From positions 4,160,001-4,224,000 of the forward strand of contig OZ243927.1 of the NCBI GenBank assembly GCA_965213925.1: a stretch of 64,000 nt of DNA, written 5' to 3'. This DNA comes from Trueperaceae bacterium. GTDB taxonomy: Bacteria > Deinococcota > Deinococci > Deinococcales > Trueperaceae. A program made the position numbers and the translations under genes. This document shows, in pieces, positions 1 through 64,000 of the stretch. The notes beneath the pieces were generated by a model. The model worked only from the letters and a program-made list of their open reading frames with translations, searched no databases and was not told the DNA's origin. Numbering within the stretch: the first letter of the stretch is position 1; each line of letters starts with the position of its first letter.

Positions 1-2
1 CG

Positions 3-221
3 GCGCGCTCTCTCATCGGCAGCCCCGACTTGCTCATCGCCGACGAGCCTACCTCTGCGCTCGACGCCGACACCCGCGAGAGTTTTATCCGTTTACTCTT
101 CGAAGAGTGTGACCGCGCCGGAATGACGCTCCTGTTCGTGAGCCACGACGGGAGCTTGGAAGGGCTCTTCGACCGCAGCGTGGACCTGCGGGCGCTCAAC
201 CGCGCACTGGAAGCTGCATGA
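3..221 (+). CDS. ABC transporter ATP-binding protein, C-terminal part (ZrgB/PA4064-like); begins before the window
   Basis: Frame reads ARSLIGSPDLLIADEPTSALD...LLFVSHD: Walker B, D-loop and H-switch. Confidence 0.9.
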   Translation, partial: ARSLIGSPDLLIADEPTSALDADTRESFIRLLFEECDRAGMTLLFVSHDGSLEGLFDRSVDLRALNRALEAA

Positions 222-261
222 CTGGGAACGACACGATTGGGAACAGGACGAGGACCGACTG

Positions 262-1527
262 ATGCTCGTCAAGCTCCTCCGTTTGACCGTTAAGAGTATG
301 CTCAACCGCGCGGGCACGACGCTCCTCACGGTTTTGGTCATCGCCATCAGCGTGACGCTCCTTTTAGGCGTCGAGAAGGTGCGCACAGAAGCACGCTCGA
401 GCTTCGCCAACACCATCTCGGGGACCGACCTCGTGGTGGGCGCACGGAGCGGCGGGATGCAGCTCCTCTTGTACAGCGTGTTCCGCATCGGCGACGCGAC
501 GAACAACATCACCTGGGCGAGCTACCAGCAAGTCGCTACGCATCCCAACGTCGCCTGGACCGTGCCCATCTCGCTCGGCGACTCGCACCGGGGCTTCCGC
601 GTGGTCGGTACGAGCGAGGCGTACTTCGAGCACTACCGCTACGGGCGAGAGCGTCCTTTACGCTTCACGGCGGGCGAGCCCTTCGGCGGCGTCTACGACG
701 CGGTGCTCGGCGCGGACGTGGCAGAAACACTCGGTTACACCGTCGGGCAGGAGATCGTCATCGCTCACGGTACGGGCGACACGACCCTGCTCGACCACCG
801 CGATAAGCCCTTTAAGGTGGTGGGCATCCTGGCGAAGACAGGCACGCCCGTGGACCGCTCCGTCCACGTGAGCTTGGCGGGCATCGAGGCGATGCATATC
901 GACTGGCGCAGCGGCGTGCCCGTTCCCAGCCAGCGCGTGAGCGCGGAGGAGGCGCGGACGCGCGACCTGACCCCGAACGCCATCACCGCTTTTCTAGTCG
1001 GCGTGGAGCCGAAAACGGCGATTTTCAGGCTCCAGCGCGACATCAACGACTATAGGCGTGAGCCGCTCTTAGCCGTGCTGCCTGGCGTCGCCTTGCAGGA
1101 ACTGTGGAACCTCTTGGGGGCGGCGGAGCGGGCGCTGCTGATCGTCTCGGGCTTCGTGGTGCTGAGCGGGCTCATCGGGATGCTGAGCGCAATTCTCTCG
1201 AGCCTCAGCGAGCGGCGGCGCGAGATGGCGATTTTGCGCTCTGTGGGCGCACGTCCCTGGCACGTCTTCATGCTGCTCAGCGCCGAAGCGGTACTCTTCA
1301 CGGTGGTCGGCTGCGCCTTGGGCGTCGCGCTGCTCTACGCCGCCCTCGCCGGGCTGCGCCCTTGGATAGCCAACGAGTACGGTCTCTACATCGCCATCAC
1401 GCCGCCCGGTCCCTTCAACCTCACCCTTCTCGCTGTCGTCATCGGCGCGGGCGTCCTCACCGGGCTCATCCCCGCGTACCGCGCCTACCGCAATTCGCTC
1501 GCGGACGGCTTGACGGTGCGGGTGTGA
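262..1527 (+). CDS. MacB/FtsX-type ABC transporter permease (ZrgC/PA4065-like)
   Basis: N-terminal TM, large periplasmic domain, ERRREMAILRSVGA motif, three C-terminal TMs; followed by a DUF3299-like gene. Confidence 0.85.
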   Translation: MLVKLLRLTVKSMLNRAGTTLLTVLVIAISVTLLLGVEKVRTEARSSFANTISGTDLVVGARSGGMQLLLYSVFRIGDATNNITWASYQQVATHPNVAWTVPISLGDSHRGFRVVGTSEAYFEHYRYGRERPLRFTAGEPFGGVYDAVLGADVAETLGYTVGQEIVIAHGTGDTTLLDHRDKPFKVVGILAKTGTPVDRSVHVSLAGIEAMHIDWRSGVPVPSQRVSAEEARTRDLTPNAITAFLVGVEPKTAIFRLQRDINDYRREPLLAVLPGVALQELWNLLGAAERALLIVSGFVVLSGLIGMLSAILSSLSERRREMAILRSVGARPWHVFMLLSAEAVLFTVVGCALGVALLYAALAGLRPWIANEYGLYIAITPPGPFNLTLLAVVIGAGVLTGLIPAYRAYRNSLADGLTVRV

Positions 1528-1599
1528 GGGGAGTGGCGTGAAGAGGTCAGTTGGACGAAGAGGTAGGAAAGAGAATGCATCAGAATAGAGATTGCTTAA

Positions 1600-1804
1600 T
1601 ACTCTGTTAAGTAAATTCTGCGACGTTGTTGTCACCCTGTTCACGCAGTCAGACGAAGTCCGGCGAAGGCGTAAGGGTCTCGTCTTTCAATCTCAGCAAG
1701 AGGAGTCAGCAAGGTCAGAGATTCTTACGCTCCACTGCGTTCCGCAAGGCTCCGCCCGACTACGTGAACAGAATGACATCACTCGTTTTTTAGCTAACAG
1801 TGTA
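1600..1804 (+). mobile_element. MITE-like repeat family A, copy 1
   Basis: Imperfect TIRs TACTCTGTTAAG...GCTAACAGTGTA flanked by CTTAA direct repeats; internal sequence shared with 30369, 35084 and 44523. Confidence 0.85.
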
Positions 1805-1946
1805 CTTAATCTTATGTTCTGAATTCTTGCTCGAGAACTCAACCGACCCACATGACTTCGGAGCAGAGGATTTGAGCCACGTCAAGCACAAAGACATAAC
1901 AGCAAGAGAAGAGACGAGCGTCTATACTCAGGGCGTGGAGAGGATG

Positions 1947-2576
1947 ATGAACGTGAAATGGACGGTTACTGTACTCACAAGCCTGACGCTCCTGCTCGCC
2001 GCGTGTGGCAGCGAACCCGAAGCGGGCACGCCGCTCGGCTTGGCGCAGCAGGTCGCGACGAGGGCGTTCGAGACGTTGGAGCCCACCGCGCTCGCCTGGG
2101 GCAGCCTCATGCCTGCGGGTTACGAGCCTTCCTATCAGGCTTTCCCCTGGGAGGCTGAGGACAGCGAGGCGATGATGCGAGAGACCCTGCAGCGCACCCC
2201 GCTCGTCGAGGCGTTGGACGGGCAAGAGGTCAAGGTGTCGGGCTACGTCGTGCCGCTCTCGAGCGACGAGGAGGCGGTCAGCGAGTTTTTGCTCGTGCCC
2301 TTTTTAGGCGCGTGTATCCACGTGCCGCCGCCGCCCGCCAACCAGATCGTCTACGTCAAACCGACCTACCCACTGCCCCATGACGACGCGCAGGATGTCG
2401 TCTCGGTCGCAGGCACGCTCCAGGCACAGGGCCGCACCAGCGAGTTCGGCGCGGCAGGCTACGAGATGACGAACGCGCTGCTCGTCCCCTTCGACGAGGA
2501 GGAGTACGCGGGCGTCGCGCAGGGTCCGGTTGTTATTGACGGGGACGGAGCGCAAGGCGACCCTGCGTTCAGGTGA
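1947..2576 (+). CDS. DUF3299-family lipoprotein (ZrgD/PA4066-like); start approximate
   Basis: Lipobox LAAC; motif EFLLVPFLGACIHVPPPPANQIVYV. Confidence 0.85.
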   Translation: MNVKWTVTVLTSLTLLLAACGSEPEAGTPLGLAQQVATRAFETLEPTALAWGSLMPAGYEPSYQAFPWEAEDSEAMMRETLQRTPLVEALDGQEVKVSGYVVPLSSDEEAVSEFLLVPFLGACIHVPPPPANQIVYVKPTYPLPHDDAQDVVSVAGTLQAQGRTSEFGAAGYEMTNALLVPFDEEEYAGVAQGPVVIDGDGAQGDPAFR

Positions 2577-2890
2577 CGGGCAAGCAAACAGCATGTTGAT
2601 AGTGAAGTCCGGGGAAAAATCGCACCAAGGAGATAGGCGCGCGCTCCTCTTCTTTATATTCTTTGTAAGAATCAAAAACCTCGAGCCCACTTCAAATCCT
2701 CGAGCACGAACCTCATAGCCGGTCTGCATTAACTCTGCACATAAATAAAGAGGTGGAAAAGGCGTAAACTTGAAGGTGTGTTTACGCCTTTCTCATGTAC
2801 CCTTTGCGTCGTGTGCGACCTCAAGCGTTTCTTCATACAAGGGTTTGCAACGTGCGAAACGCCACATTTGTACCTTAAAAAGCGAGCTTC

Positions 2891-3577
2891 GTGGTTTACC
2901 CTAACCTCATAGTCGTTCTTGCTACTGCGCTACCGCCTCTTACCGACATTCCCTTTCTCGAGGTGGTGAGGCGCTCTTTGACGCTCGAGCGGGAGGTTTT
3001 CTTGCTAGTCCAGAGTGAAACGTGGGGTCTACTCGCGGTCGTCTTCGTCGTCTTTTTCGCGGGCTTTTCCGAGTCGTTGGGGCAGAGCGTCGTGCTCTTT
3101 GCTAACCGCGTCAAGCCTAGGCGCTTTGTGGCGTCGCTGGCGCTTTCAGCGGCTATTTTCCTCTTCAGTTACCTCTTCTGGACGCTGAGCATCTGGTTTG
3201 TCGGCACCTACCTCTACGGGCGCGACGTGCACTTCAACGTGATCGCAAAAGCGGTAGGGCTCGGCTACGCGCCCTACCTCTTCTCCTTTTTCGCGCTCGC
3301 ACCGTACTTCGGCGTACCGATCTTCGCGCTCCTGTCGCTCTGGAGCCTGCTCGCGGTTATCGTAGCGGTGTCGGCAACGTTAGAGCTGACCCTCATACAA
3401 GCCCTCGTGTGTAGCGCCCTGGGCTGGCTCCTCTGGCAAGCCCTGCAGCGCACTGTCGGACGCCCCATTATCGCCCTCTCCAAACGGCTCAAGCGGCTCA
3501 CGGCAGGCGTCCCGCTCACGACAACACGTCAAGAACTCCGCGATTTGTACAAAGAGAATAGCGGAAAGGATAAGTGA
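2891..3577 (+). CDS. Multi-pass membrane protein of unknown function
   Basis: About five hydrophobic segments; GTGA overlap with the next gene. Confidence 0.75.
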   Translation: MVYPNLIVVLATALPPLTDIPFLEVVRRSLTLEREVFLLVQSETWGLLAVVFVVFFAGFSESLGQSVVLFANRVKPRRFVASLALSAAIFLFSYLFWTLSIWFVGTYLYGRDVHFNVIAKAVGLGYAPYLFSFFALAPYFGVPIFALLSLWSLLAVIVAVSATLELTLIQALVCSALGWLLWQALQRTVGRPIIALSKRLKRLTAGVPLTTTRQELRDLYKENSGKDK

Positions 3578-4557
3578 TGCCCTTTCCAGACCTCCTCACC
3601 CTCCTCGCCGTCCTCGTCGTCGGCTTCTTGATCGCGGGCATCCTCTCCCCTTTCGAGGCACTCGGCTGGTGGGCGGGTTGGTACGGGCGGCACCCCGAAG
3701 AGGAGGAGCACGTTGCAGCGCTCTATAGAGCAGATAACGCCGAAGGGTTCGTCGTCTTTTTGTCAGGTATTCACAGCGTCTCGGGCGAGGCGTACGCCGA
3801 GCGTGAAGTCGTCTTCTTAGAGCGTTTGCGGGAGAGGTTGACGGATAAAGTCGTCGTAGTAGACGATATCTTTCCCTACTCGGTGACGAACCGCGCCCTG
3901 ACCGGAGGGCGCATCTTCGCTAAGTTCTGGCGCTGGGCGTTAAAGCGCAAGCTGAGCGGACCCGGACTCGCCGGGGCGCTCATCAACTTTCGCAACATCT
4001 GGCAGGTTGCGGTTTCCGCCGACAGCCGCTACGGACCGATTTACAACCAGGGCTCTGCCGAGATGATCTCAAGAGGTCTAGAGTTGCACGGTTACGAACC
4101 CGCTAGCGGCGTCCCGGTGACGCTCATCGGCTATAGTGGCGGCGGGCAGATTGCGGTAGGCGCAGCGCCGCATTTGCGCTCGATGTTGGGCGCACCCATC
4201 AGCGTGGTCTCGCTCGGCGGCGTCATAAGTTCGGACCCCGGACTGCTCGCTTTGGAGCACGTCTATCACCTCTACGGGCGGCGCGACATGGTGCAGCGCA
4301 CGGGTAATTTTCTCTTTCCAGGGCGGTGGCCTATCCTGCCCTATTCGGCGTGGAACCAGGCGAAGCAGCAGGGCGTCATCAAGCTCATCTCGATGGGACC
4401 GGCGGACCACACGGGACCTAAGGGCTACTTGGACGCGGAGGCTTTTCTGCCGAACGGACAGAGCTACTTAGATGCGACTGTGGAGACGATAGCGCGGATT
4501 GTGGAGTCGGAAGAGGTCATGGCGGAGGAGCTGGGGTCCGTCGTGAGTTTTAGTTAG
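3574..4557 (+). CDS. Membrane-anchored alpha/beta-hydrolase-like protein
   Basis: N-terminal TM; GYSGG nucleophile-elbow-like motif; downstream Asp and His candidates (RRD, ADH). Confidence 0.65.
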   Translation: MMPFPDLLTLLAVLVVGFLIAGILSPFEALGWWAGWYGRHPEEEEHVAALYRADNAEGFVVFLSGIHSVSGEAYAEREVVFLERLRERLTDKVVVVDDIFPYSVTNRALTGGRIFAKFWRWALKRKLSGPGLAGALINFRNIWQVAVSADSRYGPIYNQGSAEMISRGLELHGYEPASGVPVTLIGYSGGGQIAVGAAPHLRSMLGAPISVVSLGGVISSDPGLLALEHVYHLYGRRDMVQRTGNFLFPGRWPILPYSAWNQAKQQGVIKLISMGPADHTGPKGYLDAEAFLPNGQSYLDATVETIARIVESEEVMAEELGSVVSFS

Positions 4558-4571
4558 AGCAAGGAAGGCTT

Positions 4572-4597
4572 AAAAGGGCGATTCATGAATCGCCCCT
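4572..4597. terminator. Hairpin between convergent genes, probable aceF terminator
   Basis: AAAAGGGCGATTCATGAATCGCCCCT palindrome with an A-run. Confidence 0.65.
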
Positions 4598-4616
4598 ACA
4601 CGTAACTCAAACCTCT

Positions 4617-6195
4617 TTACCCCTCCACCGACATCAAGAACGGGTCTTCGATAATATCGCAAAGGAGGCGCATAAACCGCGCCGCGTCCGCCCCGTCAAT
4701 CAAGCGGTGGTCGTACGTCACGGACATCGGCATCATCATCTTGGGCTCGAAGGTCTCTTTCTCCTTGTTCCACACGGGCTCGACGCTGCCGCGTGACACG
4801 CCGATAATCGCCACATCGGGCGGATTCACGATGGGCGTGAAGTTCGTGCCGCCGATGCCGCCCAGGTTGGAGATGCTTAAATTTCCGCCTTTCATGTCGT
4901 CGGGACCTAATTTACGGGCTCGAGCTTTCTCCGCCATTTCATCTAAATCTAATGCGAGTTGAATGATGCCCTTCTTGTTCACGTCGCGAATGACGGGGAC
5001 GAGCAGACCTTGTTCCGTGTCCACCGCCACGCCGATGTTGACGTAGTGCTTGTAGACGACCTCGTTGTTTTCGGTGTCTAAGCTCGCGTTGAACTTGGGA
5101 TACTTCTTCACTGCGCCCGCGACCATTTTGAGGAGGAGCGCGGTCGGCGTCAGCTTGACGCCCGACTCTTGCGCCCGCTCCTGGTACTTCTTGCGCATGG
5201 CGTTGAACTGGGTGATGTCCGCCTTGTCGAAGTGCGTGACCATCGGCACGACCGACCACGCCGTGCTCATCGAGCGCACCGTCGCCTTGCGGATGCCGCT
5301 CATGGGCTCGCGCGAGGTCTCGCCGAATTTGCTGAAGTCGGGCAGGGGCGGCGCGGAGGGAGCCTGCTGCTGCCCTTGCGAGGGCTGCTTCTGCGAGGGC
5401 TTTTCTGCCTCTTCTTTCGTCGTACCGTCTTCGGCGTAGCGCTTCACGTCCTCAGCGGAGATGCGCCCCGCGACGCCCGAGCCCGAGACCTCTCGCAGAC
5501 TGACGCCTAGCTCCCGCGCCAAACGCCGCACGGAGGGGGCAGCAGGGATGGACTGCTTGTCCTCTTCGGGAACTTCGTAGGAGTCGGGGGCTTCCTGGGC
5601 TTCCTCGGCGTCGTCGGCGTCAGATGCCTGTTGAATGTCCTTCTCTTCCTCGTCCACGCTCTCGGAGGTTTCGTCGTCTGAGGTGCTATCATCGGCGCTC
5701 TCGTCACTCGAGGCTTCCTGCGTGTCCGAACCTTCGTCGCCAGAAGCTTCCTGCGTGTCCGAGCTGTCCTCCTCGTCCGCGTCGCCGTCATCGGCGCTCT
5801 TGTCGCTCGAGGCTTCCTGCGTGTCCGAGCTGTCCTCTTCGTCCGCGTCGCCGTCATCGGCGCTCTTGTCGCTCAGCGCTCGTCCTCTTCGTCCGCGTCG
5901 CCTCATCAGCGCTCGCCTCAGCTCCACTCTCATCTCCGTCGGCGTCCCCGTCCTCGTCGGGCTCGCCGATGGTGAGCACCACGTCACCTATCGCGACCTC
6001 GTCGTTCTCGGAGACCTTGATCTCTTTGACCGTGCCGCTGACCGACGAGGGAACCTCGACCACCGCTTTATCGGTCTCTAACTCCAAAACAGGTTGGTCC
6101 TCTTCGATCGTATCGCCTACCGACACCAGCACACCGACGACAGTGCCCGATTCGATGCCTTCGCCGACGTCGGGTAGTTTGAATTCAGTAGCCAC
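4617..6195 (-). CDS. aceF: Pyruvate dehydrogenase E2 (dihydrolipoamide acetyltransferase), frameshifted at about 5875-5905
   Basis: Lipoyl domain (ETDKA) starts at GTG 6195 in one frame; the E3-binding domain (PSVRRLARE) and catalytic DHRLIDG are in another frame; directly downstream of aceE. Confidence 0.92.
5690..5905 (-). repeat. 66-bp tandem repeat encoding the acidic E2 linker
   Basis: Near-identical units 5743-5808 and 5809-5874 ([22 protein letters not shown]) plus partial units. Confidence 0.9.
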
Positions 6196-6210
6196 GTATA
6201 CCCCTCTCAA

Positions 6211-6287
6211 GCAGGTATCATCTGGTCACAACCGCGCTCCGCTAAGATAGAAAGAGTCTAACGCGCACGTTGAGGGATGATACTTAC
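6211..6287 (-). repeat. Repeat family D stem-loop directly upstream of the aceF RBS
   Basis: GCAGGTATCATCTGGTCA...GGGATGATAC, similar to 31614-31687 and partially to 62117. Confidence 0.8.
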
Positions 6288-6313
6288 GCACTTTAATGTG
6301 ACACTACTAACAT

Positions 6314-6346
6314 AAAGAGGTAGACATTGTGGCGTCTACCTCTTTT
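6314..6346 (-). terminator. Rho-independent terminator or stabilising hairpin after aceE
   Basis: AAAGAGGTAGAC-loop-GTCTACCTCTTTT. Confidence 0.7.
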
Positions 6347-6353
6347 CATAGGG

Positions 6354-9065
6354 TCAAGCGATATGCGGGTTGCGCTTGTCCGGGTCGATGCCCAAGTCCT
6401 CGATGGCTTTGGCGACGTCTTCGGCGTCGTAGTCGCCCTCTTGCGCCAACGCCTGCAGGGTCGCTACCACGATGTGCCGCGCGTCCACCTCGAAGTGGTC
6501 GCGGAGTTCTTCACGCGCCTCACTGCGCCCGAAGCCGTCCGTGCCGAGCGAGACCATCGGCTTGGGCAGGTGCTTGGCTAAAGCGTCGGGAAGAATTTTC
6601 ATGTAGTCCGAGGCGGCGACGAACACGCCCTTGGCGTCCTTGAGTTTGTCGTAGACGTAAGAAGTGCGGGGCTCTTCGTCGGGATGGAGGCGGTTGTAGC
6701 GCTCGACTTGCAGGGCATCTTCGTGAAGCTCTTTGTAAGAGGTCACGCTCCACACGTCGGCGGCGACTTTATAGTCTTCCGCCAACATCTCCTGCGCCTT
6801 TAAGACCTCGTTCATGATCGCGCCGCTGCCGAAGAGTTGCGCTTTGAGCTTTGAACGCTTGCGCTCGGAAGGCTTGAATTTGTACATCCCTTTGAGGATG
6901 CCCTCCTCGAGTTCTTCGCGCTCCAGGTGCTCCGGCGCGGCGGGCATCGCGTAATTCTCGTTGCCCACGGTGAGGTAGTAGAAGAGGTCCTCTTGCTCCT
7001 CGTACATGCGGCGGATGCCCTCACGGACGACCGTGGCGAGTTCGTACGCGAACGCCGGGTCGTACGCCTTCACGTTCGGTACGACGTACATCAGCACGTG
7101 CGAGTGACCGTCCTGGTGCTGCAAGCCTTCGCCCGCAAGAGTGGTGCGCCCCGCCGTGCCGCCGACCATGAACCCCTTCGCCTTCATGTCGCCGGCTGCC
7201 CAGATGAAGTCGCCGACGCGCTGATAGCCGAACATCGAGTAGTAGATGTAGAAGGGAATCGTGTTGATACCGTGCGTGGCGTACGCCGTGCCCGCCGCCA
7301 AGAACGACGACATCGAGCCCGCCTCGGTGATGCCCTCCTCTAAAATCTGCCCGTCCTGCGACTCCTTGTAGTACAAGAGGTTGTCGGCGTCTACAGGCTC
7401 GTAAAGCTGCCCGGCGTGCGCGTAGATGCCGATTTGACGGAAAAGGGCGTCCATCCCGAAGGTGCGCGCCTCGTCCGGGATGATCGGGACGATGAGCTTG
7501 CCGATCTCCTTGTCGCGGAGGAACTTGCCCAGGACGCGCACCATGACCATCGTGGTAGAAACCGGGCGTCCGTCGGTGCCCTTCATGAACTCGTCCAAAA
7601 TCTTCTTGTCGGGCGTTTGGATGGGCTCGCTCTTCACGGAGCGCGCGGGCAAGCCGCCGCCCAACTTGCCGCGCTGCTCGGTCAGGTACTCGTATAACTC
7701 CGAGTCCTTCTCGGGTCGGTGGAAGGGGTACTTGCCGATCTCGTCGTCGTCGATGGGGATGTTGAAGCGGTCACGGAAGGCTTTCATCTCCTCCTCGTTG
7801 AGCTTCTTTTGATTGTGGGTGATGTTCATACCTTCACCCGCTTCACCCAAGCCGTAACCTTTGACGGTCCGCGCCAGGATAACGGTGGGCTTACCCTTGG
7901 TCTCCGTCGCCGCTTTATACGCCGCGTAGACCTTGCGGGGGTCGTGTCCGCCGCGGTTGAGCTTGCCCAACTTCTCGTCGTCCCAGTCTTCGATGAGCTT
8001 TTTCAGCTCGGGGGTGTTGAAGAAGTTTTCGCGCAACTCTTCTGCGCCGTAGGCGGCGTAGCGTTGCGACTCGCCGTCCACGAGCTGCTCGAAGCGCTTT
8101 AAGAGGACGCCCTCTTTGTCCTTCTCTAGAAGCTCGTCCCACTTGCCGCCCCAGGTGACTTTGATGACGTTCCAGCCTGCGCCCCTAAAGGACGCCTCGA
8201 GTTCCTGAATCACTTTGCTGTTACCGCGCACGGGTCCGTCTAAGCGCTGCAAGTTGCAGTTGATGACCCAGATGAGGTTGTCGAGTTTTTCCCGCGACGC
8301 TAAGCCGATCGCACCCAAAGTTTCGGGCTCGTCGGTCTCGCCGTCCCCTAAAAACGCCCACACCTTCGCGTCGTTTTCCTCCTGCAGACCTCTATCCACC
8401 AGGTAGTTGTTGAACCGCGCCTGATAGATGGACATGATCGGCGCTAAGCCCATCGAGACGGTCGGGAACTGCCAGAAGTTCGGCATGAGCCACGGGTGCG
8501 GATACGACGAGAGCCCCGGTTCGTCCTGGAGTTCGCGGCGGAAGTTGCGCAAGCGCTCCACGTCGTAACGGTGCTCTAGGTACGCCCTAGCGTAGATGCC
8601 TGGGCTCGCGTGCCCTTGAATGTAGACCATGTCCGCGTCTAAACCCGCGTCGGGCCCACGGAAGAAGTGGTTGAAGCCGACTTCGTAGAGCGTCGCTGCT
8701 GAGGCGTACGTCGAGATGTGCCCGCCGATGCCGTCCGACATCTTGTTCGCCCGCACAACCATCGCCATCGCGTTCCAGCGCAAGAGGTTGCGAATCAGGC
8801 GCTCTTTTTCCAAGTCGCCCGGATACTCGGGCTGCTCCTCCACCGGAATCGTATTGATGTAGGGCGTATTCGCCGTAAAAGGGATGTCTACCCCGAAGCG
8901 GTGCGCGTGGGTCTCCAAGCGCTCCAAAATCTCCTGGACGCGCTCCTTGCCGGCGCTCTCCAACACGTAATCTAGGGACTCGAGCCACTCGCGCATCTCG
9001 ACATCGTTGAGCTTTTCGTGCTCTTCCGGGTCTAGCTCGTCGCTTCTTTTCGTTACGTCAGCCAC
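6354..9065 (-). CDS. aceE: Pyruvate dehydrogenase E1, homodimeric AceE type
   Basis: [39 protein letters not shown] and GEGLQHQD motifs; 903 aa. Confidence 0.97.
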
Positions 9066-9287
9066 TTGCGTCTCCTCTTCTGCTCGTTTCGGTTTGTCAT
9101 CTTGACTTCGCTTGTTCAGTCCATCTGTAACGTCGGTTCAGCTCAATTCAATCTTACAGCCAGTTGTGTCTACTCTACGCCCCACTATGACACAAAACCT
9201 TTGTCCTAAGCTGTAATCACGCGGTTGGCGAGTCTCTAAAGAACTCCATAAGAATAGTAAGGGGAGAATGAGGAGATAAACTAGCGT

Positions 9288-9719
9288 GTGTCTCTAATTT
9301 TTAGCTTACACCTCGCCGCGACGCTCTTCATGACGGGCGTCATCTGGTTCGTGCAAATCGTCCACTACCCTCTCTTTGGTGGCGTGGGCGAAGCGAACTT
9401 TGCCGCCTATGAGGGGCGGCATACGTGGCTGACGGGTTTAGTCGTCGCGCCGCCGATGCTCTTGGAGCTTGCAACGGGCGCGGCACTTCTTTGGCGTCGT
9501 CCCGAAGAGGTCTCCCTACAAGAGGTCATCGTCGGACTCGCCCTACTAGGCGTCATCTGGTTTTCTACGTACCTCTTACAGATTCCGCGCCACACGGTTT
9601 TAGGTGAAGGCTTCGACGTAACGGCGCACCGCGAACTCGTTTTAACGAATTGGGTGCGCACCGCCGCTTGGAGCCTCCGCGCAGGACTGGTGCTCTGGTG
9701 GGTGAACCGGCTTTTGTAG
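9288..9719 (+). CDS. Small membrane protein (DUF1772-like)
   Basis: GVIWFVQIVHYP and NWVRT motifs; four hydrophobic segments. Confidence 0.7.
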   Translation: MSLIFSLHLAATLFMTGVIWFVQIVHYPLFGGVGEANFAAYEGRHTWLTGLVVAPPMLLELATGAALLWRRPEEVSLQEVIVGLALLGVIWFSTYLLQIPRHTVLGEGFDVTAHRELVLTNWVRTAAWSLRAGLVLWWVNRLL

Positions 9720-9888
9720 AACAGCTCACGTGAAACACGTGGAAACGAAAGGTGTCCCGTTTTGTGTACATGTGAACATGCATCTCTTTCGCTCGCAGTC
9801 TTCGCCTAATCCCCTACACAAAACGTGGTACACCGCCAAAAATAAAAGGAGGGTTTCCCCTCCTCAGCAGACTCTTACGAAACTGGAG

Positions 9889-10137
9889 CTACGTTCGGCT
9901 CGTCACAGCCTTGACGATGAGTAGTAGCACCACTGCGCCGACAATCGCCACGAGGATGCTATAGATGTTGAAACCTGTTACACCCGACGCGCCGAATGTT
10001 TGAAAGATAAAGCCACCGATGAACGCGCCTACGATGCCTACAACGATGTCGAGCAAGATGCCCTGATTCGACTTGACGATGAGACTGGCAATCCAACCTG
10101 CAATTGCGCCTAAGATGATCCACAGCAGAATATTCAT
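9889..10137 (-). CDS. GlsB/YeaQ/YmgE-family (transglycosylase-associated) stress membrane protein
   Basis: WIILGAIAGWIA...DIVVGIVGAFIGG; RBS AAGGAG. Confidence 0.9.
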   Translation of the reverse strand: MNILLWIILGAIAGWIASLIVKSNQGILLDIVVGIVGAFIGGFIFQTFGASGVTGFNIYSILVAIVGAVVLLLIVKAVTSRT

Positions 10138-10306
10138 GTTTCTCCTTCATGAGGTCGAGAGGTATTCGGAGTTTAAGATATTATATGCTTAGAGCCTTCC
10201 CCCTTTGATTATTGGATTGATAGATGTCCTAATGTTACCCTCAGCATTCTATTGATACTGTAATGTGAGAAAAACAACATTAGCTTAGCGTACAGATATC
10301 CTTTCA

Positions 10307-10531
10307 TTAACTCAGCTTGCGCACGAGCCACGCGAGTCCGTTGAGAACGAAGGTTAGTGCAGCGCTGACGACGAGCATAGACGTTAGCGGGATGAAGAGG
10401 GAAAAGCCTTCGCGTTGGACGCGGATGTCGCCAGGCAGATGACCGAACCAACTGAGCGCTTTAGGGAAGATCAGCCGGAGAACGCCTGCTGCGACGAAGA
10501 CCAGACCGATGAGGATGAGAACTCGAGCCAC
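10307..10531 (-). CDS. DUF2905-family membrane protein
   Basis: GHLPGDI...FIPLTS motif. Confidence 0.85.
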   Translation of the reverse strand: MARVLILIGLVFVAAGVLRLIFPKALSWFGHLPGDIRVQREGFSLFIPLTSMLVVSAALTFVLNGLAWLVRKLS

Positions 10532-10534
10532 CTC

Positions 10535-11605
10535 TTAACCCCCTTTTGAGCGGACGACCTCACCCCGCTCTAACGCCTCTTGCGCCATGAACGCGGGGAG
10601 GAGTCCCTCTAGCCCCATTCTCGCGTCGCAGTAAACGTCTTCCTCGCCGCGCACCGCCCTGATAAACGACTCGTGCTGCGCTACGCTGCCGTGATGGACG
10701 GGTTCCTCTACGCCCTCGGGATGGGTCATCTCAAAGGTTTGGACCTTATCTTCCGTCTGTAACTCCAACACCTTACGGTCTTCGTGTGCGATGAGCAAGC
10801 CTCCGTCGCCGAAGACACCAACCTCTAAGCGGTGGCGAAAGGGCGCGGTGAAGGAGATGCTTAGGGTGGCTTGTGCGCCGCGAGTGAACTCGAGCCCCAC
10901 CACCGCGTTGTCAGGAACGTCCGTTTGGTCCACGCGCCACCTTTTGCCGATGATGTCGGTCACGGTCGCCCCATCCTTAATAAGCGCCTGCGTGCCGAAC
11001 GCCGCCGCCACCACCACGCGCTGACCCAAAAACCAGTTGAACAGGTCGAAGTGGTGGCAGTTTTTCTCGGCGAAGACGCCGCCTGTTCTCGAGGAGAGGT
11101 AGCGCCAGGCAGCAGGAAGAGGTCGCCGGAACTCGTGGCAGTACGCCATGCGCGGCGTGCCAACTGCGCCTTCGTCAATCATCGTTTTCATCCGCCAAAA
11201 GAGGTGCGAGTAGCGAAAGACGTAGCCGACTTGCAGCGCTAAATCCGTTTCCGCTTGCACGCCCACGAGGTCTTCGGCTTCTCTTCGGGTTGTCGCCATC
11301 GGCTTTTCCAAAAAGACGTGTTTGCCCGCGCGGAGTGCCGCCGCCGCAAACTTTGCGTGGCTGTCGTTGGGCGTAGCGATGAGTACGGCGTCTAGGTCGG
11401 CTCGAGCGAGCACCTCATCCACTTCACTGTGAAAGTCAACTGGATACCCTAAGACCTCTTCAGCCAACGGTTTCTGAGAGGGCAAGAGGTCGGCGACGGC
11501 GACGACTTTCGCGCCGGGGAGCGAGCGAAGGACGGGCAGATGTTCGCGCAGCACGATATCGCCGCAACCGATGACGCCGTAACGGATAGGCTTCGTGGAG
11601 GACAT
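10535..11605 (-). CDS. Gfo/Idh/MocA-family oxidoreductase
   Basis: GVIGCG Rossmann motif, HVFLEKP, HHFD; TACACT lies 6 nt upstream of ATG 11605. Confidence 0.9.
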   Translation of the reverse strand: MSSTKPIRYGVIGCGDIVLREHLPVLRSLPGAKVVAVADLLPSQKPLAEEVLGYPVDFHSEVDEVLARADLDAVLIATPNDSHAKFAAAALRAGKHVFLEKPMATTRREAEDLVGVQAETDLALQVGYVFRYSHLFWRMKTMIDEGAVGTPRMAYCHEFRRPLPAAWRYLSSRTGGVFAEKNCHHFDLFNWFLGQRVVVAAAFGTQALIKDGATVTDIIGKRWRVDQTDVPDNAVVGLEFTRGAQATLSISFTAPFRHRLEVGVFGDGGLLIAHEDRKVLELQTEDKVQTFEMTHPEGVEEPVHHGSVAQHESFIRAVRGEEDVYCDARMGLEGLLPAFMAQEALERGEVVRSKGG

Positions 11606-11647
11606 GAGCACAGTGTATCGGAGTTGCTGGGTATCGGAGTTGCTAAT

Positions 11648-11733
11648 TACGGATTCCGATGATTACGGAATCCGTAATTCTTTCTACTCGCTACACTCGG
11701 GGTAATTCCTGCGGGAACTACCCGGAAACCGTA
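11648..11733 (+). mobile_element. MITE-like repeat family C (Deinococcus small-repeat-like), short copy
   Basis: TACGGATTCCG...CGGAAACCGTA termini; internal hairpins and CTCGCTACACTCGG motif. Confidence 0.75.
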
Positions 11734-11896
11734 TAACGCGGTCTCAATTAGGAAAAATGAGGGGATGGCGAGAGGAGAAGCGCCGCCTCTGTTCTCATCC
11801 CCTTCTCGCCTTATCTCTTTTGGATGTGAACTTCGTTAAACCCGCCATGTTTCGCGCCGCTTAGCTTTGAACCTCAGAGTTTTGTATCGTACATTA

Positions 11897-11997
11897 TATG
11901 AGGTTGCATGACTCAGTTCGCAAAACTAAGTCATGCCTGTCACGGATGGTAAGCTCAGATGCTCTCAGTAAGGATAAGTAAGCTATGCAATTCCGTA
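11897..11997 (+). mobile_element. MITE-like repeat family B, copy 1
   Basis: TATGAGGTTGCA...TGCAATTCCGTA; matches 27812-27936 and the reverse complement of 45347-45448. Confidence 0.8.
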
Positions 11998-12106
11998 TTG
12001 AAGGTTAGAGGCGCTGAGGCGTCAAGCTGGAGTTAAAGAGAGACATTTGCCACTAGAGAATTTTTAACGCACGCTTTAGCGTGTTGTCTAAGAGGAGAAC
12101 CTACCC

Positions 12107-12775
12107 ATGAACTCATCCACGCAGAAACTCACCGCTTACACCGCCATCGGGCTTATCGTTTTAATCGTCGCCGCTATCGTCTACGTTCAGTTCGGCAGCG
12201 GACAGAGCAGCGAGATAAGCGCCAACGGCGAGCTTGACCTCTCCAACCAGCCGAGCTTAGGCGAAGAGGGTGCGCCCGTCCAAATCGCGCTCTTCGAAGA
12301 CTTCAAGTGCCCCGCCTGCGGTAGCTTCACGCAGACCGTCTTTCCGCAGATCGAGCGCCAGTTCGTCGAGAGCGGTCAGGCGGAAGTCTTCTTTGTCAAC
12401 TACCCCTTCTTAGGTCCGGACTCCACGACCGCCGCGATCGCCACTGAATGTGTTTACGAGCAGGACGAGGCTGCGTTTTGGGACTACAAAAAGTTCATCT
12501 TCCGCTCGCAGGGTCCAGAGAGCCAAGAGTGGGCGACGCCCGAGCTTCTCACGAACTTGGCGAGGCAGAACCTGCCGAGCATCGACGCGGACAGGCTCCG
12601 TACCTGCATCGACGAGCGGCAGTTTGCGGACCGCGTCGAGGCGGAGTCGCAGATGGGTTCGGCGGCGGGCGTGAACAGCACACCGTCCGTATACGTCAAC
12701 GGCACGAGGGTCGAAAGACCCGACTTTGCCTCGGTCAACGCAGCGGTTCAGAGTGCCTTAGAGCAGGCTAACTAA
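12107..12775 (+). CDS. DsbA/BdbD-type thiol-disulfide oxidoreductase
   Basis: N-terminal TM; DFKCPAC active site; STP cis-proline loop. Confidence 0.9.
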   Translation: MNSSTQKLTAYTAIGLIVLIVAAIVYVQFGSGQSSEISANGELDLSNQPSLGEEGAPVQIALFEDFKCPACGSFTQTVFPQIERQFVESGQAEVFFVNYPFLGPDSTTAAIATECVYEQDEAAFWDYKKFIFRSQGPESQEWATPELLTNLARQNLPSIDADRLRTCIDERQFADRVEAESQMGSAAGVNSTPSVYVNGTRVERPDFASVNAAVQSALEQAN

Positions 12776-12785
12776 GGTTAGTTAG

Positions 12786-13268
12786 GTGACGCTGACACGC
12801 TTTCTCCGAGACTTCGGGCTTTACGCTGCCTGGCTGGTCGCCATCGTCGCGATGGCAGGCAGCTTATATTTCAGTGAGGTGCGCGCGTTTGTGCCCTGCA
12901 ACTTCTGCTGGTATCAGCGCATCTTGATGTACCCGCTCGTCATCCTCTTAGGTATCGCTAGCTACCGCCAAGACCGTAACGTTATCCCTTACGCGCTACC
13001 CTTCACGATTCTCGGAGGCGGTGTGGCGCTCTTTCACTATATGGAGCAAAAGATTCCCGGCTTCGGTGCGCCCGAGCTGTGCCGCGTCGGGGTGCCCTGC
13101 AACGTCGCCTACATCAACTGGCTCGGTTTCATCACCATCCCCTTCTTGGCCCTGATCGCCTTCGTTCTCATTACAACGATTCTCGCCGGGGTTCTTTTCA
13201 CCTCACGCGGACCTCAGAAAGGGTACACTTCGGGGAAGGACGCTTTGGACACCCAGAGCGCCATTTAG
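12786..13268 (+). CDS. Disulfide bond formation protein, BdbC/DsbB type
   Basis: GSLYFSE, PCNFCWYQRILMYP and a second Cys pair. Confidence 0.92.
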   Translation: MTLTRFLRDFGLYAAWLVAIVAMAGSLYFSEVRAFVPCNFCWYQRILMYPLVILLGIASYRQDRNVIPYALPFTILGGGVALFHYMEQKIPGFGAPELCRVGVPCNVAYINWLGFITIPFLALIAFVLITTILAGVLFTSRGPQKGYTSGKDALDTQSAI

Positions 13269-13541
13269 TACGTTACTTCCGGTTGAGATATGAGGGATTT
13301 TTTAAAGTTGCTAGGTTTGTATCACGCAGATTGCACAGCTTTGCTGTAACGGAACTTCATCACTTGATGTGAGTGCTCATTAGCCTCGCTCAAAGTGAAA
13401 GTGTCGCCGACCACCATCGCTGCGCGAGTACTAACGTGAACCGAGCGAAGTGAGACGGACTTCGATACCTGCTATAAACCGTGAGCCCCGCCACAGCAAC
13501 CCACCTCAAGAGCACCATTGAATAGAGAAAGAGGAGGCGTT

Positions 13542-13778
13542 ATGCCACACATCATCTGCGAGCCCTGCATTGGCGTGAAAGACCAGTCCTGCGTGGACGT
13601 CTGCCCCGTCGAGTGCATCTACGAAGCCGACGACCAGTTCTACATCCACCCCGAAGAGTGCATCGATTGCGGCGCGTGCGTGCCCGCGTGTCCGGTGTCG
13701 GCCATCTACCCCGAAGAGGACGTGCCCGAGGAGTGGGAGTCGTTCATCCCGCTCAACTACGAGCTTTCAGGTTTATAA
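13542..13778 (+). CDS. Ferredoxin (7Fe type)
   Basis: CEPCIGVKDQSCVDVCP and CIDCGACVPACP; RBS GGAGG. Confidence 0.95.
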   Translation: MPHIICEPCIGVKDQSCVDVCPVECIYEADDQFYIHPEECIDCGACVPACPVSAIYPEEDVPEEWESFIPLNYELSGL

Positions 13779-14234
13779 GAGGTTGGCTCGAGCTAGGAGC
13801 CACAAGTGACGAAGAGGTGGTCTGCAAAGAAGTTTGCAGACCATTTTCTATTTGAAGAGGCTAAAGTTAGTGCTTCAAAAGACGCTCTACTGCATCTCTG
13901 TAGGTATTGCTCCGCTGTTCTCTAAACGTTCACATCGAGGGCAGATCGCTCGAATAAGCTCAGACGTGGACGCCATTCAAACTGCGCTCGATGCCAACCT
14001 ACTCGCCTTCTTCCTCATTGCGCTAGAATAACTCCCGAACTAAACTTACCTACCCTCACCCGCTACGAGTTTTTTCGGTGACATAGGAAATATGGGGCTG
14101 CCGATTACACGCTCTACTTGTGTATGGGGAGGCGAGGCTCGAGCAACCTGACACACAGCACAACCTTTCAAGTATTCACTGCGAATATCGGTAAGATATA
14201 CATGAGGTAAGGCTACGGTTTGAGAGGACTCCCC

Positions 14235-15449
14235 ATGAACATCACCATTTTGACCAACGAATACCCTCCCAACATCTACGGCGGCGCGGGCGTCCACGTC
14301 GAGTATCTGACGAAAGAGTTGGTGGGGTTAGAGAACGGTTCTCACACCATCCGAGTCCTCTCCTTCGGCGAGCAAAACGAGCAGAGAGATAATTTGAGCG
14401 TACAAGGAATCAAGCCCGACTTCACCCCGCCCTCGAAAGACCCGCGCCACGCGAAGTTCATGGACACCTTGCAGCGTGACCTCGTGATGGCGGGCAGCGT
14501 TCAAAATGCCGACATCGTTCACTGCCACACCTGGTACGCGCACTTCGCGGGCTGTTTGGTCAAGCAACTCACGGGCGCGAAGCTCGTCCTTACGACGCAT
14601 TCCCTAGAACCCCACCGCCCCTGGAAAGTCGAACAACTCGGCAGCGCCTACTTCGCGAGCACCTGGATCGAACGCACGGCATATGAGAACGCGGACGGCG
14701 TCGTCGCCGTTTCAGAATCCATGAAGCGCGATGTGAACGAGCTTTACGGCGTCCCCTTTGAGCGCACCCGCGTCATCCCTAATGGCATCGACTTGGACGA
14801 ATACAAACCCAAACCGGACGAAGCGGTCTTAGACCGCTACGGCATCGACCCGAACACCCCTTACGTCCTCTTCGTCGGACGCATCACGCGGCAAAAAGGC
14901 ATTTTGCACCTCGTCAACGCGATTAAAGACTTTCGCCCTGGCACGCAAGTCGTCCTTTGTGCGGGCGCACCCGACACGAAAGAGATCGAGGCGGAGATGA
15001 CGGAGCGCGTCGAGACAGCGCGGGCGGAGGGCGACCAGAACATCCTTTGGGTTCGGCAGATGGTCCCGCGTGAGGACATCATCACGCTCTACACGCACGC
15101 GGCGCTCTTCGTCTGCCCATCCGTCTACGAACCCTTCGGCATCATCAACCTAGAGGCGATGGCGTGCGAAACGCCCGTGGTGGCGTCTGCGGTGGGCGGC
15201 ATCCCGGAAATCATCGTGGACGGCGGGACGGGTTTGCTCGTTCCTTTCGAGCAAGTAGGGGAGAACAACTTTGAGCCGAAAGCGCCAGAGAAGTTCTCTA
15301 AAGATTTGGCGAAAGCGGTGAACGAATTGCTCGAGAACCCTGAGAGGTTGGAGGCGATGGGGCGAGCCTCGAGGGAGCGTGTGGAGGAGAAGTTTAGTTG
15401 GGGTGCGGTGGCGGCTGAGACGCTAGAGTTCTATAAATCACTCTTATGA
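14235..15449 (+). CDS. glgA: Glycogen synthase, GT4 GlgA/GlgM (actinobacterial) type
   Basis: EYPPNIYGGAGVHVEYL, HCHTWY, GRITRQKG, YEPFGIINLEAMAC. Confidence 0.9.
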   Translation: MNITILTNEYPPNIYGGAGVHVEYLTKELVGLENGSHTIRVLSFGEQNEQRDNLSVQGIKPDFTPPSKDPRHAKFMDTLQRDLVMAGSVQNADIVHCHTWYAHFAGCLVKQLTGAKLVLTTHSLEPHRPWKVEQLGSAYFASTWIERTAYENADGVVAVSESMKRDVNELYGVPFERTRVIPNGIDLDEYKPKPDEAVLDRYGIDPNTPYVLFVGRITRQKGILHLVNAIKDFRPGTQVVLCAGAPDTKEIEAEMTERVETARAEGDQNILWVRQMVPREDIITLYTHAALFVCPSVYEPFGIINLEAMACETPVVASAVGGIPEIIVDGGTGLLVPFEQVGENNFEPKAPEKFSKDLAKAVNELLENPERLEAMGRASRERVEEKFSWGAVAAETLEFYKSLL

Positions 15450-15497
15450 GGTGACTGCGCCACAACCTCTTCGGTAAAACGCTAGAATAGAGTCGAG

Positions 15498-15863
15498 ATG
15501 TCAGATTATCAAGCCCTGAGAGATGAGGTAGACACGCTCAAGCGTAGCGTGCAAAGCCTGGAGCAAGGTGAACGTTTTGCCATGCTTGAGAAAATCATCG
15601 ACGCGAATACCAGAGCGGTGCAGGAATTCACTGAGTCGAGCCGTTTTCAGCTCAGTGAGCAGAACCGGCGGATTGAGTCACTCGAGGCCAACCTTAGTGC
15701 AGAACTCAGTAGAATGGACGCGAGAATTGACGCATTAGACGCCAAAATCGAGAGGTTTAGAACGAACTTAGAGAACAAAATTGCTCACTCGCAAACTGTG
15801 ATTTTGAGCGCGATTGCAGCGGTGGGAGTGATACTAGCAGCGATTCAGATTATTACAGCGTAA
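15498..15863 (+). CDS. Coiled-coil protein with a C-terminal membrane anchor
   Basis: Heptad-rich body and hydrophobic C-terminus. Confidence 0.65.
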   Translation: MSDYQALRDEVDTLKRSVQSLEQGERFAMLEKIIDANTRAVQEFTESSRFQLSEQNRRIESLEANLSAELSRMDARIDALDAKIERFRTNLENKIAHSQTVILSAIAAVGVILAAIQIITA

Positions 15864-15943
15864 GAGGGTTGAAGGTGAGAGGCTCGAGTTCTACAAGTCG
15901 CTTCTGCAACGTAATTTGGCTCTAAAACCCAAGCTAGATGCGC

Positions 15944-16474
15944 CTAAATCTGCTCGAGCAAAAACCGAGCCGGAAGCAACAATAAACTTGGCGACAAAAA
16001 TAGAAAAAATGAGGTTAGTTTACCCTTTTCGAACAGCTCACTGAGCATTAAAACCAATACGATAAACGACCAGATTGCTAAAACGCCTCCAAGAACTGAA
16101 GCGAAAAAGGAGAAAAATATTAAAGAGTCAGTATCGAGGTTGAAAACGTAGAGGAAATCTGCAGGGATGAACAGCAAATCAGTAGAGGTCTCGATAAGTA
16201 GAATACCGTGTATGAGAGTAATTCGACTTTGCTTAGTGAAGCGATGTGTAAACTCACTTGTCATCAATGGTGCTATAGCGCTTACTATTAAAAGCCAAAA
16301 GACATCGAAAAAGCTCTGCTCGGGGTAAGCGAAAAAACTGGTTGCCGTGTATAAGAAAGTGGTGAACGTATAAAGAACTATCGTCGTACGGAGGTTAATT
16401 TGTTCAAGAAGCTGATGAAACGTTTGACGAGGTGTTCGCCAGGCATGATAAGTAAGGAGCAGAAAGGCGTTCAT
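15944..16474 (-). CDS. AT-rich membrane protein (Yip1-like)
   Basis: WRTPRQTF N-terminal motif, several TMs; visibly lower GC than the flanks. Confidence 0.55.
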   Translation of the reverse strand: MNAFLLLTYHAWRTPRQTFHQLLEQINLRTTIVLYTFTTFLYTATSFFAYPEQSFFDVFWLLIVSAIAPLMTSEFTHRFTKQSRITLIHGILLIETSTDLLFIPADFLYVFNLDTDSLIFFSFFASVLGGVLAIWSFIVLVLMLSELFEKGKLTSFFLFLSPSLLLLPARFLLEQI

Positions 16475-16540
16475 AATGACATCTCGAACTTCAGCCTATC
16501 TGCGATCAATCACAAAGTTGGTGCGAATCTCACTTAGCTT

Positions 16541-17176
16541 CTAATTCAGCCGCACCTCTTCTTCCACCTCATCCAAGTGAGACACGTCGTTGCTAAACGC
16601 CACTCGCCACTCGCCATTTTCCTTCTCGAGCTTGGTCAAGCTACACAAAGGCGCGGAGTCCTCTTGATTGCCCGTGAGCGCCTGCACTACGCCACTGACC
16701 GTCGCACCGTGTCCGACGAAAAGGAGCGTCCCTTTGTACTTCTCAACGATGAGTTCGGTGGCTTCGCCCATGCGCGACACGTTGGCCTCGTCGTCTTCGG
16801 GGAAAACAGGGTGCAAAAGAGGTTCGTGACCTAATTCGACGTTGGGAAAGTCTTCGGATAGGCGTTCATGGGAAAGGATTTCAGGCTCGCCGGAGAAGTA
16901 GGTCTCGCTCAGCTTCTCGCCTAAACCGGGCTCTAAAAACACCCGCTTGTTGAGCTTCTCCGCGATAAGCTGCGCAGTCTGCACCGTGCGCAGATAGGGC
17001 GAGGCGAAAATTGTGTCGATAGGGATGTCTTTAAGACGCTCGGCGAGCTGCTCGGCTTGCTCTAAGCCATCGGGCGAGAGTCCGGGGTCGTCGGGGCGTT
17101 CGGCGGTGTCGCGCCAGGTGTCGTCCACAAAGTCTTCGCGGTTGCCGTGGCGGGCGAGCCAGAGGGTACGGCTCAT
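16541..17176 (-). CDS. Histidine phosphatase family protein
   Basis: LARHG, ASPYLRTVQTA, VGHG. Confidence 0.9.
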   Translation of the reverse strand: MSRTLWLARHGNREDFVDDTWRDTAERPDDPGLSPDGLEQAEQLAERLKDIPIDTIFASPYLRTVQTAQLIAEKLNKRVFLEPGLGEKLSETYFSGEPEILSHERLSEDFPNVELGHEPLLHPVFPEDDEANVSRMGEATELIVEKYKGTLLFVGHGATVSGVVQALTGNQEDSAPLCSLTKLEKENGEWRVAFSNDVSHLDEVEEEVRLN

Positions 17177-17306
17177 GCGGGTCTTCCTGCTGAGTTTAGA
17201 AGGGGATTCGTAGCGGAAAAAGAGGGTACAGATATAGGTCTTATCACGCTCTTTACCCTACGTCTAAAGTGCGAGTTTGACCGTAAGAGAGGCTCAGGTG
17301 AGCGTT

Positions 17307-19016
17307 TCAACTCGAGGTTAGCAGACCTCTGGGGGTGCGGCGAGCCCCGAATTTCGCCGTCTTCCCCTTGTAGTACCGCCTATCTCGGAGCAGGTCGGCC
17401 GCTTCTCTCAGCGTCTGGACCTCTTCTTGGTGCAGGCCGAGCAACCCTTTCAAAACAACCTCATCCGCCACCTCTCTCGCTCTTTTGACCTGTTCGCCTC
17501 GCAACAGTGTATCCACCTCTTGAAAAGCTGCCTCAAATGAGTCGGTTCGTTCAGGATGGGCGACGAGGACGCTTCTGGCTTCACTGGGCTCGAGCTTGAG
17601 CATTCCCCCGCCGAGCGCGTGACCCTCGAGTTCGGCGCTTAGAGAGGTCAAAGAGGTTTGCCAGAGAAGGGCGAGGTCTCGAGCCGAAAGTGAGGTCTGC
17701 GGGCGTAGCCGGACGACGTGGAGGCTGTTTGGTGCAGCCGCGCCCGCATCATTAACGACGAGCGAGGGTCTTAGTCCGCTCATGTAAGTTAGAAAGGCGT
17801 TAGGCTTGTACACGTGAGGAACGTGATACCAAGGTGAGCGAACGCGGCATTTATAGGCTTGGTGGACGCCCCTAGCTTCTCCCTCTGAGATATAAGCGTT
17901 GACTGGCTCGGGAAGACGCTTTTTTGGAAACACGTTGAAAAGATAGCCTGCTTCACCAACCTCTTTGGCTTCGGTCCAATCAGACTTTGAGAAGTGCAAA
18001 CCGCTGAGAGCGCGTCCCCTGTAAACCGTAGGTGCGAGGTAGTGATGCGTGATACCTCTCGCTTTTACCTCTTCTTGACTCAGGTGAAAAAAGCGGTTTG
18101 CCCCAGTGACATAGCCTATTCCTACCTCTGCAAGCTCACCGAGGCGTCTAGTTTGCTCGCTTTGCACAAGGTGTTCACATAAATCCCTTGCTTCCTTAGA
18201 AATCCAGTACGAGGCGAGAGTGCGGCGTCCGCTTATGATAACTTCGGCATCTATTTCTTCAGCGTGCGTGAGGTTTTGCGTAGCGCTAGACTCGAGGTCA
18301 GCTACGCTCGTTAAATCTCTTAGGAACAACCTACCCGGCTCGCCCTTGCCTCCAGCCAAAAGCAGCAGTGTGTCTTGGCTCAATTCTGGAAAGAGGCGTT
18401 CTTGGAAGGTTAATAATGTCGTACGTTCGAAATTCTCTACCAGATAATTCAAGACGGGTCTCGCATAAGCAGCGTGACCAAGCTCAGTCGGAATCACTAT
18501 CGCAAGACGCCCGCCCCGTCTAAGAAACGCGCAGCTGTGAATGAGGAAAGGAGCCCAAGAGCTGACAAGTTTACTGAGCTTAACGCCTTGTTCCGCTGCT
18601 TTAAGGAGCGCGAGTTGGCGGTCCTCACCGCTGAAGCTTTGGTAGCGGATAAAGGGGGGATTGCCGACAACAGCGTCAAGCGGCTTCAAACGTTTCTTGT
18701 CTACTTTGAAGAAGTCCGAGCGGATGAGGTTCTTTATCTTGACACCGTAGAGAAGAGAAAGTTCGTAAGCTATCTGTTCGTGAGCCTGTTTGTCGATTTC
18801 GACGCCGTGAATTTGATGCGAATCTCCGCCGAGAGCTGTCAAGCGTTGGAGGGTGGACTCGAGAAAAACCCCGCCCCCGAAGCTGGGGTCTAAAACGGTA
18901 TCTGAAGGGGTGCGAACCGCCCACCTAACGAGGAAGTCTGCAATTCTGCGATCTGTGTAGTAGGCACCAAACGCTTTAGCGCGTTCACCTGTCGGTGCGG
19001 TCCGAATGTCACTCAC
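17307..19016 (-). CDS. Orphan N6-adenine DNA methyltransferase (gamma-class motif order)
   Basis: GAYYT (motif X), LDPSFGGGVFL (motif I), NPPF (motif IV), C-terminal GGGMLKLEPSEA; no adjacent endonuclease. Confidence 0.88.
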   Translation of the reverse strand: MSDIRTAPTGERAKAFGAYYTDRRIADFLVRWAVRTPSDTVLDPSFGGGVFLESTLQRLTALGGDSHQIHGVEIDKQAHEQIAYELSLLYGVKIKNLIRSDFFKVDKKRLKPLDAVVGNPPFIRYQSFSGEDRQLALLKAAEQGVKLSKLVSSWAPFLIHSCAFLRRGGRLAIVIPTELGHAAYARPVLNYLVENFERTTLLTFQERLFPELSQDTLLLLAGGKGEPGRLFLRDLTSVADLESSATQNLTHAEEIDAEVIISGRRTLASYWISKEARDLCEHLVQSEQTRRLGELAEVGIGYVTGANRFFHLSQEEVKARGITHHYLAPTVYRGRALSGLHFSKSDWTEAKEVGEAGYLFNVFPKKRLPEPVNAYISEGEARGVHQAYKCRVRSPWYHVPHVYKPNAFLTYMSGLRPSLVVNDAGAAAPNSLHVVRLRPQTSLSARDLALLWQTSLTSLSAELEGHALGGGMLKLEPSEARSVLVAHPERTDSFEAAFQEVDTLLRGEQVKRAREVADEVVLKGLLGLHQEEVQTLREAADLLRDRRYYKGKTAKFGARRTPRGLLTSS

Positions 19017-19193
19017 TAGGCTGAGTCTACCAGGTCTGTGAAGGTTGGAAAGGGGGCTCGAGCCTCACTACCAAAGACGGCGCGACATGAAGAATTTGAC
19101 ACATTTTCCCATTCGCGTGATGACGCTCACATCTTTCTAATAAACGTTAAAGTTTCAACTGGGCTCGAGCCTACAGTGTGGCGTTATAGGGGT

Positions 19194-20570
19194 ATGTCAG
19201 AGACCCCCTCACGCCGCGACGTCTTGCGTTTACTCGCAAGTGTCGGTGCGGGCGCAGTTCTCGCGGGTTGCGCCCCCGAAGCGAAAGCGAAAACTGCGCC
19301 TCCTCCGCGCAAAGCCCCTACGGGCTCACCCAACATCATCTTCATCCTCGTGGACGACTTGGGCGAGCACGAGCTGTCTTGCGCGGGCAACACCTTCAAC
19401 GAGACGCCGCACATCGACGCGTTGGCACGGGGCGGCATGACCTTCTCGCAAGCCTACGCCGCCGCGCCCGTCTGCTCGCCGACGCGGGCAGCGCTGATGA
19501 CGGGTCTCGCGCCCGCTCGTACGGGCATCACCGACTTCTTAAAAGAGGACGACGAGAAGTATTTAGACCCTAAGCACCTCACGCTCAACGAAGCCTTAAA
19601 GTCGGCGGGTTACGCGACGGGCATGGTGGGCAAGTGGCACCTCACGGGCGACTACGACAAGAAGCGCGGCGAGCCCTCCAAACACGGTTGGGATGAGGTG
19701 CACCTCTCTGAAACGCGCTACATCGCGCACGGCGACTACTTTGCGCCTTACGACTTCATGCCGGAGGTCAGAGCGCCCGAGGGCGAACACTTGACCGACG
19801 CCTTGCACCGTGAAGCGCTCAGCTTTATCGAGCGGCATCAAAACGAGCCCTTCTTCTTGTACCTCTCACACTACGCGGTCCACACGCTCTTGGAGGGCAA
19901 GCCCGAAAAAGTCGCGAAGTATAAGCGCAAGCGTGGCGCGAGAAAGCACAAGCCGCACCTCGCTGCGATGCTAGAAAGTATCGACGAAGGCGTCGGGCAG
20001 ATTATGCAGACGCTTAAAAGCACTGGGCTCTTAGATAACACGCTCGTCGTCTTTACCTCGGACAACGGCGGCGATCACCTCACGATGTCGCCCTCAGACT
20101 CGCGCGGCGCGAAGTCGCACCTCTACGAAGCGGGCATCCGCGTGCCTTTGATCGCGCATTGGCCCGCGCAGATTACGCCGGGAGCGCGCTCGGACGTGGC
20201 GACGACGACGATGGACTTTTACCCGACCTTTACGGAACTGTCTTCTGCTACGGAGGTGCCGCGCTCGCTCGACGGCTCGAGCCTCCTCCCGCTCTTCAGG
20301 GGCGAAACCCCTGAGCGCAGCGCCCTCTACTGGCACTACCCGCGCAGCCGCCCCCACCCGGACGGCGGACGCTCCTCGGGCGCGATCCGCAAGGGCGAGT
20401 ATAAGCTCGTCGAGTTTTTTGACACGGGCGAGGTGGAGCTTTACAACCTCAGCGGCGACGCAGGCGAAACGTACAACCTGGCAACCGTCCAGCCCGAAAA
20501 AGTCCTGGAACTCAAGGCGCAACTGAACGGCTGGCGAGCAGGTGTAGGTGCAGGGACTGTCGCGACGTAA
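19194..20570 (+). CDS. Cys-type sulfatase, Tat-exported lipoprotein
   Basis: SRRDVL Tat motif, LAGC lipobox, ILVDDLG, CSPTRAALMTG, GKWHL, TSDNG. Confidence 0.92.
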   Translation: MSETPSRRDVLRLLASVGAGAVLAGCAPEAKAKTAPPPRKAPTGSPNIIFILVDDLGEHELSCAGNTFNETPHIDALARGGMTFSQAYAAAPVCSPTRAALMTGLAPARTGITDFLKEDDEKYLDPKHLTLNEALKSAGYATGMVGKWHLTGDYDKKRGEPSKHGWDEVHLSETRYIAHGDYFAPYDFMPEVRAPEGEHLTDALHREALSFIERHQNEPFFLYLSHYAVHTLLEGKPEKVAKYKRKRGARKHKPHLAAMLESIDEGVGQIMQTLKSTGLLDNTLVVFTSDNGGDHLTMSPSDSRGAKSHLYEAGIRVPLIAHWPAQITPGARSDVATTTMDFYPTFTELSSATEVPRSLDGSSLLPLFRGETPERSALYWHYPRSRPHPDGGRSSGAIRKGEYKLVEFFDTGEVELYNLSGDAGETYNLATVQPEKVLELKAQLNGWRAGVGAGTVAT

Positions 20571-20574
20571 GTAG

Positions 20575-21669
20575 ATGACTTACATCCTTTCCGTCAAACT
20601 TCTCTTAGGTGCTTTGCTCACTCTCGCCGTACTTACAGGTTGTCAATCGTCCGTTCCGCAGGGGGAGACCGTGTTTACCTGGCACAACCCTATTCGCCAA
20701 GGACCCGACTGGATTCGCGACCCGACGATTTTGAACGTCGAGGGCACCTACTACATGACGGGCACGTACATGAAAGAGGGGATTTCTGAAACGGACCCCG
20801 AAGCGTGGCCCGGCATCAAACTCTGGTCCTCTGCTGACCTGAAGCGGTGGCGGGAGGTGCCCGGCTTTTTGGTGCGCAACGCGCAGTTCACCTGGGCGGA
20901 TACGCTCCTCTGGGCTCCCGAAATCTTCGCGCATGAGGGCAAGTTTTACCTGACCTTTTCGGCGCAAGATACGAGCGGTGCGTGCGACAAGCAGAGCCTC
21001 GCGGTAGCCGTCGCGGAGACCGTCACCGGACCTTATGAAGTGCTGACGCCTGACGCGCCTCTACTCTGCGGCAACGACACGAGCCTCTTTGCGGACGACG
21101 GGCGTGTCTACGCCTTGCAGACGGGCATCACCGTAACGGAGATCAGCTTAGAGCCGCTAGTGGTTATCGGCGAGCAAACCCAGGTCATTGTGGATTCCGA
21201 AACGCCCGGCGACTGGGACAGCGCCATCAATGAAGGACCGTTTATGGTTAAAAGGGACGGCACCTATTACCTCTTTTGGTCTGGAACGGCGAGAGGGTAC
21301 GAAGTCGGCTACGCTACCGCCGAACACGTGCAAGGACCGTACACGAAGTACGAGAATAACCCGGTTTATGGCGCGTGCCGCGCTGAGTTTGAGAAAGCGT
21401 GCGCTCAGTCCGCCGATAATCCTTTCCGCGAGGTCGGACACGGCAACCCCTTCACCGGACCGGACGGAGCGCTGTGGCTCTCGTCGCACGGCATCGGGGG
21501 CGGGCGGAGGCACGAAAAGCCGAAGCTTGTCCTCGATCCGCTCCATTTCGACGAGGCGACAAAACAGTTTTCAGGTGAGGTCAGCTACGTTCCACGTGCG
21601 GTTACACTTCCTCAGAATCCTATCGACGACATCCCTACCCCAACACGAGTCGCATCAACCACACCGTAA
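20575..21669 (+). CDS. Glycoside hydrolase family 43 lipoprotein
   Basis: LTGC lipobox; RDP, WAPE, NEGP and GH motifs. Confidence 0.85.
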   Translation: MTYILSVKLLLGALLTLAVLTGCQSSVPQGETVFTWHNPIRQGPDWIRDPTILNVEGTYYMTGTYMKEGISETDPEAWPGIKLWSSADLKRWREVPGFLVRNAQFTWADTLLWAPEIFAHEGKFYLTFSAQDTSGACDKQSLAVAVAETVTGPYEVLTPDAPLLCGNDTSLFADDGRVYALQTGITVTEISLEPLVVIGEQTQVIVDSETPGDWDSAINEGPFMVKRDGTYYLFWSGTARGYEVGYATAEHVQGPYTKYENNPVYGACRAEFEKACAQSADNPFREVGHGNPFTGPDGALWLSSHGIGGGRRHEKPKLVLDPLHFDEATKQFSGEVSYVPRAVTLPQNPIDDIPTPTRVASTTP

Positions 21670-22291
21670 TGGCGTTGATGAAGCCGAAAACTTGGTCATC
21701 AAAAAAGACGACGAGCGCGATCACGATAAAGAAGCCGTAGCGCTCCAACTGCCACATCGCGCGCTGCCAACTCGCGGGCGCAAAGGCTTGAAGCACTTTC
21801 GAGCCGTCGAGGGGCGGAATAGGAAAGAGGTTAAAAACCGCTAAGAGGATATTGATCTGAGCAGCGAAGAAGAGCCCGTAGGCTAAGGGGTTCGTCAGGG
21901 TGCCGTTCTGCGGAAAAATCTGCTGAACGTTGTTCAGGTTGACGCCCAGCGCCCGGAGCGTGAAGAGGCAGAGCAAAGCGATGAGCACGTTGATAACCAC
22001 GCCCGCAATAGAGACCAGAAACATCCCCACGCGGTAGTTTTTGAAGTTGTCCGGGCGGATCGGTACGGGCTTCGCCCAGCCGAAGCCGACGACTAAGATG
22101 AGCAGCGTGCCGACAGGGTCTAGGTGTTTAAGCGGATTGAGCGTGACGCGCCCTAAGTTGCGCGCGGTCTTGTCGCCGACTCTATCCGCGACCCAAGCGT
22201 GACCGAGTTCGTGGAGCGCTAAGCTGTAGAGCAAGATCACCGCGATGATGGCGAAGACGAGCGGGGCGCTCTGGAGAAGACCTAGCAGCAT
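21635..22291 (-). CDS. M50 site-2 protease (YwhC-like)
   Basis: HELGH, TLNPLKHLDPVG, NLFPIPPLDG. Confidence 0.92.
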   Translation of the reverse strand: MLLGLLQSAPLVFAIIAVILLYSLALHELGHAWVADRVGDKTARNLGRVTLNPLKHLDPVGTLLILVVGFGWAKPVPIRPDNFKNYRVGMFLVSIAGVVINVLIALLCLFTLRALGVNLNNVQQIFPQNGTLTNPLAYGLFFAAQINILLAVFNLFPIPPLDGSKVLQAFAPASWQRAMWQLERYGFFIVIALVVFFDDQVFGFINAITVWLMRLVLG

Positions 22292-22302
22292 CGAGTCAGC
22301 GT

Positions 22303-22947
22303 TTAGAGGCCAGGAATGAGGCTCACAAGGCGGAGGATACCCGCTTGGAAGAGCGCTTGCAAGCCGCCTAAGATGCCCGTGTAGCTGAGCAGCAAAAAGA
22401 TCACGATAAAGCCGATAAAACCGTACGAAGCGATCTGCTGAACCACGCGGCGCACGTCTGCGTTACCCCAAGCGAGGGCAGCCTTTGCGCCGTCTAGGGG
22501 AAAGACCGGAAAGAGGTTGATCACGGCGTGGATGATGGCGGTGGAGGAGGCTAAGATAAACGACCGCGCCAAAATCGTGCTGCCTAAAGCCGCGATAATA
22601 GCCGCGAGGAGCGTCGCGGCGAACGCGACGATGAGGTACGCCACCGGACCGCTGTACCAAACGATCGCCTCTTGCTGACCGCGCCCTTTATAGTTGCGGC
22701 TGTTCGTCGGGATAGCTTTAGGCCAGCCGAAGCCCAGCAAAAAGAGGAAAACGACGCCGATAGGTTCTAGGTGCTGCTGCAAGTCGAAGCTCAAAAAGCC
22801 TGCGAAGCGGGGGCTCGAGTCGCCGTAACGCGACGCTATCCACGCCTGAAAGTAGTTGTGAAATACGAAAGCGAAGATCATAACGATCGCCACGATGATG
22901 AGGTCGTTGGCGCTGTAGGTGCCGCGTAGTAAATAGTCGAGAATCAT
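22303..22947 (-). CDS. M50 site-2 protease homologue lacking HExxH
   Basis: Aligns with its neighbour (GFGWPK, NLFPVFPLDG) but has HNYFQ at the HExxH position. Confidence 0.8.
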   Translation of the reverse strand: MILDYLLRGTYSANDLIIVAIVMIFAFVFHNYFQAWIASRYGDSSPRFAGFLSFDLQQHLEPIGVVFLFLLGFGWPKAIPTNSRNYKGRGQQEAIVWYSGPVAYLIVAFAATLLAAIIAALGSTILARSFILASSTAIIHAVINLFPVFPLDGAKAALAWGNADVRRVVQQIASYGFIGFIVIFLLLSYTGILGGLQALFQAGILRLVSLIPGL

Positions 22948-24203
22948 AGGGTCTCCTGGTCGTCGTTCGTAGCGCGGAGGCGCTGCTCGACAAGTGCTTT
23001 GGCGAAATCTCGCTCCGCTTGAAAAGAATGGAGGCGTCCGTCGGCTCGCGCTCTGGCTACTTCTAAGAGCACTTTACCAACCGCCGGACCCTCGGGTAAG
23101 CCCAACTCTAACACGTCTTTGCCGCTCAGCTTAGGGCGTCTAGCGAGGTTCTCTAAACGCTCTAAATGCCCCTTCAGCTCAGGGTGCCGCGCCCTGAGCG
23201 CGGCGCTGACTGCGGGGTCCAAAGCGCGCTCGTCTAACCCGTCTCGCCCCGCATCTAAAAGCGCGCGCCGTTTCAGAAGCTGCTTAGACCAGCCGAACGT
23301 GGCGGCGTGCGCCGCGAGGTTATCTTCGCGCACGCCCGTTAAGAGGAGGAGAAGATAGCTTTCGTCCGGTACGCCCTCTACGCGCCGCCGCTCATCCAGA
23401 CGCTCCAACTGCTCTAAGTGCGCAGCGCCGAGATGAAACCCGAACATCTGGGCGAGGACGCCGTAACGCGCCATTATTTCCAACGCCGGCGCGACCTGCG
23501 GCTCGGCGAGCGTGAGCAAGAGTTCGTTTTTGAGGCGTGCGGCGCTTACCGTGTGCGCGGCTCCTGCGGCTAGCGCGGAGGTCAGTTCCTCAGCCGTGTC
23601 AGGGTGAAAGGAGAAGCCTAAGCGCCCCGCGAGCCGCGCCCCGCGCACAATGCGTGTAGGGTCGTCGGTGAACGAATTCGGGTGGAGGGTACGAAGCTGC
23701 CTGTGTTTTAGGTCTTGTGCGCCGCCGAAGAGGTCGATGAGAACAGGCGTAGAGACGCGCACGGCGAGCGCGTTGAGCGTGAAGTCGCGCCGGAAGAGGT
23801 CCCTGTCCAAGGTGCTCCGCTTAACCACGGGCAGTGAGCCGGGAAAAGGGTAGATTTCTTCTCTCGCCGTCGCAATATCGACCTCTAAGTTCGGTAGGCT
23901 AAGCGTGCAGGTCATAAACGTTTCGTGACAGGTGAGAGAGCCGCCGAAGACCGCTTGGAGCGTCTCGCCCAACGCTCGCGCATGTCCCTCGGTGACGAGG
24001 TCTAAGTCTCGAGCCGCCGGTATCTCCTCGGAGGCGTGAAGCGAGAGGGAGGCGTGAAGCGAGAGGAGCGCGTCGCGCACGTTGCCGCCTACGAGATAAA
24101 GAGGGTTCTGCAAAGATGCGGCGCGCTGCAAGACGTTCGCCGCATCAGGGGACAGATGCTCGAGAATAGCTCGAGCCTCGAGGCTGTTTACGCGCGCACT
24201 CAT
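22944..24203 (-). CDS. Class II tRNA nucleotidyltransferase, probable A-adding (or CCA-adding) enzyme
   Basis: VGGNVRD, DLD, ATAREEIYPFPGSLP loop present, DLFRRDFTLNA, DDPTRIVRGAR. Confidence 0.85.
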   Translation of the reverse strand: MSARVNSLEARAILEHLSPDAANVLQRAASLQNPLYLVGGNVRDALLSLHASLSLHASEEIPAARDLDLVTEGHARALGETLQAVFGGSLTCHETFMTCTLSLPNLEVDIATAREEIYPFPGSLPVVKRSTLDRDLFRRDFTLNALAVRVSTPVLIDLFGGAQDLKHRQLRTLHPNSFTDDPTRIVRGARLAGRLGFSFHPDTAEELTSALAAGAAHTVSAARLKNELLLTLAEPQVAPALEIMARYGVLAQMFGFHLGAAHLEQLERLDERRRVEGVPDESYLLLLLTGVREDNLAAHAATFGWSKQLLKRRALLDAGRDGLDERALDPAVSAALRARHPELKGHLERLENLARRPKLSGKDVLELGLPEGPAVGKVLLEVARARADGRLHSFQAERDFAKALVEQRLRATNDDQETL

Positions 24204-24317
24204 ACGCCCAGTTTACCTAGCGGGTCCAAGCGGATAAAGTCGCGGGGTGTAAGATGTCTCACTTTGCGTCCACTAAGCCTATGAAATGGTGAACAGGTCT
24301 TTGAAAAGGGGGGCACG

Positions 24318-25070
24318 ATGAAAGTAACGTTTGGACTTGTACTCGCACTGCTGCTCGTCTCGGTCTCTGCTCAGAAAGCCGAGTGGAGCTACCGGGGTGA
24401 AGATGGACCGCAGAATTGGGGCGAGCTTGACGAAGCGTACGCGCTTTGCGCGGTCGGGCAAGCGCAGTCACCTATCGACATCAGCGCAGATGCTGTTACC
24501 GAAGAGAACATAGCCGACCTTCAAATCAGCTATGAAGATTCGCTCCTAGATATCGTCAACAACGGTCACACGGTCGAAGTGAAGTACGAGCCGGGCAGCA
24601 CCATCACGCTGGACGACACGCGCTACGACCTCCTACAGTTTCACTTTCACACGCCGAGCGAACACGCGCTCGGCGGCGACCTAGCCGAGGCGGAGATTCA
24701 CCTCGTCCACAGCAACCCTAACGCCGAAGGGGACTTGGCGGTCATCGGCATCCTCGTGCAAGAGGGCGCAGAGAACGAGGCGCTGCGCGAGGTGCTAGCC
24801 AACGCGCCGGAGGAAGAGGGAGAAGAGACGGTGCTAGAACTCGTCGAAGCCGAAGCCCTCCTACCCGAAAGCCGCCTCACCTACCGCTATAGCGGCTCAC
24901 TCACCACGCCGCCCTGCAGCCAAGGCGTCGCGTGGAGCGTGATGATCGAACCCGTCACCATGTCGGCTGAGCAGATCGAAACGCTTTCTAACCTCATCGG
25001 CGAGAGCAACCGCCCCGTACAACCTTTGAATGACCGCACCGTTAGACAAGACACGCAAAGCGGAAACTAG
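24318..25070 (+). CDS. Secreted alpha-carbonic anhydrase
   Basis: Signal peptide; QSPIDI, QFHFH, SEH, EIHLVH, GSLTTPPC. Confidence 0.95.
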   Translation: MKVTFGLVLALLLVSVSAQKAEWSYRGEDGPQNWGELDEAYALCAVGQAQSPIDISADAVTEENIADLQISYEDSLLDIVNNGHTVEVKYEPGSTITLDDTRYDLLQFHFHTPSEHALGGDLAEAEIHLVHSNPNAEGDLAVIGILVQEGAENEALREVLANAPEEEGEETVLELVEAEALLPESRLTYRYSGSLTTPPCSQGVAWSVMIEPVTMSAEQIETLSNLIGESNRPVQPLNDRTVRQDTQSGN

Positions 25071-25079
25071 CGTAACGCA

Positions 25080-25541
25080 GTGGTTCACGTCGCCCTCTTC
25101 GAACCCGAAATCGCGGGCAACGCCGGCAACGTCGCCCGCTCCGCTCTGGCGGTCGGCGCGACGCTCCACCTCATTCGCCCGCTAGGATTTCGCATCAGCG
25201 ACGAGGCGATTCGCCGCGCCGGGATGGACTACTGGTTCGAAGCGGACATCACGCTGCACGCCTCTTTCTCCGCCTTTCGGGACGTGTTCGCGACCTCTTT
25301 CGAAGAGAACCGCGTTTTTTCTTTCACGACCAAAGCGACGCAGCCCTACACCGATGTTACGTATAGAACGGGCGACGTCCTCCTCTTCGGACCAGAGTCT
25401 AGGGGACTGCCCGAGGTGGTGAGGGGGCAGACGGCGCAAGTTCGCATCCCGATGCGGCAAGCGGCGCGCTCCTTGAATCTCAGCGTGAGCGTCGGCGTGG
25501 CGCTTTATGAGGCGTGGCGGCAGATAGGGTTTGGTACGTAG
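25080..25541 (+). CDS. trmL: tRNA (cytidine/uridine34-2'-O)-methyltransferase
   Basis: EPEIAGNAGN, RRAGMDYW, FGPESRGL, SLNLS. Confidence 0.92.
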   Translation: MVHVALFEPEIAGNAGNVARSALAVGATLHLIRPLGFRISDEAIRRAGMDYWFEADITLHASFSAFRDVFATSFEENRVFSFTTKATQPYTDVTYRTGDVLLFGPESRGLPEVVRGQTAQVRIPMRQAARSLNLSVSVGVALYEAWRQIGFGT

Positions 25542-25582
25542 AACGGGGCAAGGGGTTGTGGCCCTTTGCCCCGGCTGGATAG

Positions 25583-26650
25583 TTACGGCTGCACAAACGC
25601 CGTCTCGCCATCCAATCCCTCAACGAATTTAGCCAGAAGCTTGATCACGTTTTCCAAATCTTCCGGGTCGATCATCTCGTTGGGCGAGTGCATGTAGCGG
25701 TTGGGGATGGAGACGACGGCGGTCGGCACACCGCCCCGGTTTTTGGCGAGGTCGTCAGCGTCGGTGCCGGTACCGCGCGGCGAGATGCCGATGCTGTACG
25801 AGATGTTTTCGCGCTCGGCGGTCGCCCTAAGCATCTCCAACACGCCCCGGTGTACGTACGAGCCCACGGTGAGTTCAGGACCTGAGCCGAACGAGGTCTC
25901 GCCCTCTTGCTTCTTGTTGACGTTCGGGATGTCGGTGGCGTGGGTTACGTCGATAGCGATGGCGACGTCGGGTTGCACAGCGTTCGAGGCGACGTACGCG
26001 CCGATGCCGCCTATTTCCTCTTGGACGGTGGCCACAGCGACGACTTCTGCACCTGACTCGCCCTTCGTTTCTGCGGCGCGGCGGGCTGCCTCTAAAACGA
26101 TAAACGCCCCTATCCGGTTGTCAATCGCCTTGGAGACGATGCGTCCGTTGAGGAGTTCTAAGACGGGCTGCTCGATGACCGCGAAGTCGCCCGCTCTGAC
26201 ATGCTCTTTCGCCTCGTCGCCGTCTTTCGCGCCGATGTCGATCCACATATCCTCTAGTTTCGAGACCTTGCGCCTATCGTCCGCGCTCATGAGGTGAATA
26301 GGTTTTTTACCGATCACGCCCAAAAGCTCGCCCTTATAGCCCACCACGCGCACGCGCTGACCCACGAGCTGCTGCGAGTCCCAGCCGCCCACGCCCTTGA
26401 AGTAGAGCCGACCCTCGTCGTCGATATAGGTAATCAGAAGTCCAATCTCGTCCACGTGACCCGCTAGGAGAACCTTGGGCGAGCCGCCCTTGCCGAAGGT
26501 CGCAAAGGTGTTGCCGTACGAGTCGGTATGTACTTCTGCGCCGCGCTCACTTGCCGCTTCGCGCCACACGGCGGCGGGTTTCGATTCGAAGGAACTGGTG
26601 CCAGGGGCGGCGAGGAGGGCTTTGAGAAAATCTTTGTCGGTGTCGTCCAT
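25583..26650 (-). CDS. M42 family metallo-aminopeptidase
   Basis: GHVDEIG, AIDNRIG, VQEEIG, AIDVT, RYMHSP. Confidence 0.92.
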   Translation of the reverse strand: MDDTDKDFLKALLAAPGTSSFESKPAAVWREAASERGAEVHTDSYGNTFATFGKGGSPKVLLAGHVDEIGLLITYIDDEGRLYFKGVGGWDSQQLVGQRVRVVGYKGELLGVIGKKPIHLMSADDRRKVSKLEDMWIDIGAKDGDEAKEHVRAGDFAVIEQPVLELLNGRIVSKAIDNRIGAFIVLEAARRAAETKGESGAEVVAVATVQEEIGGIGAYVASNAVQPDVAIAIDVTHATDIPNVNKKQEGETSFGSGPELTVGSYVHRGVLEMLRATAERENISYSIGISPRGTGTDADDLAKNRGGVPTAVVSIPNRYMHSPNEMIDPEDLENVIKLLAKFVEGLDGETAFVQP

Positions 26651-26750
26651 TAGCAAAATGTACCACGCATATGTGGTCAGCAACGCTGTTCTAAACCCCT
26701 TGCGGCGAACTATGAAGAGAGTGAGCTAAGCGCTTGCGGTCTCCCAAAAC

Positions 26751-27452
26751 CTAGGCGGCGTCAGCATCTAAAATCAGGCGCGGCTTAAAAGCTAAAGCGT
26801 CCGCCGCGACGAAGTGGATAGCAATTTCGCTGAGTTCTTCGATCACCCTCGTGCTCCCGTGCAGATGTCCGAAGACTAGAGCGTCGGGTGCGTAGCCCAG
26901 CAAGAGGTCCGTGAAACCGGAGGGCTCGAGCTTCAGATTCGTCGGCGGATAGTGGAGCATGACGACGGTTTTTGTACCCTCGTCGGAGAGCTTTTTCGCC
27001 GCATCTAGCGAGAGCTTGAGCCGCTCTAGTTCGCGCTGATACACCTTCTCGTCCTGTGTGCTAAAGTCCGTGCTACCTGGCGTCGTCCAGCCGCGCGTGC
27101 CCGCCACGACAACGTTTTCAAAGCGCAAGGCGTCGTTCTGAACGGCGTACATCCCCTCGGGTAGCGCGCGGCGCAGCTTGCTGATGGAGGGCCACCAATA
27201 GTCGTGGTTGCCGCGCAGCAAAACCTTCTTGCCGGGCAAAGCGGCGATGTCGCGCAGGTCCTCTAAAGCGCCCTCTAAGCGCATCGCCCACGAGATGTCA
27301 CCGGGGATAAGCACGAGGTCGCCCGCGCAGACGGTTTCACGCCACCTTTCGAAAAACGCTTCGGGATGACTCGCCCAGTTCTCACCGAATACCGTCATCG
27401 GTTTGGGCTCGGCTTTGGAGAGGTGGGGGTCGGCGATGGCGAAGACGCGCAT
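26751..27452 (-). CDS. Calcineurin-like metallophosphoesterase
   Basis: ADPHLS, GDISW, GNHDYWW, GHLH. Confidence 0.9.
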   Translation of the reverse strand: MRVFAIADPHLSKAEPKPMTVFGENWASHPEAFFERWRETVCAGDLVLIPGDISWAMRLEGALEDLRDIAALPGKKVLLRGNHDYWWPSISKLRRALPEGMYAVQNDALRFENVVVAGTRGWTTPGSTDFSTQDEKVYQRELERLKLSLDAAKKLSDEGTKTVVMLHYPPTNLKLEPSGFTDLLLGYAPDALVFGHLHGSTRVIEELSEIAIHFVAADALAFKPRLILDADAA

Positions 27453-27649
27453 GAGACGCTAGTCTAACAAACGAGGTTGAGGCGGAGTATGAAGTCAGTC
27501 GCACGAGATAAGGAGGGAGCACGCTGTTTTGAGACGACTCTCTCGAGATAAACGTAGGGGAAGTTGAAGTTTACCGCTCTGTTACTCGTGGTACTCGTCG
27601 GTTGTCAAACAAGCCCAGACGCTCCAAGTTCGGGTTCTGGCGAGCAAGA

Positions 27650-27997
27650 GGGCAGTCACTACGGCTTTCATGAGGTTCACGTCAACACGGTTGAAGGGTT
27701 CTGGTCGCTGCTCAGGTCGTGGCTTCGTCCACACCAGGGGGTCTCGCAAGAAAAGTTGCCGCTCTACTTGAGCTTCTTCGAGTTCGTTCACAACGCCCGG
27801 GCTAGAGGTAATACGAGGTTGCACGGCTTAGTTTTGCAAACTAAGCCGTGCCCATCTGTGATGGGACGTAAACTCGGCGCTCCGCTGAAAAGCTCTAACG
27901 CCCTCAGTTAGGGTAAGTAAACTGTGCAATTCCGTATAAGACGCTGCTGCCTTCGCTACTCGAAGTTCTGCTAGCCCCTTGAAACGCAGATAGAGCC
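27650..27997 (+). mobile_element. IS1595-family transposase 3' remnant with a probable right end, interrupted by a MITE
   Basis: GFHEVHVNTVEGFWSLLRSWLRPH...LYLSFFEFVHN; continues KTLLPSLLEVLLAP* after removing the MITE; ends ...AGATAGAGCC (GGC-type terminus). Confidence 0.8.
27812..27936 (+). mobile_element. MITE-like repeat family B, copy 2, with TAA target duplication
   Basis: TAA|TACGAGGTTGCAC...GTGCAATTCCGTA|TAA. Confidence 0.9.
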
Positions 27998-28083
27998 TAA
28001 CTCAAGTAGGTACGAGCGCTTACCCAACAGCTTCTTGTTCCTCCCGCTTTCTCTCCGACCCCGCTTCATGACAAGATAGAGCT

Positions 28084-28746
28084 ATGGCAGATAGACCCCC
28101 GGATAAACCTCTCGTCGGCGTGCTCGCCCTCCAAGGCGCGTTCCGCGAACACAGATGGGCGCTGGAGCGTCTGGGGAGCGAGGTGAGAGAGGTGCGGTTG
28201 CCGAGTCACCTGCTGGGGCTCGCTGGCGTCGTCATCCCCGGCGGCGAGTCCACGACGATGGCGAAGCTCATGGCGGCGTATGGTCTGGGCGAAGCGCTCA
28301 AAGCGTTTTACGACCAGGGCGGCGCGATCTGGGGAACGTGCGCGGGCGCGATCGCCGTCGCGACCGATATTGCGGGGCACCCCGAACAGCCCCGCTTGGG
28401 GCTCTTAGAGATGAGCGTCGAGCGCAACGCCTACGGACGTCAGGTCGCCTCGTTCGAAGCGGACGTGAGCGTGACCTCTTTCGCCGAGCCTTTCCGCGCT
28501 ATCTTCATCCGTGCGCCGCGCATCGCGTCCGTCGGCGAAGACATAGAGGTGCTGGCGCAACACGGAGACGACCCGATTATGGTCTCAAAGGGACGCCTCA
28601 TGGCGACGGTCTTTCACCCCGAACTCGCTCTGGACGACCGCGTGCACGAGTATTTTTTAGAAGAAGTTCTCCCCCGCGCCAGCTCAGACGTTAGCGCAAA
28701 CCTCCCTACAATAAACGCTGCACTACGAGGCGACCCAACAGAATAG
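28084..28746 (+). CDS. pdxT: PLP synthase glutaminase subunit
   Basis: GVLALQGAF, PGGESTT, GTCAG, RNAYGRQ, FHPEL. Confidence 0.95.
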   Translation: MADRPPDKPLVGVLALQGAFREHRWALERLGSEVREVRLPSHLLGLAGVVIPGGESTTMAKLMAAYGLGEALKAFYDQGGAIWGTCAGAIAVATDIAGHPEQPRLGLLEMSVERNAYGRQVASFEADVSVTSFAEPFRAIFIRAPRIASVGEDIEVLAQHGDDPIMVSKGRLMATVFHPELALDDRVHEYFLEEVLPRASSDVSANLPTINAALRGDPTE

Positions 28747-29095
28747 CCGCAAACCCTAAGAGTAAGTTCCCAAAGAGGTACATACCGACCCAGCCCCACT
28801 GACCCGCCTGCACGAGCCGGTAGTTGTCCAGTTCGAAGGTCGAGAAGGTCGTGAACGAGCCAAGAAAGCCCGTACCGATAGCGAGCTGCAAGGCGGGAGA
28901 GAGGTGGGACGTATTGGCGTGAAAGAGCGCGGAGAGTAGAAACGAGCCGAGGACGTTGACGAGCAGCGTGGCGAGGGGGAAGCTCGAGTACGCCGTCCCC
29001 TGCGTCATTACCTGCACCAGCAAAGAGGTGAGGTAGCGGCAGAGCGCGCCCAACGCGCCGCCTGTCATCACGCCGATAAGTGCAGAGACGGACAT
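28706..29095 (-). CDS. crcB: Fluoride channel Fluc/CrcB
   Basis: GGALGALCRY, TLLVNVLGSF, GFLGSFTTFSTF. Confidence 0.93.
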   Translation of the reverse strand: MSVSALIGVMTGGALGALCRYLTSLLVQVMTQGTAYSSFPLATLLVNVLGSFLLSALFHANTSHLSPALQLAIGTGFLGSFTTFSTFELDNYRLVQAGQWGWVGMYLFGNLLLGFAAILLGRLVVQRLL

Positions 29096-29226
29096 GCGCG
29101 TCCCAACCTACCACGTCTCACGTCACCGAGAAGGTCGGGGGGTAGCGTGTACAATACCCTCAGCTCGAGGAGCAGCGTTTCTATAGTCAACGTAAAGCAG
29201 AATCCACCCTCACGAAAAGGAGAACC

Positions 29227-29811
29227 ATGAATTTATTCCACCTACCCGTCGGCGAAAAAGCGCCTGATATCGTTCAAGCGGTGATCGAAGTGCCGATGAA
29301 CAGCGCGAACAAGTACGAGTACGACCCTAAGCAGGGCATCTTCAGGCTCGACCGCGTGCTTTACAGCCCGCTCCACTACCCCGGCGACTACGGTTTTATT
29401 CCAAGCACTCTAGCCGAAGACGGCGACCCAATCGACGTGATCGTTTTGGTCAACGCGCCGACCTTTCCCGGTGCGGTGTTGCAGGTGCGCCCGTTAGGAT
29501 ACCTGGAGATGAGCGACGAAAAGGGCGGCGACCAGAAGCTTTTAGCCGTCCCCGCCGACGACCCCCGCTTCGACGGCAACCGCCATCTGGACAGCATCTC
29601 GCGCCACCGCCTGCGCGAAATCGAGCACTTCTTTAATATCTATAAAGAGTTAGAGGGTAAAGAGACCAAAGTAGACGGCTGGCGCGGCGAAAAAGAGATG
29701 CACAAGCTCATCCAGGATGGTATCGAGACCTTTAAGGAAACGAGTGACGAGGTGATTCATCAAGGAGCGGCGGCACCGGACGAGCAGCCAGAGGTCGAGA
29801 CGGCAAGCTAA
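29227..29811 (+). CDS. ppa: Family I inorganic pyrophosphatase
   Basis: KYEYD, YPGDYGFIP, DGDPIDV, HFFNIYKELE. Confidence 0.95.
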   Translation: MNLFHLPVGEKAPDIVQAVIEVPMNSANKYEYDPKQGIFRLDRVLYSPLHYPGDYGFIPSTLAEDGDPIDVIVLVNAPTFPGAVLQVRPLGYLEMSDEKGGDQKLLAVPADDPRFDGNRHLDSISRHRLREIEHFFNIYKELEGKETKVDGWRGEKEMHKLIQDGIETFKETSDEVIHQGAAAPDEQPEVETAS

Positions 29812-29821
29812 AGTTTAGCTC

Positions 29822-30355
29822 GTGTCTTCTACCCGCATCCATATCTTTGGCGCATCGGGTTCCGGCACGACGACGTTAGGGAAAGCCTTAGCAGAAAAGT
29901 TATCCGTCAAGCACCTCGACGCTGACGACTACTACTGGCAGCAGTCCAACCCGCCCTATACGCTTAAACGTCCACCGGAGGAGCGGGTTCGCCTGTTGCT
30001 GAGTGATATGACGAATGCAGGTGAATGGGTTTTGTCGGGTTCGGTGGTGAGTTGGGGCGAGACCTTCATCCCGCTCTTCTCGCTCGCTGTTTTCGTGACA
30101 CTTTCCCAAGAGGTCCGTATGCAGCGCTTAGAGCGTAGAGAAAGAGCGCGTTACGGCTCCCGCATTGAAGCCGGTGGCGATATGCACGCACAGAGTCAGG
30201 CGTTTTTGGCGTGGGCGGCTCAATATGACACAGCGGATATGAACATGCGGAGTAGAGAGATGCATGAACGGTGGCTCGAGAAGTTGCCCTGCCCGGTCGT
30301 CCGCGTTCAAACGTCCAAATCGCCAGAAGAGATAGCGGACGACCTCTTACTTTGA
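29822..30355 (+). CDS. Adenylate-kinase-like P-loop protein
   Basis: GASGSGTTT P-loop. Confidence 0.8.
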   Translation: MSSTRIHIFGASGSGTTTLGKALAEKLSVKHLDADDYYWQQSNPPYTLKRPPEERVRLLLSDMTNAGEWVLSGSVVSWGETFIPLFSLAVFVTLSQEVRMQRLERRERARYGSRIEAGGDMHAQSQAFLAWAAQYDTADMNMRSREMHERWLEKLPCPVVRVQTSKSPEEIADDLLL

Positions 30356-30368
30356 ATTTAACCGCTAG

Positions 30369-30597
30369 TACACCGTTAATTAAGTATCGATACTCTCTTA
30401 CTGATGTCACCCTGTTCACGCAGTAGAGCGAAGCTTCGGCGAAGGCGTAAGGGTCTCGGTTGACTACGTCAAAACTTCGTAACTTTCAATCTCAGCAAGT
30501 GGAGTCAGCAAGGGCAGAGATTCTTACGCTCCACGGAGCCTGCCCTGGTGAGGGTTCCGCTCAGAATGACATGCTTTATTTTTAACTTAACGCTGTA
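30369..30597 (+). mobile_element. MITE-like repeat family A, copy 2
   Basis: CTAG|TACACCGTTAA...TTAACGCTGTA|CTAG. Confidence 0.88.
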
Positions 30598-30604
30598 CTA
30601 GTGC

Positions 30605-30648
30605 AAAAAGAAGAGGTGATAGATAGACGCTATCACCTCTTCTTTTTT
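30605..30648. terminator. Bidirectional terminator after lipA
   Basis: AAAAAGAAGAGGTGATAG-loop-CTATCACCTCTTCTTTTTT. Confidence 0.85.
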
Positions 30649-30657
30649 ACTCGACTC

Positions 30658-31599
30658 CTAACTCAAACCGACGTTGTTCTTCTCCAACGCCCGCTCCGCT
30701 CGGTACGACGAACGCACTAGCGGTCCCGACACGACCTCGACGAAACCTTTAGCGAGTCCTAGCTCGCGGTAGCGGTTGAAGTCTTCGGGTGGAACAAAGC
30801 GTTCGACAGGGAGGTGGCTCGAGGTGGGGCGGAGGTACTGCCCGAAGGTCACGATGTCCACGCCGACCTCGCGCAAGTCGTCCATCGTCTGGACGATCTC
30901 CTCGTCCGTCTCGCCGAGCCCGAGCATCAGGCTGGTTTTAGTGAGCACGTCAGGGCGGGAGAGTTTGGCGTACTCCAAAACTCGCAGGGTTTGCTCGTAG
31001 CTCGCGCGGGGGTCGCGAACGGGGTGAGTGAGGCGTTTGACGGTCTCCAAGTTTTGCGCGTAGACCTCAACACCGGAGTCTAAGACGAGTTGCACGTGCT
31101 CGGTTTTCCCCTGAAAGTCAGGTGTCAACGCTTCTACGGCGGTCTCGGGGTTGACCTTTTTAATTTCGCGCACGGCGCTCGCGTAATGCGCCGCGCCGCC
31201 GTCCGGTAAGTCGTCGCGGTCGACCGAGGTCAAGACGACGTACTTTAAGCCCATCAGCTTGACCGAGTCAGCAGCTAAGCGCGGCTCGTCGGGGTCCAGG
31301 CGTCCTCTTGGGTTGCCTGTATCTACCGCGCAGAAGCGGCACGCCCGCGTGCAGACCGAGCCCATCAGCATGATCGTCGCGGTGCCCGCGCTCCAGCACT
31401 CCGCGATATTAGGGCACATCGCCTCTTCGCAAACAGTGGAGAGTCCGTGCTCGCGCACCGTTTTCTTGACCTCGCCGTAGCCTTCGCCGTTTGGCAGTTT
31501 AACCTTGAGCCAGTCCGGTTTGCGCTCGCGCGGCAACTTTTCGGCGTCTTTGCGTTGAATACCGTTTTTGATGACTTTAATGTCGTCTAACTTGATCAC
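30658..31599 (-). CDS. lipA: Lipoyl synthase
   Basis: [25 protein letters not shown]. Confidence 0.97.
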
Positions 31600-32356
31600 G
31601 AAAGAACCTCCTTGCAGGTATCATCTGGTCATCGACGCACTCAGTTGAAAAGCGTTGTCTAGCGCGTACGTTATGGGATGATCCTGCATAATCCAAGTTT
31701 TTTGGTGCTAGACAATCTACGTTCTGCACTTGGACGTCAAATACATGCTTGAATTCTCTTATGAGCTTCGGCTTGACCTCTTCGAGCGGCACGTGTCGTC
31801 CGGCGAGCTTCGAAAGGCTCGTCACGCCTTTGTCCGCTAAGCCGCATGGCACGATATAGGTGAAATGCTCCAAATCCGTGTGGACGTTCATCGCGAAACC
31901 ATGAAACGAGACGTTGCGCTTGATCGCCACGCCTATCGCCACGACCTTCTCATCACCGACCCACACGCCCGCGTAGCCAGGGCTGCCTTCGCTCTCGAAC
32001 CCGTATTCTGCTAACACGTTCACCATCACCGCTTCTAAGTTGCGCAAGTAGTTGCGCACTTTTCGACCAATCGGCAAAATCGGATAGCCCACGAGCTGCC
32101 CCGGTCCGTGGTAGGTCACATCGCCGCCGCGCTCGATGTCGTAGAGCGAAAAGCCCTGCGAAGCTAAGAAAGCTTCGTCCGCCAAGAGGTTGCTGCGCCC
32201 GCCCTTCTTGCCGAAGGTGATAACGGGTGGATGCTCGACCAAGAGGAGCGTCGGCGGCGCGTCGCCGCTCGCAACGGCGGCGTGCGTTTGGAGCTGCACG
32301 CCCCACGCTTCCTTGTAGTCTAAGCGTCCTAAGTCGCGTACGACGAGCGTTTTCAC
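31577..32356 (-). CDS. lipB: Octanoyltransferase with a C-terminal extension
   Basis: [34 protein letters not shown]; probable GTG start at 32356. Confidence 0.93.
31614..31687 (-). repeat. Repeat family D stem-loop directly upstream of the lipA RBS
   Basis: GCAGGTATCATCTGGTCA...GGGATGATCCTGC. Confidence 0.8.
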
Positions 32357-32485
32357 CCCTTCATCATAGCACTTCAAGCCTCTTTTTCAGATGCGCCGCG
32401 TTGCATTGACTAGGGTGCGGCTCGGCGAAAATCTCACTTCAGTAAGTAAAGAGTGAAGCCCTTATGAAGACCTGCTCATAAGCGC

Positions 32486-32514
32486 TTGTATTTTTTGTGG
32501 TTATGGCTTACACT
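32486..32514 (+). promoter_or_regulatory. Sigma70-like promoter of the cold-shock gene, with a long 5' UTR
   Basis: TTGTAT-17 bp-TACACT, about 135 nt upstream of the ATG. Confidence 0.6.
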
Positions 32515-32651
32515 ATCTTTACTGCGAGAGAGCAAATTTCAGAGCTTTTCGTAGCTCGAGCCCAAGCTCGAGAAGTGTTTAGTGATTGAGTGCGCGATAT
32601 TGAGATGCAGTATCCAAAAAGCGCTCAGTCAGTTAGGAAGATAGGTAAAAC

Positions 32652-32888
32652 ATGGCAACAGGTAAAGTAAAATGGTTCAGTAACGAAAAAGGCTTCGGCT
32701 TCATCGAGCAAGACGACGGCAGCGCCGATGTCTTCTGCCACTTCTCAGCGATCAGCGGCAACGGCTACCGTAGCCTCAACGAAGGCGACGAAGTAGAGTT
32801 CGACGTCGAGCAGGGTCAGAAGGGTCTCCAGGCGAAAAACGTCACCGTGACGAACGCCGCACCCGCGCCTGCACGTCAGCGCTACTAA
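32652..32888 (+). CDS. Cold-shock protein
   Basis: GKVKWF, KGFGFI (RNP1), VFCHF (RNP2). Confidence 0.96.
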
Positions 32889-32907
32889 GCTTTTTCAACG
32901 CAACAAC

Positions 32908-32937
32908 AAAAGCGCTCGAGTCTCTCGAGCGCTTTTT
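32908..32937 (+). terminator. Rho-independent terminator
   Basis: AAAAGCGCTCGAG-TCT-CTCGAGCGCTTTTT. Confidence 0.85.
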
Positions 32938-33000
32938 CCTTTGGGCTTTTCTCGAACTTCTAGCAGCCACGAGAGGTCGCGACCTCTCGTGGCTGCTGTG

Positions 33001-34176
33001 TCAGTCTGCTTGCGCCGCCTCAGCGCCGCCCGTAATCCGGTAAAGCGTCCCCGAAAAGTCCGCGACGTAAACCTCGCCCGCTTCGTCCTCGCCAAACGCG
33101 ACGAGGTTTCGCCCGGTCTCTAAAAGCTTCTCGCTCGACCACGCGCCGTCCTCGCCCTGGGTCGCGCCCCAGAGGTTGCCGCTCACAAAGTCGCCGAAGA
33201 GGTAGACGCCCTCCAAGCTCGGCGCTGCTTCGCCTCGGTAGCGGTAGCCGCCTGTGATGGAGCGCCCCTCGCCCGAAGCGTGGCTATATTCCAGAATAGG
33301 CAGCGTGTAGGGTTCCAACTCGCAACCCGAAAGGTAACAGTGCGCCCCCTCGGTGGGGTTCCAGCCGTAGTTCTCGCCGCCCGCGCTCGAGGCGGGCTGA
33401 AAGTCGATCTCCTCGTAAGCGTTCTGCCCCACATCCCCGATAAAGAGGTCGCCCGTTTCACGGTCGAAGGAGAAGCGCCACGGGTTGCGCAGCCCATACG
33501 CCCAAATCTCCGGCCTCGCGTTCTCGTCGTCCACAAAAGGATTGTCTTCAGGAACGCCGTAGGGGTCATCACCTGTTGCGTCAACGTCGATGCGCAAAAT
33601 TGCGCCTAAGAGCGTACCGGGGTCTTGCCCGTTATTCTCTGGGTCGCCGCTCGAGCCGCCGTCGCCTAGCCCGATATAGAGGTAGCCGTCCGGTCCGAAC
33701 GCCAACTCGCCGCCGTTATGGTTCGAGTAGGGTTGCTCAGCGGTGAGGAGCACGCGCTCGGAGTCTGCGTCGGCCACATTCGGGTCGTCCGAGACGCTGT
33801 ATTCGGCGATGACGGTATCGCCGCTCGTATCCGAATAATGGACGAAAAAGCGCCCGTTCTCCTCGTAGTTCGGGTGAAAGGCGACATCTAAAAACCCGCG
33901 CTCGCTGTTCGTAGCGACCATGTCGCTGAGGTCTAGGAAGGACTCGGGCAAGACTTCGCCGTCTTGAACGATAGCGAGTTCGCCCCCTTTCTGGGTGACG
34001 AAAAGCCGCCCCGAGCCGTCGCCCGCGTGCGTGATGGCGGTGGGTTGGGAGAGGTCGCTGGTTTGGGGCTCGAGCCCAACGCCCTCGCTCACTTGCGCGT
34101 TAGCCGAGGAGTCACACGCCACCAGAACGAATAGAGAGGCGAGTAAAAGGGTCATTTTCCAAGCTGAAAAGTTCAT
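33001..34176 (-). CDS. PQQ-dependent glucose/sorbosone dehydrogenase family lipoprotein
   Basis: LVAC lipobox; NHNGG, FGPDGYLY, GDGG, YGLRNPWR. Confidence 0.92.
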   Translation of the reverse strand: MNFSAWKMTLLLASLFVLVACDSSANAQVSEGVGLEPQTSDLSQPTAITHAGDGSGRLFVTQKGGELAIVQDGEVLPESFLDLSDMVATNSERGFLDVAFHPNYEENGRFFVHYSDTSGDTVIAEYSVSDDPNVADADSERVLLTAEQPYSNHNGGELAFGPDGYLYIGLGDGGSSGDPENNGQDPGTLLGAILRIDVDATGDDPYGVPEDNPFVDDENARPEIWAYGLRNPWRFSFDRETGDLFIGDVGQNAYEEIDFQPASSAGGENYGWNPTEGAHCYLSGCELEPYTLPILEYSHASGEGRSITGGYRYRGEAAPSLEGVYLFGDFVSGNLWGATQGEDGAWSSEKLLETGRNLVAFGEDEAGEVYVADFSGTLYRITGGAEAAQAD

Positions 34177-34283
34177 AGCTCAGTCTAGCAAGCGTTTGTG
34201 AAACAAAATGCAATGTGGAATCTGGAAGGAGGCGATTGGCTTTTAGCCGTTAGCGATTAGCTAAATTCGCTGGTCGCTAAGCG

Positions 34284-34952
34284 CTAATGACTTGCGGTTT
34301 TTTGAAAGGGTATCCCCTCTTCATCTAGTTCGGGAAAAGGCTCACCTCTTTCCTCTAAAAGCGCCGCTTGGCGCGGGTAGAGCCACCGAAACGCCTGGTT
34401 GTTCATCGCCTCGTCCGAGAGCTTGGGCGCGTCGTAGAGACCTGCTGCCAGCCGCTGCCGCTGCGCCTCGAAGAGAATCACCGCCGTCGCTACCGATACA
34501 TTTAAGGAGGGCACCATGCCGAGCATCGGGATGACGATATGCGCGTCGGCGAGTTCGGCAGCCTCTGCCGACACGCCCTCCTTCTCGTTGCCGAAGAGGA
34601 CGCAGGTCGGCTTTGTATAGTCCACCTTGCGGTAGTCCACCGCCTCGTTTGACAGGTGCGCCGCCAGAAGTTGCATCCCGCCAAGTTCACGCTCGACCTC
34701 TTGCAAGGACGAGAAGACGCGCAAGTTGACCCACTTGTTCGCGCTCGCGCTCGTCTCGTTATAGGTCGGCACGCCGCCCGTCGGGTTGAGCGCGTGCACC
34801 GTGCCGATGCCCACCGCGTCGCCCGTGCGGATCATCGCCGAGAGGTTATGCGGCTTGTAGACGTTCTCCGCTAGAATCGTTAAGTCGGGCTGGCGTTTAC
34901 GCAAGACCGCCATGATTTTTTGATACCGCTCTTTCGTCACACGTTGTAGCAT
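34284..34952 (-). CDS. trmH: tRNA Gm18 2'-O-methyltransferase
   Basis: RQPDLT, KPHNLSAMIRT, GNEKEG, IPMLGMVPSLNVSVA. Confidence 0.93.
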   Translation of the reverse strand: MLQRVTKERYQKIMAVLRKRQPDLTILAENVYKPHNLSAMIRTGDAVGIGTVHALNPTGGVPTYNETSASANKWVNLRVFSSLQEVERELGGMQLLAAHLSNEAVDYRKVDYTKPTCVLFGNEKEGVSAEAAELADAHIVIPMLGMVPSLNVSVATAVILFEAQRQRLAAGLYDAPKLSDEAMNNQAFRWLYPRQAALLEERGEPFPELDEEGIPFQKTASH

Positions 34953-35083
34953 AGCGGAGAGAAGCGTGTCAGCCAGTCAGCCAGTCAGCTTACGCAAGTT
35001 TTGACTTTGTCAAACCGTTCGTTCCTGCGGAAGCTAAAGCCACCAGCTTGACTGGATTTCAGGGTTCGCGATTGTCAGGTTAC

Positions 35084-35339
35084 TACACCGTTAATTAAGT
35101 TCTGCAACACTGTTGTCACCCTGTTCACGCAGTTAGACGAAGTCCGGCGAAGGCGTAAGGGTCTCGTTTGGCTGCGCCAAAACTTAGTAACTCGCAATCT
35201 CGGCAAGAGGAGTCAGCAAGGTCAGAGATTCTTTCATCAGGCGAAGCCCATCCTGTAAAGGGCTCCACTTCGTGGAGTCTATCCTATAGCTCGCTGTAGG
35301 GTTCAGAATGACACGAGTCATTTTTTACTTGACAATACA
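35084..35339 (+). mobile_element. MITE-like repeat family A, copy 3 (degenerate right end)
   Basis: TACACCGTTAATTAAG...GTCACCCTGTTCACGCAG...CAGAATGAC; no target duplication seen. Confidence 0.8.
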
Positions 35340-35450
35340 TTGCGGTTGAACGTTCACCTATGCTGACTCGCTGAGATGCTGCGCGCCCAATATCTCAACA
35401 ACGTCTGACAACGCACTTTGTAAAACGCTCATCATGCTACGTTGCATTTT

Positions 35451-35873
35451 ATGGCTTCAACCGAAAAACCTCTCTACACCGAACTCATCTGCCCTGTACG
35501 CACCTACGATATCGACTCGGCGGGAATCGTCAGCAACATCGTCTACGTGCGTTGGTTGGAGGATTTGCGCTCGGAACTTTTCAAGGACGTGTACTCCTTG
35601 GAGGAGATGGAGCGTACAGGCGTCGTACCTGTCGTTGCCGCGACGAACGTCAACTACAAGCGCTCCGTCACGCTCCTAGAAGAGGTTCATAGTGCGATGT
35701 GGGTTGCGAAGGCGGGACGCAGCAGCCTAACTTTAGATGCAGAGTTCAAGGTAGACGACACGCTCGCCGTGCAAGCGACGCAGACGTGTGTTTTCGTCAA
35801 CTTGCGAGAGAAAAGGGCGACGCCGATTCCTAATAAGGTGCGCGAGAGGCTCGAGCCCGTCGGTGAAGTCTGA
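35451..35873 (+). CDS. Hotdog-fold acyl-CoA thioesterase (4HBT/YbgC-like)
   Basis: DIDSAGIVSNIVYVRWLE. Confidence 0.85.
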   Translation: MASTEKPLYTELICPVRTYDIDSAGIVSNIVYVRWLEDLRSELFKDVYSLEEMERTGVVPVVAATNVNYKRSVTLLEEVHSAMWVAKAGRSSLTLDAEFKVDDTLAVQATQTCVFVNLREKRATPIPNKVRERLEPVGEV

Positions 35874-35907
35874 GATGGATGAGGTCTGAAATGGACAAGA
35901 GCAGAAC

Positions 35908-36576
35908 GTGTCCGTAAGTGAAGTTATCGTCGCCTCGGACGTTGAAGGCACGCTCACGACCGGCGAAACCTGGCGCGCCCTCGGACGCTACTATCAGCAG
36001 AACGAGCAAAGGGGAGCGTACCGCCGCTTCTTCGCCGGGCGAATGCCGGGCTTCGCGCTCATGAAACTCGGTTTGATGGACGAAACGGCGTATAAAACGC
36101 GCTGGATTGAAGACCTAACCCGGTTCTTCGCCAGCATGAACGAGCGTGAACTGGCGCGGGTCGCCGCTTGGGTCGTCGAGCACGAGCTGTGGGCGAAGCG
36201 CCGCCCAGAGGTGGTCGCGGAGCTAGAGCGCCACCGCCAAGCGGGACACACACTCGTCTTAGCGTCGGGTGTGTATCAGCCTATCTTGGAGGTGCTAGCC
36301 GAGAGGTTGGGCGCAGTCGCGGTCGGCACGCCTTTAGAAATGACGCCTGAAGGCGCGGCGACCGGGCGGCTCGTCAGCGAGGTCAATACGGGCGAAGCGA
36401 AGCGGGTGAGGCTCGCGACTTGGCTGGGCAGGCGCACTTTGAGCGTCGCTTACGGTGACACCGAAGCGGACGTGCCGATGCTCGAGGCTGCACAAGAAGC
36501 CGTCGCCGTGCACCCTGACGCCGAACTTGAGGAGGTCGCCAAGGCGAGAGGATGGCGCGTACTGGGCGCGACTTGA
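35908..36576 (+). CDS. HAD-IB family hydrolase
   Basis: DVEGTL, LASG, K, GDTEAD motifs. Confidence 0.85.
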   Translation: MSVSEVIVASDVEGTLTTGETWRALGRYYQQNEQRGAYRRFFAGRMPGFALMKLGLMDETAYKTRWIEDLTRFFASMNERELARVAAWVVEHELWAKRRPEVVAELERHRQAGHTLVLASGVYQPILEVLAERLGAVAVGTPLEMTPEGAATGRLVSEVNTGEAKRVRLATWLGRRTLSVAYGDTEADVPMLEAAQEAVAVHPDAELEEVAKARGWRVLGAT

Positions 36577-36853
36577 GAGCGGCACGAACAGTCTTTGAGA
36601 TACCTCAAAAAGTTATATGGGTGAGGAAACAGGGGTAGGTTGAGGTGTGAGGATTCATAAGAGTTCAGGGTTCTCGAGCCCCGAGTCAGCAAACCCACTG
36701 CCGCTGCGGGTCGCCTAAGCACCTCGCTCTTTGTCCACCTTTGGCAGCCTCCTTCGCGATTCTCGAGCAGGCGCATGTTTGGCACATCCGAATCCCAGCA
36801 CAAAAATACAGACCTCCAAAGAGGTCCGTATTAGTAGCGTTGGTCTCTATTTT

Positions 36854-37840
36854 TTACGGCGCGGCGCTTACCACGTCCGCTTCGGAGGTCGAGATTTCCA
36901 CGTTCGCTTCGCGCTCCGCTAAGTAGCGCTCCGCCGCCATCGCCGCCCGCGTGCCTGCGCCGACGCTCGTGCCGAGCTGACGGTACACCTCGTCCGCCAC
37001 GTCGCCCGCGGCAAAGAGCCCTTCGACGTTCGTGTAGATTTCGTCTCGCACGTCGATGTAGCCGCTCTCGCGCAGTTGCACCAAATCCTCTAAATACTTG
37101 GTGTTCGGCACGTGACCGATATAGATAAAGACGCCGTCCGCGCTCAGGACGCTCTCTTCGCCCGTCTCGACGTTCGTCGCACGCACGCCCGTCACTTGGT
37201 CGTCACCTAAGACCTCTTCGACCACCGTGTTCCAAACCCAGTGCATCTTAGGGTTGGCGAAAGCCCGCTTTTGCGCTTCGCCGTTCGCGCGGAGTTCGCC
37301 CCGGCGGTGCACGATGGTGACTTTGTCCGCGAACTTAGTTAGAAACATGCCCTCTTCAACGGCGGCGTCGCCGCCGCCCACCACGATGACCTCTTTGCCG
37401 CGGTAGAAAAAGCCGTCGCAGGTCGCGCAGGTCGAGACGCCGCGCCCGTAAAACTCGTCCTCGCCCGGCACGCCCAAGCGACGCGGGTTCGCGCCCGTCG
37501 CGATAATGACCGCTTTAGCACGGTAGGTCTTGTCGTACCCCTTCACTAAGAAGTCCGCGCCCTGCCGCTCGACGCCCAAAACCTCTTCCATCGCGATTTT
37601 CGCGCCGAACTTCTCCGCTTGGCGCACCATGCGCTGAGACAGCTCGGGACCGCTCACGACCTCGTCGAAACCGGGGTAGTTCTCGACCTCTTGCGTCTGC
37701 GCAATCTGGCCGCCCGGGAGCCCTTTTTCTAAGATGATGGTGTCTAGCTGACCGCGCCCCGCGTAGATGCCCGCCGTGAGCCCCGCTGGACCGCCACCGA
37801 CGATAACGACATCCACGTGTTCATATTGTGTTTGACTCAT
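36854..37840 (-). CDS. trxB: Thioredoxin reductase
   Basis: [26 protein letters not shown]. Confidence 0.96.
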
Positions 37841-37900
37841 GAAAATCCTCCTACACTATTCCGATAGTAGCATCCTGCGACGGCGGAGACTGTACAATAA

Positions 37901-37920
37901 AATACCTATAGGGGGTATAT
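37901..37920. promoter_or_regulatory. CsoR/CstR-like operator upstream of trxB
   Basis: ATACCTATAGGGGGTAT: inverted ATAC..GTAT arms around a G-tract. Confidence 0.5.
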
Positions 37921-38041
37921 TTGGTGCGGTTCACACCTTTACTATTTCAGGGTTCGTGTCGTTTCAAGGACAGACTTTCTTGCGACTGGAACGAACTCCC
38001 GTTCCTCCCTCCTACTTTAGCAGCATCGCCGAGAGGTCTTG

Positions 38042-38690
38042 CTAAGTTTTAGCGTTTAACGTCGCGACGAAGTCCGCTACTTGCTGAGGATTCTCGAGGT
38101 GGATGACGGTCTTGCCCTCCAACCGCTTCAGCTTCTCCAAGATGAGGGGTCGCCGCGTCTTGGGGTAGTTCCAGATGTAGCGGAAGAAGTCTGGGTCGAG
38201 TTTCTCGGGGTTGCCAGGAGCCATGTCGGGGCGCGTGGTGTTGCGGTAGGTGATACGAATTCCGATTGATTCGCTATGTTAGCGAATCAATCCGAGCGGA
38301 TGCGAGAAGGAAAGAACATACGGATGGAGTGTATGGACTATCACCGAGGCTTTTTCTCGGTGATAGGGAATGAAGCGGAATCCGTATGAGCCAGCGTTTG
38401 AGAACGCGGTAGACGCAAAAAAACCTCGGTAGGTCGAGAAAGATCACCGTGTCAGCAGCCCCTATCCGCTCGTTCATGGTGCTGCTGTAGTTACCGTCCA
38501 TCACCCAGCGTTCTCGCGCTAACAACGCTTCATGACGCGCCTCCCATTCGGACGTGGGCGTTTCCGTCCACCCGGCGTTCCAGAAGTGCTGGTCTAGGTG
38601 GATGACAGGTAGGCTGAGCTTCTTGCCGACCTCTTTAGCCAAGGTGGACTTACCCGCGCCACCTGAACCGATGATGGCTACACGCTTCAT
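38042..38690 (-). pseudogene. FlaR-like (DNA topology modulation) P-loop kinase disrupted by a MITE
   Basis: GSGGAGKST...DGNY; the frame is restored (KRWLTYRNTTRPDMAPG) by removing 38254-38389. Confidence 0.88.
38254..38386 (-). mobile_element. MITE-like repeat family C with TGA target duplication
   Basis: TGA|TACGAATTCCG...CGGAATCCGTA|TGA. Confidence 0.92.
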
Positions 38691-38691
38691 G

Positions 38692-39651
38692 CTAAAAATC
38701 AACCTCTTGTCCCCGCCCTGTCTCGAGCGCGCGCTCATACACCTGCCACGCTGCCACCAAATCCATCCAAGCGAGCCCTACCCCACCATAAATTGTGATT
38801 TGCGACGCCCGTTCGCGCCCCGCTTTCGTCCCCGCGATGACCTCACCGAGTTCAGCGTGAACAGCGGTCTCACCGAGCCCGACATTGCCGAGCGCGCCCA
38901 TCTCCACCGCTGAGCCTCTATCATCACAGACGAACACGCTCTCTTCGATGAGGTCCGCCGAAACCTCCGCTTTGCCGGGCTCATCCGCACCGAGCGTCGC
39001 AACGTGCGCTCCCGCTGAAACCATACCCGAGGTAAGAAAAGGACGTTGCGCCCAGGTTGCACAAACAATTATATCCGCGTCCGAGACGGCTTCGGCGAGC
39101 GAATCAGCGGCGGTGACGCTTGCGCCCGTCACTTCGGCGACGCGCCGTACGAACAGACCCGTCTTAAAGGGAGCCGTGTCGAAAACCCTGACCTGTTCAA
39201 CGCGCCGCACCTCTTTAAGCAATCTCACCCCCTGTTCGCCCTGCGTTCCTGCGCCGATGATGGCGAGGCGGTTCGCGTCGGGTCTCGCCAACACGTCCGC
39301 CGCCACCGTCGCGGCAACTGCCGTGCGCACAGCGGTAAGGTAACTCGACTCCAGCACCGCTAAAAGCTCTCCCGTAGAGAGGTCGTGTAGGTGGACGAGC
39401 CCCCGAATCGCCGGACTTTGCCCTGGGAACTTCGCGTGGACTTTAACGGTGTAGGCGGGAATATCGGGAACGAGACCGGGAAAGAGGACGGTTGCGCTCG
39501 AGCCCTCTTGCGGCAGCGACGACCGCGCTCTTTGGGCGGGCAGGTTACGGCTTAGTGAGTAGGATTTAAACGCCTCTTTCATGGGCCCCAGGAGTGCGGG
39601 AGGCTCGAGCAGCGCCTGCACCTCTTGACGGTTAAGTAGTAAGGTAGACAT
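38692..39651 (-). CDS. Ornithine cyclodeaminase/mu-crystallin family protein
   Basis: LTAVRTA, IGAGTQG, GADEPGKAE, ELGEV, GLAWMD. Confidence 0.9.
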   Translation of the reverse strand: MSTLLLNRQEVQALLEPPALLGPMKEAFKSYSLSRNLPAQRARSSLPQEGSSATVLFPGLVPDIPAYTVKVHAKFPGQSPAIRGLVHLHDLSTGELLAVLESSYLTAVRTAVAATVAADVLARPDANRLAIIGAGTQGEQGVRLLKEVRRVEQVRVFDTAPFKTGLFVRRVAEVTGASVTAADSLAEAVSDADIIVCATWAQRPFLTSGMVSAGAHVATLGADEPGKAEVSADLIEESVFVCDDRGSAVEMGALGNVGLGETAVHAELGEVIAGTKAGRERASQITIYGGVGLAWMDLVAAWQVYERALETGRGQEVDF

Positions 39652-39780
39652 AGCCCCGAGTTTACCCGCCACACTACGCCAAGCACCGCATCAGCCTCTG
39701 CATTGCCTTCCCCACCAAACTTCTCTCACCTTACATGAGGTAATATCCTCCGAATAGCTCGACCAGCAGAAGGGGGCGTC

Positions 39781-40818
39781 ATGAACCGAAACAGCGAAAC
39801 AACCTACCAGCGGCGGCTACTCTACACCGTTTTAGTCGTCGGGCTTTTTGTCGGGCTTGTCCTCTTTGTCTGGCGTGTCGCCGACATCCTTTTGCTCCTC
39901 TTTGTCGGGCTCCTACTCGCCATCTTGCTGCGCACGCTCGCCCGCCCCCTTACGCGCCGCACGCCACTACCAGCGGCCGCGTCACTCGCAGCGGTGATTT
40001 TCTCGCTCGTCGCCCTCTTCGGCGCGGGCGGCTACTTTCTCGCGCCGCAACTCGCGAACCAGATTAGCGGACTCGTACAACAACTTCCCGAGGCGGTGAA
40101 CGAGGTGCAGCGCACAATCAACCAGTACGACTGGGCGGAGCCAGTCCTGAACCGCTTACAGTCCGTGCGGGAGGGAAGCAACTTTCTTTCGCGCATCACC
40201 GGCACCTTTTCCACCACGCTCAACGCGCTTACGCACACGATTTTCATCCTCTTCGTCGGCGTGTTTTTGGCGAGCAACCCCGCGCTCTACCGCGCCGGTT
40301 TCCTCAAGCTCGTTCCCCCGCAAAGGCGCGAACGCGCGGCGGAGGTGACGGATGAGGTCGTGCAGACGCTCCGCGAGTGGCTCTTGGGTCGCTTCGTCTC
40401 GATGGCGGTCATCGGCGTGGTAGCGACGGTCGGGCTGTGGCTCATCGGCGTGCCTTTAGCGCCTTCGCTCGGTATTCTGACCGGGCTTCTGGAATTCATT
40501 CCCGTCATCGGACCCTTCTTCGCCGCCGTGCCCGCGATTCTACTCGCCTTTACGAACGGGTACGGGCAGGTGCTCTGGGTCATCGGGCTCTTTATCGCCA
40601 TCGAGCAGTTGGAGGGCAACCTCTTGGTCCCCTTGGTTCAGCAGCGCACCGTCTCGCTCCCGCCCGCCGTGACGCTCACTTCGGTACTCATCTTCGGGGT
40701 GCTCTTCGGCTTTTTGGGTTTGCTCGTCGCGACGCCTCTCGCAGCCGTGATTCTGGTGCTGGTGAGAAGGCTTTATGTCGAGGATACGTTAGGAGACACA
40801 CCCGAAATAGAAGCGTGA
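39781..40818 (+). CDS. AI-2E family transporter
   Basis: FIPVIGP, QLEGNLLVP, GLLVATPL. Confidence 0.92.
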   Translation: MNRNSETTYQRRLLYTVLVVGLFVGLVLFVWRVADILLLLFVGLLLAILLRTLARPLTRRTPLPAAASLAAVIFSLVALFGAGGYFLAPQLANQISGLVQQLPEAVNEVQRTINQYDWAEPVLNRLQSVREGSNFLSRITGTFSTTLNALTHTIFILFVGVFLASNPALYRAGFLKLVPPQRRERAAEVTDEVVQTLREWLLGRFVSMAVIGVVATVGLWLIGVPLAPSLGILTGLLEFIPVIGPFFAAVPAILLAFTNGYGQVLWVIGLFIAIEQLEGNLLVPLVQQRTVSLPPAVTLTSVLIFGVLFGFLGLLVATPLAAVILVLVRRLYVEDTLGDTPEIEA

Positions 40819-40835
40819 GCCTTACGCATATTCGT

Positions 40836-41438
40836 TCAGTCACGCACCCAATACCAAATACCTTGCGCGTCACGAACCGGTCCCCCCCAATTCCCTTCGC
40901 CGTAGCCGTGTGCGACGAGTGACCTCTTGACCGGGCTCGGCGCTCGCTCGGCGTGAACGCTGCCGGGAAAGGTCATGCGGACGCAAGTACACGCATAGCC
41001 CCGTTCGTGACCGGGGAAAAAAGCGACGGGCTCAAAGCCCACCGCCTGATAGAAGCGAAACCCTGCCGCGTTCTCCTGAGCGCAGAGCACGTAGCCGTTC
41101 GGCTCGAGCTGCGGGCGAACGTGAGCGACGAGCTTAGCGCCGATTCCTCTCCTGTGATGGTCAGGGTCTACGAACATCCAGGTGATTTCTTCGGCTCGCA
41201 CGCCGATGAACCCGACGACCTCTTCGCCGTCAGCAAGCGCAACGAAGATATCGCTCTCGAAAAACGCGCCGTCCTCGTTCACGGCCTGCACCATCTTCAA
41301 GCTGGGGTCGTTCTTGATGAATTCTTCAGGCATAAAGTGCTGAACCTCGAGCGGACGCGCCCCATCGTGAACGCGGCAGACACCCTCCCAATCGCTCTCT
41401 CGGTACGCGCGAATCCGTATTCCGTTCATACGTTCCAT
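40836..41438 (-). CDS. GNAT acetyltransferase
   Basis: VDPDHHRRGIG and N..GFRFY..GF. Confidence 0.8.
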   Translation of the reverse strand: MERMNGIRIRAYRESDWEGVCRVHDGARPLEVQHFMPEEFIKNDPSLKMVQAVNEDGAFFESDIFVALADGEEVVGFIGVRAEEITWMFVDPDHHRRGIGAKLVAHVRPQLEPNGYVLCAQENAAGFRFYQAVGFEPVAFFPGHERGYACTCVRMTFPGSVHAERAPSPVKRSLVAHGYGEGNWGGPVRDAQGIWYWVRD

Positions 41439-41459
41439 CCTAAACGTTCCAGCGACCCC

Positions 41460-41951
41460 CTACAGAAGCTTCGCCATGCTGTACTCGTGGACGTAGCGCC
41501 CGTTCACCTTGAGACTATTGCGCAGCAATCCTTCAACTACGAAATCCCGCTTGTGATAGAGCGCTAAGCCTGCGCGGTTGTGGGTCATGACGGTGAGTTC
41601 TAGGCGAGTGATATCACGCTCCTGCGCCCACACCTCCGCCTTCTCGAAGAGTGTCGTGCCGACGCCTCGAGCCGCGTAAGCTTGCAAAATCCCGATAACG
41701 ATGTAGGCGCAGTGGCGTTTGCGCCGAGGCTGATAGCCGCGACACGCAAGAAAACCGATGAGCGCTTCATCCTCCTCAGCTACGAAAATCGTTTCGTTCT
41801 CCCCCAAGCTCTCGAGTCTACTGCGCTGCTCCTCTACGTCTAAAGTGCGCTCGCCGGGCTCCAACATCATCAGCGTCGTCTCTTCATCCAACCTCTTACA
41901 GAGCGCTAGAAACGCCTCGGCGTCGTCCGGTTCAATACGCCGAATGGTCAC
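41460..41951 (-). CDS. GNAT acetyltransferase
   Basis: ARGVG, RLELTVMTHN, LY..F..EG. Confidence 0.88.
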   Translation of the reverse strand: MTIRRIEPDDAEAFLALCKRLDEETTLMMLEPGERTLDVEEQRSRLESLGENETIFVAEEDEALIGFLACRGYQPRRKRHCAYIVIGILQAYAARGVGTTLFEKAEVWAQERDITRLELTVMTHNRAGLALYHKRDFVVEGLLRNSLKVNGRYVHEYSMAKLL

Positions 41952-43249
41952 ACCCAGCCCTGTTCACGCGCGTAGCGCTGCAAGACCTCTTCCGCCTCGT
42001 CTCGGTTTCGCACGTCCCCTACCGCCTCCGCTTCTTGTACCAGGCGTACCGCCTCGCCAACCCTTGGACCCGGCTCGAGACCTAAAAGCGCCATCACGTC
42101 GCGCCCGTCTAAAAGAGGTCTGTCAGGCGCAGGTTCGGCGAGGATTTCTAAAACGCGCCCTAATGCTAAGCGGTACGCCTGCCGCCCTGCCGCCGACGCT
42201 CTGCGCCCCCGCGCCGCCTCGCGGTCGGCGATCATCAGCTTTAAGAGGTCGGGCAGCAGCTCGCGGCGGCGGTGGACGAACCTTCGCGCCTCCTTCTGAT
42301 TTTTGGGCAGCGGCAGCATGTGGTAGCGCACGAGCGCGCCCACGCGCTCGGCAAGCTCGCCCGGCTGACGCAAGCGGCGCAGCATCCTCTTGGCGATGTC
42401 GCTGCCGACCTTATCGTGCGCGTAGAAGGTCATGCGGTTCCTAAACTCGTCGTAGTCTCTCGTCGGCGGCTTGCCGATGTCGTGCAGGAGCGTCCCCCAG
42501 CGCAGCGCGAGGTCGGCGTCGGGGAAGCCGTTCAGAAGTTGATTAAGCGCCTCTATAGAATGGTCCAGCACGTCCAGGTGATGCAAGCTGCCCTGTTCGG
42601 TTCCTTCAGCGTCGGCGAGTTCGGGGAGGTAGACGTTCATAAGCCCCAGTTCGTGAAGCAGCTTGACGCCCCGCGCGGCGCGCGCGCTCGACATGAGCTG
42701 GTTTAACTCTTCGCCTACGCGCTCCCAGGCGGGAAGAGGTTCGCCTCCGGTGAGCTGCGCGGCGGCGTGTCGGCGAATCGCCGCCAGCGTCTCCCCTTCT
42801 AGCGCAAACCCTAACGTCGCCGTAAAGCGCACCCCGCGAAGTGGGCGCAAGGGGTCGCTGTAGAGGTTCTCCCGGCTCACCATCCTGAGCGTCTGCGCTC
42901 GCAAGTCTTCACGTCCGCCTGTCGGGTCGATGAGGTCGCCTGCTAAATCCAACGCTAGGGCGTTGACGGTGAAGTCTCGAGCCTCCAAATTCTCCTCGAT
43001 GTCACCCACCAGCGGCGCGTAGTCCCGCGTTTCACCCCCCGCCACAACCCGCCAATGCCCCCTCGCTTCGTCCAACACGAAGGCGCTGCCACCAAGCGCA
43101 TCCCCCGCCTCTTTCGCGCTCCGCTCGGGGTTAGGGACGACCCAATCGAGGTCGTTCGTCTTTCGCCCCAAGAGCGTGTCGCGCACCGCGCCGCCGACCA
43201 AATAACCGCCCCCAGAATTCGGTGCGGGCAGTGGCGTAAACTGATGCAT
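41948..43249 (-). CDS. Class II tRNA nucleotidyltransferase with HD domain, probable CC-adding enzyme
   Basis: VGGAVRD, DLD, RDFTVNA with the flexible loop deleted, DPLR, LLHDIGK. Confidence 0.85.
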   Translation of the reverse strand: MHQFTPLPAPNSGGGYLVGGAVRDTLLGRKTNDLDWVVPNPERSAKEAGDALGGSAFVLDEARGHWRVVAGGETRDYAPLVGDIEENLEARDFTVNALALDLAGDLIDPTGGREDLRAQTLRMVSRENLYSDPLRPLRGVRFTATLGFALEGETLAAIRRHAAAQLTGGEPLPAWERVGEELNQLMSSARAARGVKLLHELGLMNVYLPELADAEGTEQGSLHHLDVLDHSIEALNQLLNGFPDADLALRWGTLLHDIGKPPTRDYDEFRNRMTFYAHDKVGSDIAKRMLRRLRQPGELAERVGALVRYHMLPLPKNQKEARRFVHRRRELLPDLLKLMIADREAARGRRASAAGRQAYRLALGRVLEILAEPAPDRPLLDGRDVMALLGLEPGPRVGEAVRLVQEAEAVGDVRNRDEAEEVLQRYAREQGWV

Positions 43250-43318
43250 GTCCACTTTAGGGTCCGGCTCTGTTTTCGTTTTGAATAGCCTCGAGAAAAG
43301 CTTCATCAAGGTCATTAT

Positions 43319-43918
43319 ATGAAACCCAAGCGCACCGGGCTCACGGGCAACATCGGCTCGGGCAAGTCCACCGTCGCGCAGATGCTCGTAGAGAAAGGCG
43401 CGGCGCTCATCGACTCGGACGCACTCGCGAGAGAAGCGACCAAAGACCCGGATATTTTGCGAAGAATCGCGGACGCGCTAGGCGACGACCTCATCCGAGA
43501 GGGCGAACTCGACCGACCTAGGGCGGCGGAGCGCGTGTTCGGCGACAAGGAAGCGAGGGAGGCGCTGAACGGAATTATTCACCCGTGGGTGCGGCGTAAG
43601 AGCGAAGAACGCGCAGAAGAACTAGAGAGGCGAGCCTCTCCACCCGAAGTGATTTTACTGGACATTCCGCTGCTCTACGAAAACGGTTTAGAAGAGGGTC
43701 TGGACGCGGTCATCGTGGTGGACGCACCCTTGGAGACTCGTGTAGCGCGCGTGCAGGAGCGCAGCGGCTTGAGCGAGCAAGAGGTCAGGGCGAGAGACGA
43801 CGCGCAGATGCCGCTAGAAGAGAAGGTCGCGCGGGCGGACTATGTGGTGGATAACAGCGGAGATAAAGAGGCGCTCGAGCCGCAGCTCGAGCGCCTTTGG
43901 TCGCAACTCACCGCTTGA
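43319..43918 (+). CDS. coaE: Dephospho-CoA kinase
   Basis: GLTGNIGSGKST, IIHP, DIPLLYE. Confidence 0.95.
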   Translation: MKPKRTGLTGNIGSGKSTVAQMLVEKGAALIDSDALAREATKDPDILRRIADALGDDLIREGELDRPRAAERVFGDKEAREALNGIIHPWVRRKSEERAEELERRASPPEVILLDIPLLYENGLEEGLDAVIVVDAPLETRVARVQERSGLSEQEVRARDDAQMPLEEKVARADYVVDNSGDKEALEPQLERLWSQLTA

Positions 43919-44413
43919 TTAGGGGTGAATGTTGTAGCCAAAGCGCAGCTTTACGCCAAAGGCATTGGCTTCGCTCGAGCTGGACGAACCGCCCAATCCA
44001 CTTGCAATGTAGTAACCAGGGTTAAGCTCAGTGAAAAAGCTAAAGTGCGAGGTAAGACGGAGTTGAACACCGCCGACACCATAAAGATTCAATACCGTAC
44101 CGTTACCAGCAGCCAGTCCCGCTCCCACGCCAAGATAAAAAAGTGGACGTTTCGATAAGGGGAAGAGGAGGTCGCCGCTCAGCTCGAGCGAAGCAAAGTC
44201 GGTGCTAATCACCTCTCTAAATCCAAAGGGTCCGAATAGGTTGTAGTCACCTGCGTGGATTTCAGCCGCAATGGGAGGAAGAACGATGAGATCATTATAA
44301 AAATCCGCTGCTGGACCTAGCTCGAGTTTAAGACCCGTTCCAATAAACTCACTCGACTGCGCCGAAGCGCCACCCGAAACCATTAAAACGAAAAGTAAAA
44401 GAATCTGTTTCAT
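43919..44413 (-). CDS. Small outer-membrane beta-barrel-like protein (paralogue of 44766-45224)
   Basis: Signal peptide ASAQ; alternating amphipathic strands; shared HAGDY and LRFG.N motifs. Confidence 0.6.
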   Translation of the reverse strand: MKQILLLFVLMVSGGASAQSSEFIGTGLKLELGPAADFYNDLIVLPPIAAEIHAGDYNLFGPFGFREVISTDFASLELSGDLLFPLSKRPLFYLGVGAGLAAGNGTVLNLYGVGGVQLRLTSHFSFFTELNPGYYIASGLGGSSSSSEANAFGVKLRFGYNIHP

Positions 44414-44522
44414 CTGTCTCCTTAAAGGCTCCTTGAGCCCTGGGGAAACGTACCACGCGCATTTTTAAGCCTCCGCGCATTTTTGCACAAGAAAGCAAAA
44501 GGGTGCTCGGAGTTTCACTCAG

Positions 44523-44689
44523 TACACTGTTAGCTAAAAAATGAAGCATGTCATTCTGAACGCAACGAAGTGGAGTGAAAGAATCTCTGACCTTGCTGAC
44601 TCCTCTGACAGAGAACGAAAGGCGAGACCCTTACGCCTTCGGCTCAGGGTGACATCAGCAATAAGTAGCAAAACTTAATTAACGGTGTA
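44523..44689 (-). mobile_element. MITE-like repeat family A, copy 4
   Basis: CTCAG|TACACTGTTAG...TTAACGGTGTA|CTCAG. Confidence 0.88.
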
Positions 44690-44706
44690 CTCAGTTTTAT
44701 AAACGT

Positions 44707-44737
44707 AAAAGAGGGCTGAGACGCGCCCAGCCCTCTT
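44707..44737 (-). terminator. Rho-independent terminator
   Basis: AAAAGAGGGCTG-loop-CAGCCCTCTT. Confidence 0.7.
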
Positions 44738-44765
44738 CGGGTTATTGCGTGTAAGCCTAGTAAGC

Positions 44766-45224
44766 CTAAAGGTCGAAGTTCACCCCGAAGCGGAGCGCCG
44801 CGCCGAACTCGCTGTCGCCGTCACCGATGTAGATGCCGGGGGCAACTTCGGCGAAGATGGAGAGCTGGTCAGAAGCTAAGAAGTCAACCCCGCCCACACT
44901 GCGGATGTTAAAGAACGCGCCGTCACCGATATAAATTCCTAAGCCGCCGCCTACATATGGCGTCAGTTCAGCGTTGCTGGTCTGGAAGGGAAAAAGGGCG
45001 TCGCCTGCTAGCTTGATGTAAACGTCCGGGCTGAGCCCTAACCCTAACGTTCCTCTGCCGCCGAACGACCCGAATAGTCCGTAATCGCCTACGTGACCAT
45101 CTAAAGAAACGAACGTCGGACCGACAAACTCGAGTTCGATACTGCCCCCGGCGAAGAGGTCCGACTGAGCCGAGGCGCTGCTCAGCCCGATGACGACCAA
45201 CAGTACGATAAGAATACGCTTCAT
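44766..45224 (-). CDS. Small outer-membrane beta-barrel protein
   Basis: Signal peptide; LTPYVGGGLG; C-terminal LRFGVNFDL strand. Confidence 0.75.
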   Translation of the reverse strand: MKRILIVLLVVIGLSSASAQSDLFAGGSIELEFVGPTFVSLDGHVGDYGLFGSFGGRGTLGLGLSPDVYIKLAGDALFPFQTSNAELTPYVGGGLGIYIGDGAFFNIRSVGGVDFLASDQLSIFAEVAPGIYIGDGDSEFGAALRFGVNFDL

Positions 45225-45346
45225 AGTTCTCCTCCAAAGATGATGTGGACCCGAAAGTGTTGTGGATAGGGAGCCCGAAGGGAGTATAGCTTATTTCACA
45301 CGTAAGGTCATCTATCTCATGATGAGGGCTGCTGGGCGGCGTATTG

Positions 45347-45448
45347 TACAGAATTACATAGCTTACTTATCCTAACTGAGGGCGTCTGAGCTTACTATCA
45401 CAGATAGGCATGGCTTCGTTTGAAAGAACGAAGCCATGCAACCTCGTA
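45347..45448 (-). mobile_element. MITE-like repeat family B, copy 3
   Basis: Reverse complement reads TACGAGGTTGCATGG...TGTAATTCTGTA. Confidence 0.8.
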
Positions 45449-45514
45449 TTAGCAGCACGAAAAAAGGCTGAGGATAGCCCTCAGCCTCATCGGATTTTAC
45501 GTCCCGCTCGAGCC

Positions 45515-47239
45515 TTACTCCCAGTCCACCTCGGTCTCGCTGTACGAGGTGACGCCCTCCTCAGAGCGCTCGCTGTAGCTGACGCTGTCGCCGAGCCTCG
45601 AGGCGACGAAGCTGAGAAACTCCTCTAAAACGCTGCTCGCGTTCTCCACCTCGTCGAAGTTGAGACCCGACGCGCCGCCTAAACCGGCGGCAAGCTCCAA
45701 CTGAGACCCGATCTGCTGCGCCGAGCCTTCGAGCGTTGCCTGGGCGTCCGAGTAGGCGGCGCTACTGGCACCTTCTGGCACGACGCCGAAGTCGACGTCC
45801 AAGGGCTCCTCCGCCTCTAAAACGCTCCGCATGGCGTCCTCTGTCGTGGCGATGAGCGCGTAGCCGTCCGTGACGGCGTAGGAGAGGCTGACGCCGTCGG
45901 TGACGTCGTATTGCGTGACCTCCACGTCACCGATTTGCGCCGTGCTCGACGTTGCGCCGCCCGAGCCGCCCATCGGATCGCTAAAGGCGGCGATGGACCG
46001 GCTGAGACTTTCGAAGAGCACGGCTAAGCCCTCCTCAGCCTCACTTTCGTCGCTCGCCCGGATGAGGTAGACGGCTTCGCCCAAAAGGTTCTCGCTCGGC
46101 ACACCCGGCTCAGCGACCTCGCTCAAGCCCGTCGTCACGGTAACGACTTGTCCGTCTGACCAGTCGAAGAAGCTTTGACGCAAGTTGACGCCCGTGAAGG
46201 ATAAAAGGAGGCTGTCCAGATCGCCGCCCAACTCGGGCACGCTCGTCGCTAAGCTATTGAGGTAGTCGTACCAGCCGGAGAGGTCCGTGGCGCTGACGCT
46301 GTAGCCGAGCGCGTCCTCGGGGGCGAAACGTTGCGTGTCTAAGTCCGCCGCCTCGCCGCTCGTCAAGAGGTCGTACAGCCCGCTGTCGCCACCCGCCTCG
46401 TTCACCGCTTGAAAGCCCTCTGTGACGACGCCCTCGTCCGTGAGCCGCGCCACGCCGCCTGTCACGCCCGCCGTCTGAAACGCTGAGCTAAGCCTCGAGA
46501 TGAACTGGTCGAAACCGAGCCCTTGCGAGAAAGGTTGAGCGACGTCAGCGATGCCTGCGTAGTCTAAGTAGCCGTAGAACGTGCCGCCTGAGAGCGTGCC
46601 GAGCGTCTGCGCGTAGCCCTCGCTCTCCGCGAAGTTGGGCTCGCTCGCGCCGCCCAAGCGCCGCAGTACGCCGCGCAGCACCTCGGGGTTGGTCGAGATC
46701 ATCAAGAGGTCGTCGGCTTGCGCGTAGGCGACGACCTGGATGGGGTCGGCGTCGGGGGTGGGAAGTTGGTAGAAGGTGTAGTCACCTTCGGTGAAACTCT
46801 CGGGGTTCTCTTGAGCGTTGGCTTGCTCGAGCAGCGGACCGACCTGCTCCACCGCTTCGGGCGTAAGCTGCGTGACGAGCGTCGCCGCAGGTAGTGGGCT
46901 AAAGGACGAGGCGGATAGCGCGATCCACGCCTCTTGCCCCAGCACCTCTAAGCTGAGGAGCGCGCCCAGCTCGTCGGATTCCGCCATCTCGCCCATGCCG
47001 CCGGTCGCGCCCACGTCCTGCGACTCGAATAATGTCGTAAGCGCCTCGCCGACTTCCAAACGCTCGAATTCAGCCTGGAAGGGCTCCAACCGCTCTTCCG
47101 CTTCGCTGAGCCCCTGCATCCCGAGCGCGAAGATGGTGTCTTCGGGCAACAGCTCGGCTAAGTCTTGCGCGGCGGCGAAGCTGCCAAAAACAAGCCCCAA
47201 GGTGAGTGAGAGTAGAATGGTGAATTTTCGTAATGCCAT
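45515..47239 (-). CDS. Exported acidic protein (DUF3352-like)
   Basis: Signal peptide AAAQ; LAELLPEDT start with an internal duplicated pattern (RFAPEDA). Confidence 0.6.
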   Translation of the reverse strand: MALRKFTILLSLTLGLVFGSFAAAQDLAELLPEDTIFALGMQGLSEAEERLEPFQAEFERLEVGEALTTLFESQDVGATGGMGEMAESDELGALLSLEVLGQEAWIALSASSFSPLPAATLVTQLTPEAVEQVGPLLEQANAQENPESFTEGDYTFYQLPTPDADPIQVVAYAQADDLLMISTNPEVLRGVLRRLGGASEPNFAESEGYAQTLGTLSGGTFYGYLDYAGIADVAQPFSQGLGFDQFISRLSSAFQTAGVTGGVARLTDEGVVTEGFQAVNEAGGDSGLYDLLTSGEAADLDTQRFAPEDALGYSVSATDLSGWYDYLNSLATSVPELGGDLDSLLLSFTGVNLRQSFFDWSDGQVVTVTTGLSEVAEPGVPSENLLGEAVYLIRASDESEAEEGLAVLFESLSRSIAAFSDPMGGSGGATSSTAQIGDVEVTQYDVTDGVSLSYAVTDGYALIATTEDAMRSVLEAEEPLDVDFGVVPEGASSAAYSDAQATLEGSAQQIGSQLELAAGLGGASGLNFDEVENASSVLEEFLSFVASRLGDSVSYSERSEEGVTSYSETEVDWE

Positions 47240-47363
47240 GAACGCCTCCTGGTATCTACTATTTTGCATCTACTACCTTACAAAGAATACCGCCCCTCAC
47301 CAGTTTAGAGAGGGACGGTTTAGATTTAATGAAGCTGGCTAAAGGTAAGGTGGTCTCGAGCCT

Positions 47364-49355
47364 CTAGCCTAGAAGCCCTTGCGCTACTTTCGCGATGTTA
47401 TCGGGCGTGAAGCCGAGCTTCTCCATCACGACGTCGCCGTCTGCTGACGCGCCGAAGCGGTCTAGGGTCACGGTCGCGCCGTCCAAGCCGACGTACTTGT
47501 GCCAGCCGAGCGTCGCGCCCGCTTCGACTGCGACTCTCGCCCGCACCGACGAGGGCAAAATGGACTCGCGGTAAGACTCGTCTTGCGCGTCGAAGAGTTC
47601 GAAGCACGGCATACTCACCACGCGGACGTTCGCGCCTGACATCTGCTCTTTCGCCTCCAGGCACTTGTGCACCTCTGAGCCCGTCGCGATCAAGATGACG
47701 TCGGGCGAGCCGTCCGAATCCGAGATGATGTAGCCGCCTTTCTCAACGCTGCTTTTAGGCACGTCCAAGTTGGGCACATCTTGCCGCGTGAAAACCAGGG
47801 CTACGGGATGCTTGCTGCCCACCGCGTACGCCCACGCCTGCGCCGCTTCGTTGCCGTCAGCGGGACGAATCACGTTCATGTGAGGGATGGCCCTAAGCGC
47901 CATGAGTTGTGCAATCGGCTGGTGCGTCGGTCCGTCGCCGCCAAGTCCGATGGAATCGTGCGTGAAGACGTAGATGACGGGCTGCTCCATCAATGCCGCC
48001 AAGCGCAAGCTCGGGCGCAAGTAGTCCGAGAAGATGAGGAACGTGCCGACAAAAGGTTTGACACCGCCGTGCAGCGACATGCCGTTCGCCGCCGCCGCCA
48101 TCGCGTGCTCGCGCACCCCGAAGTAGATGTTGCGCCCCGCGTACTCACCGCGCTTGATAATCTCCGTATCGTCAATGTCGGTTTTAGTGGAGCCTGCAAG
48201 GTCCGCTGAGCCGCCCAAAAGCTGCGGTACGTGCTTCGCTAAAGCGTTCAGCGCCGCATTTGAGGCTTTGCGCGTCGCGGTCTCCTCGCCCGTCTCGAAT
48301 TTGGGGAGGTACTGCTCCAAGTCGTCTGGCAACTCGTCCGCCATGACCGCTTCGAACTGCTTGGCTAAGTCGGGAAACTCATTCTTGTAGTTCTCAAAGC
48401 GCTCCTGCCACTCCTGCTCGGCTTTTTCGCCCCGCTCGACCGCCTCCAAGTAGTGCTCCTTCACGTCGTCCGGTACGGTAAAAGGCTCCCAGTCGATCTT
48501 TAAGTTCTCTTTCGCCTCTTTTGCGCCCTCATCACCTAAGGGTGAACCGTGAACCTCGTGCGTATCCTCATTTGGCGCACCGAAACCAATAATCGAGCGC
48601 ACTGCGATGATGCTGGGCTTGCCCGTCTCGTCCTTGGCGTTTTGAACGGCTTCTTCAATCGCCGCGACATCGTTGCCGTCCGTCACGCGCTGGGTGTGCC
48701 AGCCGTACGCCTCGTAGCGCTTCATTACATCTTCGCTAAAGGAGACGTTCGAGTCTGCGTCCAGCGTGATTTCGTTCGCGTCATAAAGCACGATGAGTTT
48801 GCCCAAACCCAAGTGACCCGCTAAGGAGCCCGACTCCGCCGTGACCCCTTCCATGATGTCGCCATCCGAGGCGATCACGTAGGTGTAGTGGTCCACAATC
48901 TCGTGACCGGGGCGATTATAAATTGCCGCTAGGTGCGCCTCCGCGAGCGCCATCCCCGCCGCTGTTGCGAGACCTTGTCCGAGCGGTCCCGTCGTGGTCT
49001 CAACGCCTGGCGTCAGAAAGTGCTCGGGATGCCCCGGCGTCTTGCTCTCCCACTGGCGGTAGCCCTTGAGGTCCTCCATCGAGAGGTCGAAGCCCGTGAG
49101 GTGCAAGAGGCTGTACTGGAGCATCGAGCCGTGCCCGGCTGACTGAATATAGCGGTCCCGGTTTGCCCACTGCGGGTTTTTCGGGTTGAAGTTCATCGTC
49201 TCTTTGAACAATACGTAGCCCATCGGCGCTGCGCCCATCGGCATTCCGGGGTGCCCCGAGCCCGCTGCCTGCGTTGCGTCTATGGTGAGGGCGCGAATCG
49301 TATTGATGGCGCGTTGCTGAAGTTCGCTGACGTTTTTCTCTATCGTCTGTGGCAT
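47364..49355 (-). CDS. tkt: Transketolase
   Basis: [45 protein letters not shown]. Confidence 0.97.
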
Positions 49356-49590
49356 GTTCTCCTCCTGTGAGATACTTTACGCTTTTCGAGCGGCGGTGTT
49401 TCGTCTCACCTTGTACTGACCCGATTTGTGAGCTAACCCCCTTATATGCTTACCTTAATCGCGGCTCGCCCCTCAGACGTTTCGTCAGCTTGCAAAGTGA
49501 CAGGAGTATCTGGGTGTCAAGGAAGATGGAGATGAAGCCTCGCGAAGCTCTGTCTAAAATAGTTAGTAGAACAGCGAACCTTCTACGCAA

Positions 49591-49735
49591 TACGGATTCC
49601 GGGTGAATCCACTACAAAATACATTCGTATTTTTCCGTTACTCACTTCGTGGAGCTGCGCGATCACCGGAATCCGTAGCTGTTTATACTCGCTACGCTCC
49701 GGTTAATTCCTAAAAGAATTAACCGGAATAGGGTA
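49591..49735 (+). mobile_element. MITE-like repeat family C with CAA flanking repeats
   Basis: CAA|TACGGATTCCG...CCGGAATAGGGTA|CAA. Confidence 0.8.
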
Positions 49736-49749
49736 CAACACCGGAGCCG

Positions 49750-50241
49750 CTAAACTTCTTCTAAAGGATGGCCCGTAAGGGGGCTTCTAGCGCCCTCCTT
49801 AAAGTCCTCGAGGAGTTCGGGAAAAACGTATACGACGCCGCCCGAGTCAGTAATCCAGATATCTGCTACCCCCTCTTTGATGAGCCCTTTGAGTACCTGA
49901 TGACTCTCAGCGACGCTTAGCTTCGTCGCTGCCGCCACCTCAGAAGCGCTCAGCCGCCCTTTCGCCGAACGAGCGAGCAACATGACATGTCCCTTAACTG
50001 ATGAAGACGGCCTAGGGTCGGGGTGCTCCTTTGCCGGAGGCTCATCGGCTAAAGCGCGTAGGGTGTAGCGCGTTACGAGTCCGCTAGCCCAAGCTGCTGC
50101 GACGAAGCCGAACAGATAAAGAACGCGAAGTTCGCCTTGCGTCAACGCTTTGGTGAGAAGCGCAAGTGCAAATACGGAGCTAAACAGCGCGGCGCTTAAC
50201 CCCGAGCCTGCTATCAGGGAGAGATAACTTTTTCTATCCAT
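49750..50241 (-). CDS. Two-TM protein with a C-terminal winged-helix-like domain
   Basis: GRLSASEVAAATKLS..ES..L..L...G......G.VVYVFP. Confidence 0.6.
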   Translation of the reverse strand: MDRKSYLSLIAGSGLSAALFSSVFALALLTKALTQGELRVLYLFGFVAAAWASGLVTRYTLRALADEPPAKEHPDPRPSSSVKGHVMLLARSAKGRLSASEVAAATKLSVAESHQVLKGLIKEGVADIWITDSGGVVYVFPELLEDFKEGARSPLTGHPLEEV

Positions 50242-50337
50242 AGATGTCCGAAATCCTATTCTCCAAACGTTAGCTCTAGCCTAAACTAACGTGAGAGATG
50301 GAGAGTCTAAAAAATTCTCTTTGGAAGGCTTAGGCGC

Positions 50338-50838
50338 GTGCATCGTCAATTTCATCCTCTTCAACTCAGCGTTGTCGGTCTTATGGCTACGGTCTGGCTC
50401 CTTCACGTTCTACGGCCTGGTACGCAACCCTTCGTGCCATTTCAGGTTATCGACTTGCTGCCTAACCAACTCGGGCATATGCTGTTCGCATCCTTCGGTG
50501 AACTCCTCGGATACCTCGGCGGTCCGGTCGTGCAGGTTGCGTTCCCGCTCAGTTTGTCTTGTTACCTGTTTGCCTCGAGAAAGCTCTTTTTCGTCTCGCT
50601 AGCGCTCTTCTGGGCGGCGCAAAGCCTCTTCGACGTGGCGCTTTACGCCAAGGACGCCCGCGCGCTCACCTTCGTTCTCATAGGGGGTCCGGACCATACC
50701 TGGAACATGATTCTGAGCCGCTTAGACCTCTTAGAACTCGACCAGTTTATAGGTACGCTCATCTACCTGGGCGGCGTTTTCACGCTTTTTGTCGCGCTGC
50801 TGGTGGGCTTACTCGCCGCAAGAAAGTCCGCGCCATGA
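50338..50838 (+). CDS. Membrane protein resembling M50B-like peptidases but lacking HExxH
   Basis: NQLGH..F..FG...LGG..Q, Y.KDARAL, GG.DHTWN; start uncertain. Confidence 0.6.
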   Translation: MHRQFHPLQLSVVGLMATVWLLHVLRPGTQPFVPFQVIDLLPNQLGHMLFASFGELLGYLGGPVVQVAFPLSLSCYLFASRKLFFVSLALFWAAQSLFDVALYAKDARALTFVLIGGPDHTWNMILSRLDLLELDQFIGTLIYLGGVFTLFVALLVGLLAARKSAP

Positions 50839-50896
50839 GCATGTCGATGTGGGCGAGTGAGACGCGGACGATGGGCACGCTGAGAGGCGTTCAAAA

Positions 50897-51235
50897 ATGA
50901 CGCTTGCCGCCAGAGTGTGGCGTCTCGCGCGTGCACAGCTCGGTACTTACCTAAACGAGCCGGAAGCGGACACAACTTACCGAACTGGCAAAAACACGCC
51001 CTACGCAGCGGAATACAGCACGCTTCTCGCTGAGTATTACGCAAACTTAGAACTTCCCTACGGCGCACCCGCTGAGGCTGTCAAAACGGCGCGGCGGAGG
51101 CTCCTAAAGGCTTACCACCCGGACCGCTTCGCCTGCGATTCTGAAAAAGCCGACGTAGCAGAGCAGCTTGTTAAGACGCTCAACCGTGCGCATGACGAAC
51201 TGCTTCGCCACCTCGAAGGGGAGCGCCATGCTTGA
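50897..51235 (+). CDS. Small J-domain protein
   Basis: YYANLEL...VKTARRRLLKAYHPD...LNRAHD. Confidence 0.85.
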   Translation: MTLAARVWRLARAQLGTYLNEPEADTTYRTGKNTPYAAEYSTLLAEYYANLELPYGAPAEAVKTARRRLLKAYHPDRFACDSEKADVAEQLVKTLNRAHDELLRHLEGERHA

Positions 51236-51379
51236 GGCTGGGATGGCAACGTCTGCGCGGCGTGGTGTGTGCACCTTACGCGCAGAGGTTCGTAACCCAA
51301 ACGCTAAATTTACACTCGCCCACATTTTTAATCTCAACGAACTCAACGCTTTCAGTTCTATCCAAAAGGAGTTATCGCT

Positions 51380-52099
51380 ATGTTCAACCTCTTTATGCGT
51401 CTCGCCAAGATATTCCAAGTTCAAGCGGACACAGCGCTGTCTCGGCTCGAGGACCCCGTCAAGCTGAGCGAGCAGGGCGTACGCGACCTCAAAAGTAGTT
51501 TGTCAGAGGCAGTCGTCAGCCTTGCCCAAGTCAAAAGTGTCGCGATCCGGGTGCGTAAAGAAGCCGAGGATGAAAAACGTCGGTCTGAAGCATACGAACA
51601 GAAGGCTGTCGCGCTTCTCACTCGGGCTCAAAGAGGCGAGCTTGCCCTCGCCGAGTCCGACCGACTCGCCTCGGAGGTGCTCCGCCTTAAAAGTGTCGCC
51701 GACGCACGCCGCGGTACGCTCGAGGCGAATGCCAAGCAGCAGGAACAACTCGCCGCGCAACTGCAGAGCCGAATCGAGCGCCTACGCCACGACATCAGCG
51801 GTTATGAGGACGAACTCGTCACGCTCCGGGCACGCGCCGCAACAGCGCGTTCGGTCAAGCAGATTAACCAACATCTTGCTGAAGCGGAGGGCTCAGGCAC
51901 GGTAGCGATGTTGGAAAGGATGCGTGAAAAAGTCGTCTACGAAGAAGCCCTAGCCGAAGCTTACGAGCAGCTTGGTGGTACGCCCGACCTTGAACGTGAA
52001 GTTGACAACGCTCTGTCTCAAAACTCGGCGAGCGGCTTGCAGGTTGCGGACTCGCTCGCCGAGCTTAAAGCTCGGTTAGATACGAAACACAACACCTAA
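51380..52099 (+). CDS. pspA: PspA/IM30 family protein
   Basis: F.RL..IF......LEDPVKL.EQ..RD; long coiled coil; LAELKA C-terminus. Confidence 0.88.
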   Translation: MFNLFMRLAKIFQVQADTALSRLEDPVKLSEQGVRDLKSSLSEAVVSLAQVKSVAIRVRKEAEDEKRRSEAYEQKAVALLTRAQRGELALAESDRLASEVLRLKSVADARRGTLEANAKQQEQLAAQLQSRIERLRHDISGYEDELVTLRARAATARSVKQINQHLAEAEGSGTVAMLERMREKVVYEEALAEAYEQLGGTPDLEREVDNALSQNSASGLQVADSLAELKARLDTKHNT

Positions 52100-52127
52100 A
52101 CGCTACTTTAACGGCGCGACCATCATC

Positions 52128-52616
52128 CTAAGCCAGCGGCTGCGCTCGCCTCTTTGCGATTCCCTCTTTGACCTCTTTCGCGATTTCAAAGTGACGGCGC
52201 TCGGCGTCCGTCTCGACGCGCAGGTTCGGCACGGGGCGCGGCTTCTTGTCCTCGCCGATCGCTACGAAGCTCATGTGCCCGATCGTGCAGAGCTTGCGCT
52301 CACCTTCTGACGGGTTCTCGCTGTAGACCTCAGTTCTAACGATCATGCTGCTGCGCCCCGCATACGCCACGCGGCTCTTCACCTCGATGATGTCGCCTAC
52401 ATAAATCGGACTGCGAAAGTCTACGGGCTCCGTCGAGGCGGTCACAGCGGGCATCCGGCAGAAGCGCCAACAGGCGATGCTCGAGTTGATATCCATCAGC
52501 TCCAGCACTCGCCCGCCGAAGAGCGTGCCGAGCGGGTTCACCTGATTGGGAAAGACGAGGTCCACCGTGCTGACCCATTCGGAGATACATACTTTTGAGT
52601 TTGAGGGCTCTGACAT
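52128..52616 (-). CDS. Acyl-CoA thioesterase (YciA-like)
   Basis: VFPNQVNPLGTLFGG..L..MD, AVTAS, GRSSM. Confidence 0.9.
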   Translation of the reverse strand: MSEPSNSKVCISEWVSTVDLVFPNQVNPLGTLFGGRVLELMDINSSIACWRFCRMPAVTASTEPVDFRSPIYVGDIIEVKSRVAYAGRSSMIVRTEVYSENPSEGERKLCTIGHMSFVAIGEDKKPRPVPNLRVETDAERRHFEIAKEVKEGIAKRRAQPLA

Positions 52617-52629
52617 GCGGTTAGTATAG

Positions 52630-53280
52630 TCAGGGAGATTCCGCCGGGATGTAAGGAGAATCGGGCGTATCGAAGTAAGGCGGCGCGACCTCACCTCTCA
52701 CTAGTTCGAACACGAAAGGAACCCAGTGGCGGTGCCCGTAATGAAGCTCAGGTAGGTCATTTTCAGCGAAGTAGTCTATCTCGAGCGCCTCAGCGCTCAC
52801 CTGCGGCTCGCCGTTCACGATTCTCGCCTCGAACATCACGTGGTAGAGCTGCGACTTGACGAGGCTGTGCCAGAGCCGCGAGTCAAACACCGCCAAGAGC
52901 CGCGTCACTTCGACCTCGCAGCCAATCTCCTCTCGCGCCTCGCGAACCGCACCTTCCGCGAGCGTCTCGCCCACGTCGGACGCGCCGCCGGGCGTCGCCC
53001 AAAGTTTCGTATCGTGGCGCTTAATAAGGAGTAAGCGGTCTTCTCTAAAAATTGCCACGTCTGTACCGGCTAGGGGAGTCTCTTGAGCGAGGTTGCCTCT
53101 AAACTGGGCTAAGACCTCTTCGGCGTCTCGGTTCTCAGCGTTGGCGATGAGCCTCGAGCCGAGTGCCAGAACGCGCTCATACCGCTCTCTGTCGTAGTCG
53201 TCTCTCGCGTAGGTCAAGCCTTGCGACGCCAGGGCGCGGAGTTCATCAACGATTTCGTAGATCGTTTTCAGCGTAGCCAT
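52630..53280 (-). CDS. Nudix hydrolase with N-terminal Nudix_N domain
   Basis: GLTYARDDYDRERY; Nudix box GGASDVGETLAEGAVREAREEIG. Confidence 0.9.
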   Translation of the reverse strand: MATLKTIYEIVDELRALASQGLTYARDDYDRERYERVLALGSRLIANAENRDAEEVLAQFRGNLAQETPLAGTDVAIFREDRLLLIKRHDTKLWATPGGASDVGETLAEGAVREAREEIGCEVEVTRLLAVFDSRLWHSLVKSQLYHVMFEARIVNGEPQVSAEALEIDYFAENDLPELHYGHRHWVPFVFELVRGEVAPPYFDTPDSPYIPAESP

Positions 53281-53421
53281 AACGCACGATGCACCATAGA
53301 CCGACGTCACAACTGTGTATCCTCCTGCAAAAAGTCCGCCAACCATACTTTACGTTTGAAACTATCTCACAGAAACATCAAGGTGCTCTCGTGCTTGATG
53401 TCATCATCTAAAGGAGGAACT

Positions 53422-54183
53422 GTGTATAAACATCTCTTTCTCGCAGTCCTGGCGTGCGCTCTAAGTGTAAGCGCCGCGCAGAGCGAACCCACGACGTACA
53501 GCTTCGACACAAACGTGGGGACGCTCGAGGTCACGCCGATAGGTCACGGGTCGTTGCGGCTCGAGCTAAGCGAGACCGTCATCCACGTGGACCCTTACAG
53601 CGGGGTCGCCGACTACAGCCAGCAGCCCGACGCGGATTGGGTTTGGATTACCCACGAGCACGGCGACCACCTAGACCCTGCCGCCTTGCAAGAGGTCGTC
53701 ACAGAGACGCGTTTCGTGATGGACAGCCGCTCGGCGGAGCAGTATAGCTCAGGCAGCAACGCGGAAACGGGCGGCGCACAGAGCCGCGTCACCGTCATGG
53801 CGAACGGCGACAGCTTAGAGCTAGATGGTTTCACACTGCAAGCCGTACCCGCCTAAAACATCGTGCGCGAGCCTGACGGCAGGCAAAAGTATCACCCCGA
53901 AGGCTGGTACAACGGCTACGTCTTGGAAATTGGCGACTTCCGGTTGCATATCGGTGGTGACACCGAGTGCGTGCCCGAGGTTGCCGCGTTGGAGGATATT
54001 ACGGTCTCCTTCTTGCCTACGAACTTGCCCTACACGGTGCCGCCCGAAGAGGCCGCCACATGCTACAAAGTGATGCAGCCCGAGATTGCGGTGCCCTATC
54101 ACCAGGGGGAATCGAACCCGCAAATTGTCGCCGACCTGCTTACCCCTTCAGATGTCGAGGTGCGCGTGCTGGAGTTGCCCTAG
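53422..54183 (+). pseudogene. Exported metallo-beta-lactamase-fold hydrolase with an in-frame TAA at 53854
   Basis: Signal peptide, THEHGDHLD; AVPA*NIV continues in frame to GDT and PYH. Confidence 0.85.
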
Positions 54184-54237
54184 ACTCGAGCTTTACGAAG
54201 TCCTTTGATCGTATTGAACGTAGTTTTTAAGTGAGAC

Positions 54238-54272
54238 GAGCGACGCATTCAAATGGGATGCGTCGCTCTTTT
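54238..54272 (+). terminator. Rho-independent terminator
   Basis: GAGCGACGCATTC-loop-GGATGCGTCGCTCTTTT. Confidence 0.7.
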
Positions 54273-54302
54273 GTACCTTCTGCTATGTTGTGCTTCGCTC
54301 TA

Positions 54303-54475
54303 TAGCAGTTCCATTATTCACGGCTACACCATGGATTGCGTCTGTTTCTATAAGGCTCCGCGTTTCGCAAAAGCGAAAACTACGTAGCGCGCGGGCCGCT
54401 CCCGCTAGAGACTTCGTAACCGCATCCGCTCACACGAGAAGCTGCTACCTACAGCAGCTTCTCGTGGAAATGCTA
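54303..54475 (+). mobile_element. MITE-like element with TAGCA termini (family E)
   Basis: TAGCAGTTCCA...TGGAAATGCTA TIRs; CGCATCCGCTC motif; 14-bp perfect subterminal hairpin. Confidence 0.6.
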
Positions 54476-56035
54476 TTAGTTGCCGCTCGCGTTGATGTCT
54501 CCGCGCATACTCCCCGTATGCACGCCGCAGTTGTAGCGCTGCAATTCGTCCGCGAGTTCAGGGGTCAGTGTAAAGATGATGGCGTCGTCGCTGGTTTCAA
54601 AATTCACCGCGTCGTCGTCTTCGAAGCTGCCTGTCAGCGCATTTTGAGCGAGCAAGAGGTTCTCGTCCCCTTCACCGTTCAGTTCAAAGGGATGCACGTC
54701 GCTGTTGACGCTGCTCAGATCGAACTTGTAGCGCGTGCCGACCTCGAGCTGCAATGCCGCGTTCTCCTCACCCGTCTCAGCAAAGTCGTCCGCCCCCTCA
54801 GCCGAGGTCACTTGCCACGCGGTCGTCCCGACGTTGGTGAATTTAGCGGTGACGTCCGGTTCTTCATTCTCACCGTCACCCGGTTCGCTCGGCTCTTCCG
54901 GTTCACTCGGCTGTTCACCGCTCAGTTGAGCACGCAACTCCCCGTCCTGGTAGGTCTCGCTGTGGATATTGATGTAGTAGCCGCCCGCTCTAAAGACCGC
55001 TTGCTCGTCGGTGGAGAGCCGCTGGGTGAGCGAGAAGCTGCCACCTTGCGCGTCGTCATCGGCAGAAACCTCCAAAGGAAAGGCGATAGGACCGTTTTCG
55101 CCTGCGTCGCCTACATGAATATGTGCGGGGCTGCCGTCTACGTCGTAGAGGTCGCCCTCGAGGTCGTCAAAGTCACCCGTCACACTGAGGGTGTTCCCTG
55201 CTAAAGTTACCGTCGCGCTGCCGCTCGCGCCCGTGTCCACCGGGGGAACTTCGGAGCTGCCCGCCAGTTCGACCTCGTAGGTCACATCGTCTTCGCTCGG
55301 CTGCTCGTCGCTCAGTTGCCCGCGCAGTTCGCCGCCGTTAAAGGCGTCCGTGTGGAAGTTGATGTAGCAGCCGCCCGCCTCGAGCGTGGCAATCTCGTCC
55401 ACGGTGAGGGTCTGTTCGCCCGTAAACGAACCGCTGCGCCGACCCTCGTCCAGTTTGACATTCAGCGCGAAGAAGATGTCGCCGTTCTTGCCCGCTTTGC
55501 CAAAATGGATGTGTGAGGGGCTGCCGTTAATGGGGAAGGGGTCGCCCTCAAGGTCGTAAAAGTTGCCGTTCACGGTGAGGACGTCGCCGATGAGCGTGGC
55601 GCTCGCCGTGCCGTAAGCGTCCGTCTCGATGGGCGGCACTTCGTTCTCGCCTGAGAGGACGATATTTTTGTACGTGAGCGTCTTCTCGGCGGGCGCTTCA
55701 CTCGTCCCGCTCACCTCGATGACCAAGGAGCGGTTGCGCGTGCCCCGGTTGTTGTTGGCGATGAGCATGTATTCGGTGGTCTCGGTTGGGTTTACGGTGA
55801 CACTGCTGCGCCCCGTCACGTCGCCGATGCCCGGTAAAAGGGTCAAGGTGATGGGGCTCGAGCCGCTCACCTGCCAGTTCAAAGTCGTGTTTTCACCCGC
55901 GCTGATGGTGTTCTCCAAGGCGGTAAAGGTCGCAATCGTCGGCGCGGTAAAGCGTGGCAGGGCGTCGCCGAGACCCAAATCACAGGCGGTCAGTAAGAGC
56001 GTAAGTAAGACAGTACTATAGAGTGCTCGTTTCAT
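54476..56035 (-). CDS. Lipoprotein: Ig-like domain, two CHRD domains and a C-terminal cupredoxin-like domain
   Basis: LTAC lipobox; two LxG..EVPP...HIH.G..G..G...Y.N.H....GELR.QL units; HPF...YNCGVHTGSM. Confidence 0.85.
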   Translation of the reverse strand: MKRALYSTVLLTLLLTACDLGLGDALPRFTAPTIATFTALENTISAGENTTLNWQVSGSSPITLTLLPGIGDVTGRSSVTVNPTETTEYMLIANNNRGTRNRSLVIEVSGTSEAPAEKTLTYKNIVLSGENEVPPIETDAYGTASATLIGDVLTVNGNFYDLEGDPFPINGSPSHIHFGKAGKNGDIFFALNVKLDEGRRSGSFTGEQTLTVDEIATLEAGGCYINFHTDAFNGGELRGQLSDEQPSEDDVTYEVELAGSSEVPPVDTGASGSATVTLAGNTLSVTGDFDDLEGDLYDVDGSPAHIHVGDAGENGPIAFPLEVSADDDAQGGSFSLTQRLSTDEQAVFRAGGYYINIHSETYQDGELRAQLSGEQPSEPEEPSEPGDGENEEPDVTAKFTNVGTTAWQVTSAEGADDFAETGEENAALQLEVGTRYKFDLSSVNSDVHPFELNGEGDENLLLAQNALTGSFEDDDAVNFETSDDAIIFTLTPELADELQRYNCGVHTGSMRGDINASGN

Positions 56036-56118
56036 CTTTTCTCCTTCTTGTTAGCTAGAACGACAAAGAGGCAGAGGGCACGGGGAGGCCGTGCGCCCTC
56101 TGCCTTGCTATTTAACGT

Positions 56119-57633
56119 TTAGTCGTCGTCTTCAGCCGTTATCGTGACCGTAACCTTCGCAGTCGCGCTGTAATTGCCGTAGTAGAAGGTGTACTCATAT
56201 TCGTCTTGCGGATAGTAAACGTCGTCATTAGGCTCGTACTCGATGTAATCGTAGTCGTCCGACACTTCAACCTTGCCGTAGAGCGGCGCTTTAGTAATCT
56301 CTACGCGAAGCTGGTCTTTAGAAACGTAGTACATGTCGTTTGCCAGTACGTCGGTCTCGACAGATTCGCCCTGTTCGGTCTGAGCGCTGTCGTCGTTCGC
56401 CTGAGGCTTTTTCTCCTCGTCAGCTTGGTTGATTTTGACCGTCACTCTTGCTGTCGCGCTGTACTCGCCATAGTAGAGGGTGTACTCGTAATAATCTTCT
56501 TGGTAGTAGGTCTCACTCGGCGTGTAGGTGATGTACTGGTAGGAGTTGAAGACCTCGGCTTTGCCGTATAGGGGCGCTTTCGTGACCTCTAAGCGAATCT
56601 CGCTCTTGTCCACGTAGTACTCGTCGTTCTCGAGCACGTCCGTATTGACTGATTCACCTTGCTTGGTCTCAGCGTTGTCGTCGTTCGCCTTGGGCTCTTT
56701 CTCCTCCTCGACCTTGTTGATGACAACAGTCACGGTCGCCGTCGCGCTATACTCACCGTAGTAGAAAGTGTACTCGAACGAATCCTCTGGGTAGTACGTC
56801 TCAGCGGGCGTGTAGGTCACGTACTCGTAGGCGTTGAAAACCTCCACCTTGCCGTACTGAGGCGCTTTGGTGATTTCGATGCGAATCTCTTCTTTGGGGA
56901 CGTAGTAGCTGTCGTTGGAGAGCACGTCGATGTTAATAGGCTCGCCCTGATCGGTGGTGGCGCGGTAGTCGCGGGCTTCGGGCTTTTGCTCCTCGCCCTG
57001 CCGGTTGATGGTTATGGTGACGGTAGCGCTGACGGCGTATTCGCCGTAGTAGAGCGTGTATTCGTAGGAGTCTTGCGGCTGATAGTCGCCGCTCGGCGTG
57101 TAGGTGATGTACTCGTAGCCGCCCACGACCTCGGTGCTGCCGTACTGCGGCGCTTTGGTGACCTCTAAGCGGACTTGGCTCTTATCGACGTAGTACTCGT
57201 CGTTCGCGAGCACGTCCGTGTTGACGGGGCTGTCCTCCTGGGTGGTGGCGGTGTCGTCAACAGCTTGCGGCTCTCTTTCAGGCTCCGGCTGCTGGTTCTC
57301 TCCGCTCACGGTGATGGTGATGCTCTGCTCGCGCGTGCCCCGGTTGTTGTTCGCGGTGAGCTTGTAGGTCGTCGTCTCGGTTGGGCTGACCGTCACGCTA
57401 CTGCGTCCGGTTACGTCGCCGGGCTCGGGCGTGAGGGTGAGGGTGACGGGACTCGAGCCGCTCACCTGCCAGGTCAGTACGGTGCTCTCGCCAGCGGCGA
57501 TAGTCTCCTCCGAGGCGGTCAAGGTCGCAATCGTAGGCGCTTCGAAGCGGGGCAGGGCGTCGCCGAGACCCAGGTCGCAAGCGGTTAATAAAAGTAGCAG
57601 GGCGGGTGTAAGGAAGCTAAGGGTGCGTTTCAT
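56119..57633 (-). CDS. Lipoprotein with four tyrosine-rich cadherin/Big_9-like repeats
   Basis: LTAC lipobox; four ~98-aa P.A.DD...DVL.ND...P.YG...TYTP...Y repeats. Confidence 0.85.
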   Translation of the reverse strand: MKRTLSFLTPALLLLLTACDLGLGDALPRFEAPTIATLTASEETIAAGESTVLTWQVSGSSPVTLTLTPEPGDVTGRSSVTVSPTETTTYKLTANNNRGTREQSITITVSGENQQPEPEREPQAVDDTATTQEDSPVNTDVLANDEYYVDKSQVRLEVTKAPQYGSTEVVGGYEYITYTPSGDYQPQDSYEYTLYYGEYAVSATVTITINRQGEEQKPEARDYRATTDQGEPINIDVLSNDSYYVPKEEIRIEITKAPQYGKVEVFNAYEYVTYTPAETYYPEDSFEYTFYYGEYSATATVTVVINKVEEEKEPKANDDNAETKQGESVNTDVLENDEYYVDKSEIRLEVTKAPLYGKAEVFNSYQYITYTPSETYYQEDYYEYTLYYGEYSATARVTVKINQADEEKKPQANDDSAQTEQGESVETDVLANDMYYVSKDQLRVEITKAPLYGKVEVSDDYDYIEYEPNDDVYYPQDEYEYTFYYGNYSATAKVTVTITAEDDD

Positions 57634-58036
57634 TCAATCTCCTCTTTTGGAATCGGTATGCGTTTACAAAACATCTTCTTTTTTAGGCGTGACAATGCTC
57701 ACATCAAACCTCTCGCCCCCTTTCATATGAAGAAACGCACAAAAGCGCCAGGCATATGCATCCGTCACCGCGGCGCGGCGAGATTTGTGCATATCAATAG
57801 GAAAAGTGCGTCAGGAACGAAAATTTTAACGATATGTTCACTGACAAGGGTTTGAGGCTGTTAGCATTTAGCTGAAAATTCGGTGCTGATGGCGAACCGT
57901 TGAGAGCTTTATTTGCTCTTTGTGTGGTTTCTTCAGCGTGGTCTACCAGTACTAGCTGAACATTCACTTAGCGCTATAAGCCAAAAAAGAACGCCGCAGA
58001 TAGAGTTTGCGGCGTCTCCACTCGAAAGGCGGCACT

Positions 58037-59188
58037 TTAGGGCGTCTCATCTAGCATCAGCAAGGATTCGGGCTTGATGACGGTGAGTGCGCCCGACGGT
58101 GCGGGGTCAACGGCTCCTGTGAGGCTCAGCACGTCGTCGAAGCGCAGCACCGCGTCGAGCACCTTGTCACCGACGTAGAGCGCCGACCCGTCGAAGACCA
58201 GGTCGGACGGGTTGCCAAACCCCGTGTTCGGTCCGGCGAGCTGCGCCTTGACCTCCGTCTCGCCGTCAGCGCGGCTGGCGTTCTCGATGACGAAGAGCTT
58301 GCCGTCGGTATCGAACCCTGGCTCGTCAGAATCTTTAGCAGGACCGAAGTCCGCTGCGAAGAGCGTGTCTTGCTCAGGTAGATAGAGCAGCCCATGTAGG
58401 TTGGCGGAAGCAAGCTCCCCCTCCAGCGTCGGAACGATGATGCGGTCAGGTCCGCCTCGTCCGCGCGTCAGCAGATAGTCGTCGTAGACGAGGATAGCTC
58501 CGTCGGTTGCGGCGACGTAGAGACGCTGCTGCGCCGAATCAACCTCGACAGCCCAGGGCTGGCGCTCGTTCGCTGCGCCAGGGGTGGGTTGCCCCAAGTC
58601 GGTGATGTTGAAGAGCGGAGCCACGTTGCCACTCGCTTGCGTATCGAAGCCTTTGACAGTATTCGTCGCGAAGTCCGCCACGATGACCACGCCGAGTCCG
58701 CTGTCCACCGCCAAACCTTTGGGTTCGTCCAGTCCCGTCGCCGCGCCGCTGATGCGCCGGTCGCGCTCGGGGTCGAAGCCGTCAGGTTGCTCCGTGAAGT
58801 GTGGCATCGCGAGGATGCCACCGGGAGCGTCGGCGTCCGCGCCCACGTCGAAGCTGAGAAAGGCGGTGTCGGTGTCGGCGAGGCGCAGGTATTCAAAGCT
58901 CAGCACCTCACCGTCAGCGCTAAAGAGGTCGCTGCTGGTCGAGAGATCGGGCTCGAGCCTCACCACGGCAGAAGCGGGGTCAGACTCTAAAACGGCTAAG
59001 GGCGGTTTGCTCACAGCGAGAATCGTTCCTGAATCCAAGCTCGAGGCGCTCGCGCCGCCCGTATCTGCTCCCCCCGTACCCTGCGCCCAAGCACAGCTCA
59101 GGGTTAGAAGTAGCAAAAGTCCGCTCAGAAGCGGTAGAGTCGAAAACGGTAGCGTGAAGTGCGGGGCGAAGCGGTTGTGTGGAAACAT
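58037..59188 (-). CDS. Exported beta-propeller (NHL-like) protein
   Basis: Signal peptide; repeated PKGLAVD, PWAVEVD, LHGLLY and PSDLVFDG blades. Confidence 0.7.
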   Translation of the reverse strand: MFPHNRFAPHFTLPFSTLPLLSGLLLLLTLSCAWAQGTGGADTGGASASSLDSGTILAVSKPPLAVLESDPASAVVRLEPDLSTSSDLFSADGEVLSFEYLRLADTDTAFLSFDVGADADAPGGILAMPHFTEQPDGFDPERDRRISGAATGLDEPKGLAVDSGLGVVIVADFATNTVKGFDTQASGNVAPLFNITDLGQPTPGAANERQPWAVEVDSAQQRLYVAATDGAILVYDDYLLTRGRGGPDRIIVPTLEGELASANLHGLLYLPEQDTLFAADFGPAKDSDEPGFDTDGKLFVIENASRADGETEVKAQLAGPNTGFGNPSDLVFDGSALYVGDKVLDAVLRFDDVLSLTGAVDPAPSGALTVIKPESLLMLDETP

Positions 59189-59314
59189 AAATTCCCCCTT
59201 AGTTGATTTGTAACGGGCTCATTCTATCCGCTCAAATCTGTGAAGACTATGAGCGTCACTGCGTGTTGGCTATCCTTTCTCTTCATCTCCTCGCCACAGC
59301 GTCCCCTATCGACC

Positions 59315-60466
59315 TCACTCGCTTGGCGCGTAGTTCAGCGTGAGCGAGTCCGTCACAACCTCGTCGCTCGCCGTCGTTGCTTGCACCTCCAGACGGTTCT
59401 CCCCACGCTCCAGCCCCGACACTGTGAACATGAAGCGCCCGCTCGAGAAGGGTGCAGTGGTGAAGCCTTGGTCGTTAAGGCGGTAACGTAGCTCGCGCAC
59501 TTCGCTCCCTACGTTGCCACGCACCACCGTGCTGTCTGCGCTCAGCGTCGCGCCGTCTTCTGGGCTCGAGACCTCGATAGGGCTCGCCGCCTGGTCGCCG
59601 CTAAGCGGAACGCTGCTTAGTGGGTCCGTGGGCTGGGGGCTGCCGCCGGGGGGCTCCACGCTCAGATAGAGGGACGCGAAGCCTTCAGTGGACACCTGAA
59701 ATACGGTGCCCTGCGAAACCTCTAAAGAGGTCAATTGCTCACCGCTCTGCGGGCTCCAGTCGTCGCTGGTGTGTCCCCAGGCTTGATAAACGCGCCCGGC
59801 TGGGGGCGGCTCCGCAAGCACGAAGAGTGCGTCGCCAGGGCGCGTGAGCGCCGCGCCGAGGCGTGCATCGGCTTCGTCGTAGAGCGTCACGCTCTGCACG
59901 TTAGGCGCAGTGAGAAAGCGCGTGAGGAGGTCTTGCTCGGCTCTCACCTGTTCCAGCGCGAGCTGCGTGCGGTAACCTTGAAACAGCCCTGCACCCGCTA
60001 ACACGAGACACGCGGCGCACGCGGCGACAAGCCAGCGTGGAAGGCGGGGTGGGCGGTCCTGAATGACTTTGGGTAAAGAGGTTGAGGGCAAAGAGGTAGA
60101 GGGCGCTGCTTGGCGCGGAGCCGCAGGGATTGAGGGTGCGGGTAAAAGGGCCACCCTTTCTCCATCTTGTACAAAATCGGCATTGTCGGAGTCTCGAGCC
60201 TCACTCAGTCCCCCCGCCTGCTCAGTGGTCTCAGGTGTTTCAGCCCGCGCCTCGCCTTTGATGCGGCTCATTAGCCTAGCTTTCGCACCTTCAGGCGGCG
60301 CGACTTCGGGCAGCGCGTCCACCCAATCCGTCAAGACATTATCGAACTGACGCACCTCTTCGCGGCACGCTTCGCACTCCTTGAGGTGCGCCTCGACCGC
60401 CGCCGCCTCATCGGGGTCTAAGAGCCCCAAGGCGTAGTCGGGTAGCTGCGCTTTAGGGTGCTTCAT
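59315..60466 (-). CDS. Anti-sigma factor (zinc-binding N-terminus, RskA-like) with an extra Ig-like C-terminal domain
   Basis: YALGLL...HLKECEAC, TM, PPAGRVYQAW, SVEPPGGSPQPT. Confidence 0.88.
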   Translation of the reverse strand: MKHPKAQLPDYALGLLDPDEAAAVEAHLKECEACREEVRQFDNVLTDWVDALPEVAPPEGAKARLMSRIKGEARAETPETTEQAGGLSEARDSDNADFVQDGERVALLPAPSIPAAPRQAAPSTSLPSTSLPKVIQDRPPRLPRWLVAACAACLVLAGAGLFQGYRTQLALEQVRAEQDLLTRFLTAPNVQSVTLYDEADARLGAALTRPGDALFVLAEPPPAGRVYQAWGHTSDDWSPQSGEQLTSLEVSQGTVFQVSTEGFASLYLSVEPPGGSPQPTDPLSSVPLSGDQAASPIEVSSPEDGATLSADSTVVRGNVGSEVRELRYRLNDQGFTTAPFSSGRFMFTVSGLERGENRLEVQATTASDEVVTDSLTLNYAPSE

Positions 60467-60995
60467 GATGCTCCATGACCTCTCGTAATTTGAGGAGTGC
60501 CCGTCTAATCTTACTCCGCACTGTGCCCAGCGGTTTTTCTTTAAGTTCGGCGATTTCCGCGTAGCTGTAGCCTAAGAAGTAGGCGTGCTCGAGGAGGTCG
60601 CGCTCCTCGTCGCTTAGGCGGGCTAAACCGCGCTCGAGCCAGAGCCGCGTCGTCACATCCGCCTCCGCCACCTCGAAAGGCACGCTCGGGTCATGAACGT
60701 CCCAGGCGTCCGCCTTGAGGGGTCGGGACTGCCGCTTGCGCAGCTTTGAAAGCGCCTCGTTACGCGCCAGCGTGTAGATAAACGCCCTCGGCGAACGCTC
60801 CCAGGTGTGATAGCCCGTCTTCATGTTGAAAAGTTTGTAAAAGGTCTCTTGCAAGACCTCTTCAGCCTCCTCACGGCTGCCGATAAGCTGAAACGCCAAG
60901 GTGAATACCTTGGTGCTCAAACGGTCATAAAGTTCACTTAGGGCTGCTTCGTCACCTTGAGAGACGCGGGCGAGCAGCGCGGCTTCGGGGTCCAT
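60453..60995 (-). CDS. ECF sigma factor (SigK-like)
   Basis: GDEAALSELYD, AEEVLQE, YSYAEIAE...PLGTVRSKIRRAL; overlaps the anti-sigma gene. Confidence 0.92.
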   Translation of the reverse strand: MDPEAALLARVSQGDEAALSELYDRLSTKVFTLAFQLIGSREEAEEVLQETFYKLFNMKTGYHTWERSPRAFIYTLARNEALSKLRKRQSRPLKADAWDVHDPSVPFEVAEADVTTRLWLERGLARLSDEERDLLEHAYFLGYSYAEIAELKEKPLGTVRSKIRRALLKLREVMEHHEAP

Positions 60996-61373
60996 GAGCC
61001 TCGCTTAGGGATAAGGTCTATAAGCTGAGCATAGCAAGAGACGGCTTTAAGTCGCTTCTCAAGGGTCAGGTGCGAGAGGCGAGTGGCGGGATGCGCAGCA
61101 CATCGGGCGGATGGAGTTGGATATATTGAGGTAAGAGCGTGTAGTATGCAAGGTGACCTCCTGAGCCGTGGCTCACCTAAAGAAACGCGAGTTGTGAATG
61201 GTTGTATGCAGAAAGAAGCCTATACTACATTGCTGCGCATCATCAACGTGAATGAGTGCTCGTCATCAGCGAAAAGCCTCTGCTAATTGCTAACGACCCT
61301 AAGAACCCTTCTTTTACGCGCTATAGATGCACACGATGCGTTGAACCATCGTTAGAAAGCCTGAACTGAAAAC

Positions 61374-61976
61374 TTAACGGTCTACCAGGAGCGGCAGCGG
61401 GTCGATGACCTCTCGGTTACAGGTGCGCCTCGAGCCGCTATACACCCCGAAATGCAGGTGCGGCGGTGTAGTCGCAGCGTTACCGCTGTTGCCCACGAAA
61501 CCCAGCACCGTATCCGTCGTGACGTACATCCCCTCTGCGATATCCGCCCAGTCCTCTAGGTGCGCGTAGTAGTAGCGCCTGCCGCCCGCCCCGGCGACGA
61601 ACACGAGCTTACCGCCCAAGCTGCCTGTACCGATGCGGTAGATGTAGCCGGGCGTGGCGGCGTAAATCGGCGTGCCGCGCGGCGCGAAGATGTCCTGACC
61701 CTTGTGCGTTCTGCCGCCCCCTCTCGGTGCGCCCCACGTGTCCGCAACCTCGGCGACGCGCACGCCCGCGACGGGCATGAGGAGTTGCGCCACCGGCGTG
61801 TTCGGAAGCATCGCCTGGTACACCAAAAGCCGCTCGCGGTAGCGCTGGCGGCGGGCAGCCTCTTCGCGCTCTTCGGCGGTCTGCGGGACGGACGGCTGAT
61901 AGTCACAGGTTTGAGCAAGGGCGTGAGGGATGAACATGAGCAGAGTAACGGTGGCGAAAACAAGAGGTGTATTCAT
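61374..61976 (-). CDS. M23 family metallopeptidase
   Basis: HKGQD, YYAHL, GNSGNA..TPPHLHF. Confidence 0.92.
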   Translation of the reverse strand: MNTPLVFATVTLLMFIPHALAQTCDYQPSVPQTAEEREEAARRQRYRERLLVYQAMLPNTPVAQLLMPVAGVRVAEVADTWGAPRGGGRTHKGQDIFAPRGTPIYAATPGYIYRIGTGSLGGKLVFVAGAGGRRYYYAHLEDWADIAEGMYVTTDTVLGFVGNSGNAATTPPHLHFGVYSGSRRTCNREVIDPLPLLVDR

Positions 61977-62114
61977 CTGTGTGAATCATAACAAGGCTGC
62001 TTTTTTGACGAGACTGATACGTCACCGAAAACTTTACGACACGCTATGTGTTGCACCTCAACAGAACGGGCTTAGACGACGACGCACTTTGACGTTATAC
62101 TAGCTCTCGCTTTA

Positions 62115-62163
62115 TAGCAGGTATCATCTGGTCAGCGACGCGCTTACTCGAGAAGACACTGAC
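62115..62163 (-). repeat. Partial repeat family D copy
   Basis: TAGCAGGTATCATCTGGTCAGCGACGCGCT. Confidence 0.6.
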
Positions 62164-62247
62164 CTAAATTCACTTTATTAAGATGATTTCTGCGTGATAC
62201 AAGCTCAGTTTTGAAAGGCTTTGTAAAACAGACTTTAGGAGGTCTTT

Positions 62248-62838
62248 ATGACAAGCCCAACCCTCACCCGTCCCCTTATCCACCGCCTCATCCCCATTCG
62301 TCAAGACGCCTTGCGCATCCCCTTACAACTCGCGCTCGGTGTGGCGCTGATGGCGCTACTCGCGCAAATTGAATTCATGATTGGTCCCATACCTGTGACC
62401 GGACAGACCTTTGGCGTGCTTCTTATCGGCGCGGCGTATGGACTTGGGCTCGGCAGCTTGACGATGGTGATTTACCTCTTGCTGGGCGGCTTCGGGCTTA
62501 GTATCTTTTCGGGTGGTGGCGCAGGTTGGGCGCATTTCACGGGGGCAACAGCAGGCTACCTCGTGGGCTTTCTCCTTGCAGCCGCTTTGGTCGGCTACTT
62601 GGCACAAAGAGGTTGGGATAAGCGTTTTTCCACCACCGCGCTTGCGATGCTCTTAGGGAACATCATCATCTACATTCCCGGACTTCTGTGGCTCTCTCAG
62701 CTTATGCCAAACGCGCAAGCAACGCTGCAAGCCGGACTGTATCCTTTCATCCCCGGGGACGTGCTCAAGCTGCTCTTAGCCTCGAGCCTCCTACCCACCG
62801 CCTGGCACTTTTTAGGACGACAAAATAAGCGTGGCTGA
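62248..62838 (+). CDS. bioY: Biotin transporter S-component
   Basis: PVTGQTF, G.T.GYL.GF, PFIPGD..K. Confidence 0.93.
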   Translation: MTSPTLTRPLIHRLIPIRQDALRIPLQLALGVALMALLAQIEFMIGPIPVTGQTFGVLLIGAAYGLGLGSLTMVIYLLLGGFGLSIFSGGGAGWAHFTGATAGYLVGFLLAAALVGYLAQRGWDKRFSTTALAMLLGNIIIYIPGLLWLSQLMPNAQATLQAGLYPFIPGDVLKLLLASSLLPTAWHFLGRQNKRG

Positions 62839-63286
62839 CTCGGACCTAAAGGTCGTCCAAGCCGGACTCCAACACTTAGACGAACTCACACAACTCTTCG
62901 ACGGTTACAGGCAGTTCTACCGCCAAGCCTCCGATGTATCAGGGGCAAAGGCGTTTTTGCACGAGCGGCTCTCGCAGGGGGATTCGGTTGTCTTCATCGC
63001 GTTTTTAGACGGTAAACCCGCAGGCTTTACGCAGCTCTACCCGTCTTTCTCATCCGTCTCTATGGCGCAGATTTGGATACTGAATGACCTCTTCGTAGCG
63101 CAACACGCGCGGCGGAGCGGCGTGGCGAAGGCGCTCATGGAACAAGCCGCAACCTTTGGCAAGGAGACGGGCGCGGCGCGGCTCACGCTTACAACTGAGG
63201 TCACAAACGAAAACGCCCAATCGCTCTATGAGGCGCTCGGGTGGGAGAAAGACACGTCGTTCTATACCTATACATTCGCCGTTTGA
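62831..63286 (+). CDS. GNAT acetyltransferase
   Basis: GFTQLYPSFSS, WILNDLFV, N.NAQ.LYE..G. Confidence 0.9.
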   Translation: MADSDLKVVQAGLQHLDELTQLFDGYRQFYRQASDVSGAKAFLHERLSQGDSVVFIAFLDGKPAGFTQLYPSFSSVSMAQIWILNDLFVAQHARRSGVAKALMEQAATFGKETGAARLTLTTEVTNENAQSLYEALGWEKDTSFYTYTFAV

Positions 63287-63298
63287 CTTAGGAACTGA

Positions 63299-63580
63299 AT
63301 GGGCATTGAATACGCGCTGAAGCTGAGCAAGGTTGATAGAGACCGGCTTGACAGATTGCTCAGAACGCACCCTCAGTTTGCATCTTTTCTACCAGAGTTC
63401 GACCTTTATGAGTTCAGAGGGGTGGCGAATGCTGGTGGGATGCCGGACGCGGACGCAGCGTTGCAGGCTTATGGACTCTACTTCTGCGACAAGGGTGGAG
63501 AGGGTCAAAAGATTCTCGAGCGTCTTATCACCAAAATAGAAAACGAATATGGACAGGTCACGCTCGAAGATTTAGAGTAA
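63299..63580 (+). CDS. Hypothetical protein
   Basis: Co-oriented 93-aa ORF with an AGGA RBS. Confidence 0.55.
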   Translation: MGIEYALKLSKVDRDRLDRLLRTHPQFASFLPEFDLYEFRGVANAGGMPDADAALQAYGLYFCDKGGEGQKILERLITKIENEYGQVTLEDLE

Positions 63581-63589
63581 TTCCAAAAA

Positions 63590-63761
63590 ACCAAAAGGAA
63601 ACAGCCTCGAGACGATCTCGAGGCTGTCGGTGCCCGCCTGGTACTGAGGATAAACAACTCTTACGAAAGTCCCTCAGTCCGGGACATGGTCAGTTACCCT
63701 CGGCGGGTACCTCCACTGGTCATGTCATTTTGTAAAATTCGGACCACCTCCTTTCTGTGGT
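63590..63761 (-). ncRNA. Candidate structured small RNA with its own -10 box and terminator
   Basis: TATACT at 63768-63773; AGAAAGGAGGTGGTCC; nested stems; terminal 12-bp hairpin 63601-63627 with a U-rich tail. Confidence 0.55.
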
Positions 63762-63881
63762 AGGAAAAGTATACAACAGATTTTTAAGGCGTATGTGTAT
63801 TTCGCTACTAAAGGCGTGCAGACGGGGAGAACTCGTGTTCTTTCTCAGCGCATAAAGAGGTCAACTTCACCTACGCAAACT

Positions 63882-63998
63882 CTATAAAAACGCCGCCGCG
63901 TAGTCCCCGAAGCGGCGCTGAATATCTCTAGCGCTGAGCCCGAAGTCTTCCAAGCTGTACTTATGCTTGCCGTGCTTGTGCTGCGGATTCTCCCTGAC
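63882..63998 (-). CDS. C-terminus of a probable sulfotransferase-family protein; extends beyond the window
   Basis: NPQHKHGKHKYSLEDFGL...RFGDY*. Confidence 0.6.
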   Translation of the reverse strand, partial: VRENPQHKHGKHKYSLEDFGLSARDIQRRFGDYAAAFL

Positions 63999-64000
63999 GT

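Follow-up and report, generated by a model that had tools for sequence, protein, structure and literature searches.

A Stand-Alone Structured RNA from Trueperaceae with a Complement to the 16S rRNA Tail and a Short Reading Frame: a Deinococcota Branch of the Ms_IGR-5/rre Type

Ms_IGR-5 (Rfam family RF02471) was reportedly first found in Mycobacterium smegmatis. In the parts of the literature that deal with it, it appears as a single-copy RNA that is expressed in Streptomyces and carries no assigned function (PMC8079986, PMC8780764). For both Ms_IGR-5 and CC2171 (RF01867), the relevant passages of these papers and of a further one report expression only (PMC8079986, PMC8780764, 10.1101/2022.01.24.477521).

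The small mRNA rreB of Bradyrhizobium is 165 nt long and combines a 17-nt Shine–Dalgarno (SD) sequence with a small open reading frame (sORF) of 14 codons (Hahn et al., RNA Biol 2017;14:1353, PMC5711450). According to the sections of that paper devoted to these points, rreB co-sediments mainly with 30S subunits, is weakly translated owing to its long SD sequence and its GUG start, and is stabilised by replacement of the start codon. Its overproduction leaves growth unaffected, and ribosomes far exceed the RNA in number. The RreB and RreR peptides are kept within their own clades, and the synthetic peptides are unstructured (PMC5711450). The paper names alphaproteobacteria only, with 0 mentions of Deinococcus, Actinobacteria, Rfam or CC2171. 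The rre small mRNAs probably include CC2171. In the literature on Ms_IGR-5, CC2171 and rreB that we covered, no function is assigned to these RNAs, and no description of an RNA from Deinococcota was found.

We analysed a window of 64,000 nt from a Trueperaceae bacterium (assembly GCA_965213925.1, contig OZ243927.1, positions 4,160,001 to 4,224,000), for which a sequence-only reading had proposed a candidate switchable small RNA. Judged by its sequence, the minus strand is confirmed to carry, at approximately 63761–63590, a predicted single-copy, stand-alone gene for a structured RNA, with a -10-like box in front and a strong terminator behind. The parts are given here in window positions.

63768–63773, minus strand: -10-like hexamer TATACT, read in the sequence; homologues match in its placement
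63590–63761, minus strand: putative transcript of about 170 nt, from the invariant A at 63761 to the T-run past the terminator
63757–63760, minus strand: 5′ strand of helix P0, CCAC; partner GUGG at 63716–63713
63741–63756, minus strand: extended SD sequence AGAAAGGAGGUGGUCC (DNA AGAAAGGAGGTGGTCC), which pairs with the last 16 bases of 16S rRNA
63747–63756, minus strand: SD bulge, the first 10 nt of the 16-mer, purines AGAAAGGAGG, between P0 and P1
63742–63746, minus strand: 5′ strand of helix P1, UGGUC; partner GACCA at 63721–63717
63694–63738, minus strand: 14-codon frame with peptide ILQNDMTSGGTRRG (AUU UUA CAA AAU GAC AUG ACC AGU GGA GGU ACC CGC CGA GGG UAA)
63717–63721, minus strand: 3′ strand of P1, GACCA, from the alignment helix test
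63713–63716, minus strand: 3′ strand of P0, GUGG, which together with A 63712 and GGU makes a second SD-like GGAGGU
63702–63711, minus strand: 5′ strand of P2, GGUACCCGCC (DNA GGTACCCGCC), in a long-range helix with 63638–63629
63643–63678, minus strand: P4 hairpin ACUGAGG...CCUCAGU (strands 63678–63672 and 63649–63643), from fold prediction
63629–63638, minus strand: 3′ strand of P2, GGCGGGCACC, from the alignment helix test
63591–63628, minus strand: intrinsic terminator, a 13-pair stem (63628–63600) followed by a T-run, from a terminator scan

The -10 box claimed in the sequence-only reading is present on the minus strand at 63773–63768, and homologues likewise have a TAnAnT-like hexamer about 7 nt ahead of an invariant A-CCAC. 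A sigma-70 scan returned no -35/-10 pair on the minus strand. The A at 63761 is invariant in 81 of 81 distinct rows of the alignment, and we placed the ends of the putative transcript on the basis of this base, its spacing to the -10 box and the terminator. A search for sequencing runs turned up two entries of DNA type from a single study and none of RNA. The terminator had been called strong from the outset, which agrees with its 13-pair stem and T-run; in homologues, too, a GC-rich hairpin and a T-run lie 3′ of the core. The RNA stretch is more stable when folded than 200 of 200 shuffled sequences (z = -4.2), and covariance model R1, described below, matches positions 63627–63765 at 108.6 bits. 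The gene has a copy number of one in the 4.75-Mb genome. It is flanked by convergent genes (63299–63580, plus strand) or by same-strand genes upstream, and downstream of it the minus strand holds no credible gene in the window, as had been claimed.

A pattern scan of one genome per species gave at least 115 loci, which were filtered for ACCA at the 5′ end and for a long-range helix with 8 or more of its 10 pairs. Of the 115 loci listed, 67 pass this structural filter; among the matches listed, the passing loci that carry titles are named Trueperaceae, Truepera, Deinococcales or Deinococcaceae, or are unclassified. The other 48 are coding-looking DNA from many phyla. By blastn, the RNA is found in 20 of 24 other genomes of its own family, mostly via its first 80 bases. 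Model R1 was built from 51 sequences and searched against 151 Deinococcota genomes. It scores 86–128 bits in 12 of 12 sampled Trueperaceae genomes (family f1), the source genome included, and 46–68 bits in 4 of 82 genomes of the Deinococcales family f2, these coming from three other genera. A search with R1 of the 77 genomes of the largest genus did not find the RNA. Weak R1 matches (18–23 bits; families f2, f3 and f4) were rejected as false: of the 14 that were inspected, nine lie in one conserved coding region and the rest look like coding DNA. Deinococcales MAGs carry a second subtype, which has GAUCC in the SD sequence, CUG in the start position and an inner domain that is either shorter or much longer.

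The sequence-only reading had reported a 16-nt SD sequence whose complement differs at one position from the common 16S 3′ end. The genome's own single assembled 16S gene ends in GGATCACCTCCTTTCT, and all 16 positions of the 16-mer pair with this tail, 15 of them as Watson–Crick pairs and one as G·U; the longest unbroken Watson–Crick run is 12 nt. The predicted duplex energy is -27.8 kcal/mol for the 16-mer, -14.9 kcal/mol for the bulge alone and -7.0 kcal/mol for the plain GGAGG core. On both strands of the genome, only 3 of approximately 9.5 million 16-mers pair at 16 of 16 positions with wobble allowed, namely the antisense of the 16S gene, a site with 12 Watson–Crick pairs within a permease gene, and this RNA; the runner-up has 13 Watson–Crick pairs. 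The permease site lies within a coding gene and was set aside as a chance match.

The variation of the SD sequence follows its pairing with the 16S tail. At positions 3–16, all seven sites that tolerate transitions vary (five with A/G facing a U and two with C/U facing a G), and none of the seven sites at which a transition would break pairing does so in the 82 Deinococcota rows (five with G facing a C and two with U facing an A); the argument counts sites and not sequences, the rows being kin. The substitutions at positions 3–15 in the 82 rows all preserve pairing, and position 16 has a single pairing-breaking A. Positions 1–2 are looser, with an A opposite C in seven rows of the second subtype. 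The 29 actinobacterial rows show a like pattern with one exception (A to U). From the pattern of changes, the partner under selection looks like GGAUCACCUCCUUUCU.

Minimum-free-energy (MFE) folds differ among relatives, and the helices were therefore tested on alignments. RNAalifold on a plain MAFFT alignment gave a near-zero consensus and was abandoned; the helices were set by hand and then tested. Past the SD sequence, the RNA continues with an AU-rich stretch, GACCA-GUGG-A-GGUACCCGCC (63721–63702), GAGGGUAAC, P4, GGCGGGCACC and the terminator. Across 81 distinct rows, 95.4% of the cells are paired and 36 cells are double-changed, a result reached by 0 of 500 shuffles, although the rows are kin and these counts overstate independent support. 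When the strands are slid against each other as a control, pairing falls to 27–63%. At one pair of P1, the 81 distinct rows have GC in 66 cases, AU in 11 and GU in 3; one position of P2 has GC in 33, GU in 23 and AU in 22, and another has UG in 37, CG in 24 and UA in 19. The P2 strands of the source RNA, GGTACCCGCC and GGCGGGCACC, pair at 9 of 10 positions.

P0 is invariant within Deinococcota. When Deinococcota and Actinomycetota are taken together, 99.2% of 257 P0 cells pair, 69 are changed on both sides and 0 of 500 shuffles equal this; the forms seen with the actinobacterial rows are CACA/UGUG, CACG/CGUG, CUUC/GAAG, CAGG/CCUG, CGCG/CGCG, CGAG/CUCG and CCAG/CUGG. These data support an arrangement in which P0 and P1 would hold the SD purines in a bulge, that is, one in which the SD sequence would be displayed. 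A hairpin ACCAC/GUGGU that would sequester the SD sequence is disfavoured, with G22 changing to A in 12 rows along with its P1 partner. The internal anti-SD GGACCGCCUCC was considered as a universal partner of the SD sequence and rejected, being found in some clades only and absent from the source RNA.

Other pairings proposed earlier fared unevenly on the alignments. Of 82 homologues, only 2 can form at least 10 of the 12 pairs of the long stem GACATG..CAGT/ACTG..CATGTC and 59 can form six or fewer; this stem is specific to the genus. The second stem, ACTGAGG/CCTCAGT, is found at 63678–63672 and 63649–63643, where it would form P4, and an outer helix of the (C)UGAG...CUCA(G) type is the commonest MFE prediction for the P4 region in relatives. 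With regard to the proposed switch or pseudoknot, the long-range pairing (P2) covaries, but the CCC/GGG hairpin, which competes with P2, is invariant across rows. A switch between this hairpin and P2 is possible.

The open reading frame MTSGGTRRG of the sequence-only reading is present as an ATG frame at 63723–63694, but it is only the tail of a conserved 14-codon frame that starts with AUU at 63738. In the source RNA, this AUU lies 8 nt past GGAGG and 2 nt past the 16-mer. A start-like in-frame codon (AUU, AUA, AUC, CUG or UUG) is found 5–10 nt past GGAGG in 82 of 82 rows; the ATG at 63723 is codon 6, and only about half of the rows have NUG there. We infer that translation may start at AUU 63738 rather than at the internal NUG, although AUU, AUA and AUC make poor start codons. 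The frame is free of stops in 67 of 67 distinct variable parts, and the other two frames are so in 8 and 26 of the 67. Its stop is hidden in a conserved GGGUAAC and reads UAA in 58 rows, UAG in 22 and UGA in 2, and never as a sense codon. Between the conserved AU and the stop, 71 of 82 rows differ in length by multiples of three, and the remaining 11 are one-column alignment shifts of the AU.

The peptide itself behaves differently in its two halves. Its N-terminal half is hypervariable, and the C-terminal TSGG[A/T]RRG is nearly constant in Deinococcota, its codons lying in the paired strands of helices P1, P0 and P2. Since the actinobacterial frame is shifted by one base and spells an unrelated ending, the short frame appears to be read but the peptide not kept; as far as the sequences tell, the conserved thing is the reading of a short frame and not the peptide it spells. 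The original proposal of a stand-alone structured RNA that binds ribosomes or encodes a small peptide is supported by a putative promoter and a terminator of its own, a single copy and covarying helices, and further by SD substitutions that keep the pairing with the 16S tail and by the conserved short frame.

RF02471 matches the source RNA end to end (model positions 1–184) at 29.3 bits, with E = 5e-4 and below the gathering score of 45; with stricter search filters, the source genome gives no RF02471 match. At E ≤ 1, Rfam contains nothing besides RF02471 and RF01867 that matches the RNA. The novelty that the sequence-only reading had tied to this check survives in part: the matches are weak (29.3 versus 45 and 19.9 versus 75), but they are to two catalogued, uncharacterised families, and a published analogue exists in rreB. 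In 61 Deinococcales genomes, RF02471 has just two sub-threshold matches, of which one was inspected and is unrelated. Of 121 Actinomycetota genomes, 36 contain a match to it at E ≤ 1e-3, and in 17 the score exceeds the cut-off; four of the genomes with a match are unpublished and were left out of later comparisons. In the reciprocal search, R1 hits the RF02471 site at 27 of the 29 actinobacterial loci (E ≤ 0.002).

The Deinococcota RNA and Ms_IGR-5 share the same order of parts. Both begin with a 5′ A, P0, a purine SD bulge RGRRRGGAGG, P1, the 3′ strand of P0 and a single A, and continue with a P2 that starts with GGUG and ends with CACC, followed by the terminator; P0 covaries across both phyla. 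Both also have a short frame that closes just past the 5′ strand of P2. A fixed stop (UAG, UGA or UAA) lies 14 nt past the A of AGGUG in 28 of 29 actinobacterial loci, together with a start-like codon (AUG, UUG, CUG or GUG) 7–12 nt past GGAGG.

The two RNAs differ in their range, which is Actinobacteria for the Rfam family, whereas the relatives of the source RNA are Trueperaceae/Deinococcales. They also differ in the sequence of P2 and in the inner domain, which consists of GAGGGUAAC and P3/P4 in Deinococcota and of a larger domain with GAAUCC in Actinomycetota. The register of P1 is one base off. Measured against the conserved AGGUG, the actinobacterial frame is likewise displaced by one base, and its ending ...REVA.. 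is unrelated to the Deinococcota peptide. Start-like codons are mostly AUU, AUA or AUC in Deinococcota (CUG in the second subtype), whereas Ms_IGR-5 has AUG, UUG, CUG or GUG.

RF01867 matches the source RNA at 19.9 bits against a cut-off of 75, with E = 0.33 in a 4-kb scan and 0.09 per genome. In Pseudomonadota, this family is found in 18 of 151 genomes, and among 19 alphaproteobacterial CC2171 loci, 18 combine a 15-nt SD sequence with a GUG, AUG or UUG start 6–7 nt past GGAGG and a frame of 14–25 codons. R1 matches 0 of 18 alphaproteobacterial loci at E ≤ 0.01, and the link to the rre RNAs is therefore one of design and not of demonstrable homology. Like rreB and rreR, the Deinococcota RNA is a stand-alone transcript of about 165–170 nt (a putative length in our case) with its own promoter and terminator, and has 16–17 nt complementary to the entire 16S 3′ tail, canonical SD sequence included. 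It likewise has an sORF of 14–18 codons that begins, with a non-AUG start, at or right past the complement. In these RNAs, only the 5′ part of the SD sequence is predicted to be single-stranded, as a seed, and genomic context is not conserved. The CC2171 loci examined have all of these rreB/rreR traits. Apart from the lack of detectable sequence or structure homology, the Deinococcota RNA differs from rre in that its complement includes one G·U pair, its putative AUU start lies 2 nt past the complement compared with GUG in rre, and its SD sequence is bulged between two helices, whereas that of rre is at a free 5′ end.

Control of the infC type works through a non-canonical AUU start codon, and IF3 discriminates against near-cognate starts of this sort. 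The Deinococcota RNAs have near-cognate AUU, AUA or AUC in the start position past a strong SD sequence, but no link of the RNA to IF3 was seen and relatives in other phyla use AUG, GUG, UUG or CUG. We treat the likeness to infC as a lead only.

From these comparisons, we identify the RNA as a new Deinococcota branch of the Ms_IGR-5/rre type and not as a new kind of element. It is probably a ribosome-docking small mRNA that has the architecture of Ms_IGR-5 and the working principle of rre, and whose output would be set at the ribosome and not by the peptide. P0 and P1 would hold the 10-nt bulge AGAAAGGAGG open as the seed of the 16-nt 16S complement, and the 30S subunit, docking here, would bind much more tightly than it does to ordinary mRNAs. 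From the bulge, base pairing could extend into P1 along its 5′ strand and open this helix, and AUU, 8 nt past GGAGG, would thereby be brought to the P site. As the frame would cross P1 and P0 on their 3′ strands and P2 on its 5′ strand, and reach its stop two codons past P2, translation would have to unfold the RNA core. We argue that the combination of an over-long SD sequence, a non-AUG start and structure would give strong binding and weak translation. Since the peptide sequence is not conserved, the function is likely to lie in the encounter with the ribosome, and the fate or output of the RNA may be decided there, as the experiments on rreB suggest. Simple titration of ribosomes is an unlikely role because rreB can be overproduced with no effect on growth.

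Should the locus be an ordinary small-protein gene, the 14-residue peptide ILQNDMTSGGTRRG would be the product and the RNA structure would only tune its expression. We consider this unlikely, although 82 of 82 rows retain the frame with its stop and a start-like codon, TSGG[A/T]RRG is nearly constant in Deinococcota, and the RreB and RreR peptides are, in the relevant section of PMC5711450, conserved within clades. The N-terminal half is hypervariable, and the constant codons are made of bases locked in P1, P0 and P2 that change by base-pairing rules, with R at the first codon position covarying with its P2 partner and Y at the third position. In Actinomycetota, the frame shifted by one base leads to the unrelated ...REVA.. 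ending. Moreover, a long SD sequence and a non-AUG start are unexpected in such a gene; for rreB, both features are described as reducing translation, and no structure was seen in the synthetic peptides (PMC5711450, in the sections on these experiments). Another reading is that the RNA goes untranslated and serves as a decoy or guard for the 16S 3′ end, pairing with the anti-SD sequence of idle 30S subunits, and that the frame is incidental. Such an RNA might silence these subunits, promote the use of leaderless mRNAs or protect the tail against 3′ exonucleases in dormancy. Many leaderless mRNAs are known from the phyla in which these RNAs occur, and the 16-nt complement (-27.8 kcal/mol) would be displayed in a bulge, is the strongest such site in the genome and has substitutions that preserve pairing along the entire tail. 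However, a frame that is stop-free in 67 of 67 variable parts, compared with 8 and 26 of 67 for the other frames, and a stop that varies only among UAA, UAG and UGA are hard to explain without translation. Overproduction of rreB does not slow growth either, ribosomes far outnumbering the RNA according to the corresponding part of PMC5711450, and a pure decoy or guard seems to us quite improbable.

Least probable by far is that the RNA acts in cis as an attenuator or riboswitch leader, or that it is a CsrB-type protein sponge, even though alternative pairings are available (the CCC/GGG hairpin versus P2, and GGACCGCCUCC with the SD sequence in some clades) and the RNA contains several GGA motifs. 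A same-strand gene downstream is absent in the window, and among the conserved neighbours of the RNA there is no same-strand downstream gene, no ribosome-related gene and none common to Actinomycetota. The commonest downstream cluster is convergent, a BioY-like gene in 14 loci; upstream, a divergent gene for an Fe-S-cluster membrane protein is found in 22 loci and another cluster in eight, the BioY-like and Fe-S-cluster genes being named by motifs in their translations. None of the riboswitch and ribozyme families in Rfam matches at E ≤ 1. As for a CsrB/RsmZ-type sponge, PF02599 (CsrA) has 0 matches in the source genome, which is 96.9% complete, and the controls in E. coli, B. subtilis and T. 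maritima are positive; the lack of a CsrA match weakens this reading.

With the probable ribosome-docking small mRNA from Deinococcota, a puzzling class of RNA reaches a third phylum: a stand-alone small mRNA with an SD sequence for the whole 16S tail and a tiny frame whose peptide is unconserved. The class gains a covariation-supported fold common to Actinomycetota, with the SD bulge formed by P0/P1 and with P2 over the frame. Because the design is kept across such a distance, it presumably does something important at the ribosome. The Deinococcota form offers experimental handles in its 10-nt seed bulge, its putative AUU start and its stop right past P2.

That the Deinococcota RNA, Ms_IGR-5 and rre/CC2171 make up one ancient cross-phylum class of ribosome sensors, or of caps that protect the 16S tail, is a doubtful extension of these results. 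For a sensor, an SD-helix decoy joined to a throw-away mini-frame, often with a near-cognate start, would read the pool of free 30S subunits or the fidelity of initiation (IF3), and the readout would be turned into decay or refolding of the RNA itself. Alternatively, in cells that are dormant, desiccated or in stationary phase, the RNA might cap idle subunits at their 16S 3′ tail. An intermediate was found in a small genome sampled around an actinobacterial genome, which carries a Deinococcota-like version of the RNA.

The small RNA and its homologues have a two-part motif 5' of the -10 box, which we read in the flanks of the homologous loci.
63791–63812, minus strand: window copy of the two-part motif, TAGTAGCGAAATACACA, read in the flanking sequence.
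The motif takes the form CGTAA-N4-7-TNACAC in the window's clade and TGTGAC-N6-9-TCACA in another, the latter resembling an inverted repeat, and it also precedes the RNA in L107, L110, L113, L121 and other loci. The motif could be the −35 region combined with a regulator site.

On the 3' side of the RNA, the window holds three genes in succession.
63299–63580, plus strand: 93-codon ORF, convergent on the sRNA terminator.
62831–63286: 151-codon ORF, the next gene, which we take to be a GNAT-like acetyltransferase.
62248–62838: BioY-like gene, following the 151-codon ORF and named from motifs recognised in its translation.
In 14 related loci, the RNA is likewise followed by a BioY-like gene.

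A sequence like the Shine-Dalgarno stretch also occurs in a genome of family f3 (one family among the Deinococcota genomes searched).
G038:C61:4012-4079, minus strand: locus L163, sequence read.
Here, the identical 17 bases CTACCACGGAAAGGAGG lie immediately 5' of a long, ordinary-looking ORF (ATG GAG GTC ATT ...), and they may represent either a normal strong Shine-Dalgarno sequence or a remnant of the RNA's 5' domain.

When all 16-mers of the window's genome were compared with the 16S rRNA tail, wobble allowed, a single site other than the sRNA 16-mer and the antisense of the 16S gene paired at 16/16 positions (12 Watson–Crick and 4 G·U).
G000:C1:2105070-2105085: second 16-mer pairing with the 16S tail.
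It sits within a permease gene, and we rejected it as a second genuine site since it looks like a chance match.

A separate subtype of the RNA occurs in Deinococcales MAGs (L029, L045, L047, L067, L070, L115 and L135). The 5' domain and the long-range helix P2 are retained, the inner domain is 40–60 nt longer and the start position is CUG. R1, the covariance model built from 51 Deinococcota sequences, gives these loci only 32–39 bits.

One further version has mixed features and matches both R1 and RF02471 (Rfam Ms_IGR-5, an actinobacterial sRNA).
G204:C5:115-294, minus strand: locus L204.
Its score is 45 bits against R1 and 35 bits against RF02471. Whereas its P0 type (ACCAC/GUGG), AUU start and reading frame resemble those of the Deinococcota RNA, its P2 is of the actinobacterial type. 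The host genome (1.7 Mb) comes from a sample drawn around an actinobacterial genome, and the L204 version may represent an intermediate or the result of a transfer.
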